Assembly: GCA_020725115.1 (NCBI GenBank)
Contig: DYFR01000018.1
Span: 11,579 to 75,578, forward strand
Source: Thiohalomonas denitrificans
Lineage (GTDB): Bacteria > Pseudomonadota > Gammaproteobacteria > Thiohalomonadales > Thiohalomonadaceae
Direction of reading: 5' to 3'
Length of the DNA: 64,000 nucleotides
Shown here: one piece after another, positions 1 to 64,000 of the stretch
Numbering within the stretch: the stretch's first letter is position 1
How the letters are laid out: each line of letters starts with the position of its first letter
Program-made: the position numbers and the translations under genes
The notes under the pieces: generated by a model
The model's database searches: none
What the model saw: the letters and a program-made list of their open reading frames with translations, nothing else
Told to the model about the DNA's origin: nothing

Positions 1-161
1 CAGCCATGGGTGTGTCCCAGCACCGGCATCGCTACATCGATGTGCAGATGGCCATCGCTGACCGTGACATCGCTGCTTGCCGCACCGTAGCGCACCACGG
101 CAAAGGTGGTGGCGTCGGTCGCTGTCGGGGTAGTGCTGTATCGAACGCTCAGGGGCGGCAT
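1..161 (-). CDS. hypothetical protein, N-terminal part only (gene runs off the left edge)
   Basis: ATG at 161 on the minus strand gives MPPLSVRYSTTPTATDATTFAVVRYGAASSDVTVSDGHLHIDVAMPVLGHTHG... Third codon positions are strongly G/C, unlike the + strand ORF 6..221. It is too short for the ORF track and has no clear SD. Confidence 0.3.
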   Translation of the reverse strand, partial: MPPLSVRYSTTPTATDATTFAVVRYGAASSDVTVSDGHLHIDVAMPVLGHTHG

Positions 162-302
162 CAGACGGCAGACTGGAGGAAAGGCGGGCTTAGATTGAGT
201 TCGGAGCTGGAGTATATATAATTCCCCGACTGCACTCCAGGCTATCTCCCGTGGGGTGCTGCGACTCTCTATCTCAGGAATGCAACAGGAAGGATGGTAC
301 AC

Positions 303-572
303 ATGTCCGAGCTGACCCCGGTGGAACTCGAAGTGGGGCAACTGATTATCGATACCCTGAATCTGGAGGATATCGCGGCTGCCGACATCGAGGCGGAGGC
401 ACCGCTGTTCCGCGAGGGGCTGGGACTGGACTCCATCGATGCGCTGGAGCTGGCGCTGGCCATCTCGAGGCAGTACGGTTTTCAGTTGCGTTCCGATGAC
501 GAAAACAATGCGCGCATCTTTTCCTCCCTGCGCGCCCTTGCCGCGCACATCGCCGCCCACCACGTGAAATGA
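303..572 (+). CDS. acyl carrier protein (APE-type cluster)
   Basis: Phosphopantetheine attachment motif LGLDSIDALELA. The AGGAAGG SD fits the ATG at 303 better than the track start at 294. Confidence 0.85.
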   Translation: MSELTPVELEVGQLIIDTLNLEDIAAADIEAEAPLFREGLGLDSIDALELALAISRQYGFQLRSDDENNARIFSSLRALAAHIAAHHVK

Positions 573-1183
573 GCGTGGCGCGGCGCGCCTCCGTGCTGTT
601 GCTGGTCGCTTATCCCGTTGCCGTTCACTACGGCGTGATCACCACCGACTACAGTCCGGCCGTGCTCGTTCTGGCGGTCATCGCCGGCATGCTGGCCGGC
701 AATTGGCGCGGCAGTTTTCGCGTCTTGCACGCACTGGCCGCGGTGCTGCTGGTGATGCTGACGGCACTGGCGCTGGCCGACCGTTTTGCGCTGCTGCTGT
801 GGCCGCCTTTATTGATCTATTTTGGTTTGGCGGTGCTGTTTGCCCTGACTCTTCTGCCGGGGAGGCAGCCCCTGGTGACGCGTATCGCCACGTTGCTTGA
901 TGGTGAGCTGGATACGGCGGCGCTGCGCTACACCCGGCGGGTGACCGCGGCCTGGGCAGTGTTTCTGTGTCTGCTCGGCGCGGTCAGTTTGTTGCTGGCC
1001 TGCTGCGGCAGCCGCGAGCTGTGGTCGCTGTTCACCAATCTGTTGGGTTATATCCTTGTCCTCGGTTTCTTCCTGGCCGAATTTTCACTGCGTCGCCGCT
1101 GTCTGCCGCAATTGCCGCGGCGCAGTTTTGCCGGCTTCATGGCCGCAATGGCGCGCATCGATCCCCGGAGCTGGCGGCAGTGA
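569..1183 (+). CDS. integral membrane protein (ApeG-like position)
   Basis: Several hydrophobic helices. ATGA overlap with the ACP stop. High GC3. Confidence 0.65.
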   Translation: MSVARRASVLLLVAYPVAVHYGVITTDYSPAVLVLAVIAGMLAGNWRGSFRVLHALAAVLLVMLTALALADRFALLLWPPLLIYFGLAVLFALTLLPGRQPLVTRIATLLDGELDTAALRYTRRVTAAWAVFLCLLGAVSLLLACCGSRELWSLFTNLLGYILVLGFFLAEFSLRRRCLPQLPRRSFAGFMAAMARIDPRSWRQ

Positions 1184-2523
1184 AGGACGAGACGCTGCTG
1201 CCGCTGACGCTGCATGCGCCGCAGGACATCGTCGCCTGGCATCAGGGTCAGCCGATCCGTTGCGTGGAGTTCCTCGCCCAGGCTGCGGCGCTGGCGGCAA
1301 CGCTGCCGGCTGCCCGGCACGCGGTGAATCTGTGCGAGGATCGCTATCTGTTCATGCTGGCCTTTGCCGCCCTGCTGCTGCGTGGTCAGGTGAATCTGCT
1401 GCCGCCCAATCGCGCATCACACGTGGTGGAAGAGGTTGCCGCCGCATTTCCCGATAGTTACTGCCTGGTGGAGCGGCCGCAGGCCGATCTTGCGGTGGCA
1501 CAACATGCGGTGAATCTGGCACTGCCGTCGCTGGCCGTGGTGGCGCCGGCATTGATTCCGGCGGCGCAACTGGCGGCGATCATCTTCACCTCGGGCAGCA
1601 CCGGTACGCCGCGTCCCCACTGCAAATACTGGGGCGATCTGGTGCGTGGTGCAGCACGGGCGCGGGAGCGTTTTGTGCTGGAACACTATGTCGGCGGCAC
1701 CATTGTCGCTACCGTGCCGCCGCAGCACATGTACGGCCTCGAATCCACCATTCTGTACCCGTTGTTGAGCGGTCTTGCCGTGCATGGTGGGCGACCGTTC
1801 TTTCCGGAGGATCTGCGGCAGGCATTGAATGAGGTGGCTGTGCCACGCGTATTGGTGACCACGCCGGTGCACCTGCGCGCCTGCGTCGCTGCGGGCCTGT
1901 CGTGGCCGGATGTTTCCTTGATCATCAGCGCTACCGCGCCGCTGTCCGCCGAGCTGGCGGCAGCGGCGGAGCAAGCCTTCAGCTGCGAGGTGCGCGAGGT
2001 GTACGGTTGCACGGAAACCGGCGCCATTGCCAGCCGGCGCACGCTGGATGGCCCGCGCTGGTACCCCTATACCGGCGTGCAGCTGCACTGCAGCGAAGGG
2101 CGCTGCAAGGCTGTGGCCGATTTCCTGCACGAGCCGACGCCGTTGAACGACGTCATTGAACAGCATGCGGATGGTTTCATTCTGCTTGGTCGTGACAGTG
2201 ACATGGTGAACATCGGCGGCAAGCGCGCCTCGCTGGGCGATCTCAATCAACGCCTGTTGTCCATCCCGGGTGTGCAGGATGCGGCGCTGTTGCTGCTCGA
2301 TGCGGATAGCGAACGTGGTGGGCGTCTGTGCGCGCTGGTGGTGGCGCCGCAATTGACGGAGCAGACCATACTCGATGCCTTGCGGCTGCGTATGGACGAG
2401 GTGTTCCTGCCGCGACCGTTGTATCGTGTGGCGCGGCTGCCGCGTAACGACACCGGAAAACTTCCGCGTGGAGAACTGCTTGCCCTGTTGGAGCGGCTGA
2501 GGACGGGTGATGGACTACAGTGA
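1180..2523 (+). CDS. AMP-dependent synthetase/ligase (acyl/aryl-ACP ligase)
   Basis: AMP-binding motif IIFTSGSTGTPRPH. The GTG at 1180 forms a GTGA overlap with the upstream stop. Track ORF 967..2523 overlaps the previous gene in another frame. Confidence 0.85.
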   Translation: MKDETLLPLTLHAPQDIVAWHQGQPIRCVEFLAQAAALAATLPAARHAVNLCEDRYLFMLAFAALLLRGQVNLLPPNRASHVVEEVAAAFPDSYCLVERPQADLAVAQHAVNLALPSLAVVAPALIPAAQLAAIIFTSGSTGTPRPHCKYWGDLVRGAARARERFVLEHYVGGTIVATVPPQHMYGLESTILYPLLSGLAVHGGRPFFPEDLRQALNEVAVPRVLVTTPVHLRACVAAGLSWPDVSLIISATAPLSAELAAAAEQAFSCEVREVYGCTETGAIASRRTLDGPRWYPYTGVQLHCSEGRCKAVADFLHEPTPLNDVIEQHADGFILLGRDSDMVNIGGKRASLGDLNQRLLSIPGVQDAALLLLDADSERGGRLCALVVAPQLTEQTILDALRLRMDEVFLPRPLYRVARLPRNDTGKLPRGELLALLERLRTGDGLQ

Positions 2524-2809
2524 AGAGAGCATTATCGACGCCGCGCACCCGGCCTTGCCGGGGCATTTCCCGGGACAGCCCATCGTGCCCGGCGTTGTAT
2601 TGCTGGAACAGGTGTTGCGTGCAGCCACCCGCGCAGGCATCGATGCGATGGTGAATCTGCTGCCGCAGGTAAAGTTTAGTGAGCCGCTATTGCCGGCACA
2701 GCCGTTCACCATCCGCCTGCGCAGCGACCGCCCCGAGCGCTGGCGGTTCGAGTGTGTGCGCGAAGGGCGGCTGATTGCCTCCGGCCTGCTGCAAGCGGAA
2801 TCGACATGA
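2507..2809 (+). CDS. hotdog-fold dehydratase (FabA/FabZ-like)
   Basis: HFPGQPIVPGVVLLE motif. Small hotdog-sized protein inside the FAS-like cluster. Confidence 0.7.
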   Translation: MMDYSEESIIDAAHPALPGHFPGQPIVPGVVLLEQVLRAATRAGIDAMVNLLPQVKFSEPLLPAQPFTIRLRSDRPERWRFECVREGRLIASGLLQAEST

Positions 2810-3702
2810 CGGCGGCCCACTGGCAGACGCAGCACGAGCGTGGTTCCCCCTGGGCACTGCGGCTGATCCTGTGGATTGCATTGCGCCTCGGCCGCGCTGC
2901 GGCGCGCCTGCTGCTCTATCCCATCACGTTGTATTTCTTTCTCAACGGCCGCACCGCTCGCGAGGCGTCGTACCATTACCTGGCGCGCGTGTTTGGTCGC
3001 CCGCCGAGCCTGGGCGAGCGGCTGCGCCACATACACTGCTTTTCCGCCACCATCCTCGATCGGGTATTTTTTCTCAGCGGTCAGTTCGATCGTTTCGATG
3101 TGCGCGTGCATGGCGCCGAAGTGATTGAGACGCAGGCCGACAGTGGCCAGGGCTGTCTGCTGCTCAGTGCCCATATGGGCAGCTTCGATGCCCTGCGTGC
3201 ACTCGGCGTGGATCAACGCCAGCTGCCCATCAAGATACTGATGTTTCCCGATCACAACGGTTTCATCACGGCGCTGCTGCATACCTTGAATCCATCCCTG
3301 CTCGACACCGTGATCCCCCTCGGCGGCATCGACACCCTGTTACAGGTGCAGGAGGTGGTGGCGCGAGGCGAGATGGTCGGCATGCTGGGCGATCGGGTGG
3401 GCGAGGGCGGCAAGACCGTGCCGTGCCGCTTTCTCGGTGCCGAGGCCCCGTTTCCCGTCGGCGCGGCGCAACTGGCGGCGGTGCTGCATGTGCCGGTGAT
3501 CCTGGTGTTCGGCCTGTATCGCGGCGGCAATCGCTATGATCTGCACTTCGAGCGTTTCGATGCGACGCTGCCGCAAAATCGGCGTGAGCGCGAGGCGGCA
3601 CTGGGCGCGTGGACCCAGGCCTATGCGGCGCGGCTGGAGCATTATGTGCGCAGCGCGCCCTGCAACTGGTTCAATTTCTATGACTTCTGGCGGCAGGGTT
3701 AA
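2806..3702 (+). CDS. lysophospholipid/lipid A-type acyltransferase (LPLAT, LpxL/HtrB-like)
   Basis: HX4D motif (HMGSFD). ATGA overlap at 2806-2809. The track start 2752 overlaps the upstream gene. Confidence 0.75.
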   Translation: MTAAHWQTQHERGSPWALRLILWIALRLGRAAARLLLYPITLYFFLNGRTAREASYHYLARVFGRPPSLGERLRHIHCFSATILDRVFFLSGQFDRFDVRVHGAEVIETQADSGQGCLLLSAHMGSFDALRALGVDQRQLPIKILMFPDHNGFITALLHTLNPSLLDTVIPLGGIDTLLQVQEVVARGEMVGMLGDRVGEGGKTVPCRFLGAEAPFPVGAAQLAAVLHVPVILVFGLYRGGNRYDLHFERFDATLPQNRREREAALGAWTQAYAARLEHYVRSAPCNWFNFYDFWRQG

Positions 3703-4249
3703 GGTTCTCCTCGTACTGTGGGCCCTGTTGCCGCTGCCTGCAGCGGCACAGTGGGATGCCGCGCAGCTGCTGGCGGCGCTGGCCCGCGCCGTGCCCGAGC
3801 GTATCGCCTATAGCGAAACGCGCCGCCTGGCCTATCTTGATGTGCCCCTCACCACCAGCGGTGAACTGGAATTCCGCCCGCCCGACTGGTTGCGGCGCAG
3901 CGTGCAGGGCAGCGGTGAGAGCTATGTCATTGCCGGCGATGCGGTGCGCATCGAAGGCAGCGGCGGCGGCCGCGAGATTCCGCTCGACATGCACCCGGCG
4001 CTGCGCGCCTTTGCCGAATCCCTGCGTGCCACGCTGGCCGGTGATCTGCCGCGGCTGCAACGCTACTTCATCGTCGAACTGCAGGGCAGCGAACCGGCCT
4101 GGCGCCTGCAACTGCGGCCGCGTGACGCCAGTGTGGCCAGTGTGATCCAGTCCATCGAACTGAGCGGCGATGGTGCGACGCTGCGGCGCATCGAAACGCG
4201 CGAGGCCGGCGGCGACCTTACCGTCACCGAACTCAAGGACGGCCGATGA
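3680..4249 (+). CDS. LolA-like outer-membrane lipoprotein carrier domain protein
   Basis: Signal peptide KVLLVLWALLPLPAAAQW after the ATG at 3680. Size and context next to an MMPL exporter match APE clusters. Confidence 0.6.
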   Translation: MTSGGRVKVLLVLWALLPLPAAAQWDAAQLLAALARAVPERIAYSETRRLAYLDVPLTTSGELEFRPPDWLRRSVQGSGESYVIAGDAVRIEGSGGGREIPLDMHPALRAFAESLRATLAGDLPRLQRYFIVELQGSEPAWRLQLRPRDASVASVIQSIELSGDGATLRRIETREAGGDLTVTELKDGR

Positions 4250-6510
4250 AGGCGCGTCTGCCCTTGTGGCTGTGGCTCGCCCTGCTCGCTGTCGGCGCGT
4301 TCTACAGTCTCACGCGCGTCAGCGTGGTGAGCGACATGGCGGCGTTCCTGCCGCGCGGGGAGGGGCTGGAGCAGGCCCTGCTGCTGGATGCATTGCGCGA
4401 GGGACCGGCGGCACGCCTGATCATCGTTGCCCTCGGCGGCACCGAGGATACGGTGCGACTGGCTACAGCCAGTCGCGCAATGGCGGATCGCCTGCGCGAC
4501 GATACACGTTTTCTGCGTGTCGCCAACGGCCCGTCGGCCCTGCCGGCGGCAGAGCAGGAGCGCTGGTTCGCCCATCGCTATCTGCTGGCACCGCTGCCGC
4601 CCGAGGCATTTACCGCCGACGGCCTGCGCACGGAGATGGAGGCACGCCTGCGCGAGTTGTCGGCGCCGTTGCCGCCGCTGGACAAGGCGCGCCTGCCGGC
4701 CGATCCGCAGGCGGTATTCCGCCGTGTACTCGCCGCCTGGCAGGAGGGAAACACGCCGCCATTGCAGCACGGCGTATGGTTCGATGCCGCGGGGCGGCAG
4801 GCGCTGCTGTTGCTGGAGACCCGTGCCGGCGGCTTCGATCTCGATGCGCAGGAGGCGGCGCGCGCGGCGATCGTCGCCGCGGTGGAGGCGGGGGTGAGCG
4901 TTGAACTCAGCGGCCCCGGCATCATTGCCGCGGCCTCGCGCGACATCATCCGCAGCGAGGTGCAGTGGCTGAGCGCCCTGGCGACGCTGGCGCTGCTGGC
5001 GATCCTTCTCATCGCCTATCGCAGCCCACGCCTTTTGTTGTTGAGCGCCTTGCCGCTCGTGGCGGGTATCGTTGCCGCGGTGACGATGACCGGGCTGGTA
5101 TTCGGCAGCCTGCACGGCATCACCCTGGCCTTCGGCATCACCCTGCTCGGTGTCGCCATCGACTATCCGTTGCACCTGTTTTCCCATCTGCACGGCGGCG
5201 AGGCGCCGCGTCACACGCTGCGACGCATCTGGCCCACGTTGCGTCTCGGCGTGGCGAGCAGCGCCGTCGGTTATCTGGCCATGGCGGCCAGCCCCTTTGC
5301 CGGCCTGGCGCAACTGGCCGTGTTTACCGTGAGCGGCCTGGTGGCCGCCGCGCTCACGGTGCGCTGGGTGTTGCCGTTGCTGTTGCCGGCGGCGCCGGCG
5401 ATGCGGCTGCTGCCGTTCGCCGCCGGTGGCGCCGGACGCGGCCTGTGGACGCTGCCGCTGTTGCTGCTGCCGGCGCTGGCCTATCTGCTGCTGACGCCGC
5501 GGTCGCTGCTGGAGACCGAGCTGTCCGCCCTGAGTCCGGTGCCGCCGGCCTGGCGCGCGCTGGATGAGCGCCTGCGCCAGGCAGTGGGGGCGCCGGATGT
5601 GAGCCGTCTGTTGCTGTTGCAGGGGCGCAGCGCCGAGGAGGTGTTGCAGCGCAGCGAGGTGCTGGCCGCTGCGCTGGATGCGTTGCGTACCGACGGCATC
5701 ATCGGCGGCTATCGTCTGCCGTCGCAGTATCTGTCTGCGGCGACGACCCAAAGTGCGCGGGCTGCGGCTCTGCCCGATCCTGTCCCGCTGGTGGCGGCAG
5801 TGGAAACGGCACGGCAGGGTCTACCGTTCCGTGCCGGGCTGTTCGAGCCCTTTTTGCGCGACGTGGAGGCCAGTCGTGCACTGGCACCGCTGACGCCATC
5901 CGCTGTCGCCGATACCGTGGTCGGTACGCGACTGAGTGCGCTGTTGCGACCGCACGGCGACGGCTGGCTCGGCCTGGTACCGCTGTATGCCGTACAGGAC
6001 GAGGCGGCGCTGTTGCACTGGACCGCCCAGGCGGCACCCGCGGTGCAATATCTCAACCTGCGCCTGGCGGCGGATCAGATGGTGGAGCGCTTTCTGCGCG
6101 GGGCGGGGGGCTATCTGCTGGCCGGTGTGGTGCTGATCCTGCTGCTGCTCGGTGCGGGCCTGCGCGATGCGGCACGGCTGGCACGCGTGGTGTTGCCGGT
6201 GCTGACCGCGCTGGCACTGACCGCGGCGCTACTGCATGTCCTGGGTGCGCAGCTGTCGCTGTTCCATCTGGTGGCCCTGTTGCTGGTGCTGGGGCTGGGC
6301 ATCGACTACGGCCTGTTCTTCGCGCGCCCCGTCGCAGCGGAAGAATACGCCCGCACCGGCCACGCGGTAACCGTGTGCGCTATCTCCACCGCCAGTGTGT
6401 TTGGTATCCTCGCGCTCTCGCAGATACCGGTATTGCACGCCATCGGCAGCACCGTCGCCCTCGGGGTGGTGCTCAGTTACGGATTTGCCCGTTTGGTGCG
6501 GACAACATAG
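4246..6510 (+). CDS. MMPL/RND-superfamily membrane exporter
   Basis: 754 aa with two blocks of about six TM helices separated by soluble loops. ATGA overlap with the upstream gene. Confidence 0.8.
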   Translation: MKARLPLWLWLALLAVGAFYSLTRVSVVSDMAAFLPRGEGLEQALLLDALREGPAARLIIVALGGTEDTVRLATASRAMADRLRDDTRFLRVANGPSALPAAEQERWFAHRYLLAPLPPEAFTADGLRTEMEARLRELSAPLPPLDKARLPADPQAVFRRVLAAWQEGNTPPLQHGVWFDAAGRQALLLLETRAGGFDLDAQEAARAAIVAAVEAGVSVELSGPGIIAAASRDIIRSEVQWLSALATLALLAILLIAYRSPRLLLLSALPLVAGIVAAVTMTGLVFGSLHGITLAFGITLLGVAIDYPLHLFSHLHGGEAPRHTLRRIWPTLRLGVASSAVGYLAMAASPFAGLAQLAVFTVSGLVAAALTVRWVLPLLLPAAPAMRLLPFAAGGAGRGLWTLPLLLLPALAYLLLTPRSLLETELSALSPVPPAWRALDERLRQAVGAPDVSRLLLLQGRSAEEVLQRSEVLAAALDALRTDGIIGGYRLPSQYLSAATTQSARAAALPDPVPLVAAVETARQGLPFRAGLFEPFLRDVEASRALAPLTPSAVADTVVGTRLSALLRPHGDGWLGLVPLYAVQDEAALLHWTAQAAPAVQYLNLRLAADQMVERFLRGAGGYLLAGVVLILLLLGAGLRDAARLARVVLPVLTALALTAALLHVLGAQLSLFHLVALLLVLGLGIDYGLFFARPVAAEEYARTGHAVTVCAISTASVFGILALSQIPVLHAIGSTVALGVVLSYGFARLVRTT

Positions 6511-6517
6511 GAAGACC

Positions 6518-7702
6518 ATGCCCTTCGAACCTCTGGCCCTTGCGGCCTACAGCACGGTCAGTGCCCTCGGCCGTGGTCGCGGCACGGCGCTGGATGCCCT
6601 GTTGCAGGGGCGCAGCGGTCTGCGCCCGTGTGATTATGACGGCGTGGATATCGAAACCTGGATCGGGCGCGTCGATGGCATCGAGGATGTGGTGTTGCCT
6701 GCGGCGCTGAAGCCGTTCGATTGCCGCAACAATCGTCTGGCGCTGCTCGGTCTGGAGAGTGACGGCTTTGCGAGTGCCGTGGCGGCGGCGCGGGCGCGCT
6801 ACGGCGCGGCGCGCATCGGCGTATTTCTCGGCACCAGCACCTCGGGCATCGAGGCCACCGAGCAGGCCTACCGGCAGCGCGGCGCCAGCGACGGGGCGCT
6901 GCCGGCCGGGTTTGATTACCGCCACACCCACAACACCTTTTCCGTGGCCGACTTCACCCGCCGTTATCTCGGCCTGGAGGGGCCGGCGCAGGTGATCTCC
7001 ACGGCCTGTTCCTCCAGCGCCAAGGTGTTCGCCGCCGCCAGCCGCCACATCCGCGCCGGCTGGTGCGATGCCGCGGTAGTGGGCGGTGTGGACAGCCTGT
7101 GTCTCACCACGCTGTATGGCTTCAATGCCCTCGAACTGGTGTCGCGCCGGCCCTGTCGTCCATGGGACGCCGCGCGTGACGGCATCAACATCGGTGAGGC
7201 CGCCGGCTTCGCCCTGCTGGAGCGCGAGGGGGAAGGTGTGCGTCTGCTCGGCTACGGCGAGAGCAGCGACGCCTATCACATGTCCACGCCGCACCCCGAA
7301 GGGGAGGGGGCGCTGCTGGCGATGCAGGGGGCGTTGCACTGCGCTGGACTCGCACCGCAGCAGATCGATTACATCAACCTGCACGGTACCGCCACGCCCT
7401 CCAACGACCGCGCCGAAGATCGTGCGGTGACGCGGCTGTTCGACGGCAGCGTACCGTGCAGCTCCACCAAGGGCTGGACCGGACACACGCTGGGCGCGGC
7501 CGGTATCACCGAGGCCCTCTTCTGTGCGCTCGCCATCGAGGAGGGCCTGGTGCCCGCCAGCCTCAATACCGAACAACTCGATCCCGGGCTGTCCGCCCCC
7601 ATCGTGCGCACGACGCTGCGGCAACCGGTGCGGGTTGCGATGACCAACTCCTTCGGCTTCGGCGGCAGCAACTGCGCCCTGCTCCTGGGGCAGCCGGCAT
7701 GA
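6518..7702 (+). CDS. beta-ketoacyl-ACP synthase (KAS I/II family)
   Basis: Active-site Cys in TACSSS, with HGTATPSND and GHTLGAAG His motifs and C-terminal NSFGFGGSN. ATG at 6518 follows the MMPL stop. Confidence 0.9.
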   Translation: MPFEPLALAAYSTVSALGRGRGTALDALLQGRSGLRPCDYDGVDIETWIGRVDGIEDVVLPAALKPFDCRNNRLALLGLESDGFASAVAAARARYGAARIGVFLGTSTSGIEATEQAYRQRGASDGALPAGFDYRHTHNTFSVADFTRRYLGLEGPAQVISTACSSSAKVFAAASRHIRAGWCDAAVVGGVDSLCLTTLYGFNALELVSRRPCRPWDAARDGINIGEAAGFALLEREGEGVRLLGYGESSDAYHMSTPHPEGEGALLAMQGALHCAGLAPQQIDYINLHGTATPSNDRAEDRAVTRLFDGSVPCSSTKGWTGHTLGAAGITEALFCALAIEEGLVPASLNTEQLDPGLSAPIVRTTLRQPVRVAMTNSFGFGGSNCALLLGQPA

Positions 7703-8487
7703 TGCGCGTGAATGTGGAGAGCATCGGTCTGATCGCCGCCGGCATGACCGGCTGGGAGGCGGCGCGGCCGGTGTTGCGCGGTGAGGTGGAACTGGATGCT
7801 GCGGTCGTGCCGGCCTTCAAGCCCAACCTTTTGCCCCCCAACGAACGGCGTCGCACCACGGCGCTGATCAAGCTGGCCCTGCAGACGGCGGAGGATGCGC
7901 TGGCGCGCAGCCGCTACGGCATGAGTGAGCTCGCCTCGGTGTTCGCCTCGGCCGAGGGCGACGGCGAGATCGTGGATCGCATCTGCACGGCGTTGACCCT
8001 GCCCGGTCATCCTGTGTCGCCGACCCATTTCCACAATTCGGTACACAACGCCCCGGCCGGCTACTGGGCCATCGCCGCCGGCTCGCGCAAGTTTTCCACC
8101 AGCCTGGCGGCGGGCGCAGCCACCTTCGCTGCCGGCCTGCTGGAGGCGGCGAGCGTGGCGGTGCTGGAACGGGAGCCGGTGTTGTTGCTGGCCTACGATT
8201 ATGCGCTGCCGCCGGCCCTGGCCGGGCGCGGTTACGTGGATGCAGTGTGCGGCGTCGCCCTGGTGCTCACGGCGGATGACGGTGCCGCCATGACGCGGCT
8301 AAGCCTTGAGATGCAGCCCGGCAGCGCGGTGCCTCCGCCGCTGCCGGCGGAGTTCGCAGCGTTGCGTGCACACAATCCCGCTGCCGTCGCCCTGCCGCTG
8401 TTGCAGGCCTTGGCACGCGGTGAATCCGCCACGCTGGGATTGCCATGTCATGAACACCTCACACTGCAGATCGGGATCGATGCATGA
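7699..8487 (+). CDS. KS-like partner lacking the active-site Cys (chain-length-factor-like)
   Basis: Thiolase-like length and context, with no CSS active-site motif. ATGA overlap at 7699-7702. Confidence 0.65.
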   Translation: MMRVNVESIGLIAAGMTGWEAARPVLRGEVELDAAVVPAFKPNLLPPNERRRTTALIKLALQTAEDALARSRYGMSELASVFASAEGDGEIVDRICTALTLPGHPVSPTHFHNSVHNAPAGYWAIAAGSRKFSTSLAAGAATFAAGLLEAASVAVLEREPVLLLAYDYALPPALAGRGYVDAVCGVALVLTADDGAAMTRLSLEMQPGSAVPPPLPAEFAALRAHNPAAVALPLLQALARGESATLGLPCHEHLTLQIGIDA

Positions 8488-8927
8488 GTGTGGAGCGCGA
8501 TGAACTCTGCGACCTCATTCCCCATGCCGGCAGCATGTGTCTGCTCGACCGCGTCGAGCAGTGGGATGAGGAGCGCATCGTGTGCAGCAGCCTGAGTCAC
8601 CGCCGTGCCGACAATCCGCTGCGCACTGCTGACGGTCTGGCCGCGGTACACGGTGTGGAGTACGGCGCCCAGGCCATGGCGGTGCATGGCGGCCTGCTGG
8701 CGCGCCGCGCCGGTGCGCGACTGCCTGCCGGCTATCTGGCGGCGCTGCGTGAGGTGCGTCTGCACACGGCGCGGCTGGATGAAGTGGACGGGGCGTTGCA
8801 GGTCACTGCGGTGCGCCTGATGGCGGAGGGTGGCAATCTGATGTACCGCATCGAGGTCAGGGGCGCGGGACGGGTACTGGTGGAGGCGCGGGTGACGGTG
8901 GCAGACATGAGCGGGAGAACGGCATGA
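8484..8927 (+). CDS. hotdog-fold dehydratase/thioesterase-like protein
   Basis: 147 aa with ATGA overlaps on both sides. Position between the KS pair and the reductase matches APE clusters. Confidence 0.6.
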   Translation: MSVERDELCDLIPHAGSMCLLDRVEQWDEERIVCSSLSHRRADNPLRTADGLAAVHGVEYGAQAMAVHGGLLARRAGARLPAGYLAALREVRLHTARLDEVDGALQVTAVRLMAEGGNLMYRIEVRGAGRVLVEARVTVADMSGRTA

Positions 8928-9643
8928 AGCGCGCACTGGTGACCGGCGGCAGCGGCGATATCGGCGCCGCCATCTGCCGCCGTCTGGCGGCGGAGGGGGT
9001 GGAGGTGCTGGTGCATGCCAACAGCCAACCGCAGCGCGCCGAGGTCGTATGCGAAGAAATCATCGCGGCCGGCGGCAAGGCCGCGGCGCTGGTGTTCGAC
9101 GTCACCGACGGGGCAAAGTGCCGGGAGATACTCGCTGCCGAGACCGGGCGCGCACCGATCCAGATCGTGATCAACAACGCCGGCCTGCACGACGACGCAC
9201 CGCTCGCCGGCATGTCGGAAGAGCAATGGCGGCGGGTGATCGATGTGTCGCTCAACGGCTTCTACAACGTCACCCAGCCGCTGCTGTTGCCGATGATGGC
9301 GACGCGCTGGGGACGCATCGTCAGCCTGTCGTCCATCGCCGGCGTGATGGGCAACCGTGGCCAGGCCAATTACGCCGCGGCCAAGGCCGGCTTGCACGGT
9401 GCCAGCAAGTCGCTGGCGCTGGAGCTGGCCTCGCGCGGCGTCACCGTCAACGTGGTGGCCCCGGGGATCATTGCCGGACGCATGACCGGACAGGTGTTCG
9501 ACAAGGACGCCATCAAGACCCTGGTGCCCATGAAACGCGCCGGTCAGCCGGAGGAAGTGGCCGACCTGGTGGCCTTTCTTGCCTCGGAGCGCGCCGGCTA
9601 CATCTCGGGCCAGGTCATCGGCATCAACGGGGCAATGGCATGA
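8924..9643 (+). CDS. fabG: 3-oxoacyl-ACP reductase (SDR)
   Basis: TGGSGDIGAAI NAD(P)-binding motif and catalytic YAAAKAG (YxxxK). Confidence 0.9.
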   Translation: MKRALVTGGSGDIGAAICRRLAAEGVEVLVHANSQPQRAEVVCEEIIAAGGKAAALVFDVTDGAKCREILAAETGRAPIQIVINNAGLHDDAPLAGMSEEQWRRVIDVSLNGFYNVTQPLLLPMMATRWGRIVSLSSIAGVMGNRGQANYAAAKAGLHGASKSLALELASRGVTVNVVAPGIIAGRMTGQVFDKDAIKTLVPMKRAGQPEEVADLVAFLASERAGYISGQVIGINGAMA

Positions 9644-10377
9644 ACGCTGCGATGATCGTGATACCCGCCTACAACGAGACGGCGACCATCCGTGCGGTGG
9701 CGCAGCGTGCCATGCAGCACGGGCCGGTGATCGTGGTGGACGACGGTTCCACCGATGACACCGTGGCGCAGCTCGATGGTCTCGGCGTCACCGTGCTGCG
9801 CAACGAGCAGAACAGCGGCAAGGCGGCCAGCCTGTGGCACGGCATGCAGCATGCGTTGTCGCAGGGGGCGGCGGCGGTGATCTCCATCGACGGCGACGGC
9901 CAGCATGCCCCGGAGGACATTCCGCGTCTGTTGGCCGTGTCTGCCCGCCTGCCGCGGGCAGTGGTGATCGCGGCACGGTTGCGCGACCGCGACAGCGCAC
10001 CGAGGGCACGACGCATCGCCAACGGCGTGGCCGATTTCTGGGTATCCTGGGCTGCGGGACGTTCCGTCGTCGACAGCCAGTCGGGCTTCCGCCTCTATCC
10101 GGCCGAGTTGTTGCGCAACTATGTGCCGCGCCTGCGCAAGCGCGGCGGTTTTGTCTTCGAGAGTGAAATCCTGATCGATGCGGTACGGGGCGGATTCGAC
10201 TGTGTTGCGGTGCCCATCGACACGGTGTATCACGCCGGGGCGCGTCCGAGTCATTTCCGGCCGGTGGCCGATATCACCCGCATCGTGCTGATGGTGGCGG
10301 GGAAACTGTTCGCCCGCGGCATGTACCCGCAGGGCCTGTGGCGGGTATGGCGGGAGCCGGCGCGGATCGAAAATTGA
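9640..10377 (+). CDS. family 2 glycosyltransferase
   Basis: VIPAYNE start and DGDGQH (DxD) motif. ATGA overlap at 9640-9643. The track ORF 9049.. is an out-of-context extension. Confidence 0.85.
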   Translation: MNAAMIVIPAYNETATIRAVAQRAMQHGPVIVVDDGSTDDTVAQLDGLGVTVLRNEQNSGKAASLWHGMQHALSQGAAAVISIDGDGQHAPEDIPRLLAVSARLPRAVVIAARLRDRDSAPRARRIANGVADFWVSWAAGRSVVDSQSGFRLYPAELLRNYVPRLRKRGGFVFESEILIDAVRGGFDCVAVPIDTVYHAGARPSHFRPVADITRIVLMVAGKLFARGMYPQGLWRVWREPARIEN

Positions 10378-10380
10378 TGG

Positions 10381-10408
10381 CGGTGCACGCTCTGGAGAGC
10401 GTGCACCG
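10381..10408. terminator. perfect 12-bp stem hairpin between convergent genes
   Basis: CGGTGCACGCTC-tgga-GAGCGTGCACCG. There is no clear U-tract. Confidence 0.4.
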
Positions 10409-10416
10409 TACAGCGC

Positions 10417-10815
10417 TTACATCATGTTCAGCTGCGACTGGATGTTCTGCTGCAGGCGCTGCACCCAGCCGTTGTAGTTGCCGTGAATGTTGGTGCCGTC
10501 GTAATTGAGGTTCTGGCTGTCACGGTAGGTGATGCTGTAGCTCTTGGTGTTGTATTTGATGTCCACCTGGGCCATGTGCTTGCGCAGATGGATGGTGCCG
10601 ATGATATGGCCCGCTTTCTCTTCCTTCATGTTCCAGCCCAGGGTGGCGCCGGCGCGCAGAATGGCCTTCTTGACGTCGTCGACACTGGCCGGCTTGTCGC
10701 TGTTGGTAACGACCGTAGCGTCCTGAACATTATGGACCGGGGTCGAGGTGCGGCAGCCGGTGGCGATGGCCAGGGACAGACCGGTGAGCAGTGCGATGGC
10801 AATCAGTTTCTTCAT
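10417..10815 (-). CDS. lipoprotein, unknown function
   Basis: MKKLIAIALLTGLSLAIATGC lipobox after the internal ATG at 10815. The track start 10884 adds a non-signal extension. Confidence 0.7.
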   Translation of the reverse strand: MKKLIAIALLTGLSLAIATGCRTSTPVHNVQDATVVTNSDKPASVDDVKKAILRAGATLGWNMKEEKAGHIIGTIHLRKHMAQVDIKYNTKSYSITYRDSQNLNYDGTNIHGNYNGWVQRLQQNIQSQLNMM

Positions 10816-10988
10816 TCTTCTCTCCTTGTCGATTATTGGTATTGCAACCGCCAGGCGGTTGTTCTCCCTGCATGGTTGTGCCATGCCTTATAGTCAGCAG
10901 GCCTCATGCGGCGGCTGCGACCCCGCTCGCGGCAGCGAGGGGAAGCCACATGGTAGCAATGGTCATGCATAAACCCAATGGGGGAGCT

Positions 10989-12320
10989 ATGGGCAACAGG
11001 ATGCTGGCGGTTCTTCTGCTTCTGCTGCTGGCCAGCGGCGGCGCCCTGGCGCAGTTGCCGCGTCAATGCGTGCCTGAGCCGGTATTCGAGGGCCAGGTCT
11101 GTTATTACGAGAATGATACTGAGGCGCCACGCACCGTGGTGCTGGTACACGGTATCGGTGGCAGCGCGGACGACTGGGCGGCGCAAATCCCGGTGCTGGC
11201 CGGGAGCTACCATGTGCTGGCCGTCGATCTGCCGGGTTTCGGCCACTCCGACGCTGGCAGCAAACACTACTCCCCGGAAAACTACGCAGCGGTGCTGCAC
11301 CATCTTGTCGGGCTGCGTGCCCGCTCTCCGGTGCTGCTGGTCGGACATTCGATGGGCGGTGCGGTGGCGTTCAATTATGCCGCGCTGCATCCCGAAGCGG
11401 TGAGCAGATTGGTGGTGGCGGATGTGGCAGGCATCCTGCACCGGCTGGCCTACAACAAATTCCTGGTGGGCAACTGGCTGCATGGGCGCAGTGCCGAGCC
11501 GCGCTGGTCGTCGGAACTGTTGCAGAGTTTTGTCGGCAAGTTCCTGGAGGGAATGGAGTTTCTCCCCTTTGATAGCGAGGACATGCTGGGGAGCACCTAT
11601 GGCGAGGGGAGTGGGGCAGAGCGGCGGATCGCCGCCATGGCCCTGCTGGATGCCGACTTTACGCCGCTCTTGCCGCGGGTGCAGGCACCGGTATTGATCC
11701 TGTGGGGGACGGAGGATGATACCGCGCCGCTGCGCACCGCCGAGGTGCTGCTGCGGCGTCTGCCGCGCGCCTGGCTGGAGATGATCGACGGTGCCGGGCA
11801 TGTGCCGATGAGCGAGCAGGCCCGGTTGTTCAACCGGCAGCTGCTGGGTTTTCTGGAGGATGCCTTGCCGCCGCCACCCGTCGCACGTGAAGTGGAGGGC
11901 GATGCGGAGCGTATCGGCCGATGCGAACGGCAGCGCAATGTGCGCTTCGAGGGGCGTTACCGCCGCATCGAGTTGCTCGGCTGCGGTGATGTGAGCATCG
12001 AGAATGCCGATATCGGTGAGCTGTATGTGTTCGAGTCACGGGTCAATATCGAACACAGTCGCATCGGTGGCGGCGAGCTGGCGGTGGATGTCATCGGCTC
12101 GGACGTGAAGATGACCGTGGTGAAGCTGGAGGGTGAGGTGGCCCTGCGCACGGCGCGCAGCCGGCTGGATCTGGCTGCCGTCGATCTGGACGGACGTACG
12201 GCGGCGGTGACGGCGGTGAGCAATTCCAAGGCGGTGTTTTCCCTGTGCCGGGCCAGGAGCCCACACCACAATGGCGATCTGCACGGTTATCGGGCACTGA
12301 CGCCCGAGTCGCAGCTGTGA
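10989..12320 (+). CDS. secreted alpha/beta hydrolase with a repeat-like C-terminal extension
   Basis: GGGGAG SD before the ATG at 10989. Signal peptide, HGIGGS and GHSMGG nucleophile elbow. The C-terminal ~130 aa has short beta-strand-like repeats. Confidence 0.8.
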   Translation: MGNRMLAVLLLLLLASGGALAQLPRQCVPEPVFEGQVCYYENDTEAPRTVVLVHGIGGSADDWAAQIPVLAGSYHVLAVDLPGFGHSDAGSKHYSPENYAAVLHHLVGLRARSPVLLVGHSMGGAVAFNYAALHPEAVSRLVVADVAGILHRLAYNKFLVGNWLHGRSAEPRWSSELLQSFVGKFLEGMEFLPFDSEDMLGSTYGEGSGAERRIAAMALLDADFTPLLPRVQAPVLILWGTEDDTAPLRTAEVLLRRLPRAWLEMIDGAGHVPMSEQARLFNRQLLGFLEDALPPPPVAREVEGDAERIGRCERQRNVRFEGRYRRIELLGCGDVSIENADIGELYVFESRVNIEHSRIGGGELAVDVIGSDVKMTVVKLEGEVALRTARSRLDLAAVDLDGRTAAVTAVSNSKAVFSLCRARSPHHNGDLHGYRALTPESQL

Positions 12321-12330
12321 TCATTGCTGC

Positions 12331-12358
12331 TTGTATCCGCAAATCAATCCGTTAGAAT
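12331..12358 (+). promoter_or_regulatory. candidate sigma70 promoter of thrS operon
   Basis: TTGTAT, 16-nt spacer, TAGAAT. Confidence 0.3.
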
Positions 12359-12432
12359 GACGCCCCTTACGGCTCCTTCGAGCGCCATCCCTCACGGCAT
12401 CGGTGATGTCCACGATTAAAGCGGAATAGCAC

Positions 12433-12453
12433 GCGGCCCCTCGTATAGGCCGC
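12433..12453 (+). promoter_or_regulatory. thrS leader hairpin with tRNA-Thr anticodon-loop-like sequence
   Basis: GCGGCC-CCUCGUAUA-GGCCGC lies just upstream of the GGAG SD (12458) and the ATG (12470). The loop contains CUCGUAU. Confidence 0.35.
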
Positions 12454-12469
12454 CACTGGAGACAGATTA

Positions 12470-14395
12470 ATGCCCACGATTACCCTTCCCGACGGCAGTC
12501 AGCGCCCCTTCGAACACCCTGTTACCGTGCTGGATGTCGCCGCTGCCATCGGCCCTGGTCTGGCCAAAGCGGCCCTGGCCGGCAAGGTGGACGGCCAGCT
12601 GGTGGATACCTCCCATACCCTGGATCATGATGTGCAGCTGGCCATCGTCACCGCCCGTGACGAAGAGGGCGTCGACATCATCCGCCATTCTGCCGCCCAT
12701 CTGCTGGCGCAGGCGGTGAAGCGCTTGTTTCCCTCGGCCCAAGTCACCATCGGGCCAATGATCGAAAACGGTTTTTACTACGACTTTGCCTACGAGCGCC
12801 CCTTCACCAGCGAAGATCTGGCGCAGATCGAGGCGGAGATGGAGAAGATCGCCGCCGAGGATTTCAAGGTCGAGCGCTCGGTGATGCCGCGCGAGGAGGC
12901 CATCACCTTCTTCCGCAATCTGGGCGAGGAGTACAAGGCCAGGATTATTGAGGACATCCCCCACGGCGAGGTGTTGTCTCTCTATCGTCAGGGAGACTTC
13001 ATCGATCTGTGCCGCGGCCCGCACGTCCCCTCCACCGGCAAGCTGCAGGCATTCAAGCTGATGAAGGTGGCCGGCGCCTATTGGCGCGGTGACTCCAGAA
13101 ACGAGATGTTGACCCGCATCTACGGCACGGCCTGGGCTGACAAGAAGGCACTCAAGGAGTACCTGCATCGCCTGGAAGAGGCGGAAAAGCGGGATCATCG
13201 CAAGATCGGACGCCAGCTCGACCTGTTCCATACCCAGGAGGAGGCGCCGGGCATGGTGTTCTGGCATGCCCCCGGATGGATACTGTGGCAGGGCGTGGAA
13301 CAGTACATGCGTCAGGTGTTCCGCGATAACGGCTATCAGGAGGTGCGGACACCGCAGGTGGTGGATCGCAGCCTGTGGGAAAAATCGGGCCATTGGGACA
13401 AGTTCGGCGATTCGATGTTCACCACCCATTCGGAAAACCGCGATTATGCGGTCAAACCGATGAATTGCCCGTGTCACATCCAGATATTCAACCAGGGGCT
13501 GAAGAGCTACCGCGACCTGCCGCTGCGTCTGGCGGAGTTCGGTTCCTGCCACCGCAACGAGCCGTCGGGCACGCTGCACGGCATCATGCGGGTACGCAAC
13601 TTTACCCAGGACGATGCCCATATCTTCTGCAGTGAGAACCAGATACAGGAAGAAGTGTCGGTTTTCATCGATCTCCTATATAAGGTGTATGCCGATTTCG
13701 GTTTCAGCGACATAATCATCAAGCTCTCCACCCGCCCGGAACAGCGGGTCGGCTCGGACGAGGTGTGGGACAAGGCAGAACACGCGCTGGAACAGGCACT
13801 TAACGCCAAGGGCCTGTCCTGGGATCTGCAGCCGGGCGAGGGTGCCTTTTACGGGCCCAAGATCGAGTTCTCCCTCAAGGATTGCCTCGGCCGTGTCTGG
13901 CAATGCGGTACCATTCAGGCCGATTTTTCCATGCCGGGCAGGCTGGATGCCCATTTTATCGCCGAGGACGGCAGCAAGCAGGTGCCGGTAATGCTGCATC
14001 GCGCCATTCTCGGTTCCCTGGAGCGTTTCATCGGCATCCTCATCGAGCACTATGCCGGTGTATTCCCCCTGTGGCTGGCTCCGCAACAGGTGGTGGTGCT
14101 TAATATCACCGATCGCCAGGCCGAATATGTGCAGCAGGTGGAGCGGGCGCTGGCTGTTCATGGCATCCGCGTCAAGTCCGACTTGAGAAATGAGAAAATA
14201 GGCTTTAAAATCCGCGAACATACCCTGCAGCGGGTGCCGTATCTGCTGGTCATCGGCGACCGCGAGGTGGAACAACAGGCTGTGGCCGTGCGCACGCGCG
14301 GCGGTGAAGACCTCGGCAGCATGACGCTAGATGCGTTAGTCGAACACTTGACCGCCGAGATCGCGAGCCGCGGCCGCACTTTTTTGGAGGAATAG
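12470..14395 (+). CDS. thrS: threonine--tRNA ligase
   Basis: 641 aa with TGS N-terminus (ITLPDGS) and class II motifs ([15 protein letters not shown]). Conserved thrS-infC-rpmI-rplT order. Confidence 0.97.
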
Positions 14396-14398
14396 AGC

Positions 14399-14944
14399 AT
14401 CGCAACCAGAGCAGGTTCGGCGCGCCCCGCTGAGGGAAGTGCCCGTTTGAACGAAGAGATCACTGTTCCCGAGGTACGCCTCATCGGAACGGAGGGCGAG
14501 CAGGTCGGCGTCGTTCCCATCGCCGAGGCGTTGCGGATCGCGGAAGAGGCTGAGCTTGATCTGGTGGAAGTGGCGGCGGATGCCAAGCCACCGGTCTGCC
14601 GCATCATGGATTACGGCAAGTATCTTTTTGAGGAAAACAAAAAGAAGCACGCCGCTCGCAAGAAGCAGAAACAGATTCAGATCAAGGAGATCAAATTCCG
14701 ACCAGGGACGGAAGAGGGAGACTACCAGGTAAAACTGCGCAACCTGGTGCGTTTCCTGGACGACGGGGACAGGGCCAAGATTACGCTGCGCTTCCGCGGT
14801 CGTGAGATGGCCCACCAGGAGCTCGGGCTGAAGTTGCTCAAGCGCATCGAAGTGGATCTTGCCGAAGTGGGAACGGTAGAGCAGTTCCCGCGTCTGGAAG
14901 GCCGCCAGATGGTCATGGTCATCGTCCCCAAAAAGAAAAAGTAG
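14399..14944 (+). CDS. infC: translation initiation factor IF-3
   Basis: [15 protein letters not shown] and KEIKFRP motifs. Start is probably the non-canonical ATC at 14399, 8 nt after GGAGG. The alternative is the TTG at 14447 given by the track. Confidence 0.85.
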
Positions 14945-15044
14945 GCCAGTACGGCCTGCGGGGTGCGCTACTGTCAGCCTTGCGCGGTTGCCAGTGTGGA
15001 AATGTGCACTTGAACTATTAACCGATAAATGCGGAGTTAGAGTA

Positions 15045-15239
15045 ATGCCCAAGATGAAGAGCAAGCGCGGGGCGGCCAAGCGTTTCAAGGCCACCGCCGG
15101 CGGTTTCAAGCGTGGCCAGGCGTTCAAGCGCCACATCCTTACCAAGAAAAGCACCAAGCGCAAGCGTCAGTTGCGTGATGACGCGATGGTTGCGGCGGTG
15201 GATACCCGTATGGTGTCCCGTCTGTTGCCCTATAGCTGA
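15045..15239 (+). CDS. rpmI: 50S ribosomal protein L35
   Basis: [15 protein letters not shown]. Confidence 0.95.
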
Positions 15240-15254
15240 GTGAGGTAAGGATAA

Positions 15255-15614
15255 ATGGCAAGAGTCAAACGTGGTGTAGTCGCGCGTGCGCGTCACAAGA
15301 AGGTCCTGGCCAAGGCCAAGGGTTACTATGGCATGCGTCGCAATGTGTACCGCGTCGCCAAGCAGGCGGTCACCAAGGCCGGCCAGTATGCCTATCGCGA
15401 TCGTCGCCAGAAGAAGCGTCAGTTCCGCACCCTGTGGATCGCCCGTATCAACGCGGCCTCTCGTGAGTGCGGTCTGTCCTACAGCCGCATGATCAATGGC
15501 CTGAAGAAGGCTGGTATCGAGATCGACCGCAAGGTGCTGTCCGACATCGCCATTTTCGACAAGAACGGCTTTGCCGTGTTGGCGGAGAAGGCAAAGGCCG
15601 GCCTGGCGGCATAA
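15255..15614 (+). CDS. rplT: 50S ribosomal protein L20
   Basis: [18 protein letters not shown]... full-length match to the L20 pattern. Confidence 0.97.
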
Positions 15615-15673
15615 GCGTTTCACCGGCATGACCGGCGCCACGGCGCCGGTCGTAAAGGCAAACCGCTTCATGA

Positions 15674-15706
15674 AAAGGGGAAGGCCAATGGCCTTCCCCT
15701 TTTTGT
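15674..15706 (+). terminator. rho-independent terminator after rplT
   Basis: GGGGAAGGCC-aat-GGCCTTCCCC followed by TTTTTG. Confidence 0.7.
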
Positions 15707-15802
15707 TGGTACGTGACGAACTCAAGAGTCCGCAAATGAACGCCAATGGACGCAAATTGAATACTGCGTTCTATCGATTGCGCTGCACTAGTTGCAGAAT
15801 GA

Positions 15803-19284
<3,482 letters not shown>

Positions 19285-19296
19285 GGCTAGCTGGAA

Positions 19297-19599
19297 ATGG
19301 CGTTGACCAAAGCGGAAATAGCCGAACGCCTGTACGAGGAACTCGGACTGAACAAGCGTGAGGCGAAGGAACTCGTGGAGATTTTCTTCGAGGAGATCCG
19401 TGGCGCGCTGCAAAACGGTGATCAGGTGAAGCTGTCCGGCTTCGGCAATTTTGACCTGCGCGACAAGAAACAGCGTCCGGGGCGTAACCCCAAGACCGGT
19501 GAGGAAATTCCAATCACCGCACGCCGTGTGGTTACTTTCCGCCCGGGACAAAAACTGAAGGCGAGGGTTGAGGCTTATGCTGGAACCCAGCAACAATAA
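19297..19599 (+). CDS. ihfA: integration host factor alpha subunit
   Basis: [13 protein letters not shown]...[12 protein letters not shown]. Confidence 0.95.
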
Positions 19600-19936
19600 C
19601 GAACTTCCGCCGATCCCGGGCAAGCGTTACTTCACCATCGGTGAGGTAAGCGAGCTATGTGACGTCAAGCCACACGTCCTGCGCTACTGGGAACAGGAGT
19701 TTCCGCAACTCAAGCCCGTCAAGCGCCGCGGTAACCGCCGTTACTACCAGCGCCACGACGTCATCATGATCCGCCAGATCCGTGGCCTGCTCTATGAGCA
19801 GGGCTTCACCATTGGCGGCGCGCGTCAGCGCATGGAGCAGGATGAGTCAACCGTGCAAGCCGTTACCGTAGAGCCTCATCTGTTGCAGGCATTGCGCACG
19901 GAACTGGAAGAGATTCTGGTGATACTCAAGCGGTAA
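19577..19936 (+). CDS. MerR-family transcriptional regulator
   Basis: [26 protein letters not shown] helix-turn-helix. Conserved position after ihfA. Confidence 0.85.
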
Positions 19937-20018
19937 CCATGTTCCTATCCGCGGCGCACTGGTGTATGATTTGCGCCTTCCGCATGGCGGGTCTTCTGTA
20001 GATTCAGCAGTATCCCAA

Positions 20019-20097
<79 letters not shown>

Positions 20098-20228
20098 CTC
20101 TCTCGTTAAACCTGCCGATAGATCATTTCGCGAACCTCCGACCACTACGTGGCCGAAGGTTGACGCAGGCCATCCTTGGCCTGCGCCCTACGGGCGACCT
20201 GATGGTCGTCCCCCCGCGCTCCCGGCGC

Positions 20229-20256
20229 GGTGGTCAAATACTCTCGCCCCGACCAA
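20229..20256 (+). repeat. partial duplicate of the tRNA-Pro 3' end
   Basis: CTCTCGCCCCGACCAA is identical to 20082-20097. It is preceded by GGTGGTCAAATA, which resembles the T-arm. Confidence 0.75.
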
Positions 20257-20347
20257 TAAAACAACCAGTTAGCATGGTTTTTCAAATTGCCGATTTTTTA
20301 AAGCACGGCACTTTTTCCGTAACGGTTCATTTTTCCCTTCCATCCAG

Positions 20348-20473
20348 CTAAATAAGTGTTCCGAATTGGTATCCACCTTATCTTCGGTGTGTCATAGGGC
20401 GGGCCGTGCCCGCCGCAGCACGGCTCCCATGGGGCGCCCTATGCCTGGTTACAAATTCGGAACACCTATTTAG
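20348..20473. repeat. MITE-like element with 20-bp terminal inverted repeats and a palindromic core
   Basis: CTAAATAAGTGTTCCGAATT (20348-20367) against AATTCGGAACACCTATTTAG (20454-20473) matches 19/20. The core 20391-20443 recurs inverted at 58550-58596. Confidence 0.6.
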
Positions 20474-20594
20474 CGACGTGACTTTACGGTCTCGCGTGCG
20501 CGGATATATGCCGCGGTTGCTTCGTAGCTGGCGGGTTCCATGACTGCTTTTCCCAGGCATTGCAACTGTTGGCAGCAGTTTGCATAATGCTTTT

Positions 20595-21281
20595 ATGGAT
20601 CAGGCAATCATTTCAGATCAGGAGTTACGTGCTCACGCGTTGTTCAACGGTGTGAGCGATGCGGAGCTGGCGAAGATCAAGGAAGGCATCCAGTCGGTAC
20701 AGCTTGGTGAAGGGGAACATCTTTTCAACCAGGGTCAACCGGCGGATCGGTTTTTCATGTTGCGCCGTGGCCAGGTGAAACTGTACCGGCTGTCACCCAC
20801 CGGCAATGAGAAGGTCATCGAGATCATCCGCCCCGGTCAATGTTTTGCCGAGGCCGTGATGTTCATGGATGTACAGCGCTATCCCGTGAACGCGCAGGCG
20901 CTGGTGCCGGCCGAATTGTTTGCCATCAATAACCGTAATTTTCTCAGTGTATTGCGCGAGTCAGTGGATACCTGTTTTCGGGTAATGGCGGATATGAGTG
21001 TGCGCCTGCATCATCGGCTCAACGAGATTGATGCACTGACGCTGCAAAATGCCACATTGCGCCTGGTCAATTACCTTTTGGTGCAGGTGCCGAAAGGGGC
21101 GGAGGATGAGGCGGAGGTTTCGTTGCCGGCGGCCAAGAATATCATTGCTTCGCGCTTGTCTGTGCAACCCGAGACGTTGTCCCGTATCCTGCATTCATTG
21201 AGTGAGCAGGGTCTGATTAGCGTGAAGGGCCTGAGCGTGCACATCCATGATTTGAAAAAGTTGCGCGCGTATTGCGAGTGA
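20595..21281 (+). CDS. dnr: Crp/Fnr-family regulator, DNR/NnrR-type (no N-terminal Cys cluster)
   Basis: cNMP-binding fold and C-terminal HTH with ETLSRIL recognition helix. Adjacent to the nir genes. ATG at 20595 (track gives TTG 20580). Confidence 0.8.
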   Translation: MDQAIISDQELRAHALFNGVSDAELAKIKEGIQSVQLGEGEHLFNQGQPADRFFMLRRGQVKLYRLSPTGNEKVIEIIRPGQCFAEAVMFMDVQRYPVNAQALVPAELFAINNRNFLSVLRESVDTCFRVMADMSVRLHHRLNEIDALTLQNATLRLVNYLLVQVPKGAEDEAEVSLPAAKNIIASRLSVQPETLSRILHSLSEQGLISVKGLSVHIHDLKKLRAYCE

Positions 21282-21287
21282 TACATA

Positions 21288-21513
21288 CGCTTCACCGCAA
21301 AGGACGCGAAGCGATCCCAGAAAAAACCGCCGCAGCGACGCAGATGAAATAAGCTCCTATTGTGGAGTCCGACTTATCGTCCAGATCCTGCCATCACCCG
21401 GTAAACCCGGGCTCCCGCAAATGGTGCAGAGAAGCCACATTCATTATCTCCGCGACCTCTGCGTCTCTGCGGCAGAGGTTTGATCTTCACGCTTGGCGTT
21501 CGCGGTGAAATTC
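21288..21513. repeat. intergenic element bounded by imperfect inverted repeats
   Basis: TTCACCGCaaaggaCGCgAAGCG (left) against the reverse complement of CACGCTTGGCGTTCGCGGTGAA (right). A nested pair is CCGCAGCGACGCAG / CTGCGTCTCTGCGG. Confidence 0.45.
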
Positions 21514-21515
21514 AA

Positions 21516-23057
21516 TTAGCGGCTGGTGCCTCGGCTGTAGGTAGTCTTGTTGTGCACGTTGTATTTGCCTGACGGTTTCTTCATCGGCAGGCGTTTCACC
21601 TCTTCCAGCGTGGCGGCGTCGTAGATCACCAACGCACCGTCCATCTCCCAGATGCTTACCAGGGCGTACTTTCCATCGTTGGTGAATTCGACGTGGGCAG
21701 CGGTTTTTCCGGGCGTTGGTCTGAGGGTTTTGACGATCTCCAGCGTCCGCTTGTCGATGACGTGCATCACGTCCTTGTGTGGGCCGAAGAACACATCAAC
21801 CCACATATACGGTGTGTTATCGTGGCTGCGCATGAAGAAACCGGGGCCAAGGGTTTCGATGCGCTTGATGGTCTGCCAGTTTTTCAGATCGATAATACTG
21901 ACCACGCCCTCTTTGATGTTGGGCGTGGCCAGCACTTCTCTCCCCTCGTGCTTGAAGGTGATGCCTGATCCAAGGTGGGGCATGCCGGGCAGATCCAGAT
22001 CAGCGATCTTGCGGCCGAGGTACATATCCAGCACCTGGCCACCGCCATCGCGCGAGGCGCCGATGAGGTGCTCATATTCGTGGTCGAAGAAGAAATCATC
22101 CAGATAACCGTCGGTAGACATGCGCCGTAGCGGGAAGGGGCGCACCACCTCGTCGCTTTGTTCCTTGTGGAAATCGTGCACCCAGCTGCCGAAGCCCGGT
22201 GGCGGACGATCGGCATAGTTTATTTCCCATACCTCGGGAATATCTTTCAGTGCAGCGATGAAGCTCTGCCGCGGCGGCGCGGTGTAGACGGCGCTGACCC
22301 GTGAGCTGGTACCGTCCTTGCCGGTGGTATCCCACAGCTTGAGCGGTTGCAGCGTTACTGCGTCCAGCAGAACCAGACTGTGGGGCAGATAATTGGCAAC
22401 CATTACGTAGCGGCCATCGGCGGAGACGGCGATATTGCGGCTATTTATGCCGGCACGCACTTCGTTGATCAGGGTCAGGTTGTACAGGTCGTACTTGCTT
22501 ACCCAGCCGTCGCGCGAACTGAGATAAACAAAACGGCCATCGGGCGAATACTTGGGGCCGCCATGCAGGGCATAACGGGTGGGGAAGCGGTGGATGGCCT
22601 GGAACTTGTCGCCATCCAGCAGGGTGATGTGGTGATCGCCCAGTTCCACCACCAGGAACAGATTCTGCATATTGGCCTGGTAGCGCGGCACGTCGGGCAG
22701 GGTTTCTTCCCGGGCATGTTGCAGGTGGCTGGTTCTGATTTCGTCCAGGCCCCAGTGCGGCATGGCGGCCGGTTCGGTGTAGATGAACTCGGCCAGATTT
22801 CTTATTTCGTCAGCAGACAGCAGGTTGCCATAGCCGATCATCTGCGTTGCGGGGCGGCCCTGCGCAATGACCTCCATCGCCTCGGTCTTGCGTACGCGGC
22901 TAAGGTTTTGCGGCAGCAAGGCAGGGCCTATTCCGCCCAGGCGTTCGGTACCGTGGCAGCTGGCGCAGTGTTCGTTGTACAGATGTGTCGTGGAGCGCGG
23001 CTGGGCCATTACGCTGCACGCCAGTAGCAGCAGCCCGACGGATAACAGATGTTTCAT
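21516..23057 (-). CDS. nirN: cytochrome cd1-like protein NirN (dihydro-haem d1 dehydrogenase)
   Basis: Signal peptide, CASCHG haem c motif, then a d1-type beta-propeller region. Last gene of the nir biosynthesis operon. Confidence 0.85.
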   Translation of the reverse strand: MKHLLSVGLLLLACSVMAQPRSTTHLYNEHCASCHGTERLGGIGPALLPQNLSRVRKTEAMEVIAQGRPATQMIGYGNLLSADEIRNLAEFIYTEPAAMPHWGLDEIRTSHLQHAREETLPDVPRYQANMQNLFLVVELGDHHITLLDGDKFQAIHRFPTRYALHGGPKYSPDGRFVYLSSRDGWVSKYDLYNLTLINEVRAGINSRNIAVSADGRYVMVANYLPHSLVLLDAVTLQPLKLWDTTGKDGTSSRVSAVYTAPPRQSFIAALKDIPEVWEINYADRPPPGFGSWVHDFHKEQSDEVVRPFPLRRMSTDGYLDDFFFDHEYEHLIGASRDGGGQVLDMYLGRKIADLDLPGMPHLGSGITFKHEGREVLATPNIKEGVVSIIDLKNWQTIKRIETLGPGFFMRSHDNTPYMWVDVFFGPHKDVMHVIDKRTLEIVKTLRPTPGKTAAHVEFTNDGKYALVSIWEMDGALVIYDAATLEEVKRLPMKKPSGKYNVHNKTTYSRGTSR

Positions 23058-24226
23058 GAGCCGGCCTTTCGCTGCGGTGCCGCAGTCATGGCGAGAACCT
23101 CGTCATCTTCCAGATAACAGCCCGGATCTTCGGCCCAGGGATTGTTGCTGGTCTGCTGGGCACGCACGCGGGTGTTGCCGTTGCAGATGGCCAGGTGCAG
23201 GCAGGCGGCGCAGCGACCCTGCACCGGGCGCGGGTGCTGCTTGAGGCCGGCCATCAGCGGGTCGCTGGTGTCCTGCCAGATTGCGGAGAAGGGACGCTCA
23301 CGCACGTTGCCCAGGGTGTGATGCCACCACATGGTGTCGGGATGGACGTTGCCGATGTTGTCGATATTGGCGATGTTGATGCCGGAAGAGTTGCCGCCCC
23401 ACTGTACCAGACGTTGCTCGATTTCCGTTGCACGCGCGGGGAAGTGTTCGCGTACCCACATCAGGAAGTAGACGCCGTCGGCATCGTTGTTGCCGGTGAC
23501 GTATTCATGCCGAATGCCACGGCGCTGTTCGTCAAGGCAGCGCTCGAACAACAGATCCATGGCAGCGCGGGTAGCGCGGTGGTAGACATCATCGCGGCGG
23601 TTGCGGTTGCCACGCCCGGCATAGTTGAGGTGCGAAAGATAGAACTTGTCGATGCCTTCCTGCTCCATCAGCGTCAGCAATTGCGGCAGCTCGGCCGCAT
23701 TGTCCTGGGTCAGGGTGAAGCGCAGGCCTACCTTGATGCCATGTTCACGGCACAGGCGGATGCCGTGCAGGGAGCGGGCAAAGGCGCCGTCGAGGCGGCG
23801 GAAGCGATCATGGGTTGCCTCGATGCCGTCGAGGCTGATGCCGACATAGTTGTAACCTGCGGCGGCAATGGCGCCGATATTGCTTTCATCGATGAGTGTG
23901 CCGTTGGTGGAGAGGCCGACATAAAAGCCCATGGCCTTGGCGCGTTGTGAAATTTCGAAGATATCCGGTCGTAGCAGAGGCTCGCCGCCGGACAGGATCA
24001 ATACCGGTACGCCAAAACCCTTGAGATCGTCCAGTACCGTGCAGACCTCGGCCGTGGACAATTCGCCGGCGAAATCCTTGTCCGCCGAGGTGGCGTAGCA
24101 ATGCTTGCAGGTGAGATTGCAGCGCCGCACCAGATTCCAGATCACTACCGGGCCGACGGGTTTTCGTGCCGGTGTCAGCGGTGAGGGGTTGAGCAGGTAA
24201 TCCATGAATTGCGACAGGCGAAACAT
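23054..24226 (-). CDS. nirJ: radical SAM haem d1 biosynthesis protein NirJ
   Basis: CNLTCKHCY radical-SAM motif and a C-terminal Cys-rich auxiliary cluster region. Confidence 0.9.
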   Translation of the reverse strand: MFRLSQFMDYLLNPSPLTPARKPVGPVVIWNLVRRCNLTCKHCYATSADKDFAGELSTAEVCTVLDDLKGFGVPVLILSGGEPLLRPDIFEISQRAKAMGFYVGLSTNGTLIDESNIGAIAAAGYNYVGISLDGIEATHDRFRRLDGAFARSLHGIRLCREHGIKVGLRFTLTQDNAAELPQLLTLMEQEGIDKFYLSHLNYAGRGNRNRRDDVYHRATRAAMDLLFERCLDEQRRGIRHEYVTGNNDADGVYFLMWVREHFPARATEIEQRLVQWGGNSSGINIANIDNIGNVHPDTMWWHHTLGNVRERPFSAIWQDTSDPLMAGLKQHPRPVQGRCAACLHLAICNGNTRVRAQQTSNNPWAEDPGCYLEDDEVLAMTAAPQRKAGS

Positions 24227-24230
24227 GGCT

Positions 24231-24740
24231 TCAGTCTCCGCGTGTGCCGAGGCGCAGCCCGGTCTTTTTCAGGATGCGCGTGCTGTACAGCACGGCATGG
24301 CCGCGGTCATCCTTGCCAAGCAGACGGGCAATCTCCTCCACCTTGGCATCGGTTTCCTCACGGCTGCGGCCATGAACCATGGCAAACAGGTTGTAGGGCC
24401 AGTCGGGCAGATAGCGCGGTCGGCGGTAGCAATGGCTGACAAAGGACAGGGCGCCGAGCTGGGGGCCGAGGATGTGGATGCGATCATCCGGTACGTCCCA
24501 CACCGTCATGCCGTTGGAGGTGTAGCCGAGGGCATAGTGGTTGGGCACCAAACCGATGCGGCGGATGATGCCACATTCCTGCATGCGGATCAGACGCTCC
24601 ATCACCTCTTCGGCACTGATCCCAATCTGCTCCGCCAGGGCATGGTAGGGGCGCGGCGTCAAAGGCAGGCCGGCCTGGGTGGCAACGATGAGTGCGCGAT
24701 CAGTGGCGTCAGGCAGTGGAACAATAGTGGCGCTGCTCAT
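24231..24740 (-). CDS. nirH: sirohaem decarboxylase subunit NirH (AsnC/Lrp-like)
   Basis: Fourth of four paralogous ~150-175 aa AsnC-like genes. Size and order match nirDLGH. Confidence 0.8.
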   Translation of the reverse strand: MSSATIVPLPDATDRALIVATQAGLPLTPRPYHALAEQIGISAEEVMERLIRMQECGIIRRIGLVPNHYALGYTSNGMTVWDVPDDRIHILGPQLGALSFVSHCYRRPRYLPDWPYNLFAMVHGRSREETDAKVEEIARLLGKDDRGHAVLYSTRILKKTGLRLGTRGD

Positions 24741-25183
24741 ACCGCGAACCTCAGGTTGAGATAGTACTCCTCCAGCTTGGGCATGTTGTAGACCGGATAG
24801 CCGGTTTCCATTTCGATGGCCTTGATGGCTGCGAGCAGTTCAGCTTCGCTTTCGGTGGCAAGTACGAACCACATGTTGAATACATGGTCACGCTCGTAGT
24901 TGTGCGCCACCTCGGGATGGCCATTGACCAGGGCTGCGATACGATCCATTTCCTGTGGCGGGATGCGCATTGCCGCCAGTGTCAACGCGCCGCCGAGACG
25001 TTCGGCATGAAACAGCGGACCGAAGCGGCTAATGGTGTTTTGCTCGCGCAGGGCACCGATACGCCGCAGCAGTTCGGCCTCGTCAATGTCGAGTCTTTCT
25101 GCAGCGGCCGCATAGGGGCGTTCGCAGATGGGAAATCCCTCTTGCAGTGCATTGATGATGGAACGGTCGATATCATCCATCAC
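24737..25183 (-). CDS. nirG: sirohaem decarboxylase subunit NirG
   Basis: Paralogue series with a 4-nt overlap to both neighbours. Confidence 0.8.
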   Translation of the reverse strand: MMDDIDRSIINALQEGFPICERPYAAAAERLDIDEAELLRRIGALREQNTISRFGPLFHAERLGGALTLAAMRIPPQEMDRIAALVNGHPEVAHNYERDHVFNMWFVLATESEAELLAAIKAIEMETGYPVYNMPKLEEYYLNLRFAV

Positions 25184-25713
25184 ACAGTGATTCCATGTTG
25201 CACTGGAGCATAGATGGCACCGCGCTGTTTGAAACGGCGACGGCTGAACAGTACCTCATGCGGAACCTCGGCAATCTGGCAGTGCTGCTCAATCTGCTGC
25301 ACCCGCTCCAGCACGGCATCGCGATCCTGGCCATGGATCATGCAGAACAGATTGTAGGGCCAGGCCGGCAGGCGCCGCGGGCGGCGATAGCACAGGGTGA
25401 CGAACTCGAAGCGACCGATACAGTGGCCCAGTTCGCTGACGCGCTCATCGGGGATATCCCAAACCACCATGGCGTTGGCACGGTAGCCCAGTTCACGATG
25501 GCGCACCACCACACCCAGTCGCTTGATGGTGCCGTTGGCAAGCAGGGCAGTGAGACGTGTAATTACCTCTTCCTCACTCAGGCCGCACTGCGCTCCGAGT
25601 GCCGCGTAGGGGTGTGAGACCAGGGGCAGACCATGCTGTATGGCGGTTACCAGACGCCTATCGGCATCGGTGATGTTCTCGGCGTGCATGCGCGGCAGTG
25701 CGTTCATGTCCAT
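25180..25713 (-). CDS. nirL: sirohaem decarboxylase subunit NirL
   Basis: Paralogue series. An alternative ATG at 25707 gives an ATGA overlap. Confidence 0.8.
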   Translation of the reverse strand: MDMNALPRMHAENITDADRRLVTAIQHGLPLVSHPYAALGAQCGLSEEEVITRLTALLANGTIKRLGVVVRHRELGYRANAMVVWDIPDERVSELGHCIGRFEFVTLCYRRPRRLPAWPYNLFCMIHGQDRDAVLERVQQIEQHCQIAEVPHEVLFSRRRFKQRGAIYAPVQHGITV

Positions 25714-26186
25714 TTCAACTCGAATCCCAGGTCGATGTGAAAGTCTTCCAGCATGGGCAGGGCCATGACGGCAATGCCGCTGCGTTGCTCGATATCATTC
25801 AGAACCTGCGTTAACTGCGTATCGTCGGCGGCAGTGGCCACGAACCAGAGATTGATGCGATGTTCGCGCTCGTAATTATGATTGACCGCGTCATAACCGC
25901 TTACCAGCGCCGCCACTTCCTCCAGTCGCTCCGGTGGTACGGCCATGGCGGCGAGGGTGCTGGCGCCGACACGGTGGGTGCGGAACACGGCACCCACCCG
26001 GCTCACGGCGCCGGCTCCCTGCAATTCCTGCAAAGCGGCCAGTACGGCCTCTTCACTGGTGCCGAGTTGTGCCGCTATCTCGGCATAGGGCGCCGGCGTG
26101 AGCGGAAGATGGTGTTGGAAATCGTTGAGCAGGCGCCGTTCCAGGCTGCCCAGTTCCAGTGCCTCACTGCGACGGCTGCGGTGCAT
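25704..26186 (-). CDS. nirD: sirohaem decarboxylase subunit NirD
   Basis: Paralogue series, first after nirF. Confidence 0.8.
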   Translation of the reverse strand: MHRSRRSEALELGSLERRLLNDFQHHLPLTPAPYAEIAAQLGTSEEAVLAALQELQGAGAVSRVGAVFRTHRVGASTLAAMAVPPERLEEVAALVSGYDAVNHNYEREHRINLWFVATAADDTQLTQVLNDIEQRSGIAVMALPMLEDFHIDLGFELKWT

Positions 26187-26195
26187 GTCGTTCTC

Positions 26196-27365
26196 CTACA
26201 GGCCGATGCGGTGGGCGCGGGCGGTGAAGAATATGCCGCTGGGTTTGCGTGCAGGCAGCTCGGCAATACGCTTCAGCGTTGTGGTGTCGTACACATCCAC
26301 CCGATCCTCGTCACGCACCGACAGCCAGATGTGTTCGCCACGCGGCGTAAACTCCATGTGCAGGATCGCCTTGCCCGGTGTCAGGGTGGCAATGACCTGC
26401 TGTTTGACGGTATCGATGACCTGCACGGTGTCGTTGTGCGGGTGGGCGAAGTTGATCCAGATCTGGCGACCGTCGGGACGGGCCATGGCGAATACCGGTT
26501 GACCGTGCAGCGCAATGCGACCGGCCTCCTGCCAGGTACGGCGGTCAACGATGAGCAGTTCATGGCGGCCGATGGCGGGCAGAAAAGCGTGTTCCTCGCT
26601 TAACGCCCAGCCTTCCAGGTGCGGCATTTTGTATACCGGCAGCGGCTGTTCGCCACGACCATAGTTGTCGAGGATGCGTTGCACTCCGCGCTCGGGGTGC
26701 CACAGGTCGAGCAGGGCGAGGCCGTCCTCGCCGAACAGGCCGGCAATGTAGTGGCGGCCATCCATGCTTACCAGGGCGTCGTAAGGCAGGCGGCCAATAT
26801 CACGGAACTTCTCGATCACGGGGTTGCGGGGGTCGTGCAGATCGGCGACCCAGATTTCACCGGCGTCATACAGGCTGAAGGCGAAGCGGTTGCCGGTGCT
26901 GTCCTCAAGCCCGACCACCTTGGAATATTTTCCGTCACCATAGGCGGCTGGAATGTCCGCCATCAGCTCCAGCGTCTCGGCGTCGAACACCTTCACGCCG
27001 CCGGGCTGATAATTGGCCACGGCCACCAGGCGGCCGTCCTGGGAGATGGCGCCGCCGATGCTGTTGCCCGACTGCATTACGCGACCGGCAATACGCTGGC
27101 GCAGCATGTCCACCTTGGTCAGCGCGCCGTCGCGGCCGAAGACATAGGCGTAGCGTTCGTCACGCGAGTACACCACCGAGGCATGGGACAGATCGCCCAG
27201 CCCTTCGATACGTGCGAGGGTTTGCTGGTGGGTGCTCTCCACGATGAGCACACTGCCATCGGCGCGTTCAATGATCAGGCCGAGGTCGCCGGTACCTCGC
27301 AGTGGGGTGGCGCAGCCACCAAGCAACAGAACCAGTAGCAGCAGGGCGAACAGGTTACGGCGCAT
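26196..27365 (-). CDS. nirF: haem d1 biosynthesis protein NirF (d1-propeller-like lipoprotein)
   Basis: LLGGC lipobox and a cd1-propeller-like sequence without a haem c motif. Confidence 0.85.
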   Translation of the reverse strand: MRRNLFALLLLVLLLGGCATPLRGTGDLGLIIERADGSVLIVESTHQQTLARIEGLGDLSHASVVYSRDERYAYVFGRDGALTKVDMLRQRIAGRVMQSGNSIGGAISQDGRLVAVANYQPGGVKVFDAETLELMADIPAAYGDGKYSKVVGLEDSTGNRFAFSLYDAGEIWVADLHDPRNPVIEKFRDIGRLPYDALVSMDGRHYIAGLFGEDGLALLDLWHPERGVQRILDNYGRGEQPLPVYKMPHLEGWALSEEHAFLPAIGRHELLIVDRRTWQEAGRIALHGQPVFAMARPDGRQIWINFAHPHNDTVQVIDTVKQQVIATLTPGKAILHMEFTPRGEHIWLSVRDEDRVDVYDTTTLKRIAELPARKPSGIFFTARAHRIGL

Positions 27366-27693
27366 CGGGAACTCCTTTCATCAGAATGGCTACCAGCCAG
27401 GCCACCTCTGCTTCAGTGAGCAGTCCGCGCCAGGGCGGCATCGGTGTACCGGCGCGACCGTAAAGGACGGTGGCTTCGAGGGTGGCGGCGGGCTTGCCGG
27501 CCAGCGTGTCGGGAAGCAGGGCAGGGCCGAGGCCGCCTTTCAGCGTCATGCCGTGGCAGGAGCCGCAGTCGTGGCGCAGCAGATGCAACAGCTCGCCTTG
27601 CCGCGCGGGATCGATTTCTGCATTGGCCTGCAGTGGCATTGCGCTGGCGAGGATTGCCATGCCGAGCAAGAGCAGCAGTAAGTGTCTTGACAT
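27355..27693 (-). CDS. nirC: cytochrome c55X NirC
   Basis: Signal peptide, single CGSCHG motif, 112 aa, position upstream of nirF. Confidence 0.8.
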   Translation of the reverse strand: MSRHLLLLLLGMAILASAMPLQANAEIDPARQGELLHLLRHDCGSCHGMTLKGGLGPALLPDTLAGKPAATLEATVLYGRAGTPMPPWRGLLTEAEVAWLVAILMKGVPDAP

Positions 27694-27695
27694 GT

Positions 27696-28031
27696 TTACT
27701 CCACCACGCGAATCAGACCGCGCATGTGATCCATGTGCGGCTGGCAGACATAGGGAAACTCGCCGGGGATGTCGAACTTGCGTTCGTAGCTGTCTTCGGG
27801 GAACAGATATTCGCCCGGTTCCTCACCGGCATCACGAAACCACACATTGTGAAACTGGCGCTTTTCCATGTTGACCCAGCGCACAGTGGTTCCGCGTTTG
27901 ATGGTGATTTCTTCAGGTATGAATTTGTAGGCCAGTATTTCAACCACCACTACATTATCAGCGGCGGCAGCACTATTAACGGCGGCAAACAGCAGGATGA
28001 GGCTCAGACTCAGGGATGTCAGTCGGCGCAT
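27696..28031 (-). CDS. type-1 copper (cupredoxin) protein, plastocyanin/pseudoazurin-like
   Basis: Signal peptide MRRLTSLSLSLILLFAAVNSAAA. Candidate Cu ligands are H in FHNVWF and C..H..M in YVCQPHMDHM. A GAGAGGTGG SD precedes the ATG at 28031. Confidence 0.75.
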   Translation of the reverse strand: MRRLTSLSLSLILLFAAVNSAAAADNVVVVEILAYKFIPEEITIKRGTTVRWVNMEKRQFHNVWFRDAGEEPGEYLFPEDSYERKFDIPGEFPYVCQPHMDHMRGLIRVVE

Positions 28032-28178
28032 GACAACCACCTCTCTCTCAATGCCTTGCTTCCTTGGGAATGCCGGGCTGCCTGTCGGCAGCCCGGCGTT
28101 TGTATTCACATGACTACAGCATGCGTTCTGTAGTCATGGCATACCTTGATGGAAGTCAATTTTAGTCCGGCTTTCCCT

Positions 28179-29882
28179 CTACTGCCGGGTGGCATTGATC
28201 TCCGCTTCGGGATTATCGAAGCCCAGTTTGTATCCCAGCGACACATGGTGGAAACGCCCGCTGGTGTAGTCGTCATGAATGGCAAAGCCGATGTTGTAGA
28301 GCTGGCCCGGGTTGAGGCTGAGATCGCCTGCAGTGGACGAGTTCAGCTTGCGCTTCATGCTCACCACCCAGTTGTCACCCTGCTTCTCGCCGTTGAACTC
28401 CACGCCCTGGCCGCCCTGCATGACACGATCAGCCAGAATGTAGCCGTCTTCGGACTTGCCGCTGCCGGCCTTGTACCGCAACAGATCCATGAAGTGACCT
28501 GCTTTCAGCTCCGCTGCGATTTCGCCTTCACCTTTGCGCTTGTCCCAGCCGCCCAGTGGAGCGCTGCGGGCGGAAATTTCGGTGCGGCTTTCGGCAATGT
28601 ATTTGGTCACATCCTGGCCGGCCGGTGCATCGGGCATGCCGTTGGCGTCGTGGTGGCAGGTGCCCCAGCAGCCAGATTGTCCCGCCTCCTTAACCTCGTC
28701 GGTGGCGATCATCAGGGCGAGCTTGGTCGGGTTGTCCTTGTCCATCTTGCCGCCATCGACAAACGATACCGGTACATGGGCAGTATCGGGCCAGGTGAAG
28801 CGCATGTAGAGGTACTCTCCATCATGGGTGGCCTGCACCTGCACCGGGACGCCGGGACGCTTGCCGGGGATGGGATGCTCCTCGGCCTTTTCGCCGGTGA
28901 CCATCTTCTTGCCCATGGCCTCCTGCTCGCCCTCATGACAGGCAAAGCAGCGATCGCCTGCCTTGCTGTAGACGCGGGCGCCGCCATGCTGGCTACCGAT
29001 AAGCGCCCATTCCATCGAGGTCTGGCCGGGGTAGAACAGCATCACCTGGCGGGTGGATGCCTTGCTCCAGTCGGCCTTGATGCCGGCCGATGCCTTGGCG
29101 GCAGGAGCGGCAGCCGGCTTGGCTGCGGGTGCCGCGGCCGCCGCGGGTTCCGTTGCAGGAGCAGGTGCGGCCGCTACGGGAGCGGATGCCGGAGCCGGAG
29201 CGGTTGCCGGGGCTGCCGGCGCCTCCATTTTGACGCGATAGGCGGCCCATTGCGGCGGCAATTCACGCTTGTAGGCGGGATTGGATTTTTCCAGTACTTC
29301 AATCTCTTCGTCACTAAGCAGATCATGGGTCTTTTTATGCGCGATACCCTTGTGGCAGTCGATACAGGTCTGACCCTCATCCATGGCGAAGATATGCTGC
29401 TTGGCCGAGCGCTGCTTCTGGTTTTCCGGATTCATGGAATCCCAGTCGTGGCAGTTGCGGCATTCACGCGAATCGGTAGTCTTCATCGCCTTCCACACAT
29501 TGCGTGCCATTCGCAGGCGATGCTGGTCGAATTTTTCCGGCGTATCAATGGTGCCTAACACCTTGTGCAGCACCTCATTGCTGGCCTGGATCTTGCGCAC
29601 CATTTTGTGTACCCAAGGGTCAGGTACGTGGCAGTCGGAGCAGGTGGCGCGTACACCGCTGCGATTGGTGTAGTGCGCGGTGTGCGTGTATTCCTGATAC
29701 ACGTTCTCCTCCATTTCATGGCAGGAGATACAGAATGTCATGGTGTTGGTGGCTTCCATTACGGTGTTGAAACCGCCCCAGAAAATGACGCCGACCACCA
29801 TGAAAAACAGTGCCGCGCCGATGGTTGCACCGAACAGCACTTTGCGCGAAAAAAAGGGATTTTTTTGCTTTAAGTTGTCCAT
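28179..29882 (-). CDS. nirT: NapC/NirT tetrahaem cytochrome c fused through an Ala/Pro linker to an EB_dh/DOMON-like haem-binding domain
   Basis: N-terminal TM helix and four CxxCH motifs (CISCH, CSDCH, CRNCH, CIDCH). Linker at residues ~220-266. The C-terminal ~300 aa carries CFACH and CWGTCH. Confidence 0.85.
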   Translation of the reverse strand: MDNLKQKNPFFSRKVLFGATIGAALFFMVVGVIFWGGFNTVMEATNTMTFCISCHEMEENVYQEYTHTAHYTNRSGVRATCSDCHVPDPWVHKMVRKIQASNEVLHKVLGTIDTPEKFDQHRLRMARNVWKAMKTTDSRECRNCHDWDSMNPENQKQRSAKQHIFAMDEGQTCIDCHKGIAHKKTHDLLSDEEIEVLEKSNPAYKRELPPQWAAYRVKMEAPAAPATAPAPASAPVAAAPAPATEPAAAAAPAAKPAAAPAAKASAGIKADWSKASTRQVMLFYPGQTSMEWALIGSQHGGARVYSKAGDRCFACHEGEQEAMGKKMVTGEKAEEHPIPGKRPGVPVQVQATHDGEYLYMRFTWPDTAHVPVSFVDGGKMDKDNPTKLALMIATDEVKEAGQSGCWGTCHHDANGMPDAPAGQDVTKYIAESRTEISARSAPLGGWDKRKGEGEIAAELKAGHFMDLLRYKAGSGKSEDGYILADRVMQGGQGVEFNGEKQGDNWVVSMKRKLNSSTAGDLSLNPGQLYNIGFAIHDDYTSGRFHHVSLGYKLGFDNPEAEINATRQ

Positions 29883-29921
29883 ATATGACTCTCCCCGGAC
29901 GTAGGCACTGGTTCACGGCAG

Positions 29922-29951
29922 AAAAAAGGCGGGATGATTGCTCATCCCGCC
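29922..29951 (-). terminator. rho-independent terminator/attenuator after nirS
   Basis: On the minus strand, GGCGGGATGA-gcaa-TCATCCCGCC followed by TTTTTT. Confidence 0.6.
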
Positions 29952-29970
29952 TTCCTTAACGCTTACACCA

Positions 29971-31620
29971 TCAGGTTACATGGTTGCTGCGGTTGTACAC
30001 GTTGAACTTGCCGGTCGGTGCATAGAGGCCCTTGATCCTCTTCTTCTCCTTGAGGGTCTTGGCATCGAACACCACGATTTCGCCGTTGTCGGTCTTGGAG
30101 TCCTTGCGGTTCCATACCGAGGCCCATACTTCGCTGCCGTCGGCATTGAACTCGAAGTGCACCGCGACGTAGCCTTCCGTGTTGGTCAGGCGGATGGTCT
30201 TGGCGACCTTGCCGGTCTTCTTGTCGATGACCTTGACCGACTGCTGAACTTCCGGCTCCGGGTGCAGGGTCTGGTCAACCCAAACGTAATCGCTCTTCGG
30301 ATGGGTGCGCACGAACAGGCCCGGACCGTCGGTCTGCGTTTCGTAGCAGATCTTCCATGCCTTGTCCTTGTTCTTGGCCGGATCGTTGCCCCATACGGTC
30401 AGCTTGCCGACACCGAGGTGCGGCGTACCGCCCACCGGGCCGCACTTGGGATCGATCCAGTTGGCACCGGGACCCGGATGCGGACGCTTGTCGGTGTCGA
30501 TGATCGCTTCCAGCTTGCGGGTCTTGCTGTCGATGACCACCATCTGGTTGGAGGCATTGGCCGCGATCTGGAAGTAGCGACCGGTCGGATCGAAGAAGCC
30601 GTCATGCAGGAACTTGGCATTGTCGATCTGCTCGATGCGCAGGTTTTCGATATCGGTGTAGTCCACCTGCCAGGTCTGGCCCAGCTCCTTCATGTTGATC
30701 AGCCAGGTGGGTGCCAGCGGGGTGTCATAGATGGCGGCGACGCGTGACTCGTTGACGTACTCGCCGTCGACATTGATGCCGCGGGAAGAAACTACCTTGA
30801 GCGGATCCAGGGTCTTGGCATCCATGATGACGAAGTGCGGCGGCCAGTAACCGCCACCCACCACGTACTTGCCGTCGCCGGATACGGCGATGTCACGGGC
30901 GTCATAGGCGATCTGGGTCTCGGCCACCAGCATCTTGTCCGGGGTCTGCCACAGGTCGATCTTGGTGACCTTGCCGTCGCGGCCCATGGTGTACCAGAAG
31001 CGGCCGATATCCTTCGGGTTGGCCGGCTTGACAACCTTGTTCTTCTCCAGCGCCTTCAGTACATGCACGGCGTAGCCGGTGGGGATGTGGGTGATGACTT
31101 CATGCTTGTCACCGTCGATCACCGCCACCTTGCCGACGTCACGCTCGATGACGACGAAGAAGTTCTCCCAGTTGCGGCCGTGCATCGGCTTGGTCGGGTA
31201 GTCCTTGAGCGGGACGTGAACCTTGGTGCGGGCCTTCATCTGTGCCAGCGACATCTCAGGCGGAATCGGCGGCTCCATCTGGATGTAGGTCGCCATCAGC
31301 TTGATCTCTTCTTTGGTCATGATGCCATCGAAGTTGTTCATGCCGCCCTCGGTACCGAAGGCAATGATGCGTTCCAGGCGCTGTTGCCCCAGTTTCTGGG
31401 TTTCCTTGGGCTCCAGGCTCTTGCCGGTGGCGCCCTTGCGCAGCACGCCATGGCAACCGGCACACTGCTGGAAGTACAACAGTTTGGAACGTTCGAAATC
31501 CGCCTCGGCCATGGTGGGCGCCTGTGCAGCAGCCTGACCGGAGAACGATGCTGCTCCCCCAACGAGCAGCGCGGAGAGTACGGCGGAGTAGGTCTTGCTT
31601 AGCTTCGGTTTTCTTGACAT
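29971..31620 (-). CDS. nirS: cytochrome cd1 nitrite reductase
   Basis: Signal peptide, CAGCHG haem c domain and a full d1 beta-propeller (549 aa). Confidence 0.95.
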   Translation of the reverse strand: MSRKPKLSKTYSAVLSALLVGGAASFSGQAAAQAPTMAEADFERSKLLYFQQCAGCHGVLRKGATGKSLEPKETQKLGQQRLERIIAFGTEGGMNNFDGIMTKEEIKLMATYIQMEPPIPPEMSLAQMKARTKVHVPLKDYPTKPMHGRNWENFFVVIERDVGKVAVIDGDKHEVITHIPTGYAVHVLKALEKNKVVKPANPKDIGRFWYTMGRDGKVTKIDLWQTPDKMLVAETQIAYDARDIAVSGDGKYVVGGGYWPPHFVIMDAKTLDPLKVVSSRGINVDGEYVNESRVAAIYDTPLAPTWLINMKELGQTWQVDYTDIENLRIEQIDNAKFLHDGFFDPTGRYFQIAANASNQMVVIDSKTRKLEAIIDTDKRPHPGPGANWIDPKCGPVGGTPHLGVGKLTVWGNDPAKNKDKAWKICYETQTDGPGLFVRTHPKSDYVWVDQTLHPEPEVQQSVKVIDKKTGKVAKTIRLTNTEGYVAVHFEFNADGSEVWASVWNRKDSKTDNGEIVVFDAKTLKEKKRIKGLYAPTGKFNVYNRSNHVT

Positions 31621-31721
31621 GGTTTTTAGCCCCCTGCGGGTTGTGGAAAGTCGATTAAAATCCGTCCAACAAATCCTTCATGACTCTGTGACTTTTTTAC
31701 TCAGCTAAAAGACCTACATCC

Positions 31722-31735
31722 TTGATGTGCATCAA
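31722..31735. promoter_or_regulatory. FNR/DNR box upstream of nirS
   Basis: TTGAT-GTGC-ATCAA is a perfect palindrome centred ~108 bp upstream of the nirS ATG. Confidence 0.7.
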
Positions 31736-31771
31736 TTGGATCAACAAATTATTTTATCGCCTGAAAATCTC

Positions 31772-31792
31772 ATGGTATGAGCGTCATACCAT
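31772..31792 (-). terminator. hairpin downstream of fnr
   Basis: ATGGTATGA-gcg-TCATACCAT has a perfect 9-bp stem, with a partial U-tract on the minus strand. Confidence 0.35.
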
Positions 31793-31843
31793 AGCGCATT
31801 AATTATGACAAAAGACGGTTTATGCGCAATTTTGTGATCTGTA

Positions 31844-32617
31844 TCAGGTTGCATTGGTGTTGTTAAGGCCTGACATGACACGCAATGCCTCCATGTCACG
31901 CAGTTCGACATGACGGCCATGCACCTCAAGCAGATCCATCGACTGGAAGCGCTGGAACATGCGACTCACCGTTTCTACTGCCAGGCCAAGGTAGTTGGCG
32001 ATGTCATGACGCGACATGGGCAGTTTGAAGCGCTGGCTGGGCAAACCATGTTCGGCGAAGCGATCGGACAGGCTGAGCAGGAAGGTGGCCGTGCGCTGCT
32101 CGGCATTCTGTGCCCCCATCAGCAGCGGTACCCATTGATCCTGTCGGGTGCGTCTGCTCAGGGCCTGTATCAGTTGTTGCTGAAATTCACCCAGGCGCTC
32201 GCCGAGCAAATCCAGCTTGGCGAAGTTGAGGCGGCATACCGTGCTGGCTTCCAGGGCCTCTACCGAGTGCGGGTAGTTGCGTTCACTCAGGGCCTCCAGC
32301 CCCATCAGTTCACCGGGAAAGTAGAAGTCGATGATCTGCTGTTCACCGTTGGCCAGCGTGACATAGGTCTTGAATGAACCCGATTTGACCGCATAGATTT
32401 CACCGAAGGGGGTGCCGGCGGTGATGACATTCTGGCTGATGCCGACTTCCTCGCGCCGCCCCACAATTTCGTCGATTAAATCCGGCACCGGCTCATCGAG
32501 ACCGGCCACCTGGCACATGCCATAGAGGCCGCAGGAATCACATTCGACGACATTCTTTTTCTTGCGCGAAAAGGTGCGCGAGTTGGGACGGCAGGTATCT
32601 CTTTCATTGGTATGCAT
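31844..32617 (-). CDS. fnr: FNR/ANR-type oxygen-sensing Crp-family regulator
   Basis: N-terminal C-x2-C-x5-C (CDSCGLYGMC) plus a central Cys (STVCRL), as in the FNR [4Fe-4S] ligand set. ETVSR recognition helix. ATG at 32617 has an AGGAAC SD (track gives GTG 32632). Confidence 0.85.
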   Translation of the reverse strand: MHTNERDTCRPNSRTFSRKKKNVVECDSCGLYGMCQVAGLDEPVPDLIDEIVGRREEVGISQNVITAGTPFGEIYAVKSGSFKTYVTLANGEQQIIDFYFPGELMGLEALSERNYPHSVEALEASTVCRLNFAKLDLLGERLGEFQQQLIQALSRRTRQDQWVPLLMGAQNAEQRTATFLLSLSDRFAEHGLPSQRFKLPMSRHDIANYLGLAVETVSRMFQRFQSMDLLEVHGRHVELRDMEALRVMSGLNNTNAT

Positions 32618-32678
32618 GGTGATGTTCCTCACAGGACGCAGGAAGTCGGGACTGGCATGCGATTGTCAGTCATGAATA

Positions 32679-33890
32679 TCAGCCCGGTTTTCCATCCAGG
32701 CGCGGACGCAGATAAATCGGTGCGTATTTGATAAACCAATGAGTGGCGATGATTAGCCAGACGATTGCTGCCAGCAGGTTGAAATGCAATCCAAAAGGCA
32801 ATTCAGCGACAATTCGCAATATTGCGACACCACTCAGGCCCCAGAGCAATACCCAGGTAGTGGTATCGGCCACCAGATCGCGCCCGGAGTGTCCCAGTGT
32901 GACGCGGCTCGCCATGGCCAGGGTAAGGGAGAGCAGGAAGCCGATGGCGACGGCATGCAGTGGTGCGCGGCCGAGCAGGGGGCCGGAGCCGAAGAACAGC
33001 GCCAGACTCTGCGCTATATACAGGGTCAATGCGACAGAAAGCCATGCGAAGGCGATGTGCAGCATCGCCAGCAGACGCACGGCAAAACTGCGTCGCAGCT
33101 GCCACTGCCAGCTGTGCAGCAATGCCAGCAGCAGCAGCGGGAAATCCACGGTCCATAGCCAGCGCGACAGGGAAAGCAGCTCCAGCAGGCCATGCAGCGC
33201 AAGCAATATCAGCATGGGGAGCAGGGTTGATTTCGGCTGATACACCTTGTACTGCGGCAATACACAGACGCTGAAGAAGGGAATCATGCGATGTCCGACG
33301 CTGACGGCAATGGGTAGCAGGAACCACCATAAACCCGCCTGTATTGAAAAATGCAGCCAGAAGGGATCGCTGAGCGTCAGCCATAGCAGATAGGCCGCCA
33401 CACCAAGCGTGCCGCTCACCAGCGCCGTATTGAGGCAGGTCTCATAAAACTTGTCATGGGCCGGGGCATGGCGGTAGACCTGCCACAGGGAGAACAGGGT
33501 GACCAGATAAGCGGCCAGCACCAGTGCAACACCCGCAGTCAACAGCCCCGCAGAGAAGAAAAGCCCCGTATAGAACAGCACCACACCGCCGGCCATGAGC
33601 AGAAAGGCTGCCTGATAACGTGCTGCAGGAATGGTGCTGCCGCTCATCCAGCGCGGGTAGGTGGTCATCAGGAAACCGAAGATGAAAAAGGGGAACAGCG
33701 TGTAGAGCATCAGGAAGGCATGCGCAAATGTACCTGGTATCACGGTCATCAGTGGTGACCATAATCCGGTATGGCGTCCGAACAGTTCGACCCCCCAATA
33801 CAACAGTGTCGCGACCAGCTGCACGGCACCACCGAACATCATCATTCGATGTGGTGCGGCGCTAAAGGTTTGCCAGAGTGTGGTTTTCAT
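32679..33890 (-). CDS. nnrS: NnrS-family haem/copper membrane protein
   Basis: About 12 TM helices starting LWQTFSAAPHRMMMFGG. An FNR-like box lies 70 bp upstream of the ATG at 33890 (the track start 33995 would include the box). Confidence 0.85.
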   Translation of the reverse strand: MKTTLWQTFSAAPHRMMMFGGAVQLVATLLYWGVELFGRHTGLWSPLMTVIPGTFAHAFLMLYTLFPFFIFGFLMTTYPRWMSGSTIPAARYQAAFLLMAGGVVLFYTGLFFSAGLLTAGVALVLAAYLVTLFSLWQVYRHAPAHDKFYETCLNTALVSGTLGVAAYLLWLTLSDPFWLHFSIQAGLWWFLLPIAVSVGHRMIPFFSVCVLPQYKVYQPKSTLLPMLILLALHGLLELLSLSRWLWTVDFPLLLLALLHSWQWQLRRSFAVRLLAMLHIAFAWLSVALTLYIAQSLALFFGSGPLLGRAPLHAVAIGFLLSLTLAMASRVTLGHSGRDLVADTTTWVLLWGLSGVAILRIVAELPFGLHFNLLAAIVWLIIATHWFIKYAPIYLRPRLDGKPG

Positions 33891-33953
33891 GGGTGACGAC
33901 GATGTCCAATCAAATTTGTCACCTATTTTTAGCAGGCTGCAGTGAGGCGGGCT

Positions 33954-33967
33954 TTGATATAGGTCAA
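33954..33967. promoter_or_regulatory. FNR/DNR-like box upstream of nnrS
   Basis: TTGAT-ATAG-GTCAA matches the consensus at 9/10 positions. Confidence 0.55.
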
Positions 33968-34055
33968 ACTCGGGCAGGTACTGAACAAAACTCAATAAGT
34001 TGATGGCGGGGGGAGCACGAGGTGGTGAGTTACGGGGGGCTATTGAACCCCTGGC

Positions 34056-35879
34056 TCAGCCGGTCAGCCGGGCATAGAGCAGCGGCAACTGGCGTGGCAG
34101 TTCGTCGGGACGCCGGATGACGACATAGTTGCCGGGGCCGAACAGGTGGGGCAGATAGTCGCCGGCCTGCTGATCGATGGTGACACAGAAGGGATAGAAG
34201 CCCTCCTGGCGTGCCTCATGCAGCGCCTGACGGGTATCTTCAATGCCGTAGCGCCCCTCATAGTGATCCAGGTCATTGGGTTTGCCGTCGGTGAGCAACA
34301 GCAGCAGCTGACGTCCGGCCCGCTGAGAGCCGAGCAGGCGGCTGGCCTGACGCAGTGCAGCGCCCATGCGCGTGTAATAGCCGGGGCGAATGGCCTGAAT
34401 GCGGCCGCGTATGGTGCCATCGTAGCCTTCCTCGAAGGCCTTGATGGCATGGAATCGAACGTGTTCGCGTTTGCGTGAAGAGAAGCCGTACATGGCAAAA
34501 CGATCACCGGCAGCGGACAGGGCCTCGGCAAACAGAAACAGACTGTCGCGTATCACATCGATGATCTTCTGCTCGTTGTTGACGGCGGCATCGGTGGAAA
34601 GTGACAGATCGGCCAGCAACAGGCAGGCAAGGTCACGCTGGTTGTTACGGAAATCACGGTACAGGCCCTGCTCGCGGATTGGATGGCCGCTGTGGCGGGC
34701 CGTGGCGTAATCGAGCCAGGCGGTGAGATCCAGTTCGCTGCCGTCGGGCTGGGCACGCAGCCAGGTACGGCCGTGGGCAAGTGACTCGAACTGGCGGCGC
34801 AGATGGTGGGCCGTGCGGCGCAGATGCGGCGGCAGATCCAGTGCCGTGACATCGCGCGCCAGCATGGGCTGCAGCCGGCAGTAATCGGGGCGCAGCGCCC
34901 GGCGCCGGTAGTCCCATTCGGGCAGCAGAATGCCTTCCCCCAGTGACTGATCGTCGTATTCACTGCAAGGCAGGTCGAGATCAAAACGCAGTCTGCTGGC
35001 GACGGTGCGTTTGTCACGGGTAATGCTCAGGGTTTCCATCTCCGCAGCAACGCTGCCCGAATCGTCGTCTTCTTCCGTTTCGCGGTTGACGTTGACAAAT
35101 TCGCCCCAGGTGAGAATGTTCTCCATGCGCAGGGCGATCATCCCCGCTTCACGCTCCGTTGCATCCACCCGCTCACCGTGACGCTTGCCGATTTCGCTGT
35201 CGCGGGTTTCGCCTTCACCCTCATCGGTATCGTCTTCACTGCCGCCGACGGCCTGTTGCAACGGTGGCGAAGGGTGCAGCCATAAATAAACCGGGTGTGG
35301 TGCCTTGCGTGCGGGAGGCAATGCGGCAACGCTACCGGGCTCCTGCAGTGCCTGCTGAATGGCGATTTCCTGTGCAGCCTCATCGTCGGGCAGGGAGGCG
35401 GTGGCTGGCCGCAGCGCCAGTTGTGCTTCACACAAACGCGCATAACGTGTCTTCAGGCCGGGAAAGCGGTTCAGCACCCGCAACGTCAACACCTGGTTGC
35501 GCGCCAGCCAGGGGCGGGGCAGTTGATGCTCATCAGTGGCGACGGCCGCCAGTGCAGCGAGCCAGATATAGAGGTCGCGATTCATCCTGCGCTCAGCGAA
35601 CAGGGCGATCCTTGCCGGAAGACGCAAAGTTTCACCATCGCGCCAGGCCAGTTCGACACTGGTGCCGCTGCCGGCAATATGCTGTAACCAGCGACGACGC
35701 GCACCATGATCGGTGGCGGTGGCCGCCTCCACACGCAAGCCGCCATCACCGCCGAGGGCACGGAACATCACGCCGACGGTGGTACGCATCTCATCCAGCG
35801 TCACCGCCGCATCGTGGTGCTCCCGGCTGGCGGCGCGGGAGATGAGTTTGTGCCAGAGTTTGCCGACGAATTCTTCCAT
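34056..35879 (-). CDS. norD: nitric oxide reductase activation protein NorD (VWA domain)
   Basis: 607 aa with a C-terminal von Willebrand A domain carrying MIDAS DLSLSTD. nor context. Confidence 0.9.
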   Translation of the reverse strand: MEEFVGKLWHKLISRAASREHHDAAVTLDEMRTTVGVMFRALGGDGGLRVEAATATDHGARRRWLQHIAGSGTSVELAWRDGETLRLPARIALFAERRMNRDLYIWLAALAAVATDEHQLPRPWLARNQVLTLRVLNRFPGLKTRYARLCEAQLALRPATASLPDDEAAQEIAIQQALQEPGSVAALPPARKAPHPVYLWLHPSPPLQQAVGGSEDDTDEGEGETRDSEIGKRHGERVDATEREAGMIALRMENILTWGEFVNVNRETEEDDDSGSVAAEMETLSITRDKRTVASRLRFDLDLPCSEYDDQSLGEGILLPEWDYRRRALRPDYCRLQPMLARDVTALDLPPHLRRTAHHLRRQFESLAHGRTWLRAQPDGSELDLTAWLDYATARHSGHPIREQGLYRDFRNNQRDLACLLLADLSLSTDAAVNNEQKIIDVIRDSLFLFAEALSAAGDRFAMYGFSSRKREHVRFHAIKAFEEGYDGTIRGRIQAIRPGYYTRMGAALRQASRLLGSQRAGRQLLLLLTDGKPNDLDHYEGRYGIEDTRQALHEARQEGFYPFCVTIDQQAGDYLPHLFGPGNYVVIRRPDELPRQLPLLYARLTG

Positions 35880-35923
35880 ATCAATTCAGATACAAGTTGC
35901 AAGATACAAGAGAAAAGCAGACA

Positions 35924-36853
35924 TCATTCGCTTTTCCTGCCGAAGTCGCGCGCCGAGACGTCGAGGGCGTCGCTGTTCTGCACCCACTTTAACAGTGGCC
36001 CCTGCGGATTGCCTTTCTGCACCTGATCGCAGGCCTGCAGGCAGCGGGCGCATTGGGTGCAGGTGAACATGTGACGTTTGGTGGAACGTGGCTTGAGACG
36101 CATCGGACAGGCGTTGTCGCAGGCTGCGTTGCAATCAATGCAGGAATCGACACGTTCACGCTCGAAACCCACCACCATGGCCTTCTTGTTACCCATCCAG
36201 GCCAGGCTCTGGAACAGACCGATGGCACAGCCGAAGCGGCAGAACAGATGTCGTGCCAGCAGGAACTCGATTATGAACACGAGGGTGGCAGCGGTTAGAA
36301 AGATGAACTGGAACCGGGTCGGTGTACCGTGCCACAGGTTGGAGTAAACCTCGAACGGCGGCCACATGTAGGTAAGCAGGGAGATGGCCCACAGAAAGGC
36401 AAAACCGGTCACGGCCAGGCCCACTGCCAGCCAGTACAGCGGCTGCGCTACCACACGGCGTCCGTCGGGCAGCTCTTCCGGCAGCGCTGTGCGCTCCCAC
36501 AGGGTGGGGCGACCGAAGGCGCGGAGCATCAGTGCATTGATGGATTCGACGACGGAAAAGTGGGGGCACAGCCAGCCGCAATAGAGGCGGCCGTATTTCC
36601 AGGACACCCATACGCCGGTGGCGATGATCACTGCGATGGGCAGAAAGCCGCGCAGCAGCAGGTTGAGTATGGCGTTGCCGGAACTGGCCTCGCCGCGCAG
36701 GAAGGGATCCAGTCCCAGGGTCCAGTACTGGCCGAACAGTATGAAGTGGCCCAGTTTGAGATCGAGACGGAAAATATCCAGTGGCGGCGCCAGCACGAAC
36801 AGGGCGAAGAAAGCGATGCGCAGCCACAGGCGCAGGTCCTGAAGCTTAGCCAT
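35924..36853 (-). CDS. NapH/MauN/YccM-like membrane polyferredoxin
   Basis: TM helices with CGWLCPHF and CRFGCAIG loop motifs. Two ferredoxin-type clusters, CIDCNACDNACP and CTQCARCLQAC. Confidence 0.8.
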   Translation of the reverse strand: MAKLQDLRLWLRIAFFALFVLAPPLDIFRLDLKLGHFILFGQYWTLGLDPFLRGEASSGNAILNLLLRGFLPIAVIIATGVWVSWKYGRLYCGWLCPHFSVVESINALMLRAFGRPTLWERTALPEELPDGRRVVAQPLYWLAVGLAVTGFAFLWAISLLTYMWPPFEVYSNLWHGTPTRFQFIFLTAATLVFIIEFLLARHLFCRFGCAIGLFQSLAWMGNKKAMVVGFERERVDSCIDCNAACDNACPMRLKPRSTKRHMFTCTQCARCLQACDQVQKGNPQGPLLKWVQNSDALDVSARDFGRKSE

Positions 36854-37247
36854 CGCAACGCACCCCGAGCAGGGGATAGCGCCATGATTTGCCGGCCATG
36901 GCCTTGGCCAGGCCTACCATGCCGAGCAGCACCAGCGTGCTGTGGCCGATGGTGAAATAGATGATCACGTACATCCACACATCGGCTGACTGCCAGCCGC
37001 CGCCGATGAGGATCAGGGCATTGACGATCACCAGGATCACTCCCGCCCACAGGCTGGCTGCGACGGTCTGACGCAAGTGGCAACGGGCGAGGGAAGAACC
37101 GCTAACGCGATGACGGAAATACAGCCAGACAAGGGCAAGAAAGCAGATGCCGGGCAACAGCAGCAGGTTGGCGAGGTAGAGCCCCTCGGCCATGACGGCG
37201 ACCCCCTGGCCGGGCGTCGGCGTGTCTTCCTGCGGCATGTGGTTCAT
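36846..37247 (-). CDS. small integral membrane protein, unknown function
   Basis: 133 aa with 3-4 hydrophobic helices. 8-nt overlap with the downstream polyferredoxin gene. Confidence 0.55.
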   Translation of the reverse strand: MNHMPQEDTPTPGQGVAVMAEGLYLANLLLLPGICFLALVWLYFRHRVSGSSLARCHLRQTVAASLWAGVILVIVNALILIGGGWQSADVWMYVIIYFTIGHSTLVLLGMVGLAKAMAGKSWRYPLLGVRCDG

Positions 37248-37252
37248 AGCGA

Positions 37253-38077
37253 TCAGCCGAAGCTTGCCTCCACCACTTCCATCAGGGCCTGTACGGTTTC
37301 CAGATCATCGCTCAACGGTTCAGCCAGGGCGGCACGGCAGGCCGCCATGGGATCACAGCCGCTCTTGATCAGGGTGGCGGTGTAAACCAGCAGGCGAGTG
37401 GAGGCACCTTCTTCCAGGTCGTGATCCTGCAGCGCGCGCAGCGCGTGGGCCAGATTGACCAGGCGTGCCGCCAGATTGGCATCAATGCCGGTTTCACCCA
37501 CCAGGATTTCCTGTTCGGTTCTGGCGTCGGGATAGTCGAAACGCAGCGCGACAAAGCGCTGGCGGGTGCTGGGTTTCATGCCCTTGAGCAGATGCTGATA
37601 GCCGGGGTTGTAGGAGACTACCAGCATGAACTCCGGCGGTGCCTGCAACAGCTCACCGGTACGCTCGATGGGCAGGATACGGCGATCATCGGACAGCGGA
37701 TGCAGCACCACCGTGGTGTCCTTGCGCGCCTCCACCACCTCGTCGAGATAACAGATGGCGCCTTCTCGCACCGCACGGGTGAGGGGGCCATCCTGCCAGT
37801 AGGTGGCGCCATCGCCGATCAGGTGACGGCCGACCAGGTCGGCCGCGGTGAGGTCGTCGTGGCAGGCCACGGTATACACCGGGCGGCCCAGGCGTGCCGC
37901 CATATAGGAAATGAAACGCGTCTTTCCGCAGCCTGTGGGGCCTTTGATCAGCATGGGTAGCTGATTGTTATAGGCATATTCGAACAGCGCGACTTCATCG
38001 CCCTGTGGCTGGTAAAACGGTGCATCCGCAGCCGTGTTCACATCGGCTGTCGTACGGTGCAGTGGGGAAGTTGTCAT
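37253..38077 (-). CDS. norQ: NorQ/NirQ/CbbQ-type MoxR AAA+ ATPase
   Basis: Walker A GPTGCGKT and Walker B YLDEV. GGGAGGAG SD before the ATG at 38077. Confidence 0.92.
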   Translation of the reverse strand: MTTSPLHRTTADVNTAADAPFYQPQGDEVALFEYAYNNQLPMLIKGPTGCGKTRFISYMAARLGRPVYTVACHDDLTAADLVGRHLIGDGATYWQDGPLTRAVREGAICYLDEVVEARKDTTVVLHPLSDDRRILPIERTGELLQAPPEFMLVVSYNPGYQHLLKGMKPSTRQRFVALRFDYPDARTEQEILVGETGIDANLAARLVNLAHALRALQDHDLEEGASTRLLVYTATLIKSGCDPMAACRAALAEPLSDDLETVQALMEVVEASFG

Positions 38078-38099
38078 GCGGGGCTCCTCCCGATGGTAT

Positions 38100-38369
38100 T
38101 TACAGGCTGATGTAATAGGCCACACCGATCATGCCACACACCAGCAGCAGATAAGCGAATAGTAGTGCACGCCAGAAGGGACGGACATGTTTCAGTCCCA
38201 TGAAATGGTCCACTACCATTTGGCTTTTGAACAGTGTGGTTATGAGCACGAAGCCAACGATGGCCATGCCGCTGACTCCAGCCTGCCCGACCAGATAGGT
38301 CACGCCGGTGAGGGCAATCAGCAGCAGCCAGATCACGGTACAGGGGCGGATGAATGGTGTCGTGTTCAT
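38100..38369 (-). CDS. NorF/NirP-like small membrane protein
   Basis: About 89 aa with 3 TM helices, directly after the NorE-like gene. AGGAAAC SD before the ATG at 38369. Confidence 0.6.
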   Translation of the reverse strand: MNTTPFIRPCTVIWLLLIALTGVTYLVGQAGVSGMAIVGFVLITTLFKSQMVVDHFMGLKHVRPFWRALLFAYLLLVCGMIGVAYYISL

Positions 38370-38379
38370 GGGATGTTTC

Positions 38380-38958
38380 CTAGTGAATGACATAGACCAG
38401 GGGAAACAGGATCAGCCACACCAAATCGACCATATGCCAGTAGGACGCGCCGGTTTCAACGCCAGTATGTTCCTGTGCACTGTATCCGCCGCTACGCGCC
38501 TTGAACAGCACGGCGGCCAGGATCACCATGCCCAGTATTACGTGCATGAAATGAAAAAAGGTGAGTGACAGGTAAAACATGAAGAATGTGTTGGTGCTTA
38601 GTGAAATGCCGGCGCTGAACTTGTCGCCGAACTCGAATAGCTTGATGACCAGGAATACACCGCCCATGGCAATGGCCGCTAGCAGCCAGTGGACGCAGCG
38701 TGTGCTGTTGCCGGTGCGTATTGCTGCGACAGCCCGCACCACGAAATAGCTGCTGGTAATCAAAACCAGCGTATTGGCCGCGCCGGCAATGCGATCGAGC
38801 TGCATTTGTGATTCATTGAACAGCTCTACGTTATTGGCGCGCGAAAAGGCATAGGCAAGAAAAAACACACCGAACACCAGTAGCTCGGCAAAGATAAAAA
38901 TCCAGATGGCAAAGTCGCCTGGAAGTGAGTCGTTGTCGTGTTGCGCAAGAGTGTCCAT
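38380..38958 (-). CDS. norE: cytochrome c oxidase subunit III-like protein NorE/NirO
   Basis: MDTLAQHDNDSLPGDFAIWIFIFAELLVFG... with five TM helices and a CoxIII-like C-terminus YWHMVDLVWLILFPLVY. The track ORF is over-extended to 39228. Confidence 0.85.
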   Translation of the reverse strand: MDTLAQHDNDSLPGDFAIWIFIFAELLVFGVFFLAYAFSRANNVELFNESQMQLDRIAGAANTLVLITSSYFVVRAVAAIRTGNSTRCVHWLLAAIAMGGVFLVIKLFEFGDKFSAGISLSTNTFFMFYLSLTFFHFMHVILGMVILAAVLFKARSGGYSAQEHTGVETGASYWHMVDLVWLILFPLVYVIH

Positions 38959-39029
38959 GGTTCTCTCTGTCTGCAGGGAATGATGGACGGATGTGGCGGT
39001 AAGGTCGCACCGGAATGGATGGGCGGGCG

Positions 39030-39057
39030 AAAAAAAAGGGGGGCGCAAGCGCCCCCC
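39030..39057 (-). terminator. strong rho-independent terminator after norB
   Basis: On the minus strand, GGGGGGCGC-ttg-GCGCCCCCC followed by TTTTTTTT. Confidence 0.75.
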
Positions 39058-39070
39058 TGAAAGATCTCCA

Positions 39071-40468
<1,398 letters not shown>

Positions 40469-40903
40469 TTAACCCTGAATGTTTGGCGGCCAGTTGGCGG
40501 TGTTGATTTCCGAGGTGTATTTCAGGAACTCCGCCACCGCCTCCAGCTCTTCGTTGGAGAGGTTGAACTGCGGCATGCTGCGCCGACCAGGAATGCCGTC
40601 CACCGGACGGCTGGCAATGAAGCCCATGATGGCTTCCTTGCTGCCGCCGAAGCGGGTATAGACATTGCCCAGTTCCGGTGCGAAGTAGGCACCTTCACCC
40701 AGCAGGGTGTGACAGCCCAGACAATTGTTTTCCTCCCAGACTTTCTTGCCCAATGCCACCTGCGGCGTGATGTTATGACGATTATCACGTTTGGGCAGCG
40801 CCCCTAGTGTGTCGAACGACAGGGCCAGAAACAGGAGGATGAAAAAGACGCTACCCCCCAGGTAGATGTTTCTGGCCATGCTTTTTGTAAAGGTTTCACT
40901 CAT
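40469..40903 (-). CDS. norC: nitric oxide reductase cytochrome c subunit NorC
   Basis: N-terminal TM anchor and CLGCH haem motif. 144 aa. Confidence 0.95.
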   Translation of the reverse strand: MSETFTKSMARNIYLGGSVFFILLFLALSFDTLGALPKRDNRHNITPQVALGKKVWEENNCLGCHTLLGEGAYFAPELGNVYTRFGGSKEAIMGFIASRPVDGIPGRRSMPQFNLSNEELEAVAEFLKYTSEINTANWPPNIQG

Positions 40904-41001
40904 TCTGATTCCTCCTTGGCCGCCGGTTTGTTGTTACCGCTTGACGCCACGAGACTGCTATGGCCGGGTACCGTTATAGTTAAATAGCTGACTGACTTAC
41001 C

Positions 41002-41015
41002 TTGATTTACATCAA
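41002..41015. promoter_or_regulatory. FNR/DNR box upstream of norC
   Basis: TTGAT-TTAC-ATCAA is a perfect match centred ~105 bp upstream of the norC ATG. Confidence 0.7.
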
Positions 41016-41179
41016 GGAGCGTTATAGAGGGTTGTCGGGAGCGGGCCTATACCTCTTTGGTGGCATGTGTCGGAGAGGTGCCGGGAATGAGCTATATCTC
41101 CATATTTCTCAACGATTTATCTATATGGCGGTGATTCCTTTATCATGTCCCGCATTGCAATCACGCCTGATAATTTACT

Positions 41180-42523
41180 GTGCCTGTGCCGAATCGCCTG
41201 GAACTCCCTTATCCAAAGAATGCCCTGGAACTGTTCCGCCCCCTGGCGACGCAGCCCTGGGCGCTGTGGCTGGACAGTGCCGGCTGCGATCGCTACGACA
41301 TCATGGTGGCGGAGCCGGTGGCCACCCTCGTCACCCGCGGCGCCATCACCACGGTCTGTCGGGACGGTGTATGCCGGGAGAGCAGTGCCGACCCGCTGCA
41401 ACTGTTGCGCGAGGAACTGGCCTGCGGCGGCCATGCTGCCGCAGGCGCGCCCTTCGGTGGCGGCGCCGTGGGGTATTTTGGCTACGATCTGGCACGGTGT
41501 TTCGAGAACCTGCCACAACGGGCGCTGGACGATCCTGCGCTGCCCGAAATGGCGGCAGGCATCTACACCTGGGCGCTAATCGTCGATCACCACGAACGGC
41601 GCTGCTGGCTGGCCGGCGACGAAGACGCTGCGCAACACTGGCGGCAGGCTGCGGCGCAGCCGGTGCGCAACAACCCCTTCCACCTGCACAGCCCGCCCGT
41701 CAGCAACATGAGTGTAGCGGGCTATGCGGCCGCCTTCACGCGCATACAGCACTACCTGCACGAGGGCGACTGCTATCAGGTCAATCTGGCCCAGCGCTTC
41801 TGCGCGACGGCGCAGGGCGATGCGTTCGCTCTGTATGAAACCTTGCGCCGCGACAATCCCGCTCCCTTTGCCGCCTGGCTCAACTTTCCCTTCGGCCAGG
41901 TGCTGAGTTCGTCACCGGAACGCTTTCTCAAGGTGCGTGGCCGCCAGGTGGAGACCAAGCCGATCAAGGGCACCCGTCCGCGCAGCGCCGACCCGGTGCA
42001 GGATCGGGCACTGGCCGAGGCATTGCACCACAGCGACAAGGATCGCGCCGAAAACCTGATGATCGTCGACCTGCTGCGCAACGACCTGGGCAAGAACTGC
42101 ATCCCCGGCAGCGTGCAGGTGCCGCGCCTGTTCGAGGTGGAAAGCTTCGCCACCGTGCACCATCTGGTCAGCACGATCCGTGGGGAACTGTCCGAGGGGC
42201 GTGATGCCCTCGACCTGCTGCGCGGCTGTTTCCCCGGCGGCTCCATCACCGGCGCCCCCAAACGCCGTGCCATGGAGATCATCGAGGAACTGGAGCCGCA
42301 CCGGCGTGGTGTCTACTGCGGCGCCATCGGCTATATAGGCTTCGACGGCAGCATGGATACCAGCATTGCTATCCGCACCCTGGTTCACACCGCCGGAAAG
42401 ATCTGCTTTTCCGCCGGCGGCGGCATCGTCAGCGACTCCACCGCCGCCGAGGAATATCAGGAAAGCCTGGACAAGGCCGCCGCCCTGCTGCGCGTGCTGG
42501 AGCGGCACCGGGCCGCGGGCTGA
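41180..42523 (+). CDS. pabB: aminodeoxychorismate synthase component I
   Basis: Chorismate-binding family motifs (SSPERFL, GTRPR, ENLMIVDLLRND, GSITGAPK, YCGAIGY). Confidence 0.9.
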   Translation: MPVPNRLELPYPKNALELFRPLATQPWALWLDSAGCDRYDIMVAEPVATLVTRGAITTVCRDGVCRESSADPLQLLREELACGGHAAAGAPFGGGAVGYFGYDLARCFENLPQRALDDPALPEMAAGIYTWALIVDHHERRCWLAGDEDAAQHWRQAAAQPVRNNPFHLHSPPVSNMSVAGYAAAFTRIQHYLHEGDCYQVNLAQRFCATAQGDAFALYETLRRDNPAPFAAWLNFPFGQVLSSSPERFLKVRGRQVETKPIKGTRPRSADPVQDRALAEALHHSDKDRAENLMIVDLLRNDLGKNCIPGSVQVPRLFEVESFATVHHLVSTIRGELSEGRDALDLLRGCFPGGSITGAPKRRAMEIIEELEPHRRGVYCGAIGYIGFDGSMDTSIAIRTLVHTAGKICFSAGGGIVSDSTAAEEYQESLDKAAALLRVLERHRAAG

Positions 42524-42737
42524 GGCGGCGCAAAACAGAAGGCTTGCCTGAACGGGGGATTTTCGCCTTAATGGGCACAGGTACGGCCCAAGCATACGGG
42601 CAGGGAACGTGGGAGTCCGGTTCACCGGGCGATGCGGCGGATCAGGATGCACTGCGCTTCGGTGTCGCGTGGTGCCCAAGATGTCGGCGCGCGATGGCTC
42701 AATAATTCCATAACAAAGAATCCGACGCGGGGGCAGC

Positions 42738-43298
42738 ATGAGCAAAATCATTCACCAGCAGGACATCATCGAGCGGCAGATCATCGCCATGGGCATCGCC
42801 CGCTTCGACATCGCCACCCGCAAGAAGGGCGGTTCGACCCTGACCCATGACGGTCTCTATCTCACCCAGCTCTGGGGCCTCATCGATCTGTTACGCGAAC
42901 AGAACAGTGCCGGCCAGGCCATACTGATCCGCCCCCACGGCGAACACGGCATGACCCTGCTCGGCGGGCTGAATACCGCCCGTCTCAATAAACTTAAAGT
43001 TGAAGGTTTTGAACCGGCCATCGTCGTGCAATACGGCAAGGATTTGTTCCAGGCCTGGCTCAAACACGACCGCAAACTGGATCAGGCCACCAGCGAAAAG
43101 GTGGCCAAGTGCCTGGCCGAACGCGCCGGCGTGGATGCCTCCACCACCCACTGGGACAGCTACGGCTACCTGGCCAATTTCCTCATCCCCGCCTGGCTTC
43201 AGGGCGAGGAGCAGGAGGCCTGGCTGGTGGAAGACAGCGGCAAGGTCTACAGCGCCGCGGCTGAGCTGTTGTCGAAATATTGCTTGCTCGCTGATTGA
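42738..43298 (+). CDS. RepB-primase-domain-like protein with degenerate catalytic motifs
   Basis: The pattern ILIRPHGEHGMTLLGGL...FQAWLK...GYLANF resembles the RSF1010 RepB' primase core. GGL stands where DDL is expected, and there is no TSPxNxQ motif. Confidence 0.45.
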   Translation: MSKIIHQQDIIERQIIAMGIARFDIATRKKGGSTLTHDGLYLTQLWGLIDLLREQNSAGQAILIRPHGEHGMTLLGGLNTARLNKLKVEGFEPAIVVQYGKDLFQAWLKHDRKLDQATSEKVAKCLAERAGVDASTTHWDSYGYLANFLIPAWLQGEEQEAWLVEDSGKVYSAAAELLSKYCLLAD

Positions 43299-43681
43299 CA
43301 GCCGTCCCCCTGTGACACGCTGCGTAGCGATCCCTGCCGGGACTCGGCAAGGCGAGATATCTCTGCAGCCACCTCATGAAATCTCTCTAAATCTTGTGTA
43401 GGTAAAAATCTACGCCGCATCCCTGCCGCTGCTCACGGCCGTACGGGCATCAACTTCCCGGTGAAAATGAAAACTGAGTTATGTCTTTGTTTTCATGCGC
43501 CAAATTGGAAGCATGGGGTAGTGGTTTTGTATTCCTTACTGCTACACTTTTCTCCGTCCTCAGCATAAGCAGCGGCCTTAGTTATACGGAACACAACTGA
43601 TGCGGGTGTGGCGCGGTTGTCCCGCCTTGCTTGACGCACACTCGCTGTGCTGGAAATGGAATTTGATATAGAGGGAGCTAA

Positions 43682-46600
43682 GTGACGGACAGTATTCGTT
43701 CTGACAACCGACACTCCATCACTGCGGGCGCACAGGCGCCGCGCGTGAATTCTGATGGCAGCCCAGCGGCGACGGATCGGCTTGCGGTACGCATCGTACT
43801 GATTGCGCTGGTCTATGCCGCACTGGCCTTTGCCGGGCTGTCGCTGGTTACCCCGTCTGGTTATACCTCGCCGCTGTGGCCCGCCGCCGGTTTTGCGCTG
43901 GCCGTCATTCTGATGTGCGGTTTCCGTTGCTGGCCCGGCATCTGGCTGGGCGCCTTTGTCGTTGACCTTTCGCTGGATGTCTCATGGTCGGGTGCCGTCG
44001 TCGCCGGACTGCTGGCGATGGGCACGACGCTGCAGGCGCTGCTCGGCGCACATCTGACCCGGCGCTTTCTCGCCGTCACCAATCCCCTTGCCCGGGAACA
44101 CGATGTCTGGCGCTTCCTGATCCTGGCCGGGCCGGTGGCCTGTCTGCTTGCCGCTACCGTCGGCGCACTGGTGTTATCTCTGTTCGATCGCATGACGGCC
44201 GGGGATGTCCAGGCGCAATGGCTGTTGTGGTGGACCGGCGATACCCTGGGGGTGCTGCTGTTTACCCCGCTGGTGCTCCTGGTCTGGCCCGGTTCCCGCT
44301 CCCTCTGGCCGCGTGGGGGCGAACGTGTGGCATTGCCGCTGCTGGTGACGGCGGTGCTGATGGGGGCCGGCCATGTGGGACTTGCCCATCTGGAGGCGAG
44401 CAAGGCCAAGGCCGAGGCGGACAAACTGATGGAGGATGTGTACGAAAACGGCGCGCACTCCCTGTCGATACTGTTAGAGCCGTTGCGGAGCCTGGAGCGG
44501 TTTTTCGTCGCCAGCGATGAAGTCACGCGCGAGGAATATGCCATCTTCACTGCCGGAGTCACCAAGCATGAAGGCCTGGTCTCCGTTGACTGGGCGCCCC
44601 GCGTGCCGGCGGCACAGCGTGCGACCTTCGAGAAGGCACAACGCAGCGACGGCCAGCCGGATTACCGAGTCTTCGAGCTGGATGCCGAACGGCAGCCGCA
44701 TCCCCTTGCGGAACGTAGCGTATATTTCCCGGTGCGCTGTACTGCGCCCGTGGCAGGCAACGAGGCAGTTATCGGCCTCGATCACGGATTCGAGGAACCC
44801 CGCCGCAGGGCAATGGCCCATGCCGCGGAAACCGGCGACATCGTAACCGCCTCGGTCGTCCCCTTGCTGCGCACCCAGCGCCATACGCTGCTCGCCTTCC
44901 AGGCGGTATATCCGCACGATTTTGATGCAAAGGCTGCATCTGCGACAGCACGAGAGTCTGCGCTGCAAGGGTTTATTGTCGGGGTCTTCGATATCGACAC
45001 CCTGTTCGCGTCGTTGGCACGGGGCGCTGCAAACCATCACATCGCATTCCGCATTACCGATGTCACGCCCGGCGATGCGCCGCATGTCCTGGCGGGAAAT
45101 CTGGCGGCGGATACTGTTGTGGAGTGGGGACGAACGATTCAATTCACCAATCGCTACTGGTTGCTGGAGATGCACCCGTTCGATGGTTACTGGCACCCAG
45201 GGGCCACCCTGCAATCGCGCATCTACTTCGGCTTCTCGGTATTGGCGGCGCTGCTCATTGCGTTCTCGGTCTTGAGTGCCGCCGGCCGGCAGGCAGCCAC
45301 CGAAGCCGTAGTGGTCGCCCGTACGGCGGAGCTGGAGGATGAACTGGATGCGCGTCTCGTGGCGGAGGCCGCCCTGCGGGAGAGCGAAAGCGATCTCGAT
45401 ATTACGCTTCACTCCATCGGTGACGCCGTGCTTGCCACCGATGCCGGCGGGCGCGTCACCCGCATGAACCCCATCGCGGAAAACCTTACGGGATGGCCGC
45501 TGGAGGAAGCGATGGGCCGTCCCATCGATGAGGTGTTTCACATCATCAACGAAGAGACGCGTCTGCCGTCTCCCATTCCGGTGGAGAAGGTATTGCGCAC
45601 GGGCGAAATTCACGGCCTGGCCAATCATACCGTGATTATTTCGCGCGACGGTCGCGAGTTCCACATCGCCGACAGTGCCGCTCCCATCCGCGATCAGGAC
45701 GGCAATATCCGGGGCGTGGTACTGGTGTTCCGCGATGTCGGCAAGGAGCGTGAGGCCGAGCGTGCCCTGCTGGCCAGCGAGGCGCGCTACCGTGAACTCA
45801 TCGACTATTCGCCCCTGGGGATATTCATTCAATGTGGCGGCAGCTTCGTGTTCATGAACCCCAAGGCCGTCAATCTCCTCGGTGCGCGTTCGGCGGACGA
45901 ACTCATCGGCAAGAAGGTACTGGATTTTATCCACCCGGACAGCCGGGATGCAGTGAGTGCACGGATACGTCTCCTCAATAACGACCACAAGGCAGTGCCT
46001 CCGCTGGAGGAAACCTGGTTGCGTCTCGATGGAGCGGATTTCTGCGGCGAGGCTACCGCAGTACCCTATCTGCACGAAGGCAAGCCGGGTGCGCTGGTGC
46101 TGTTGCAGGACGTATCATCCCGCAAGGAGGCGGAAGAGTTGCTGAAGCAGGCCCGCCTCGACGCCGAGCAGGCCAATCGCGCCAAATCCGCCTTTCTGGC
46201 CACCATGAGCCATGAGATCCGTACGCCGATGAACGGCGTTATCGGCATGGTGGAGATACTGTCTCAAAGCCGCCTGTCCGCTCATCAAACCGAGCTGGTC
46301 AATACCATTCGCGAGTCGGCAACCGCGCTGCTGGGCATCATTGACGACATTCTGGATTTCTCCAAGATCGAGGCCGGCCGGCTGGAGATTGAGCATATCC
46401 CCGTTTCCGTACCGGACCTCGTCGAAGGATTGTGCAATTCGCTGGTGCCGGTCGCCGCCGCAAAAGGGGTTGCGCTGAATCTGTTCATTTCGCCACGCAT
46501 TCCACCGCGGCTGCTGTCGGATGACGTCCGCCTGCGCCAGCTGCTGTACAACCTGGTCGGTAATGCCATCAAGTTTTCCGCCGGCAATCCGCAACGGCCC

Positions 46601-48145
46601 GGCGCCGTGTCCATCAGGGTCGACATCGAGACTGAGAACAAGACGCTATTTTTCCTGTCGTTCCGTGTTGCCGACAACGGTATCGGCATGAAACAGGAAA
46701 CGCTGGAAAACCTCTTCACGCCATTCACCCAGGCCGAGGTATCGACCACGCGCCGTTTTGGCGGAACGGGCTTGGGGCTGGCCATCTGCCAGCGGCTGGT
46801 GGATTTGATGGATGGCGACATCTCTGCAGAAAGCGTCCTGGACAAGGGTTCGGTGTTCACCGTAATACTTCCGTTCGAGAGTCTCGGGGAACAGCCGGAG
46901 GCCGCCGCCGTTCCGTTGGACGGTCTCGACTGCATCCTGGTAGAGAATGAACGGTTTAGTGCCTCTGATTTGCGTATCTACCTCGAGCATGCCGGTGCGA
47001 AGGTTGTCGTTGTGGATGACATTGACATGGCTGCACGCCTCGCTTCCGAGGGTGGGGGTTCGGCCGTCGTGATCCAGTATGCCGGGCGCCAGGAGCCGGA
47101 GGGGCTGGCCAGATTTGCTTCACTGCCCAACGTGCGCCACCTCTGGATAACCAAGGGACGGCGCCGGCGGGCACGGGTAGAAAAATCAGATGTGGTTACC
47201 CTGGACGGCGATGCATTGCGCCGGCACGCCCTGCTGCGCGCCGTGGCCGTTGCCGCCGGCCGGGCCTCCCCGGAAGTATTCCACGATCACAACGAAGATG
47301 ATTTCACCCGCGAGGCAGCCGTCACGCCGCCGACGGTGGCCGAGGCCCGTTCGCAGGGGCGGCTGATTCTGATCGCCGAAGACGACGATCTCAATCAGCG
47401 CGTCATCCTGCAGCAACTCCGCCTGCTCGGCTATGCCGGCGAGGTGGCTGCAAACGGCGCGGAGGCGCTGCGGCTGTGGCGGGAAGGGAATTATGCCCTG
47501 CTGTTGACGGACCTGCATATGCCGGAAATGGACGGCTATTCCCTGGCACAGATCATTCGACAGGAGGAGCGGGGCGCACACCGCCTGCCCATTATCGCGC
47601 TGACGGCCAACGCCCTGCGGGGCGAGGAGAATCGGGCCAAAGCGGTGGGGATGGACGCCTACCTGACCAAGCCCGTGCCGCTCAAGAAGCTCCGCACGAC
47701 GCTGGAGGAGTGGTTGTCTCGATCATCGTCGGACATGACCGCGGATACGGTGACGCCAGAGGAGAGAGTGCCGCGTGCGGGGCAACTGGTCGATGTGAGT
47801 TTGCTGAAGCAGTTGGTCGGAGAGGATCAGGCGACGGTGCATGAATTCCTCGCTGAATATCTGAAATCTGCTGGAAAGCTGTTGCAGGAGATACGGGCGG
47901 CCCATGCGGCAGGCGACATACGTCACGTCAGCGCCGTCGCCCATAAGCTCAAGTCGTCCTCCCGTTCGGTGGGGGCCCTGGTACTGGGCGACCTCTGTGC
48001 GGGGATGGAGAATGCGGGGAAAGAGGGGGATCGGACATTCATCGCCGAGCAGATGCAGGAGCTTGAATCAACCTGGTCGGCGGTGGAGCAGGAAATTTGT
48101 TATCTGTTGTCAGATGAGAATAAGAAACCAAAGGAGCAGGTATGA
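43682..48145 (+). CDS. hybrid sensor histidine kinase (MASE1-CHASE-PAS-PAS-HisKA-HATPase-pseudoREC-REC-Hpt)
   Basis: GAGGGAG SD and GTG start. N-terminal multi-TM region, H-box SHEIRTPMNG, G-boxes DNGIGM and GGTGLGL, receiver with DLHMPEMDG, and C-terminal Hpt AHKLKSSS. Confidence 0.9.
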   Translation: MTDSIRSDNRHSITAGAQAPRVNSDGSPAATDRLAVRIVLIALVYAALAFAGLSLVTPSGYTSPLWPAAGFALAVILMCGFRCWPGIWLGAFVVDLSLDVSWSGAVVAGLLAMGTTLQALLGAHLTRRFLAVTNPLAREHDVWRFLILAGPVACLLAATVGALVLSLFDRMTAGDVQAQWLLWWTGDTLGVLLFTPLVLLVWPGSRSLWPRGGERVALPLLVTAVLMGAGHVGLAHLEASKAKAEADKLMEDVYENGAHSLSILLEPLRSLERFFVASDEVTREEYAIFTAGVTKHEGLVSVDWAPRVPAAQRATFEKAQRSDGQPDYRVFELDAERQPHPLAERSVYFPVRCTAPVAGNEAVIGLDHGFEEPRRRAMAHAAETGDIVTASVVPLLRTQRHTLLAFQAVYPHDFDAKAASATARESALQGFIVGVFDIDTLFASLARGAANHHIAFRITDVTPGDAPHVLAGNLAADTVVEWGRTIQFTNRYWLLEMHPFDGYWHPGATLQSRIYFGFSVLAALLIAFSVLSAAGRQAATEAVVVARTAELEDELDARLVAEAALRESESDLDITLHSIGDAVLATDAGGRVTRMNPIAENLTGWPLEEAMGRPIDEVFHIINEETRLPSPIPVEKVLRTGEIHGLANHTVIISRDGREFHIADSAAPIRDQDGNIRGVVLVFRDVGKEREAERALLASEARYRELIDYSPLGIFIQCGGSFVFMNPKAVNLLGARSADELIGKKVLDFIHPDSRDAVSARIRLLNNDHKAVPPLEETWLRLDGADFCGEATAVPYLHEGKPGALVLLQDVSSRKEAEELLKQARLDAEQANRAKSAFLATMSHEIRTPMNGVIGMVEILSQSRLSAHQTELVNTIRESATALLGIIDDILDFSKIEAGRLEIEHIPVSVPDLVEGLCNSLVPVAAAKGVALNLFISPRIPPRLLSDDVRLRQLLYNLVGNAIKFSAGNPQRPGAVSIRVDIETENKTLFFLSFRVADNGIGMKQETLENLFTPFTQAEVSTTRRFGGTGLGLAICQRLVDLMDGDISAESVLDKGSVFTVILPFESLGEQPEAAAVPLDGLDCILVENERFSASDLRIYLEHAGAKVVVVDDIDMAARLASEGGGSAVVIQYAGRQEPEGLARFASLPNVRHLWITKGRRRRARVEKSDVVTLDGDALRRHALLRAVAVAAGRASPEVFHDHNEDDFTREAAVTPPTVAEARSQGRLILIAEDDDLNQRVILQQLRLLGYAGEVAANGAEALRLWREGNYALLLTDLHMPEMDGYSLAQIIRQEERGAHRLPIIALTANALRGEENRAKAVGMDAYLTKPVPLKKLRTTLEEWLSRSSSDMTADTVTPEERVPRAGQLVDVSLLKQLVGEDQATVHEFLAEYLKSAGKLLQEIRAAHAAGDIRHVSAVAHKLKSSSRSVGALVLGDLCAGMENAGKEGDRTFIAEQMQELESTWSAVEQEICYLLSDENKKPKEQV

Positions 48146-49335
48146 GAGTCCTTCTGATCGATGATGAACCCTTTGTGCTGAAGCTGCTTGCGCGACAACT
48201 TGCCAATCTTGGATTTGAACAGGTTGTCGCGATGGAGCACCCGCATGATGCGCTGGCGATGCTTGAGTCGGATCCAGGCGCATTCGATGTGGTATTTCTG
48301 GATTTGCAGATGCCCGACATGGATGGCGTCGAATTTGTGCGCCATCTCGTGCGCATCCAGTATCCCGGTGGTCTGGTGTTGTTCAGCGGCCAAGATCAGC
48401 GAATTTTGCATACGGTGGAGAAACTGGCCAATGCGCACCGGCTGCACGTGTTGGGTGCTCTTCATAAACCAGTCAATCCCGAAAAACTCAAGAAAGTCAT
48501 CGAAACGGCGCCACCGTGCCACGAGCGGGCTGCACGAAAAATCTATGCGCCCGACGAGCTGAGGCAAGCCATCCACAATAACGAGTTGTTCAATCATTAT
48601 CAGCCCCAGGTCGAGCTGGGCTCCGGCCGTGTCGTCGGTATGGAGGCCTTGGTGCGGTGGCAGCATCCGGACGACGGCCTCGTCTATCCGGACCAATTTG
48701 TCGGCATGGCGGAAGAACATGGCTTGATTGATGACCTGACGCGAACCGTTCTTGCCAACGCGCTTGAACAGGCGCGACAGTGGCATGACGCCGGCATGGG
48801 CCTTCAGGTGGCCGTGAATGTCTCCATGGATAATCTGGTAGCGCTGGATTTTGCCGATTATGTTGCCCATGAGGTCGAAAGGGCTGGCATTCCCCTCGCC
48901 AGCATCATGTTGGAGGTGACGGAAAGCCGCCTCATGAAGAACCCGCTGACGCCATTGGATATCCTCACAAGGCTGCGGTTGAAGCATATCGGTCTATCCA
49001 TTGATGATTTTGGCACCGGTCACTCATCCCTGGCGCAGTTGCGTGACATTCCCTTCGATGAGCTCAAGGTGGATCGGGGCTTTGTTCATGGCGCCCATGA
49101 CTATGCCCCCCTGCGGGCCATCGTCGAGGCCAGCCTCGGGATGGCGCAACACCTGGGAATGAAAACCGTGGCCGAGGGCGTCGAAACTCAGCAGGACTGG
49201 GATTTTCTGCGCGGCACGGGCTGTGATCTGGCGCAGGGTTACTTCATCGCAAAACCCATGCCTGCCGCTGCCGTGGTGGACTGGATGCCGGGATGGGAGT
49301 CCAGACAGCCGACACTCATCAAGAAAAAGTCATGA
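48142..49335 (+). CDS. response regulator with EAL c-di-GMP phosphodiesterase domain
   Basis: REC (LLIDDE, DLQMPDMDG) plus EAL (EALVRW, DDFGTGHSSL). ATGA overlap with the kinase gene. Confidence 0.9.
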   Translation: MRVLLIDDEPFVLKLLARQLANLGFEQVVAMEHPHDALAMLESDPGAFDVVFLDLQMPDMDGVEFVRHLVRIQYPGGLVLFSGQDQRILHTVEKLANAHRLHVLGALHKPVNPEKLKKVIETAPPCHERAARKIYAPDELRQAIHNNELFNHYQPQVELGSGRVVGMEALVRWQHPDDGLVYPDQFVGMAEEHGLIDDLTRTVLANALEQARQWHDAGMGLQVAVNVSMDNLVALDFADYVAHEVERAGIPLASIMLEVTESRLMKNPLTPLDILTRLRLKHIGLSIDDFGTGHSSLAQLRDIPFDELKVDRGFVHGAHDYAPLRAIVEASLGMAQHLGMKTVAEGVETQQDWDFLRGTGCDLAQGYFIAKPMPAAAVVDWMPGWESRQPTLIKKKS

Positions 49336-50489
49336 ACAGCACAGCAGTCATTCTTATCGCAACCGACGTGGTATCCGATGCGGAACTGGTCCGCAAACTG
49401 CTGCGGGATGAGTTCGACAATATTGCTCTCTCCACTGATGCAAACATGGCCGTGACGGATTTTGAGGGCCATCGGCCGGACGTACTGGTTCTTGCATTCA
49501 ACACGCTGGAGAAGGCCGAGCGCTACTATCTCGGCCTGTATCGCCTGAGCGACAAAATCCACGCCATGCCGCACCGGACGCTGATACTGTGCAACAAGGA
49601 CGATCTGAAACGGGTGTATGAGTTGTGCAAAAGGGAATATTTCGACGACTACATCCTGTTCTGGCCCATCCCCAACGATGCCTTGCGGCTGCCCATGACG
49701 GTTCACCACGCGCTGCGCCAGATCACCAGTGAGGCCGCCCCGACGGCGGGACAGCTCGCGGCCCAGGCCAGGCGCCTGTCCGAACTGGAAGGCCTGCTTG
49801 AGCATCACTCGGTCACCGGAGGGCAGCGGGCCGAGCAGGCGAGCAATACCGTACGGCAGGCGGAGGCGGAAGTTCTCGCCGCCATTGACAAGTTCTATTC
49901 CAGCCTCACGACAGGTGGCATAGAGGCAATGGTGGATGTGCGGGATGCCGCCGGCCTGCAACAGGAGTTAACCCGCCTCAAGAACACAGGCATTGCGAAA
50001 TCATTTCAATCGGTGGATGCCGCGGTCAGGCCAGTGCGTCAATGGGCAGAGGGCCTGAAGGCCGACCTGGCGCCGCAGCTAGAATCCACACGAGCACTCC
50101 AGCAACTGGCGAGCAAGGTGCGCCCCGTGGTGCTGGTCGTCGAGGATGATGAATACCAGCACAAGCTGCTTGCCCAGATACTGACAGACGAGAACCTGGA
50201 ACTTGTTTTCGTCACGAATGGCGCCGAGGCATTGAGCGTACTGAGACGCCGCAGGCCGGATCTCATCCTGATGGACATCAACCTGCCCGGAGATAACGGA
50301 GTCGAAGTGACCCGTCGCATCAAGTCGGTCGAAAAGTTCGCCGATATCCCGGTCGTCATGATCACGGGCAAGGGCGCAAAAACCATCGTGATCGACAGCC
50401 TGAAGGCCGGGGCGGTTGATTTCATCGTCAAGCCATTCAGCAAAACCACGCTGGCCACAAAAATACGCAAGATACTGGCGGGGGCGTGA
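49332..50489 (+). CDS. two-domain response regulator (N-terminal pseudo-receiver, coiled coil, C-terminal REC)
   Basis: The C-terminal REC has VVEDDE, DINLPGDNG and KP. The N-terminal REC-like fold has Ala where the phospho-Asp is expected (LVLAFN). ATGA overlap at 49332. Confidence 0.8.
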   Translation: MNSTAVILIATDVVSDAELVRKLLRDEFDNIALSTDANMAVTDFEGHRPDVLVLAFNTLEKAERYYLGLYRLSDKIHAMPHRTLILCNKDDLKRVYELCKREYFDDYILFWPIPNDALRLPMTVHHALRQITSEAAPTAGQLAAQARRLSELEGLLEHHSVTGGQRAEQASNTVRQAEAEVLAAIDKFYSSLTTGGIEAMVDVRDAAGLQQELTRLKNTGIAKSFQSVDAAVRPVRQWAEGLKADLAPQLESTRALQQLASKVRPVVLVVEDDEYQHKLLAQILTDENLELVFVTNGAEALSVLRRRRPDLILMDINLPGDNGVEVTRRIKSVEKFADIPVVMITGKGAKTIVIDSLKAGAVDFIVKPFSKTTLATKIRKILAGA

Positions 50490-50789
50490 TCCCTGGTCTC
50501 ATTGTGCGGAACAGTGCACCAGCATGGGGCGGCGGGCACACGCCAGCAGCGGACATTGCCCGATGCCTCAAGGCGCCTGTAGTCCAATTCCTACAGACAG
50601 GCATAAGGCATACTGGTAGTGTCTGTGCTAATGGGTAACGGTTAGGTGAGAATGTGCCGATAACCTATTGTGGCCGTTGATAAAAACGCCGCCCCCATGG
50701 CAGGCATGCAAATGTGATAGGCCGCAGCGTTGCTAAAAGTATTAATGCGGCGTCAGTCTAAATAACTGTTATGTGTCAAAGGAGTAAGC

Positions 50790-51149
50790 ATGAAGCACAG
50801 CCTCATATTGGTTGCCTTAAATCAAGAGCAAATTAGTAAAGCAAAAGAAGTCAATGGAAACAGAAAGCAGATCACGCATGCATTGATCTGCGGGCCGTTT
50901 GGGCAGATATTTGGGACAGAAAAGCAATGCATGAAATACTATTCTGCATGGATTGAGGTATTTCCTCTGTTATTCGATAAAGGAATTGAAACTGATTCCC
51001 ATGAGATATCGGACTACAGAAGCACCTTTAATTTGGTTAATAAGCTAATTTCGGCTCACGATCCATTGGAATCAACTAATGACACCCTTATGCAGGGTCG
51101 TCGAAATCAAAAAGAAAAGAAAAGTATTTTTTCCTGGTTGTTCGGATAG
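50790..51149 (+). CDS. hypothetical protein (cassette 1, ORF A)
   Basis: GGAG SD 5 nt before the ATG, which lies 21 nt after the cassette boundary. 119 aa with no recognisable motif. Confidence 0.6.
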   Translation: MKHSLILVALNQEQISKAKEVNGNRKQITHALICGPFGQIFGTEKQCMKYYSAWIEVFPLLFDKGIETDSHEISDYRSTFNLVNKLISAHDPLESTNDTLMQGRRNQKEKKSIFSWLFG

Positions 51150-51163
51150 ATACAAGCATTGAA

Positions 51164-51212
51164 CCATTTGCCATTTGCCATTTGCCATTTGCCATTTGCC
51201 ATTTGCCATTTG
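51164..51212. repeat. perfect heptanucleotide tandem repeat (CCATTTG)x7
   Basis: Read directly. Seven identical units, intergenic, ending 48 bp upstream of the lipoprotein ATG. Confidence 0.97.
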
Positions 51213-51260
51213 CTAAGCGATTTTTGCGGAAATGGCATGGAACAAAATTAAGGATTAGTG

Positions 51261-52343
51261 ATGCGATACACGATAATTATTTTGGTTGCACTACTTGCTG
51301 GGTGTGAAACGGTTGGCTCTCTTGTTAAGCCACAAAAAAGTGCGGATGAACGGTTTGCTGAAAGGGTTAAGCAGTGGTCAGATTCGCAAATTCAAACGAT
51401 GCTGGCTGATTTTGATTCTGGCTTGCCATTGGTGAGCGGCGATAAAGTTACGTTTATACCCTCAGATAAAGCGCCAGAAGTTTATAAAAAAACGGATTCT
51501 GAACTGCTAAGGCTGAGAGCGGGTCTGGCGAGTAACGAGAAAAATATGGGTGAGTTGAAAAGTATTCATGATGTTAGTCGCGCTACATCTTCTGACTTAG
51601 ACAAGACCCGATCTTGGTTTGAGTCGGAGCTTTCGAAATATTCGAATGATTTTCATGCGGCTGTAGTGCAGCAAAGTACTGCGGGACGAATGAGTTTTGA
51701 TGGTTCTGCATACACAACGGAAAACTTGCTGAGTTATTGCGAGTCACATGGCATACGGCAGGGACACTGCAAGTCAGAGCCGTACAATAGGGACGGCAAT
51801 GCTATTGCCGTAATTATTCTCTCTAAGAGTTTTATGCGAAATCACCCGGAGTATCGCGACTATTTTGAGTGGGTATCTCGCGAAAAAGAATCATTTGATA
51901 AGATTGCTGATGATGCTGCAAAACTAGGCACTGAATACGAATCAAAAATGTTTTTGAAGAAAGCGTCATCAAGTGGGTGCAAAAATATGTCTCGCATAAA
52001 CTTTATAGACAACCTTCCACTTGCCGCTCAGGTTGGTTACTCCAACTTTCGTCCCGAAAAAACATCGGTATATGATTTGGGTCACTTCAAAGTGCTGCAA
52101 ACACAATCGGATGGTGTTCTGTTGTCAACCACATACCCAGGCAGCCATAACGTTCCGCTTATATACGCCTACACGCAAAAGAAGTATACGGACGGGCATA
52201 CGTTCCAACCAGGAGAGCAACTTGCTTGTGTTGCAGGCGCGAAAGAGTATGTCTCAATTCTTGGGGTAAAAAAGCGTGTAATTTCATTCCGCACTATAAA
52301 CGACAACAATAAGTACTATTTCTTTTTGAAAACACAAGAATAA
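51261..52343 (+). CDS. lipoprotein, unknown function (cassette 1, ORF B)
   Basis: MRYTIIILVALLAGC lipobox and an AAGGA SD. 360 aa with no recognisable domain. Confidence 0.7.
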   Translation: MRYTIIILVALLAGCETVGSLVKPQKSADERFAERVKQWSDSQIQTMLADFDSGLPLVSGDKVTFIPSDKAPEVYKKTDSELLRLRAGLASNEKNMGELKSIHDVSRATSSDLDKTRSWFESELSKYSNDFHAAVVQQSTAGRMSFDGSAYTTENLLSYCESHGIRQGHCKSEPYNRDGNAIAVIILSKSFMRNHPEYRDYFEWVSREKESFDKIADDAAKLGTEYESKMFLKKASSSGCKNMSRINFIDNLPLAAQVGYSNFRPEKTSVYDLGHFKVLQTQSDGVLLSTTYPGSHNVPLIYAYTQKKYTDGHTFQPGEQLACVAGAKEYVSILGVKKRVISFRTINDNNKYYFFLKTQE

Positions 52344-52858
52344 TGTGTGCGGGAGGCTCGGTGGGAAATCTTAATCTTGATGACGCACTTGGATTCTTCC
52401 GGGAGTTAGTAGATCCTAATTTCTGTGAGTTTTACTGGGACTATCAATCTGACGAAGAGTGTGGAAGAGACAAGCTGGTCCGAGTATTTAGAAAGATGGT
52501 TAATCTTTGCCTGACGCTCAATCATCAGGCAGACAAGGTGGCCCACAAGCTTCAGTATAAATGTGCTCGCGCGCTAATAGTAGAGGTTACCAAACATTAT
52601 CCATCTGAAGGGGCCGCGCTAAATGCAGTTAGGGAATTCTCAAACGACATTAAACACAAATCCAAGCTTGATCAAAATTATACAACAAGAAAAAGAGGGC
52701 TCAATGACCAGCCGCAAGCTGGCTCAGACTTACCTGAGTGGTACTTTGTTTCAAAAAATGGAGAAAGAATTGCTGTGTGTGATGGCACTGTCGATGCCTA
52801 CCTATTTTGGGGAAAATGGTTTGCTGGAGAGCGTGAACTTTTACAAAAAAACACATAA
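52343..52858 (+). CDS. hypothetical cytoplasmic protein (cassette 1, ORF C)
   Basis: The start overlaps the ORF B stop (TAATG). 171 aa. The stop codon lies inside the attC inverse core. Confidence 0.65.
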   Translation: MCAGGSVGNLNLDDALGFFRELVDPNFCEFYWDYQSDEECGRDKLVRVFRKMVNLCLTLNHQADKVAHKLQYKCARALIVEVTKHYPSEGAALNAVREFSNDIKHKSKLDQNYTTRKRGLNDQPQAGSDLPEWYFVSKNGERIAVCDGTVDAYLFWGKWFAGERELLQKNT

Positions 52859-52921
52859 CACGATGCTTCACCCGACCAAAAACCGCTTTGCGGTTTTTGT
52901 CGGGTGAGCTAGGCGTTAGGT
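52853..52921 (+). other. attC site a
   Basis: ACATAAC-acgat-GCTTCACCCGAC...GTCGGGTGAGC-taggc-GTTAGGT. Long imperfect hairpin with two bulged bases. Confidence 0.75.
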
Positions 52922-52940
52922 CTTGCAACAAGGAGTTGTC

Positions 52941-53333
52941 ATGAAAATCAATTCTCTGTCCCCATGCATCACGACCACCAAGGTCGAGGAGTCACGCGAT
53001 TTCTACGTGAAGCACTTTGGTGCAAAGGTCACCTTCGATTGTGGATGGTACGTCAATCTTGAATTTGAAGGAGGCGCTTCCGTTCAGTTCATGGCGCCGC
53101 AAAACGACCAGCCCGCTTGCAATCCGACAGGGCTGATGTACAACTTCAGCGTTTCGGATGTCGATGCCGAGTATCAGTCACTCACCGCATCCGGTCTGGT
53201 TGCCATCATGCCCATTGAAGACCACCCTTGGGGGGATCGTGGTTTTGCCGTTCAAGACCCGAACGGCATCGTTCTATACGTCTATTCTGAGCGTGAGCCA
53301 AGCCCTGAGTTCAAGCAATATTACAAGTCCTGA
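52941..53333 (+). CDS. VOC/glyoxalase-bleomycin-resistance family protein (cassette 2)
   Basis: AGGAG SD. About 130 aa with the paired beta-alpha-beta-beta-beta pattern typical of glyoxalase-fold proteins (weak, by eye). Confidence 0.7.
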   Translation: MKINSLSPCITTTKVEESRDFYVKHFGAKVTFDCGWYVNLEFEGGASVQFMAPQNDQPACNPTGLMYNFSVSDVDAEYQSLTASGLVAIMPIEDHPWGDRGFAVQDPNGIVLYVYSEREPSPEFKQYYKS

Positions 53334-53337
53334 CGCC

Positions 53338-53697
53338 ATGTCCGCCGACCGCATCTCGAAACTGCTCGAAGACATTAGACTTCTCAATCCAGATCGCTTC
53401 GAGCTTGTGCAAGAACTGAGGGAAATCATCCTTGGTTTGGATTCCTCCGTGTCCGAGGAAGTGAAATACGGCGGGTTCTTGTTTTCCGCTGACCAGCCGT
53501 TTTGTGGTGTTTTCTCCTACGCAAAGCACATTTCGTTGGAGTTCGGTGCAGGCGCATCACTTCCAGACAAGTTCAACGTACTGGAAGGTAAGGGAAACAT
53601 ACGCAGGCACATAAAGCTGTTATCGGCGCAGGACATTTCGGAGAAGCACGTTCGTGAGTATCTCGTTTTGGCCCTCAAGGCGTCGGCTAAGCCATGA
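53338..53697 (+). CDS. DUF1801 (YdhG-like) domain protein (cassette 2)
   Basis: 119 aa with the pattern EEVKYGGFLFS...HISLEFGAGA typical of this family. Confidence 0.65.
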   Translation: MSADRISKLLEDIRLLNPDRFELVQELREIILGLDSSVSEEVKYGGFLFSADQPFCGVFSYAKHISLEFGAGASLPDKFNVLEGKGNIRRHIKLLSAQDISEKHVREYLVLALKASAKP

Positions 53698-53698
53698 G

Positions 53699-53773
53699 AC
53701 CTAACCACAGCGTCAACTCGGACGCCCGACTCCGCTGCGCTCCGTCGGGCGCCGGTTACGCTGGCCGTTAGCT
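53699..53773 (+). other. attC site b
   Basis: ACCTAAC-cacag-CGTCAACTCGGACGCCCGAC...GTCGGGCGCCGGTTACG-ctggcc-GTTAGCT. Confidence 0.75.
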
Positions 53774-53789
53774 TAAAAGGAATGGTGGG

Positions 53790-54296
53790 ATGCCATTATC
53801 CGAGATTAGAACTTATCTTATTGAACTTACGAGATGCAGATATAAAGGTCTGTATGAAGAGTTAGAAATAAGATGTGTCGTTATCATTTCGGTGCTGTCA
53901 TTTACATCGTATAAAACAATATATGAGGTATTTGTCGTGAGTTTCGGTTTTTATGTGAATATCGTTCTTCTTGTAACTTCGATTTGGCTTTTATCCATTC
54001 TCTTAGGTATCTCTTTCTTTGAGAAGAAAAAGAAGAAATACATTATTGAATCAGATGGCTTCAAATGGCGAGTAACTAGATATATAAATAACAGCCTTTC
54101 GGTAGATGAAACCCCTTTGTGTGGTAAAGACGAGGTTCCTTTAGTGCATGATGGACAGGTACTTTATTGCCCGAAGTGTAATGAAGTGAAAATGAAATCC
54201 GGTGATCTGCTTAACTTCTTACATAGAGTAAACTCAAAAGCCGAGGCAGATAGGGATAGTTCTATCAAAGTTCCTAAACGTTATATCCCAGCATAG
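53790..54296 (+). CDS. hypothetical membrane protein with C-terminal CxxxC...CPKC zinc-ribbon-like motif (cassette 3)
   Basis: Two hydrophobic helices, a K-rich stop-transfer segment (EKKKKKY), then CGKDE...YCPKC. Confidence 0.6.
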   Translation: MPLSEIRTYLIELTRCRYKGLYEELEIRCVVIISVLSFTSYKTIYEVFVVSFGFYVNIVLLVTSIWLLSILLGISFFEKKKKKYIIESDGFKWRVTRYINNSLSVDETPLCGKDEVPLVHDGQVLYCPKCNEVKMKSGDLLNFLHRVNSKAEADRDSSIKVPKRYIPA

Positions 54297-54298
54297 AA

Positions 54299-54358
54299 AG
54301 CTAACAAATAGATCAAGCTGACGCATAAAAGACTGCGCAGCTTATCAAATCGTTAGCT
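54299..54358 (+). other. attC site c
   Basis: AGCTAAC-aaata-GATCAAGCTGACGCA...TGCGCAGCTTATC-aaatc-GTTAGCT. Two bulged bases. R'' and R' are perfectly complementary. Confidence 0.8.
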
Positions 54359-54372
54359 GCTGAAGGGAAGTC

Positions 54373-54789
54373 ATGAGCATAGAATTTAAAATCAACGCTC
54401 CGGTATCCACCGATCAATTCATCGGCTTGCTTCGTAAATCAACACTTGGAGAGCGCAGACCCATTGAAGATCGTGAGTGCATGGAAGGTATGGTTAAAAA
54501 TAGCAATCTGATGGTTACTGCTTGGCGTGGCGAGGAACTGATAGGCATAGCGCGCTCAATGACGGATTTTCATTATGCCTGTTATCTCTCTGACCTGGCG
54601 GTTCATATGAAATATCAGAGAAGTGGTATAGGAAAGAAACTGCAAGTAAAAACTCAGGAGCAATTAGGCCCGAACTGCAAGTTGATTCTGGTTGCAGCCC
54701 CTACCGCCAACTCATATTACGAACATATTGGTTTTACGAACAATCAAAGGTGTTGGGTTCTTGAACGTGATAAAAATATCAGCAGCTAA
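54373..54789 (+). CDS. GNAT-family N-acetyltransferase (cassette 4)
   Basis: Acetyl-CoA motif QRSGIGKKL. 138 aa. The stop codon lies inside the attC inverse core. Confidence 0.85.
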   Translation: MSIEFKINAPVSTDQFIGLLRKSTLGERRPIEDRECMEGMVKNSNLMVTAWRGEELIGIARSMTDFHYACYLSDLAVHMKYQRSGIGKKLQVKTQEQLGPNCKLILVAAPTANSYYEHIGFTNNQRCWVLERDKNISS

Positions 54790-54846
54790 CGAATAAGGTT
54801 AGATTGTGAGAGCGAAGCGAACCACAATCTGAACCGATTGTTGGAC
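54784..54846 (+). other. attC site d
   Basis: AGCTAAC-gaata-AGGTTAGATTGTG...CACAATCTGAACC-gatt-GTTGGAC. Confidence 0.7.
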
Positions 54847-55056
54847 AAGCCCGGCCCCGGAGTCACTCACACGCTATGAAAATATCTTTTTGAATTTCAC
54901 GGGTTCCATTAGCGCCAAGCTTGAATTCCCGTGTATCTCGTTACCATTGCGATAACGTAATCTGCTGGATTTTTCGATTAACACCCTTATCCGGGCCGAG
55001 CGCTTCTCTCTGCTTATGGAAACAGAACGTCCCGCCAATCGAAGGAGCGGGTGCGA

Positions 55057-55815
55057 TTACATAACCGATGCACCTGCTAAGGCATCGAGCGGGAAACGTC
55101 TCGGAAGCAATACAGGGAGCCGTGTACGCACGATCTTCATTTCGCCACCACAGCAGCGGCAGGTTAGCGGGGGTCGTTTCCTTAACCACGCCGTTGAGCG
55201 AGCCGGATCGAGATTGAGCAGATAGTGCAGCAACTGGATCATCCGTTTGCTGTTGGGATGCAGAAAGCCGAAGTTACGGGCGCGTCGAAATCCCTTCGGC
55301 AAAACATGTTGTAAGAGCAACCAAAGGAAATCCTCGCCGTCCAGGGTGCGCATCTCGCGCTCTTTTGTCTTGCTGTCTTGATAGTGAAAGCTGACCTTGC
55401 CATTGCCACAGGCCACAATATCCTTCTCCTGAAGCACACCCCGATAAAGGTAACGACCGAGATAGACCAGCGCCTTGTCGCCATTGCCGACGTGCTTGCA
55501 GTCCACGACCCAATTTTCGGGATAGTGCTTTGGCAATGCCAGTCCTGCCTGGGTGATCTCATCAAGCATTTTTGCCCGAAACACCTTGGCCAACGCCTTG
55601 TGATTGAAGAGGTAAGGCTTTTTCTTCGTCGTCCTGGTACGCCACAGCCGGCGCTTGGCATCAATGGCGGCAGCGGGGATCGCCAGATGCACATGGGGAT
55701 GAAAATCCAGACGTCGGGAATGGGTATGTAACACCGCAATGGCACCGGGCGTGCCCCGAAGCTGCCGGTCATTGAGACTGAAGGCATGCACCGTCTCCCA
55801 GGCGCACTGCATCAT
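55057..55815 (-). pseudogene. IS91-family (HUH/Y2 rolling-circle) transposase, N-terminally truncated
   Basis: HUH region HTHSRRLDFHPHVH, tyrosine motif YLGRYLYR and C-terminal CRCCGG. The ~130-150 aa N-terminal zinc-binding part is missing. An in-frame stop lies 6 codons upstream of the first Met. Confidence 0.8.
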
Positions 55816-55831
55816 CAGGGCAGGAAACCGG

Positions 55832-55879
55832 GGTCAGAACACAGATATCGCTAATATTAGTAGAATATGTGTTCTGACC
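55832..55879. repeat. 12-bp perfect inverted repeat at the truncation point of the transposase
   Basis: GGTCAGAACACA, 24 AT-rich nt, TGTGTTCTGACC. Confidence 0.55.
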
Positions 55880-55970
55880 GATCCACCGGACGCTGCGCGA
55901 TAAAGCCGCGCAGCGCCGGTGACATCCATGTTCGTGTATTACTTGGTCCATGCATTCCCATCCATTGACA

Positions 55971-56753
55971 ATGCCAAGATTACTCATATCCATTCTTCTT
56001 TTCTGTTTTTCCGTTTTCGCTCGTGCAGAAGATGCGGATATAGCTGTTCTGTTCAGCAAAGTGGGGGTTTCAGGAACCATTTTGATCGAATCATCAAAGA
56101 CTGGTCAGCGTTTTATTCACAACGACGCCCGTTCGAAGCAGGCTTTCGCCGCCGCGTCCACATTTAAGGTGCTTAACACCCTTATAAGTCTTGAGGAAGG
56201 CGTGATAGCTGGAGCCGATTCGACCATTCGATGGGATGGTACTCTTTACGAGCTCGCCGATTGGAATCGCGATCAGACCTTGGAAACTGCATTCAAGGTC
56301 AGTTGCGTGTGGTGCTATCAGGAGTTGGCGCAGAGGGTTGGGGCTGCAAAATACCCTGCTTATATCCGCAGTTCGCACTATGGTGAGTTGCGTGAACCGT
56401 TTGATGGAACGCAATTCTGGTTGGACGGTTCGCTAACTATCAGCGCGGAGCAGCAGGTGGCTTTTCTCAAACAGTTGGTCACGGGCCGCTTGCCATTTCG
56501 TGCGAGTAGTTACGCTACTCTGAAGTCCATCATGCTTACAGATAAAACGCCGTACTATCGGTTGTACGCCAAGACTGGCTGGGCGACTCGTAATGCACCG
56601 GCCGTAGGCTGGTATGCCGGTTATGTGGAAGTCGCCGAAGACATATGGCTGTTCGCACTGAATATTGAAACCCGTAGTGCAGCCGACTTGCCTCTCCGCA
56701 AACAGACTACCCTTGAGGCATTTCGGGTCAAAGGTATTCTGCCGGCGAATTGA
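55971..56753 (+). CDS. class D (OXA-type) beta-lactamase
   Basis: Signal peptide [19 protein letters not shown]. Motifs STFK, SCV (SxV), KTG and FWLDGSL. Confidence 0.85.
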
Positions 56754-56758
56754 TGCTC

Positions 56759-56791
56759 GAAACCGTGTAATAAGGGATGTATCACGGTTTC
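56759..56791 (+). terminator. hairpin after the beta-lactamase gene
   Basis: GAAACCGTG, 15 nt, CACGGTTTC. Weak U-tract. Confidence 0.35.
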
Positions 56792-56932
56792 TCCCGGACG
56801 ATCATTGTGCATTGGCACGCCCGCTCAGGGTCGAATGCAGCCATCCACCCCGCGCAGCCGCTGTTCCCCATCGATGCCTTGAGGAATAGCACCGCCTGGT
56901 ACATTCTCGCGGCAGTCGGCTATGCTGCCGGT

Positions 56933-57787
56933 ATGTCTCGCTTGCGGAACTACAGACCCATGGGCAATGCCTTGATGACTGTTGCCGGTGCGTATGCGGC
57001 ATTGCTGCTGGTGCTTTATTTCGGCCAGAACAGCCTGCTGTATCTGCCGGACATCCCGTCGCGGGAGCTGGTGGCCAGCCCGGCGGATATCGGCCTGTCC
57101 CACGAAGAGGTGCGACTGGAGACGGCCGACGGGGTGGGGTTGCATGGCTGGTATCTGCCGGCGCCCGCGGCACGCGGGACGCTGCTGTTCTTCCATGGCA
57201 ATGCCGGCAATATCTCGCATCGTCTCGATTCGCTGCGCATCTTTCACCGCCTCGGGCTCAACGTCCTGATCGTCGATTACCGCGGTTATGGCCGCAGCGA
57301 GGGCAAGCCGAGCGAAGAGGGGACGCAACAGGACGCGCTGGCGGCCTGGAACCATCTGGTTACGGTGCGCGGCGAGGCGCCGGAGCGCATCGTGCTGTTC
57401 GGTCGTTCGCTCGGTGCGGCGCTGGCGGCCTGGCTGGCAGCGCGGGAGCGGCCGGGGGCGCTGATCCTGGAGTCGGCCTTCATATCGGTGCCGGAACTGG
57501 CGGGAGAGTTGTACTGGTGGTTGCCGGCCCGGCGGCTTGCTCGTCTGCAGTACGACACCCGGGAATATCTGGCCGGGGTGCAATGCCCGGTGCTGGTGGT
57601 GCACAGCCCGCAGGACGAAATCATTCCCTACCATCACGGCCTGGCGCTGTATCACGCCGCACACACGCCCAAGACCTTGCTGGAGCTGCGTGGCGATCAC
57701 AACACCGGATTTCTGCTGAGTGGCGCGGCCTATGTGCAGGGCATTGATGCCTTTCTTTCCGCTCACCTGTCGCCGGCGGTGCCATGA
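56933..57787 (+). CDS. alpha/beta hydrolase (S33/BAAT-like) with N-terminal membrane anchor
   Basis: HGNAGN and GRSLGAA nucleophile elbow. The track start 56777 lies inside the upstream hairpin, so the ATG at 56933 is preferred. Confidence 0.8.
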   Translation: MSRLRNYRPMGNALMTVAGAYAALLLVLYFGQNSLLYLPDIPSRELVASPADIGLSHEEVRLETADGVGLHGWYLPAPAARGTLLFFHGNAGNISHRLDSLRIFHRLGLNVLIVDYRGYGRSEGKPSEEGTQQDALAAWNHLVTVRGEAPERIVLFGRSLGAALAAWLAARERPGALILESAFISVPELAGELYWWLPARRLARLQYDTREYLAGVQCPVLVVHSPQDEIIPYHHGLALYHAAHTPKTLLELRGDHNTGFLLSGAAYVQGIDAFLSAHLSPAVP

Positions 57788-58536
57788 CCTTGTCGCGGCG
57801 CCAGGTCGGTGGACTGCTGTTATCGCTGGTTGTAGTGCTGACCGCTCTTTTGTTGTGGCTGCCGCCGCTTGCCCAGCCGCTGGAGTATCACCGCTTCGCT
57901 GACGGCCGCGTCTGGCTTGGAGTGCCGAATTTTCTCAACGTGATTTCCAACGCGGCATTTCTGCTGGTCGCCGCGCTGGGATTGCGCACCGTGGCGGTGA
58001 CTGTGGGCGCTGGGGCGGAGCGTTTGCCCTATGGGGTGTTGTTTATCGCCCTGGCGGCGACCGGCATCGGGTCGGCGTATTACCACCTGGCGCCGGACAA
58101 CGACAGCCTGTTCTGGGATCGACTGCCGATGAGCGTGGCCTTCGCCGCTCTGGTTGCTGCGCTGGTCACCGAGCGCTGGAGTTCCCGGGCCGGGCGGTGG
58201 TCGCTGGCGGTGCTGGTTTTTGCCGGAATCGGAACCGTGCTGTGGTGGCGTTACAGCGCCGTTCTCGGCCGGGAGAATATCCTGCCCTATGTTGCCTTTC
58301 AGGGCGGTGCCTTGCTGGCAGCGTTGCTCCTGTTGCTGCTGCCGGCCCGCTACAGTCATGGCGTCTATCTGCTGGCGGGAGTCTTCCTGTATGCCCTCGC
58401 ACTGGCGGCGGAGCTGTTCGACGGTGTCATCTTCTCCTGGGGACAATGGCTGAGTGGGCATACAGTGAAGCATGTGCTGGCGGCGTTGGCGGTGTATCAG
58501 GTGGTGCGCATGCTGCGTTTGCGGCGCAGGGCGTAA
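57784..58536 (+). CDS. 7-TM membrane protein, alkaline-ceramidase-like (weak)
   Basis: The pattern PNFLNVISNAAF...YYHLAPDNDSLFWDRLPM resembles ceramidase-family membrane proteins. ATGA overlap with the hydrolase. Confidence 0.55.
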   Translation: MTLSRRQVGGLLLSLVVVLTALLLWLPPLAQPLEYHRFADGRVWLGVPNFLNVISNAAFLLVAALGLRTVAVTVGAGAERLPYGVLFIALAATGIGSAYYHLAPDNDSLFWDRLPMSVAFAALVAALVTERWSSRAGRWSLAVLVFAGIGTVLWWRYSAVLGRENILPYVAFQGGALLAALLLLLLPARYSHGVYLLAGVFLYALALAAELFDGVIFSWGQWLSGHTVKHVLAALAVYQVVRMLRLRRRA

Positions 58537-58549
58537 ACCCGGTGTCAAA

Positions 58550-58596
58550 CATAGGGCGCCCCATGGGCGCCGAAGCGGCGGGCACGGCCCTATGAC
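58550..58596. repeat. inverted copy of the palindromic core seen at 20391-20443
   Basis: The reverse complement GTCATAGGGCCGTGCCCGCCGCTTCGGCGCCCATGGGGCGCCCTATG aligns with the 20391-20443 core with few differences. Confidence 0.65.
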
Positions 58597-58698
58597 TGCA
58601 GTTTTGTAGGCCTGTGCTGCTGGGAGCGGGCGAAAACATCGGTAATGCCGCGTTTCCCCTCACCAGCCCTCCCCACGGAGTGGGGGTGAAGTTTCAGG

Positions 58699-59705
58699 TC
58701 AAATGCCTACGCCAGGCAGATAGCTGTCCAGCAGTTGCAGGTAGTTGGCGCGGGCGTAGGCCGAGGCATCGCCGGCATGGCGCTGGCTCAATACTCCCTT
58801 CATCTGTTCCAGCGACTCGTACGGGCTTTCCTCCAGCCATTGCTCCATGCCGTGCAGGATATGCGCCAGGCGGCGCGGGCCGTGCAGCAGCAGGGTGCTG
58901 CACAGGTGCACCACGTCGGCACCGGCGAGCAGCATCTTGATGGCGTCGCTGTGGTCGTGCACACCGCCGGTGGCGGCGAGGGTGAGTTTGACGCGGCCGT
59001 GGAGGATCGCTATCCAGCGCATGGCGAGCAGGGCTTCGGCGGAGGTGGACAGGTGCAGTTGCGGCGCGACGCGCAGGCTGTCGATGTCGATGTCCGGCTG
59101 GTAGAAACGGTTGAACAGGCTGACGCCGGCGGCACCGGCCTGTTCCAGCCGGTGCACCATGTTGGCGACCGAGCTGAACTGCGGCGACAGTTTCATGGCG
59201 ATGGGAATGGTGACGTGGCGGCGCAGTTCGCCGAGCAGGTCGATATAGCGTTGTTCCACTGCGGCGCCGCTGACATCGAGGTCGCCGGCGACGTAATACA
59301 CATTCAACTCCAGCGCATCGGCACCGGCCTGTTGCAGGGCGGTGCCGTAGTCGATCCAGCCGCCGGCAGTGACGCCGTTGAGGCTGGCGACGATGGGAAT
59401 ATCCAGGCTGCGTTTCAGGTGTTGCAACTGTTCCAGGTAGCGCTCCCGCTTGGAGGGCATGTCGCCATGCAGCGGCAGGAAGCTGCTGGCCTCGGCATGG
59501 CCCAGGCTCTGGTTTTGCAGGTAGGCGTCCATCACATCGTTGTCATGCTGCAGTTCTTCTTCGAACAGCGAATACATGACCAGCGCCGCGGCGCCGGCAT
59601 CCTCCAGCCGCCTGGCCGTGTCGAGACTGCGCGACAGCGGCGAGGCGGAGGGCACCAGCGGGTTTTTCAGTTCCAGGCCGAGATAGGTGGTACGCAGGTT
59701 CATGA

Positions 59706-59709
<4 letters not shown>
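58699..59709 (-). CDS. dihydroorotate dehydrogenase-like (class 1 DHOD/PreA-type) flavoprotein
   Basis: TIM-barrel DHOD-like pattern (LKNPLVPSASPLS, NVYY, LAATGG). ATGA overlap with the PFOR stop. Confidence 0.8.
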
Positions 59710-63305
<3,596 letters not shown>

Positions 63306-63386
63306 CGTGTCCTCCCGTTGTTGTGCAGGCCGTTGTGTCCGGCCCTGCGTCCAAGCATAGCCTATTCCATGGGCCCGATGACAAAG

Positions 63387-63409
63387 CCCCTCTCCCTCAG
63401 GGAGAGGGG
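63387..63409. repeat. GC-rich palindrome CCCCTCTCCCTCAGGGAGAGGGG
   Basis: Read directly. It overlaps the stop codon of the DUF559 ORF. Confidence 0.8.
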
Positions 63410-63753
63410 TTGGGGAGCGGGGATGAAATCAACTCTTGATGTATGCGTTCAAGTACGGCTTGAGTTTCCGTCAATATCTCGTGGTTCCAGAAGCGGAGAA
63501 CACGATAGCCCATGGCTTCGAGGCAGGCCGTCCTTTCCTGATCTTCTTCTGCACGGAGCTCATGCTGACCACCATCAGCTTCGATAATCAGTTTGGCCTC
63601 GATGCAGGCGAAGTCGACGATATAGGGCGCCGGCTCTATTACGAGTTGGCGCTTGAATTTATGGCCACCCATACGATGAGCCCTTAGATGCTGCCAGAGT
63701 ACACGTTCGGCATCGGTCATGTGCTGGCGCATTGAGCGGGCTAGCTGTTTCAT
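63397..63753 (-). CDS. DUF559 (Vsr-like endonuclease fold) protein
   Basis: The pattern RQHMTDAERVLWQHLR...FKRQ...YIVDFAC...LIIEADGGQH...D..R...LE..GYRVLRFWNHEI is typical of DUF559. Confidence 0.8.
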   Translation of the reverse strand: MKQLARSMRQHMTDAERVLWQHLRAHRMGGHKFKRQLVIEPAPYIVDFACIEAKLIIEADGGQHELRAEEDQERTACLEAMGYRVLRFWNHEILTETQAVLERIHQELISSPLPNPSP

Positions 63754-63772
63754 TTGATCCCCTCTCCCTGGC

Positions 63773-63793
63773 CCTCTCCCTGAGGGAGAGGGA
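63773..63793. repeat. GC-rich palindrome CCCTCTCCCTGAGGGAGAGGG
   Basis: Read directly. It is preceded by a partial copy at 63759-63771. Confidence 0.8.
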
Positions 63794-63857
63794 ATGGCTC
63801 ATGAAATGTCTTCCAACATCTTGATGTATTCGGCGCTTCGCTGAGCGAAAGCCTTCT

Positions 63858-64000
63858 TCAATGCACCCCCATCAGCACCTTGATGTGCGCTGCGGCGCTG
63901 CGGCCCAGGGCATTCATCACGTAGCCGCCCTCCAGCGTCGAGACGACACGGTTTTCACAGTGGGCGGCGGCGAGTTCCATGATGCGCTCGGTGACCCAGG
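63858..64000 (-). CDS. histone deacetylase/acetoin-utilisation (HDAC) family protein, C-terminal part only
   Basis: The minus strand reads ...VTERIMELAAAHCENRVVSTLEGGYVMNALGRSAAAHIKVLMGVH*. The EGGY motif is typical of the family. Confidence 0.6.
   Translation of the reverse strand, partial: WVTERIMELAAAHCENRVVSTLEGGYVMNALGRSAAAHIKVLMGVH

Follow-up and report, generated by a model that had tools for sequence, protein, structure and literature searches.

Does an unusually long integron cassette with several genes encode a multi-component system, or has it been put together from neighbours that have nothing to do with one another? The question is raised by a 2147-bp unit in the stretch of DNA analysed here (the window, 64 kb), which the original prediction described as a mobile, self-contained module of three proteins, possibly of the defence or toxin-antitoxin type. 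We find that the unit is a single, real and mobile integron cassette, and that it is probably a fused one, in which three unrelated single-gene cassettes were joined by loss of attC sites. Its limits are set by the following features.

50768..50774, + strand: left core-type site GTTATGT, recognised from the sequence and from homology to loci L003-L007 that starts exactly at 50768
50769..52915, + strand: composite (fused) integron cassette, 2147 bp
52853..52921, + strand: attC of the composite cassette, which is the attC of its last gene, C (from the fold and the match to locus L013)

The left crossover falls between G50768 and T50769 and the right one after G52915, with R'' (ACATAAC) at 52853-52859 and R' (GTTAGGT) at 52915-52921. 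Folding of the bottom strand of this attC yields -22.2 kcal/mol, compared with -8.2 +/- 2.3 for shuffled sequences (z = -6.1; 0 of 200 shuffles as stable), and the non-coding DNA 5' of the left junction (50490-50767) has no attC fold (z = -0.3 to -0.5). Our search for attC sites, a regular expression combined with folding, is noisy, and its output was considered only when combined with visual inspection and homology breakpoints. These breakpoints coincide with the crossover sites: the DNA match to L003-L007 begins at 50768, and that to L019 reaches 52919. In addition, the first six bases (TTRRRY) complement the cassette's own R'' in all four cassettes of the array, as predicted by a circular cassette intermediate; in the composite cassette, TTATGT at 50769 pairs with ACATAAC at 52853. 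Coordinates, attC fold and homology breakpoints thus agree with the ends originally proposed for the unit, whose GC content is 42.5% against a window average of 60%.

Mobility, also part of the original prediction, is borne out by the related arrays (L003-7 and L019), in which the neighbours on both sides of the composite cassette differ. A different attC precedes the block in L003-5, and its downstream neighbour in L019 is another cassette. Since it is seen in other arrays with different neighbours, the unit moves as a block, and it has already been placed in several different arrays. In the window it is the first of four cassettes, with four attC sites between 52853 and 54846.

52916..54840, + strand: three further cassettes, delimited by attC folds and ORFs
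52916-53767, + strand: second cassette, a glyoxalase plus a DUF1801 protein
53768-54352, + strand: third cassette, a protein of 168 aa that has a hydrophobic stretch and a CxxC pair
54353-54840, + strand: fourth cassette, a GNAT acetyltransferase

The three attC sites 3' of the composite cassette (53699-53773, 54299-54358 and 54784-54846) have z scores of -3.8 to -4.1. A tblastn search of the 64-kb window with an IntI1 sequence as query returned no intI at E < 1; the same query does recover the integrase of locus L015, at 3e-101. No complete integron, with intI and attI adjoining the array, is found within the window, and because it has four attC sites and no intI in 64 kb the array is a CALIN. 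When aligned, the spacers upstream of the array in the window, L006, L007 and L013 share only a short TAAT...GTTATGT stretch, too little to demonstrate a common attI. The genes 5' of the array are response regulators, and a two-component regulator operon precedes the array in the same orientation; given this position, expression of the cassette genes probably depends on read-through or on internal signals. A scan for promoters and terminators gave counts not above those of shuffled sequence. An IS element adjoins the array.

Within the composite cassette, three co-directional genes and their junctions can be placed as follows.

50790..51149, + strand: ORF A, 119 aa, with an AGGAG Shine-Dalgarno sequence
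51150..51260, + strand: A-B spacer, without an attC fold
51164-51212, + strand: (CCATTTG)x7 repeat in the A-B spacer
51261..52343, + strand: ORF B, a 360-aa lipoprotein with the lipobox LLAGC (Cys15)
52340..52346, + strand: relic core site ATAATGT (from GTTATGT), the former start of a C cassette, recognised by eye when aligned with solo C cassettes at their 5' ends
52361..52858, + strand: ORF C, 165 aa, GTG start, stop codon within R''

ORF A, with its own Shine-Dalgarno sequence, was described correctly in the original prediction. Its product appears to be a small soluble alpha/beta protein: the AlphaFold2 model has the order beta-alpha-beta-beta-alpha-beta-alpha (pLDDT 89.3), a topology that rules out a ribbon-helix-helix guess made from the sequence. 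The A-B spacer that follows contains the heptamer repeat, which is indeed variable, with seven copies in the window, one in L003-5 and none at the same position in L006 or L007.

The N-terminus of B, MRYTIIILVALLAGC, is a signal peptide ending in a lipobox, by the criterion of an N-terminal signal peptide closing in [LVI][ASTVI][GAS]C. All nine closest B sequences share the lipobox Cys15, in keeping with the lipoprotein originally proposed, and four other cysteines (C160, C170, C240 and C323) are likewise invariant among them. B is therefore predicted to be an exported lipoprotein in which disulfides are likely. Its AlphaFold2 model (pLDDT 92.5, pTM 0.84) comprises a helical domain (residues ~28-237) and a C-terminal OB-like beta-barrel (residues ~265-350). 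A Foldseek comparison of the two models, one of the checks suggested for these proteins, gave a best PDB match of E = 2.5 for A, and nothing at E <= 1e-3 in PDB and BFVD for B. Local OB-fold-like matches were obtained to the B barrel only (a superantigen OB domain, SSB, S1 and a phage protein labelled CcmE). As a best guess, B may be an envelope-anchored protein of the binding or exclusion type.

ORF C had been read as a Cys-rich protein of 171 aa, translationally coupled to B through an ATG that overlaps the B stop codon (TAATG). That ATG, at 52343, does not share the reading frame of C in L007 or in the majority of solo C cassettes, and the conserved start is instead the GTG at 52361, behind the Shine-Dalgarno sequence GGGAGG (52351-52356), giving 165 aa. 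Nor is the protein Cys-rich, with only two cysteines invariant in the C family. The protein is predicted to be cytoplasmic and, with many invariant polar residues, looks enzyme-like; a HEPN-like guess was dropped, the spacing being R-x7-H rather than R-x4-6-H.

The original prediction that the three genes belong to no known family holds for the libraries searched. Against Pfam, NCBIfam, PADLOC and PHROGs, A, B and C gave sub-threshold noise only; the defence models of PADLOC-DB v2 gave 0 families at E <= 1; PDB sequence profiles gave noise or coiled-coil matches only; and Pfam found no match in 55 members of the B family. With no hit in PADLOC and no link to a toxin-antitoxin family, the suggested connection to defence or toxin-antitoxin systems found no backing.

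How, then, did the three genes come to share a cassette? One answer is given by their separate occurrence. At the level of word-indexed searches, the A family counts at least 80 clusters, the C family 26 and the B family 9, with 52 representatives of the rare B family in an exhaustive profile search; these very unequal sizes imply that most A and C genes have no B partner. Each gene is moreover met elsewhere as a cassette with its own attC. A stands alone between VCR-like attC sites in the Vibrionaceae plasmids pVPTW011 and pAWOD72 (L032 and L033), B is the sole gene between two attC sites in L009, and C forms a solo cassette in at least 7 loci (L013, L014, L015, L016, L021, L022/23 and L024). 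The solo C genes are divergent (64-91% identity) and come from Marinobacter, Desulfuromonadaceae and several metagenomes. Each has a GTTATGTGT-type core just 5' of the Shine-Dalgarno sequence and GTG start, and an ACATAAC-type attC follows the gene wherever the sequence is intact. An attC is present at the upstream core in most of these loci; L013 has no recognisable attC there, and L015 has attI and intI instead, its C cassette adjoining a gene 52% identical to IntI1. In Marinobacter nauticus, C is the first cassette beside intI.

The junction between B and C records how such a solo cassette would have been joined. The stop codon of B (TAA, 52341-52343) sits inside the relic core ATAATGT, and the relic is followed by C's own 5'UTR and Shine-Dalgarno sequence. 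Homology to the solo cassette of L013 begins at 52343, and window positions 52340-52363, ATAATGTGTGCGGGAGGCTCGGTG, align with GTTATGTGTGCAGGAGGCCCGGTG of L013. From 52343 to 52917 the two are 88% identical, attC included, with no A or B beside the C of L013, which at 91% identity is the nearest relative of the window's C outside its lineage among cassettes with readable context. The B/C junction is identical in the window, L019, L006 and L007, which indicates one fusion event. The A-B spacer opens with bases that show a weak likeness to the R''-L'' portion of the attC found after solo A cassettes; at the A/B junction this falls short of a convincing relic attC, and the relic at the B/C junction is clear.

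No attC was found inside the unit: B and C are separated by just 17 nt, shuffled versions of the A-B spacer fold at least as well as the spacer itself (z = +1.7), and a crude scan for R''/R' pairs returned a single chance pair within the B coding sequence. An attC between the genes had originally been named as the sign of separate single-gene cassettes. Its absence inside the unit supports the unit, and the presence of an own attC behind each gene elsewhere speaks against the module.

One might also read this history backwards, with a three-gene operon captured once as a cassette and the solo A, B and C genes derived from it. A TAATGT core variant also opens the solo C cassette of L024, which fits such a reading and leaves the direction of change at that base undecided. 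Against it stand the solo C genes of many divergent lineages and taxa, compared with a fused form that is one shallow clade with one junction; the attC of the fused unit, which is C's own; and B, whose own attC in L009 and L010 is a different one. We regard an ancestral three-gene unit as highly improbable.

The possibility that A, B and C are a real functional module, such as an envelope-plus-cytoplasm defence or stress system whose parts also occur separately, deserves closer attention, since repeated juxtaposition could reflect selection for linkage. C adjoins A-B in two arrangements, A-B-C in the window and C-A-B in L011, with identities of 72%, 74% and 52%. The B proteins of the two arrangements are only 54% identical and show no obvious sister relationship. 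Among C loci with less than 85% identity in C, A and B are the sole recurring neighbour families other than transposases, a recurrence that exceeds random cassette adjacency, and the window, L019 and L007 each carry intact copies of A, B and C. On the other hand, a check of co-occurrence across genomes, as originally suggested, found all three together only in close relatives of this cassette, which share one B/C junction, and in the divergent L011; profile HMMs likewise detect A or B next to C in the window lineage and L011 alone. No partner lies within 3-6 kb of at least 15 distinct C loci or of the sampled A loci, the nearest outside relative of the window's C is the solo gene of L013, and B is broken by an apparent insertion in L003-5. 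The lack of any PADLOC, Pfam or NCBIfam match also counts against a module. Furthermore, the cassettes share an extended core (ACACATAAC / GTTATGTGT), which suggests that they come from a common pool, where repeated adjacency is less improbable, and the persistence of fused cassettes, which the integrase cannot separate, needs no selection. A functional module is accordingly an unlikely reading, and the self-contained one originally proposed does not fit the solo occurrences.

A narrower proposal is that only A-B, or more generally B with a small gene 5' of it, forms a functional pair, to which C was later added by fusion as a hitch-hiker. In 4 of 5 integron-type contexts a small partner stands 5' of B with no attC between them. 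In two of these contexts, the window lineage and L011, the partner is A; in the other two, L008 and L010, it is a protein, X, that is 65% identical between them, and in L010 the X-B unit ends with its own ACATAAC attC, without C. This recurrence is weakened by B standing alone in L009, by the non-integron loci L001 and L012, which have B with neither A nor X, by the lack of any relationship between A (soluble alpha/beta) and X (a membrane protein), and by the mostly solo occurrence of A, whose clusters number more than 80 compared with 9 to 52 for B. We consider a pair with a hitch-hiking C improbable.

With these two proposals in mind, one may speculate that A, B and C, or at least A-B with C, interact functionally in a modular, envelope-associated system and that its components also travel singly, for which we see a small chance. 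If this were so, the independent C-A-B order of L011 and the recurring small-gene-plus-B arrangement would reflect selection for co-transfer, and the fusion would be a case of evolution building an operon inside an integron. As A and B have confident folds without a PDB match, such a system would be mechanistically new.

The fused cassette remains our preferred reading. According to this model, A, B and C were once independent single-gene cassettes, and loss of the attC sites that followed A and B left a single 5' boundary and only the attC of C. With a single attC left, the three genes could move only jointly, and an integron integrase acting in trans would be expected, from the integron mechanism and from published fused cassettes, to excise or insert them only together. 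Their products would be autonomous rather than parts of a dedicated three-part machine. The locus would then be a clean natural example of how integrons build operon-like units through attC loss between neighbours, two successive losses having fixed three genes into one mobile block that then spread to other arrays. It also suggests that an oversized cassette is by itself no evidence of a multi-gene system, which matters when arrays are mined for defence systems. A and the rare B, with confident models and no structural relative, enlarge the pool of uncharacterised cassette proteins, and we see no sign of a new class of system.

The array context has a close counterpart in the CALINs described in the IntegronFinder paper, which are common (PMC4889954). 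There are four attC sites here, where at least two are needed, no intI in 64 kb, mostly cassettes without known function and an IS beside the array; nothing essential differs, and the likeness describes the array context, not the cassette. For the cassette, the comparison is with integron-borne gcu and phage-defence cassettes (bioRxiv 10.1101/2024.07.02.601719), with which it shares being cassette-borne, uncharacterised and oversized. It differs from the phage-defence cassettes in having no similarity to PADLOC models, and in a size that would come from the fusion of three ordinary cassettes of ~0.4, 1.2 and 0.57 kb rather than from a large multi-gene system. The closest parallel is offered by fused cassettes, which are documented to arise through attC loss and to be excised as one unit (PMC4670013). 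In the gcu14-blaGES-1/aacA4 fusion of class 1 integrons of Pseudomonas aeruginosa (PMC4670013), both coding regions are likewise intact, and the fusion creates a permanent, operon-like arrangement, excised and mobilised as a single cassette, a behaviour predicted here from sequence. Two cassettes are fused there and, on our reading, three here; the proteins here have no known function and are not products of resistance genes, and the array that carries them is chromosomal, without an integrase.

The array lies in a region where GC content drops from a window mean of 60% to 36-53% (~50.6-55 kb). The three genes of its first cassette are co-directional, and four attC sites follow, given here with the pairing of each cassette's start with its R'' (one of the attC core sites):

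50790-51149, ORF A, 119 aa, AGGAG in front
51261-52343, ORF B, 360 aa, lipobox LLAGC
end at 52858, ORF C, stop codon within R''
52853-52921, attC 1, bottom-strand fold z = -6.1, TTATGT/ACATAAC
53699-53773, attC 2, bottom-strand fold z = -3.8, TTAGGT/ACCTAAC
54299-54358, attC 3, bottom-strand fold z = -3.9, TTAGCT/AGCTAAC
54784-54846, attC 4, bottom-strand fold z = -4.1, TTAGCT/AGCTAAC

All four attC bottom strands fold far more stably than shuffled controls (0 of 200 shuffles equal them), and in all four cassettes the initial TTRRRY is the exact complement of the cassette's own R'', as a circular cassette intermediate predicts. Folds and complementarity therefore delimit the unit at 50769-52915 (2147 bp), the limits given in the original prediction. 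Since the window is identical to contig DYHA01000004.1 of GCA_020724385.1, and four contigs carrying protein A have the same neighbourhood, an assembly chimera is unlikely as the source of the array. The second cassette (52916-53767) holds two genes separated by 4 nt and by no attC, for a glyoxalase/bleomycin-resistance-fold protein (52941-53333) and a DUF1801 protein (53338-53697), and may be a further fused or two-gene cassette.

No attC is found inside the three-gene unit, either in the B-C gap of 17 nt or in the A-B spacer, whose fold is weaker than that of its shuffles (z = +1.7). DNA homology to five related metagenomic contigs (L003-L007, 84-92% identity) has its left edge precisely at the core-site G, 50768, and homology to another comparison contig, L019 (95% identity), stops at 52919. 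The block is placed after the attC of a DUF4087 cassette, in a long array, in L003-5; the cassette that follows it in L019 differs from the window's, and the DNA upstream of it in the window is not an attC. These breakpoints and differing neighbours show that the block was transferred whole between arrays and, with the lack of an internal attC, bear out the claim of a single mobile recombination unit. The A-B spacer also carries a microsatellite, (CCATTTG)x7 at 51164-51212, upstream of the B ribosome-binding site. Its seven-copy form is peculiar to this genome, with one copy in L003-5 and none in L006, which has CGATTTG at this position, or L007.

The C family comprises 26 clusters (64-91% identity), 19 of which are 164-166 aa long and start with MGNL or VGNL. 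C is a single-gene cassette in L013, L014, L015, L016, L021, L022/23 and L024, with neither A nor B within 3-6 kb at any of these loci. There, a GTTATGTGT-type core stands directly 5' of a Shine-Dalgarno sequence and GTG start, and an ACATAAC-type attC lies downstream wherever the sequence is intact. The upstream core is part of an attC in most loci (no attC is recognisable upstream of C in L013) and of attI in L015 (Marinobacter nauticus), where C is the first cassette and adjoins a gene 52% identical to IntI1. The L013 cassette and window 52343-52917 are 88% identical, and this stretch takes in the attC; the attC of the three-gene unit is therefore C's own. The B/C junction is ATAATGTGTGCGGGAGGCTCGGTG in the window, where L013 has GTTATGTGTGCAGGAGGCCCGGTG, and it appears to consist of a decayed core site with the 5'UTR and Shine-Dalgarno of C itself behind it. 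It is identical in L019, L006 and L007, which points to one fusion event. C has its conserved start at GTG 52361. The ATG at 52343, which overlaps the stop codon of B, is not in frame in L007 or in most solo cassettes; the translational coupling of B and C proposed from TAATG is therefore unsupported. The C protein has many invariant polar residues and no signal peptide, and with just two Cys invariant in the family it is not the Cys-rich protein first described. C also occurs outside integrons in L018 (Marinobacter pelagius), near a 1053-aa protein (2008-5169) that by eye has a SIR2-like N-terminus and a remainder like a P-loop NTPase with helical repeats; if this reading holds, the setting would be defence-island-like.

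The A family is large, with at least 80 clusters in Vibrio, Aeromonas, Marinobacter, Pseudomonas and others. On plasmids pVPTW011 (V. parahaemolyticus) and pAWOD72 (Aliivibrio wodanis) A is a single-gene cassette flanked by VCR-like attC sites, and further homologues have unrelated genes downstream of them. B, in contrast, is rare (9 clusters in a word-indexed search of 5.8 billion sequences; 52 representatives in an exhaustive profile search of 1.84 billion), and for most A members a B partner is therefore impossible. In L009, B is by itself with an attC on either side; in L012 and a Psychromonas contig (L001/2) it is not part of an integron. In two divergent contigs (L010 118-462; L008 2-193) the gene directly upstream of B is X, for a membrane protein unrelated to A (114 aa in L010; 65% identity between the two X proteins). 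As a partner of B, X is an alternative to A. The L010 cassette lacks C and ends in an ACATAAC attC that is B's own.

None of the three proteins matches Pfam, NCBIfam, PADLOC or PHROGs above noise, or any PDB sequence. In the model of A (pLDDT 89.3), which has no structural match in the PDB, a long C-terminal helix comes after a compact alpha/beta fold. The AlphaFold2 model of B (55-sequence alignment; pLDDT 92.5, pTM 0.84) is confident: from a flexible, presumably lipidated N-terminus it runs through a long helical domain to a beta-barrel at the C-terminus, the best-conserved part of the family. Foldseek against PDB and BFVD returned nothing at E <= 1e-3 for B, only weak local OB-fold-like matches. 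The nine closest sequences all share four Cys beyond that of the lipobox, which fits an exported, disulfide-bonded protein. Location, fold elements and other mobile-element lipoproteins hint, weakly, that B could be an envelope-anchored binding or exclusion-type protein.

A and B occur together, and C adjoins them, in just two lineages, the window's and that of L011. In L011 the order is C-A-B, the proteins are 72%, 74% and 52% identical to those of the window, and the sites that separate the genes are decayed. This arrangement would favour a real functional link including C, as would the facts that A and B are the sole recurring non-transposase neighbours of C in loci with <85% C identity and that in 4 of 5 integron-type contexts a small partner gene precedes B without an intervening attC. 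However, the cassettes have a common extended core (ACACATAAC / GTTATGTGT), which suggests one cassette pool, and fused cassettes cannot be split by the integrase, so their persistence needs no selection. We therefore regard such a link as improbable and the unit as probably a composite of three independent cassettes. The fourth attC of the window's array (54784-54846, GNAT cassette) closely resembles a degenerate attC after an A homologue in L034 (~4380-4445), an unrelated metagenomic contig, suggesting a common pool for these two as well.

The genes upstream, on the same strand as the cassettes, encode a hybrid sensor kinase, an EAL response regulator and a second response regulator. Other features flank the array:

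42738-43298, (+), small ORF with RepB_primase N-terminal domain, between an anthranilate-synthase-like gene and the sensor kinase
55057-55815, (-), 5'-truncated IS91-family (Y2) transposase gene, just past the last cassette
55832-55879, 24+24-nt palindrome, just past the transposase gene's 5' end
55950-56753, (+), class D (OXA-type) beta-lactamase gene, after the transposase gene

The RepB_primase ORF may be a mobile-element remnant. IS91-like genes also lie near the C cassettes of L022 and L023, and the array, which lacks an integrase, may have reached its present site by rolling-circle transposition. Among NCBIfam models the beta-lactamase scores best against the OXA-198-like carbapenemase family (360 bits, below that family's cut-off of 515), and it passes the generic class D model (260 bits, cut-off 250). 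Its gene has a GC content of ~50%, against 65% in the genes after it.

An integron integrase is absent from the 64-kb window (tblastn with IntI1, no match at E < 1; this query did find the L015 integrase, at 3e-101), and the four-cassette array is therefore a CALIN, a cluster of attC sites without an integrase, as defined in PMC4889954. Fused cassettes that arise by attC loss and are excised as one unit have already been described (PMC4670013), and we read the window unit as the same kind. What stands of the three-gene module first proposed is thus a single mobile cassette with three genes, and not an evolved three-component system, each gene being a solo cassette elsewhere. The unit adds one more case to a known kind: it is a fused integron cassette within a CALIN.

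Follow-up and report, generated by a model that had tools for sequence, protein, structure and literature searches.

A variable spot of the chromosome, located in the 64-kb stretch of DNA analyzed here (the window) between a conserved left junction and an alpha/beta-hydrolase gene, carries a row of small units with hairpins at their ends (Table 1). These are very probably integron cassettes, arranged in the order 1 (three ORFs), 2 (VOC/glyoxalase plus DUF1801), 3 (membrane protein), and 4 (GNAT). An initial annotation had proposed four of the hairpins as attC sites and the whole as an integron-type cassette array without an integrase (CALIN). The four sites do read as quoted there, every cassette ORF lies on the + strand, the cargo is typical of integron cassettes, and the cassettes are AT-rich (36 to 53% G+C) relative to their flanks (60 to 65%). 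The array does not end at the fourth site, as had been thought, since the remainder of a further attC site and a class D beta-lactamase gene lie to its right.

Table 1. Features of the cassette array and its margins (window positions)
Feature	Position	Strand	Basis
Conserved left junction (last base, the G of G|TTATGT); possible orphan attI-like site	50711-50767	+	L106 comparison
Cassette 1, 2148 bp, three ORFs	50768-52915	+	G|TT left end; closed by attC site 1
Cassette 1 ORF1, 119 aa	50790-51149	+	No Pfam family
Cassette 1 ORF2, 360 aa, lipoprotein-like N-terminus	51261-52343	+	No Pfam family
Cassette 1 ORF3, 171 aa	52343-52858	+	No Pfam family
attC site 1 (ACATAAC...GTTAGGT)	52853-52921	+	R1 34.0 bits, E 1e-6
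Cassette 2, 852 bp, VOC/glyoxalase + DUF1801	52916-53767	+	Pfam; recurrence in other loci
VOC/glyoxalase gene	52941-53333	+	Pfam
DUF1801 gene	53338-53697	+	Pfam
attC site 2 (ACCTAAC...GTTAGCT)	53699-53773	+	R1 31.0 bits, E 7e-6
Cassette 3, 585 bp	53768-54352	+	Bounded by sites 2 and 3; no independent context
Predicted membrane protein, 168 aa, CxxC...CxxC motif	53790-54296	+	ORF; no Pfam match; singleton cluster
attC site 3 (AGCTAAC...GTTAGCT)	54299-54358	+	R1 35.3 bits, E 6e-7
Cassette 4, GNAT, cut off right behind AGCTAAC, its own inverse core (54784-54790)	54353-54790	+	Homology to L115
GNAT acetyltransferase gene	54373-54789	+	ORF in cassette 4
Site 4 of the initial annotation, chimeric	54784-54846	-	Inverted IS91-cassette attC (GTCCAAC...G) fused to GNAT R'' box
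Inverted, 5'-truncated IS91-type cassette	54790-55822	-	87.6% nt identity to L131 1468-2503
IS91 transposase fragment, 252 of ~369 aa	55057-55815	-	NCBIfam transpos_IS91 229 bits, cutoff 125
Near-perfect palindrome, 48 nt, at deletion junction	55832-55879	.	Sequence
attC remainder, R'' box missing	55880-55936	+	R1 31.1 bits, covering only model positions 13-57
Distal unit, candidate cassette	55937-56759	+	87% nt identity to L125
Class D beta-lactamase gene, 260 aa	55971-56753	+	NCBIfam bla_class_D_main 259.8 bits, cutoff 250

attC sites and cassette boundaries

The sites were scored with R1, a covariance model built from 12 attC sites from elsewhere (6 from class 1 resistance cassettes and 6 from metagenomic arrays), which was applied unfiltered to both strands of the window and stands in for the model and thresholds of IntegronFinder. 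Of the four proposed sites, three were the top full-length matches in the window (31 to 35 bits, E about 1e-6), the best unrelated match reaching 8.7 bits (E 4.6); in this substitute form of an attC covariance-model test, sites 1 to 3 clear the model. R1 is both strand-specific and general, as all of its 71 matches in 23 other loci lie on the gene strand (71/71), and it recovered attC sites outside its seed, namely those of catB8 (55.6 bits), aac(6')-29 (51.7 bits), and a cyanobacterial plasmid integron (32 and 29 bits). Rfam, at gathering and permissive thresholds, gave no attC-like match, the best being a spurious streptococcal sRNA. A strict RYYYAAC...GTTRRRY regular expression found no pair 50 to 150 nt apart in the whole window, since a single position is off in most boxes: those described earlier as RYYYAAC-type do have AAC/GTT cores, but ACATAAC, AGCTAAC, and GTTAGCT each depart from the strict consensus by one. 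A relaxed AAC...GTT scan combined with folding energy, which gave many false positives in GC-rich DNA, was dropped for the covariance model.

As single-stranded DNA, the bottom strands form more stable folds than their shuffles do, with z = -7.3, -3.6, -5.0, and -3.3 for sites 1, 2, 3, and 4, respectively. In sites 1 to 3, R'' pairs with R' and L'' with L', the central spacer stays unpaired, and extrahelical bases lie on the R''-L'' side of the bottom strand; folding places the bulges of site 1 on the R''-L'' arm, site 2 has three extrahelical bases on the bottom strand, and the bulged bases of site 3 read G and T on that strand. The claim of imperfect, bulged, attC-like stems thus stands for these three, but site 4 is attC-like only on the minus strand. 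Under the CALIN definition of Cury et al. (2016, PMC4889954), i.e., at least two attC sites on one strand within a 4-kb clustering distance, the window offers three full + strand sites spaced 0.6 to 0.85 kb apart, plus the + strand remainder at 55880.

An integron integrase would have brought in each cassette in circular form, recombining the folded attC bottom strand. Since the crossover falls between G and TT of GTTRRRY, the opener of a cassette complements its own closing inverse core. The opening hexamers (TTATGT at 50768, TTAGGT at 52916, and TTAGCT at both 53768 and 54353) are indeed the exact complements of their own cassettes' inverse cores in 4/4 cases, as first noted in the initial annotation. 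By our count, 2 of the 24 possible pairings of these four openers and four closers match fully, so that the rule is weak evidence within the window and becomes strong once it holds in other loci. There, a variant VOC cassette pairs TTGGGT with ACCCAAC in a compensatory manner, the IS91 cassette pairs TTGGAC with GTCCAAC, and locus L106 has three perfect pairs and one G-T pair.

Presence and absence at the proposed junctions, assessed in substitute form across other loci, point the same way, as homology to the window starts or stops exactly at the G|TT points in other arrays. Both ends of the VOC plus DUF1801 cassette are seen in nine other loci, with breaks at G|TT and next to five different neighbors upstream and four downstream; in L091, its two genes are the first to be annotated past a true IntI (full length, 55% identical to IntI1). 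Allochromatium vinosum was uninformative as a junction comparison, since its VOC gene is accompanied only by a decayed fragment of DUF1801 and attC is lacking. The left end of cassette 1 occurs in three contexts: homologues of its ORF1 in L084 and L082 follow unrelated attC sites, and homology begins exactly at GTTATGT. ORF1 and ORF2 are linked in L084 too. This cassette is unusually long (2.1 kb, three ORFs), its right end is seen in the window context alone, and R1 finds no attC match in its interior. The GNAT cassette is 88% identical to L115 3968-4418 over window positions 54340-54790, where homology ends at AGCTAAC; the L115 copy runs on into a different, canonical attC (R1 50.6 bits) that is missing from the window.

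One might take the hairpins for terminators or REP-like intergenic repeats in an AT-rich genomic island, as they directly follow stop codons and have no matching Rfam family. This reading is scarcely conceivable, given that an intrinsic-terminator scan picks up none of the four sites (0/4), that the sites fit a model built on genuine attC sites of resistance cassettes and carry their bulges on the expected arm, and that the cassettes recur in other arrays, one adjoining IntI, with breakpoints at G|TT. The independent attC model and the cross-locus G|TT junctions agree in supporting the CALIN call, and the segment from 50768 to about 56760 is, in our full best explanation, very probably an integron cassette array without an integrase in cis.

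An inverted IS91-type cassette at the right end

The right end of the array is broken by a transposase-carrying cassette that entered inverted. Site 4 had been taken for the GNAT cassette's own attC, of which only AGCTAAC proves to belong to GNAT; the hairpin is that of the IS91-type cassette. R1 matches it on the minus strand only (15.5 bits, E 0.08), and its single bulged base sits on the arm opposite to that of sites 1 to 3. The hairpin at 54791-54846 follows the IS91 transposase gene in six other contigs (L131-L136), where flanks diverge at G|TT and the right flanks are distinct in five of the six. With both ends seen, the IS91 cassette is bounded by G|TTGGAC and GTCCAAC-hairpin-G|TT. The hairpin was also considered as a terminal structure of IS91 itself, which was rejected: on each side, the flanks part at G|TT, and a circularized unit would regain a complete attC from its ends TTGGAC/GTCCAAC. 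The IS91 remnant is not an outside element truncating the array, as had been proposed, but the content of the TTGGAC-opening unit itself. In intact copies of this unit, the GTCCAAC reported as lacking does occur.

The fragment covers transpos_IS91 profile positions 113-355 of 356 (Pfam Y2_Tnp E 9e-44); it lacks positions 1-112 and the Zn_Tnp_IS91 domain, which makes it a remnant and not an intact IS. The window cassette has lost the tyrosine-recombinase gene together with the transposase N-terminus, and blastn of 54790-55900 against plasmids gave no match. A 2.4-kb cassette encoding both enzymes would have inserted inverted, splitting the GNAT attC at its R'' box (AGCTAA|C), and a later deletion would have taken the 5' part of the insert and the adjoining R'' box, leaving the 48-nt palindrome and an L''-L'-R' remainder. 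The palindrome has no second copy in the window or any compared locus. The remainder (L''-loop-L' 55880-55923; R' GTTCGTG 55930-55936) shares a 42-nt stretch, at 100% identity, with attC sites of L092 and L095 and differs from the L115 GNAT attC, so the deletion may have taken more than this scheme assumes. The idea of a rare, aberrant IntI inversion at site 4 was discarded as to its rarity, the same inverted layout being present in L132 and L134; the IS91/tyrosine-recombinase unit is inverted relative to the array in every context with readable orientation.

Homology of the distal unit to L125 spans window positions 55948-56759. The predicted beta-lactamase has STFK and KTG motifs in its translation, and its homologues are likewise 260 aa long; at 359.7 bits against a cutoff of 515 for NCBIfam blaOXA-198_like, it is a relative of OXA-198 and not a family member. 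R1 recognizes no attC after this gene in the window or L125, and cassette status of the distal unit is therefore putative.

The left junction and the origin of the array

A response-regulator gene ends 278 bp left of the array, and the earlier statement that no attI is recognizable in between was too strong. The left junction is 81% identical over 64 nt to positions 915-978 of L106, from a related organism, where homology runs as far as GTTA and gives way to another first cassette. The flanking genes of L106 are 87 to 90% identical to those of the window, the breaks falling at 50767/50768 and about 56899, and its at least three attC matches (R1) accompany zero cassettes in common with the window. 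This comparison suggests that the junction is a candidate orphan attI, with the proviso that its conservation could merely be shared ancestry, and that the cassettes have turned over since the split from the L106 lineage. The junction has no R1 attC match and no intI remnant, and by eye no similarity to the attI region of L091. A look-up of the response regulator for exact matches found nothing, and a genome-collection scan gave relatives at ≤61% identity only, which left no synteny comparison from genomes; a metagenome scan with the left-junction 19-mer AATGTGATAGGCCGCAGCG returned four chance matches with no wider homology. Promoter prediction gives no sigma-70-like candidate in the left flank, and the cassettes are presumably expressed by read-through from the response-regulator gene or from internal promoters.

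The proposed lack of intI was confirmed. A tblastn search with two IntI proteins in six frames of the window gave nothing near 50.5 kb, its best match (E 0.009, 72 aa at 28% identity) lying inside the hydrolase gene. Neither intI nor another tyrosine recombinase occurs within 50 kb to the left or 9 kb to the right, the extent of the window, and the adjacent integrase gene of a complete integron is thus missing. This agrees with the CALIN definition, which calls for no intI inside the clustering distance and no intI pseudogene up to 10 kb away, with 9 kb covered on the right. The array would be the descendant of an integron, or be supplied in trans by one, with the integrase now elsewhere or lost.

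Such a loss is listed among CALIN origins (Cury et al., PMC4889954), and the array could be an inert relic of a chromosomal integron, frozen since intI disappeared, with the L106 differences predating the loss or reflecting independent losses. The integrase-free surroundings, the promoterless left flank, the destroyed attC of the last intact cassette, and the decay of the IS91 insert itself would all suit a relic. We nevertheless hold this unlikely, as the window and L106 share an integrase-less junction and no cassette despite their closely similar flanking genes, and two independent intI deletions are not expected to leave the same junction; cassette turnover after intI loss would need an integrase acting in trans. 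It is more improbable still that the locus was never an integron and that a trans-acting IntI used a fortuitous intergenic GTT. Secondary-site insertion is also a listed CALIN origin (Cury et al., PMC4889954), and the left flank neither matches the attC model nor resembles a known attI. However, two diverged lineages have different first cassettes at the same G|TT, behind about 60 nt of conserved upstream sequence, which is the behavior of a preferred site and not of a chance target, and both carry multi-cassette arrays.

Returning to the array as a CALIN behind a candidate attI, we tentatively propose two separate and rather speculative readings, namely that the left junction is a working orphan attI, through which an integrase encoded elsewhere could go on swapping cassettes here, and that the IS91 two-gene unit is a dedicated parasite of integron arrays. 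The unit, consisting of an IntI-related tyrosine recombinase and an IS91 transposase, may bring its own attC and enter resident attC sites inverted, with a crossover that may fall at the top-strand R'' box (AA|C) and not at the usual bottom-strand R' box. If this is true, its entry splits the attC of the host cassette, which would fix that cassette in place.

Relation to known systems

CALINs are common, and this array alone changes little. It does offer a worked example of cassette boundaries proven by cross-genome breakpoints and not by model score alone, and a relative with different cassettes behind the same integrase-less junction gives a defined site at which to test whether CALINs are live or dead. 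It also shows an environmental array with a class D beta-lactamase, a relative of the cassette-borne OXA-198 family, at its end and documents the IS91/tyrosine-recombinase cassette as inverted wherever array orientation can be read.

The array resembles the CALINs of Cury et al. (2016, PMC4889954) in having at least two same-strand attC sites less than 4 kb apart without a nearby intI, in its small size and mostly unknown cargo, and in the transposase gene inside it. In that survey, 83% of CALINs have fewer than 6 attC sites, and only 31 of 1933 CALIN cassettes carried resistance genes. The window differs from these in three respects: its left junction is conserved in a relative whose cassettes are others, a hint of an orphan attI; an inverted cassette splits one of its attC sites; and a beta-lactamase gene lies at the distal end. 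Environmental chromosomal integrons (L091) have the VOC plus DUF1801 cassette in common with the window, and the related environmental arrays L092 and L095 share the attC type of its remainder, whereas the window has no intI, only a candidate attI, and no Pc promoter. Site 3 is like the 60-nt class 1 attC type (aadA1, aadA2, aadB) in length, box layout, and two extrahelical bases, its 35 bits being scored against a model half built from class 1 resistance-cassette sites; it differs in its AT-rich stem, different cargo, and lack of a Tn402-type platform.

ISShvi3, set beside the window unit by description, likewise combines a tyrosine recombinase with an IS91 Y2 transposase and is attC-associated inside an array, whereas the window-type unit has both cassette boundaries (G|TTGGAC...GTCCAAC-attC-G|TT) in several contexts. 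IS1111-attC insertion sequences and group IIC-attC introns are also selfish elements entering attC in a fixed orientation, the introns being similarly inserted opposite to the cassettes. Both use other enzymes, whereas the window junctions are AA|C and G|TT and the window-type element carries its own attC.

An integron-type array without an integrase

The initial annotation had described the array as a cluster of attC sites without an integron integrase (CALIN), and this core interpretation was borne out by covariance-model scores, breaks at the G|TT crossover point and the lack of a credible integrase gene, whereas its anatomy of the right end was not upheld. All four sites and all four opening hexamers read in the window exactly as first reported. 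Their boxes are loose fits to the attC consensus, and no pair in the window satisfies RYYYAAC...GTTRRRY when it is applied strictly; Rfam held no family matching the sites. For the four sites, folding of the bottom strand is much stronger than that of shuffled sequence (z, -3.3 to -7.3). Sites 1 to 3 carry bulged bases on the R''-L'' arm, like experimentally studied attC sites, and site 4 has a single bulge on the opposite arm.

A covariance model (R1), with the R and L helices included, was made from an alignment of twelve attC sites, namely those of aadB, aadA1, aadA2, aacA4, ereA and a ZIP-transporter cassette from plasmid class 1 integrons, and six from metagenomic arrays that are nonhomologous to the window's sites. 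It was run with all filters off on the whole 64-kb window, both strands included. The top full-length matches were site 3 (35.3 bits), site 1 (34.0 bits) and site 2 (31.0 bits), with E values of 6e-7 to 7e-6, in line with their initial assignment as attC; the best unrelated match in the window scored 8.7 bits. An additional partial match, absent from the initial list, lies at 55880-55923 (31.1 bits), and site 4 was matched on the minus strand only (15.5 bits). Elsewhere, R1 gave 71 matches in 23 other loci, every one on the gene strand, and it recovered attC sites outside the seed, i.e., those of catB8, aac(6')-29 and a cyanobacterial plasmid integron.

A tblastn search with two IntI proteins found no credible intI match in the window, the best (E = 0.009) falling within the hydrolase gene. 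The window corresponds to a contig assembled from a metagenome (GCA_020724385.1, DYHA01000004.1) and also to a contig of 462,826 bp. The G+C content is 36-54% at 50.6-56.8 kb versus 60-65% on either side. An alpha/beta-hydrolase gene borders the array on the right and a response-regulator gene on the left; the best relatives of the latter, searched for in a species-level set of genomes, come from betaproteobacterial MAGs (≤61% identity).

Coordinates of the array, its borders and features of compared loci
Feature	Locus	Position	Strand	Remark
Hybrid sensor kinase gene	window	43682-48145		signalling block absent from L106
Response regulator with EAL domain	window	48142-49335		signalling block absent from L106
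Response regulator	window	49293-50489		signalling block absent from L106
Left junction	window	50711-50774		81% identity to L106
GCCATTT repeats	window	51163-51211		about seven copies, between ORF1 and ORF2 of cassette 1
attC site 1	window	52853-52921
attC site 2	window	53699-53773
attC site 3	window	54299-54358
Site 4	window	54784-54846
IS91-type unit	window	54790-55822	minus	L131 counterpart 111-2505; also L132, L134
Palindrome	window	55832-55879		48 nt, near-perfect
R' box of attC remainder	window	55930-55936		GTTCGTG; then class D beta-lactamase gene
Class D beta-lactamase gene	window	55971-56753		260 aa; directly after attC remainder
Inverted repeat	window	56754-56795		9 bp; just past beta-lactamase stop codon
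Small integrase-less array	L082	8698-10360		antitoxin + PIN toxin, 156-aa ORF, ORF1 cassette cut 7 bp past stop codon
Reverse-transcriptase gene (RVT_1)	L134	214-804	minus	adjoins attC flanking IS91 cassette

Cassette boundaries and a conserved left junction

Sequence comparison with other loci shows the cassettes to be mobile units, bounded at G|TT. Homologues of the first ORF of cassette 1 occur in L084-L086, which are long arrays whose short ORFs share one orientation, and in L082, a small array flanked by the chromosomal genes ubiG and gph. In each case the gene lies behind an unrelated attC, and similarity to the window starts at GTTATGT. The VOC+DUF1801 pair of cassette 2 recurs at nine further loci, where five different neighbours precede it and four different ones follow it, and all breaks fall at G|TT. 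A variant of this pair opens with TTGGGT and closes with ACCCAAC versus TTAGGT and ACCTAAC in the window, a compensatory pair. At L091, the VOC+DUF1801 pair is the first annotated gene pair past a divergent tyrosine recombinase, a protein with the integron-specific insertion and 55% identity to IntI1 along the whole length. In other loci, cassette presence or absence changes at the junctions that had been proposed. The GNAT gene of cassette 4 has relatives with 94% protein identity in many metagenome contigs, and named ones (85-88%) in Gallionella, Sulfuriferula and Acidithiobacillus; at L115, two attC sites (40.9 and 50.6 bits) flank it, and nucleotide homology to the window extends from 54340 to 54790. 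Within cassette 1, GCCATTT is single in the homologous L084 spacer versus about seven copies in the window, so repeat number varies.

The statement that no attI was recognisable proved too strong, as the left junction is conserved with L106, a locus of a related organism (RepB-like and hydrolase genes 87-90% identical in nucleotides), with a different array beyond. The two split at GTTA, which reads on as GTTATGT in the window and as GTTAGGT in L106, and the opening hexamer of the first cassette is complementary to that cassette's inverse core in the window and wobble-pairs with it in L106. From there on, the array of L106 is entirely different, with at least three R1 matches, and the two sequences come together again at 56899 of the window, which on the right is also where a third lineage (L107-L110) departs. 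The three sensor genes (43.7-50.5 kb) are missing from L106 (window 43284-50710 compared with L106 715-914), in which 246 bp separate a RepB-primase-like gene from the array junction. This is a variable spot. We infer that the conserved junction would be an orphan attI-like site and that the lack of any cassette common to both loci would reflect turnover after loss of intI from this position. When metagenomes were scanned for other copies of the junction, only chance matches came up.

An inverted IS91 cassette and a distal beta-lactamase gene

Site 4 had been taken as the attC of the GNAT cassette. Homology to the L115 cassette stops at AGCTAAC, after which L115 continues into its own canonical attC and the window into a different hairpin, which instead follows an IS91 transposase gene in L131; aligned in this way, site 4 is a chimera. 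Taken together, the hairpin, the next 210 bp and the transposase fragment show 87.6% identity to L131, whose order is a tyrosine-recombinase gene, a full-length IS91 transposase gene and the same hairpin. Past the hairpin, every distinct copy (L131-L136 and the window) differs from the TT of G|TT on, with TTAGAG, TTATGT, TTAGCC, TTATGC and TTGGGC among L131-L136 and TTAGCT in the window. The left end in L131, L132 and L134 is G|TTGGAC after three unrelated sequences, and the unit closes with GTCCAAC, so that circularisation would join its ends into a complete attC. Since both ends lie at G|TT with varied flanks and the circle would restore an attC, the recombinase and transposase unit is a 2.4-kb gene cassette. 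Its hairpin stem shows a compensatory T-to-C/A-to-G change between variants, and its recombinase has 29% identity to IntI and lacks the IntI-specific insertion.

The window copy is inverted and has lost its 5' third, and the junction on the array's top strand is AGCTAA|C, which is where it would be expected had the incoming attC, through its bottom strand, recombined with the resident attC's top strand. In L132 and L134, too, the attC sites next to the unit and the unit's own attC occupy opposite strands; the unit is therefore inverted relative to its host array in all three contexts with readable orientation, the junction being AA|C of the host R'' box. The reverse-transcriptase gene of L134 may belong to an attC-targeting group II intron.

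Nor does the array end at the IS91 remnant, as had been proposed, because an attC remainder and a class D beta-lactamase gene lie further right. The remainder, to which the partial R1 match belongs, lacks only the R'' box; over a 42-nt core it is identical to attC sites of the L092 and L095 arrays. Exactly between it and the truncated transposase gene is a palindrome (GGTCAGAACACAGATATCGCTAAT / ATTAGTAGAATATGTGTTCTGACC) with no second copy in the window or in any compared locus; it may be the scar of an excised element. The beta-lactamase scores above the generic NCBIfam cutoff; its nearest family is the cassette-borne OXA-198, whose own cutoff it does not reach. Relatives with 82-87% identity are common in metagenomes, one being named from Accumulibacter. 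In L125, a gene with 87% identity likewise lies behind an attC-like site (15.3 bits), and homology with the window ends 6 nt past the stop codon. As no downstream attC was detected in the window or L125, the gene is only probably a cassette. The inverted repeat that follows (GAAACCGTG ... CACGGTTTC) is too short for an attC and has no R1 match; the annotated hydrolase start (56777) falls within it, and a true start near 56960 is suggested by homologues.

The array is thus a real CALIN of a well-known kind. More interesting leads, with few contexts behind each, are the inverted IS91/recombinase cassette, the distal OXA-like gene and the conserved integrase-less junction. In the literature searched, we found no description of an orientation rule for the IS91 unit, which is not proof of absence; the IS91-like element ISShvi3, adjoining an attC in Shewanella, has been noted in one paper to form "a new gene cassette structure".
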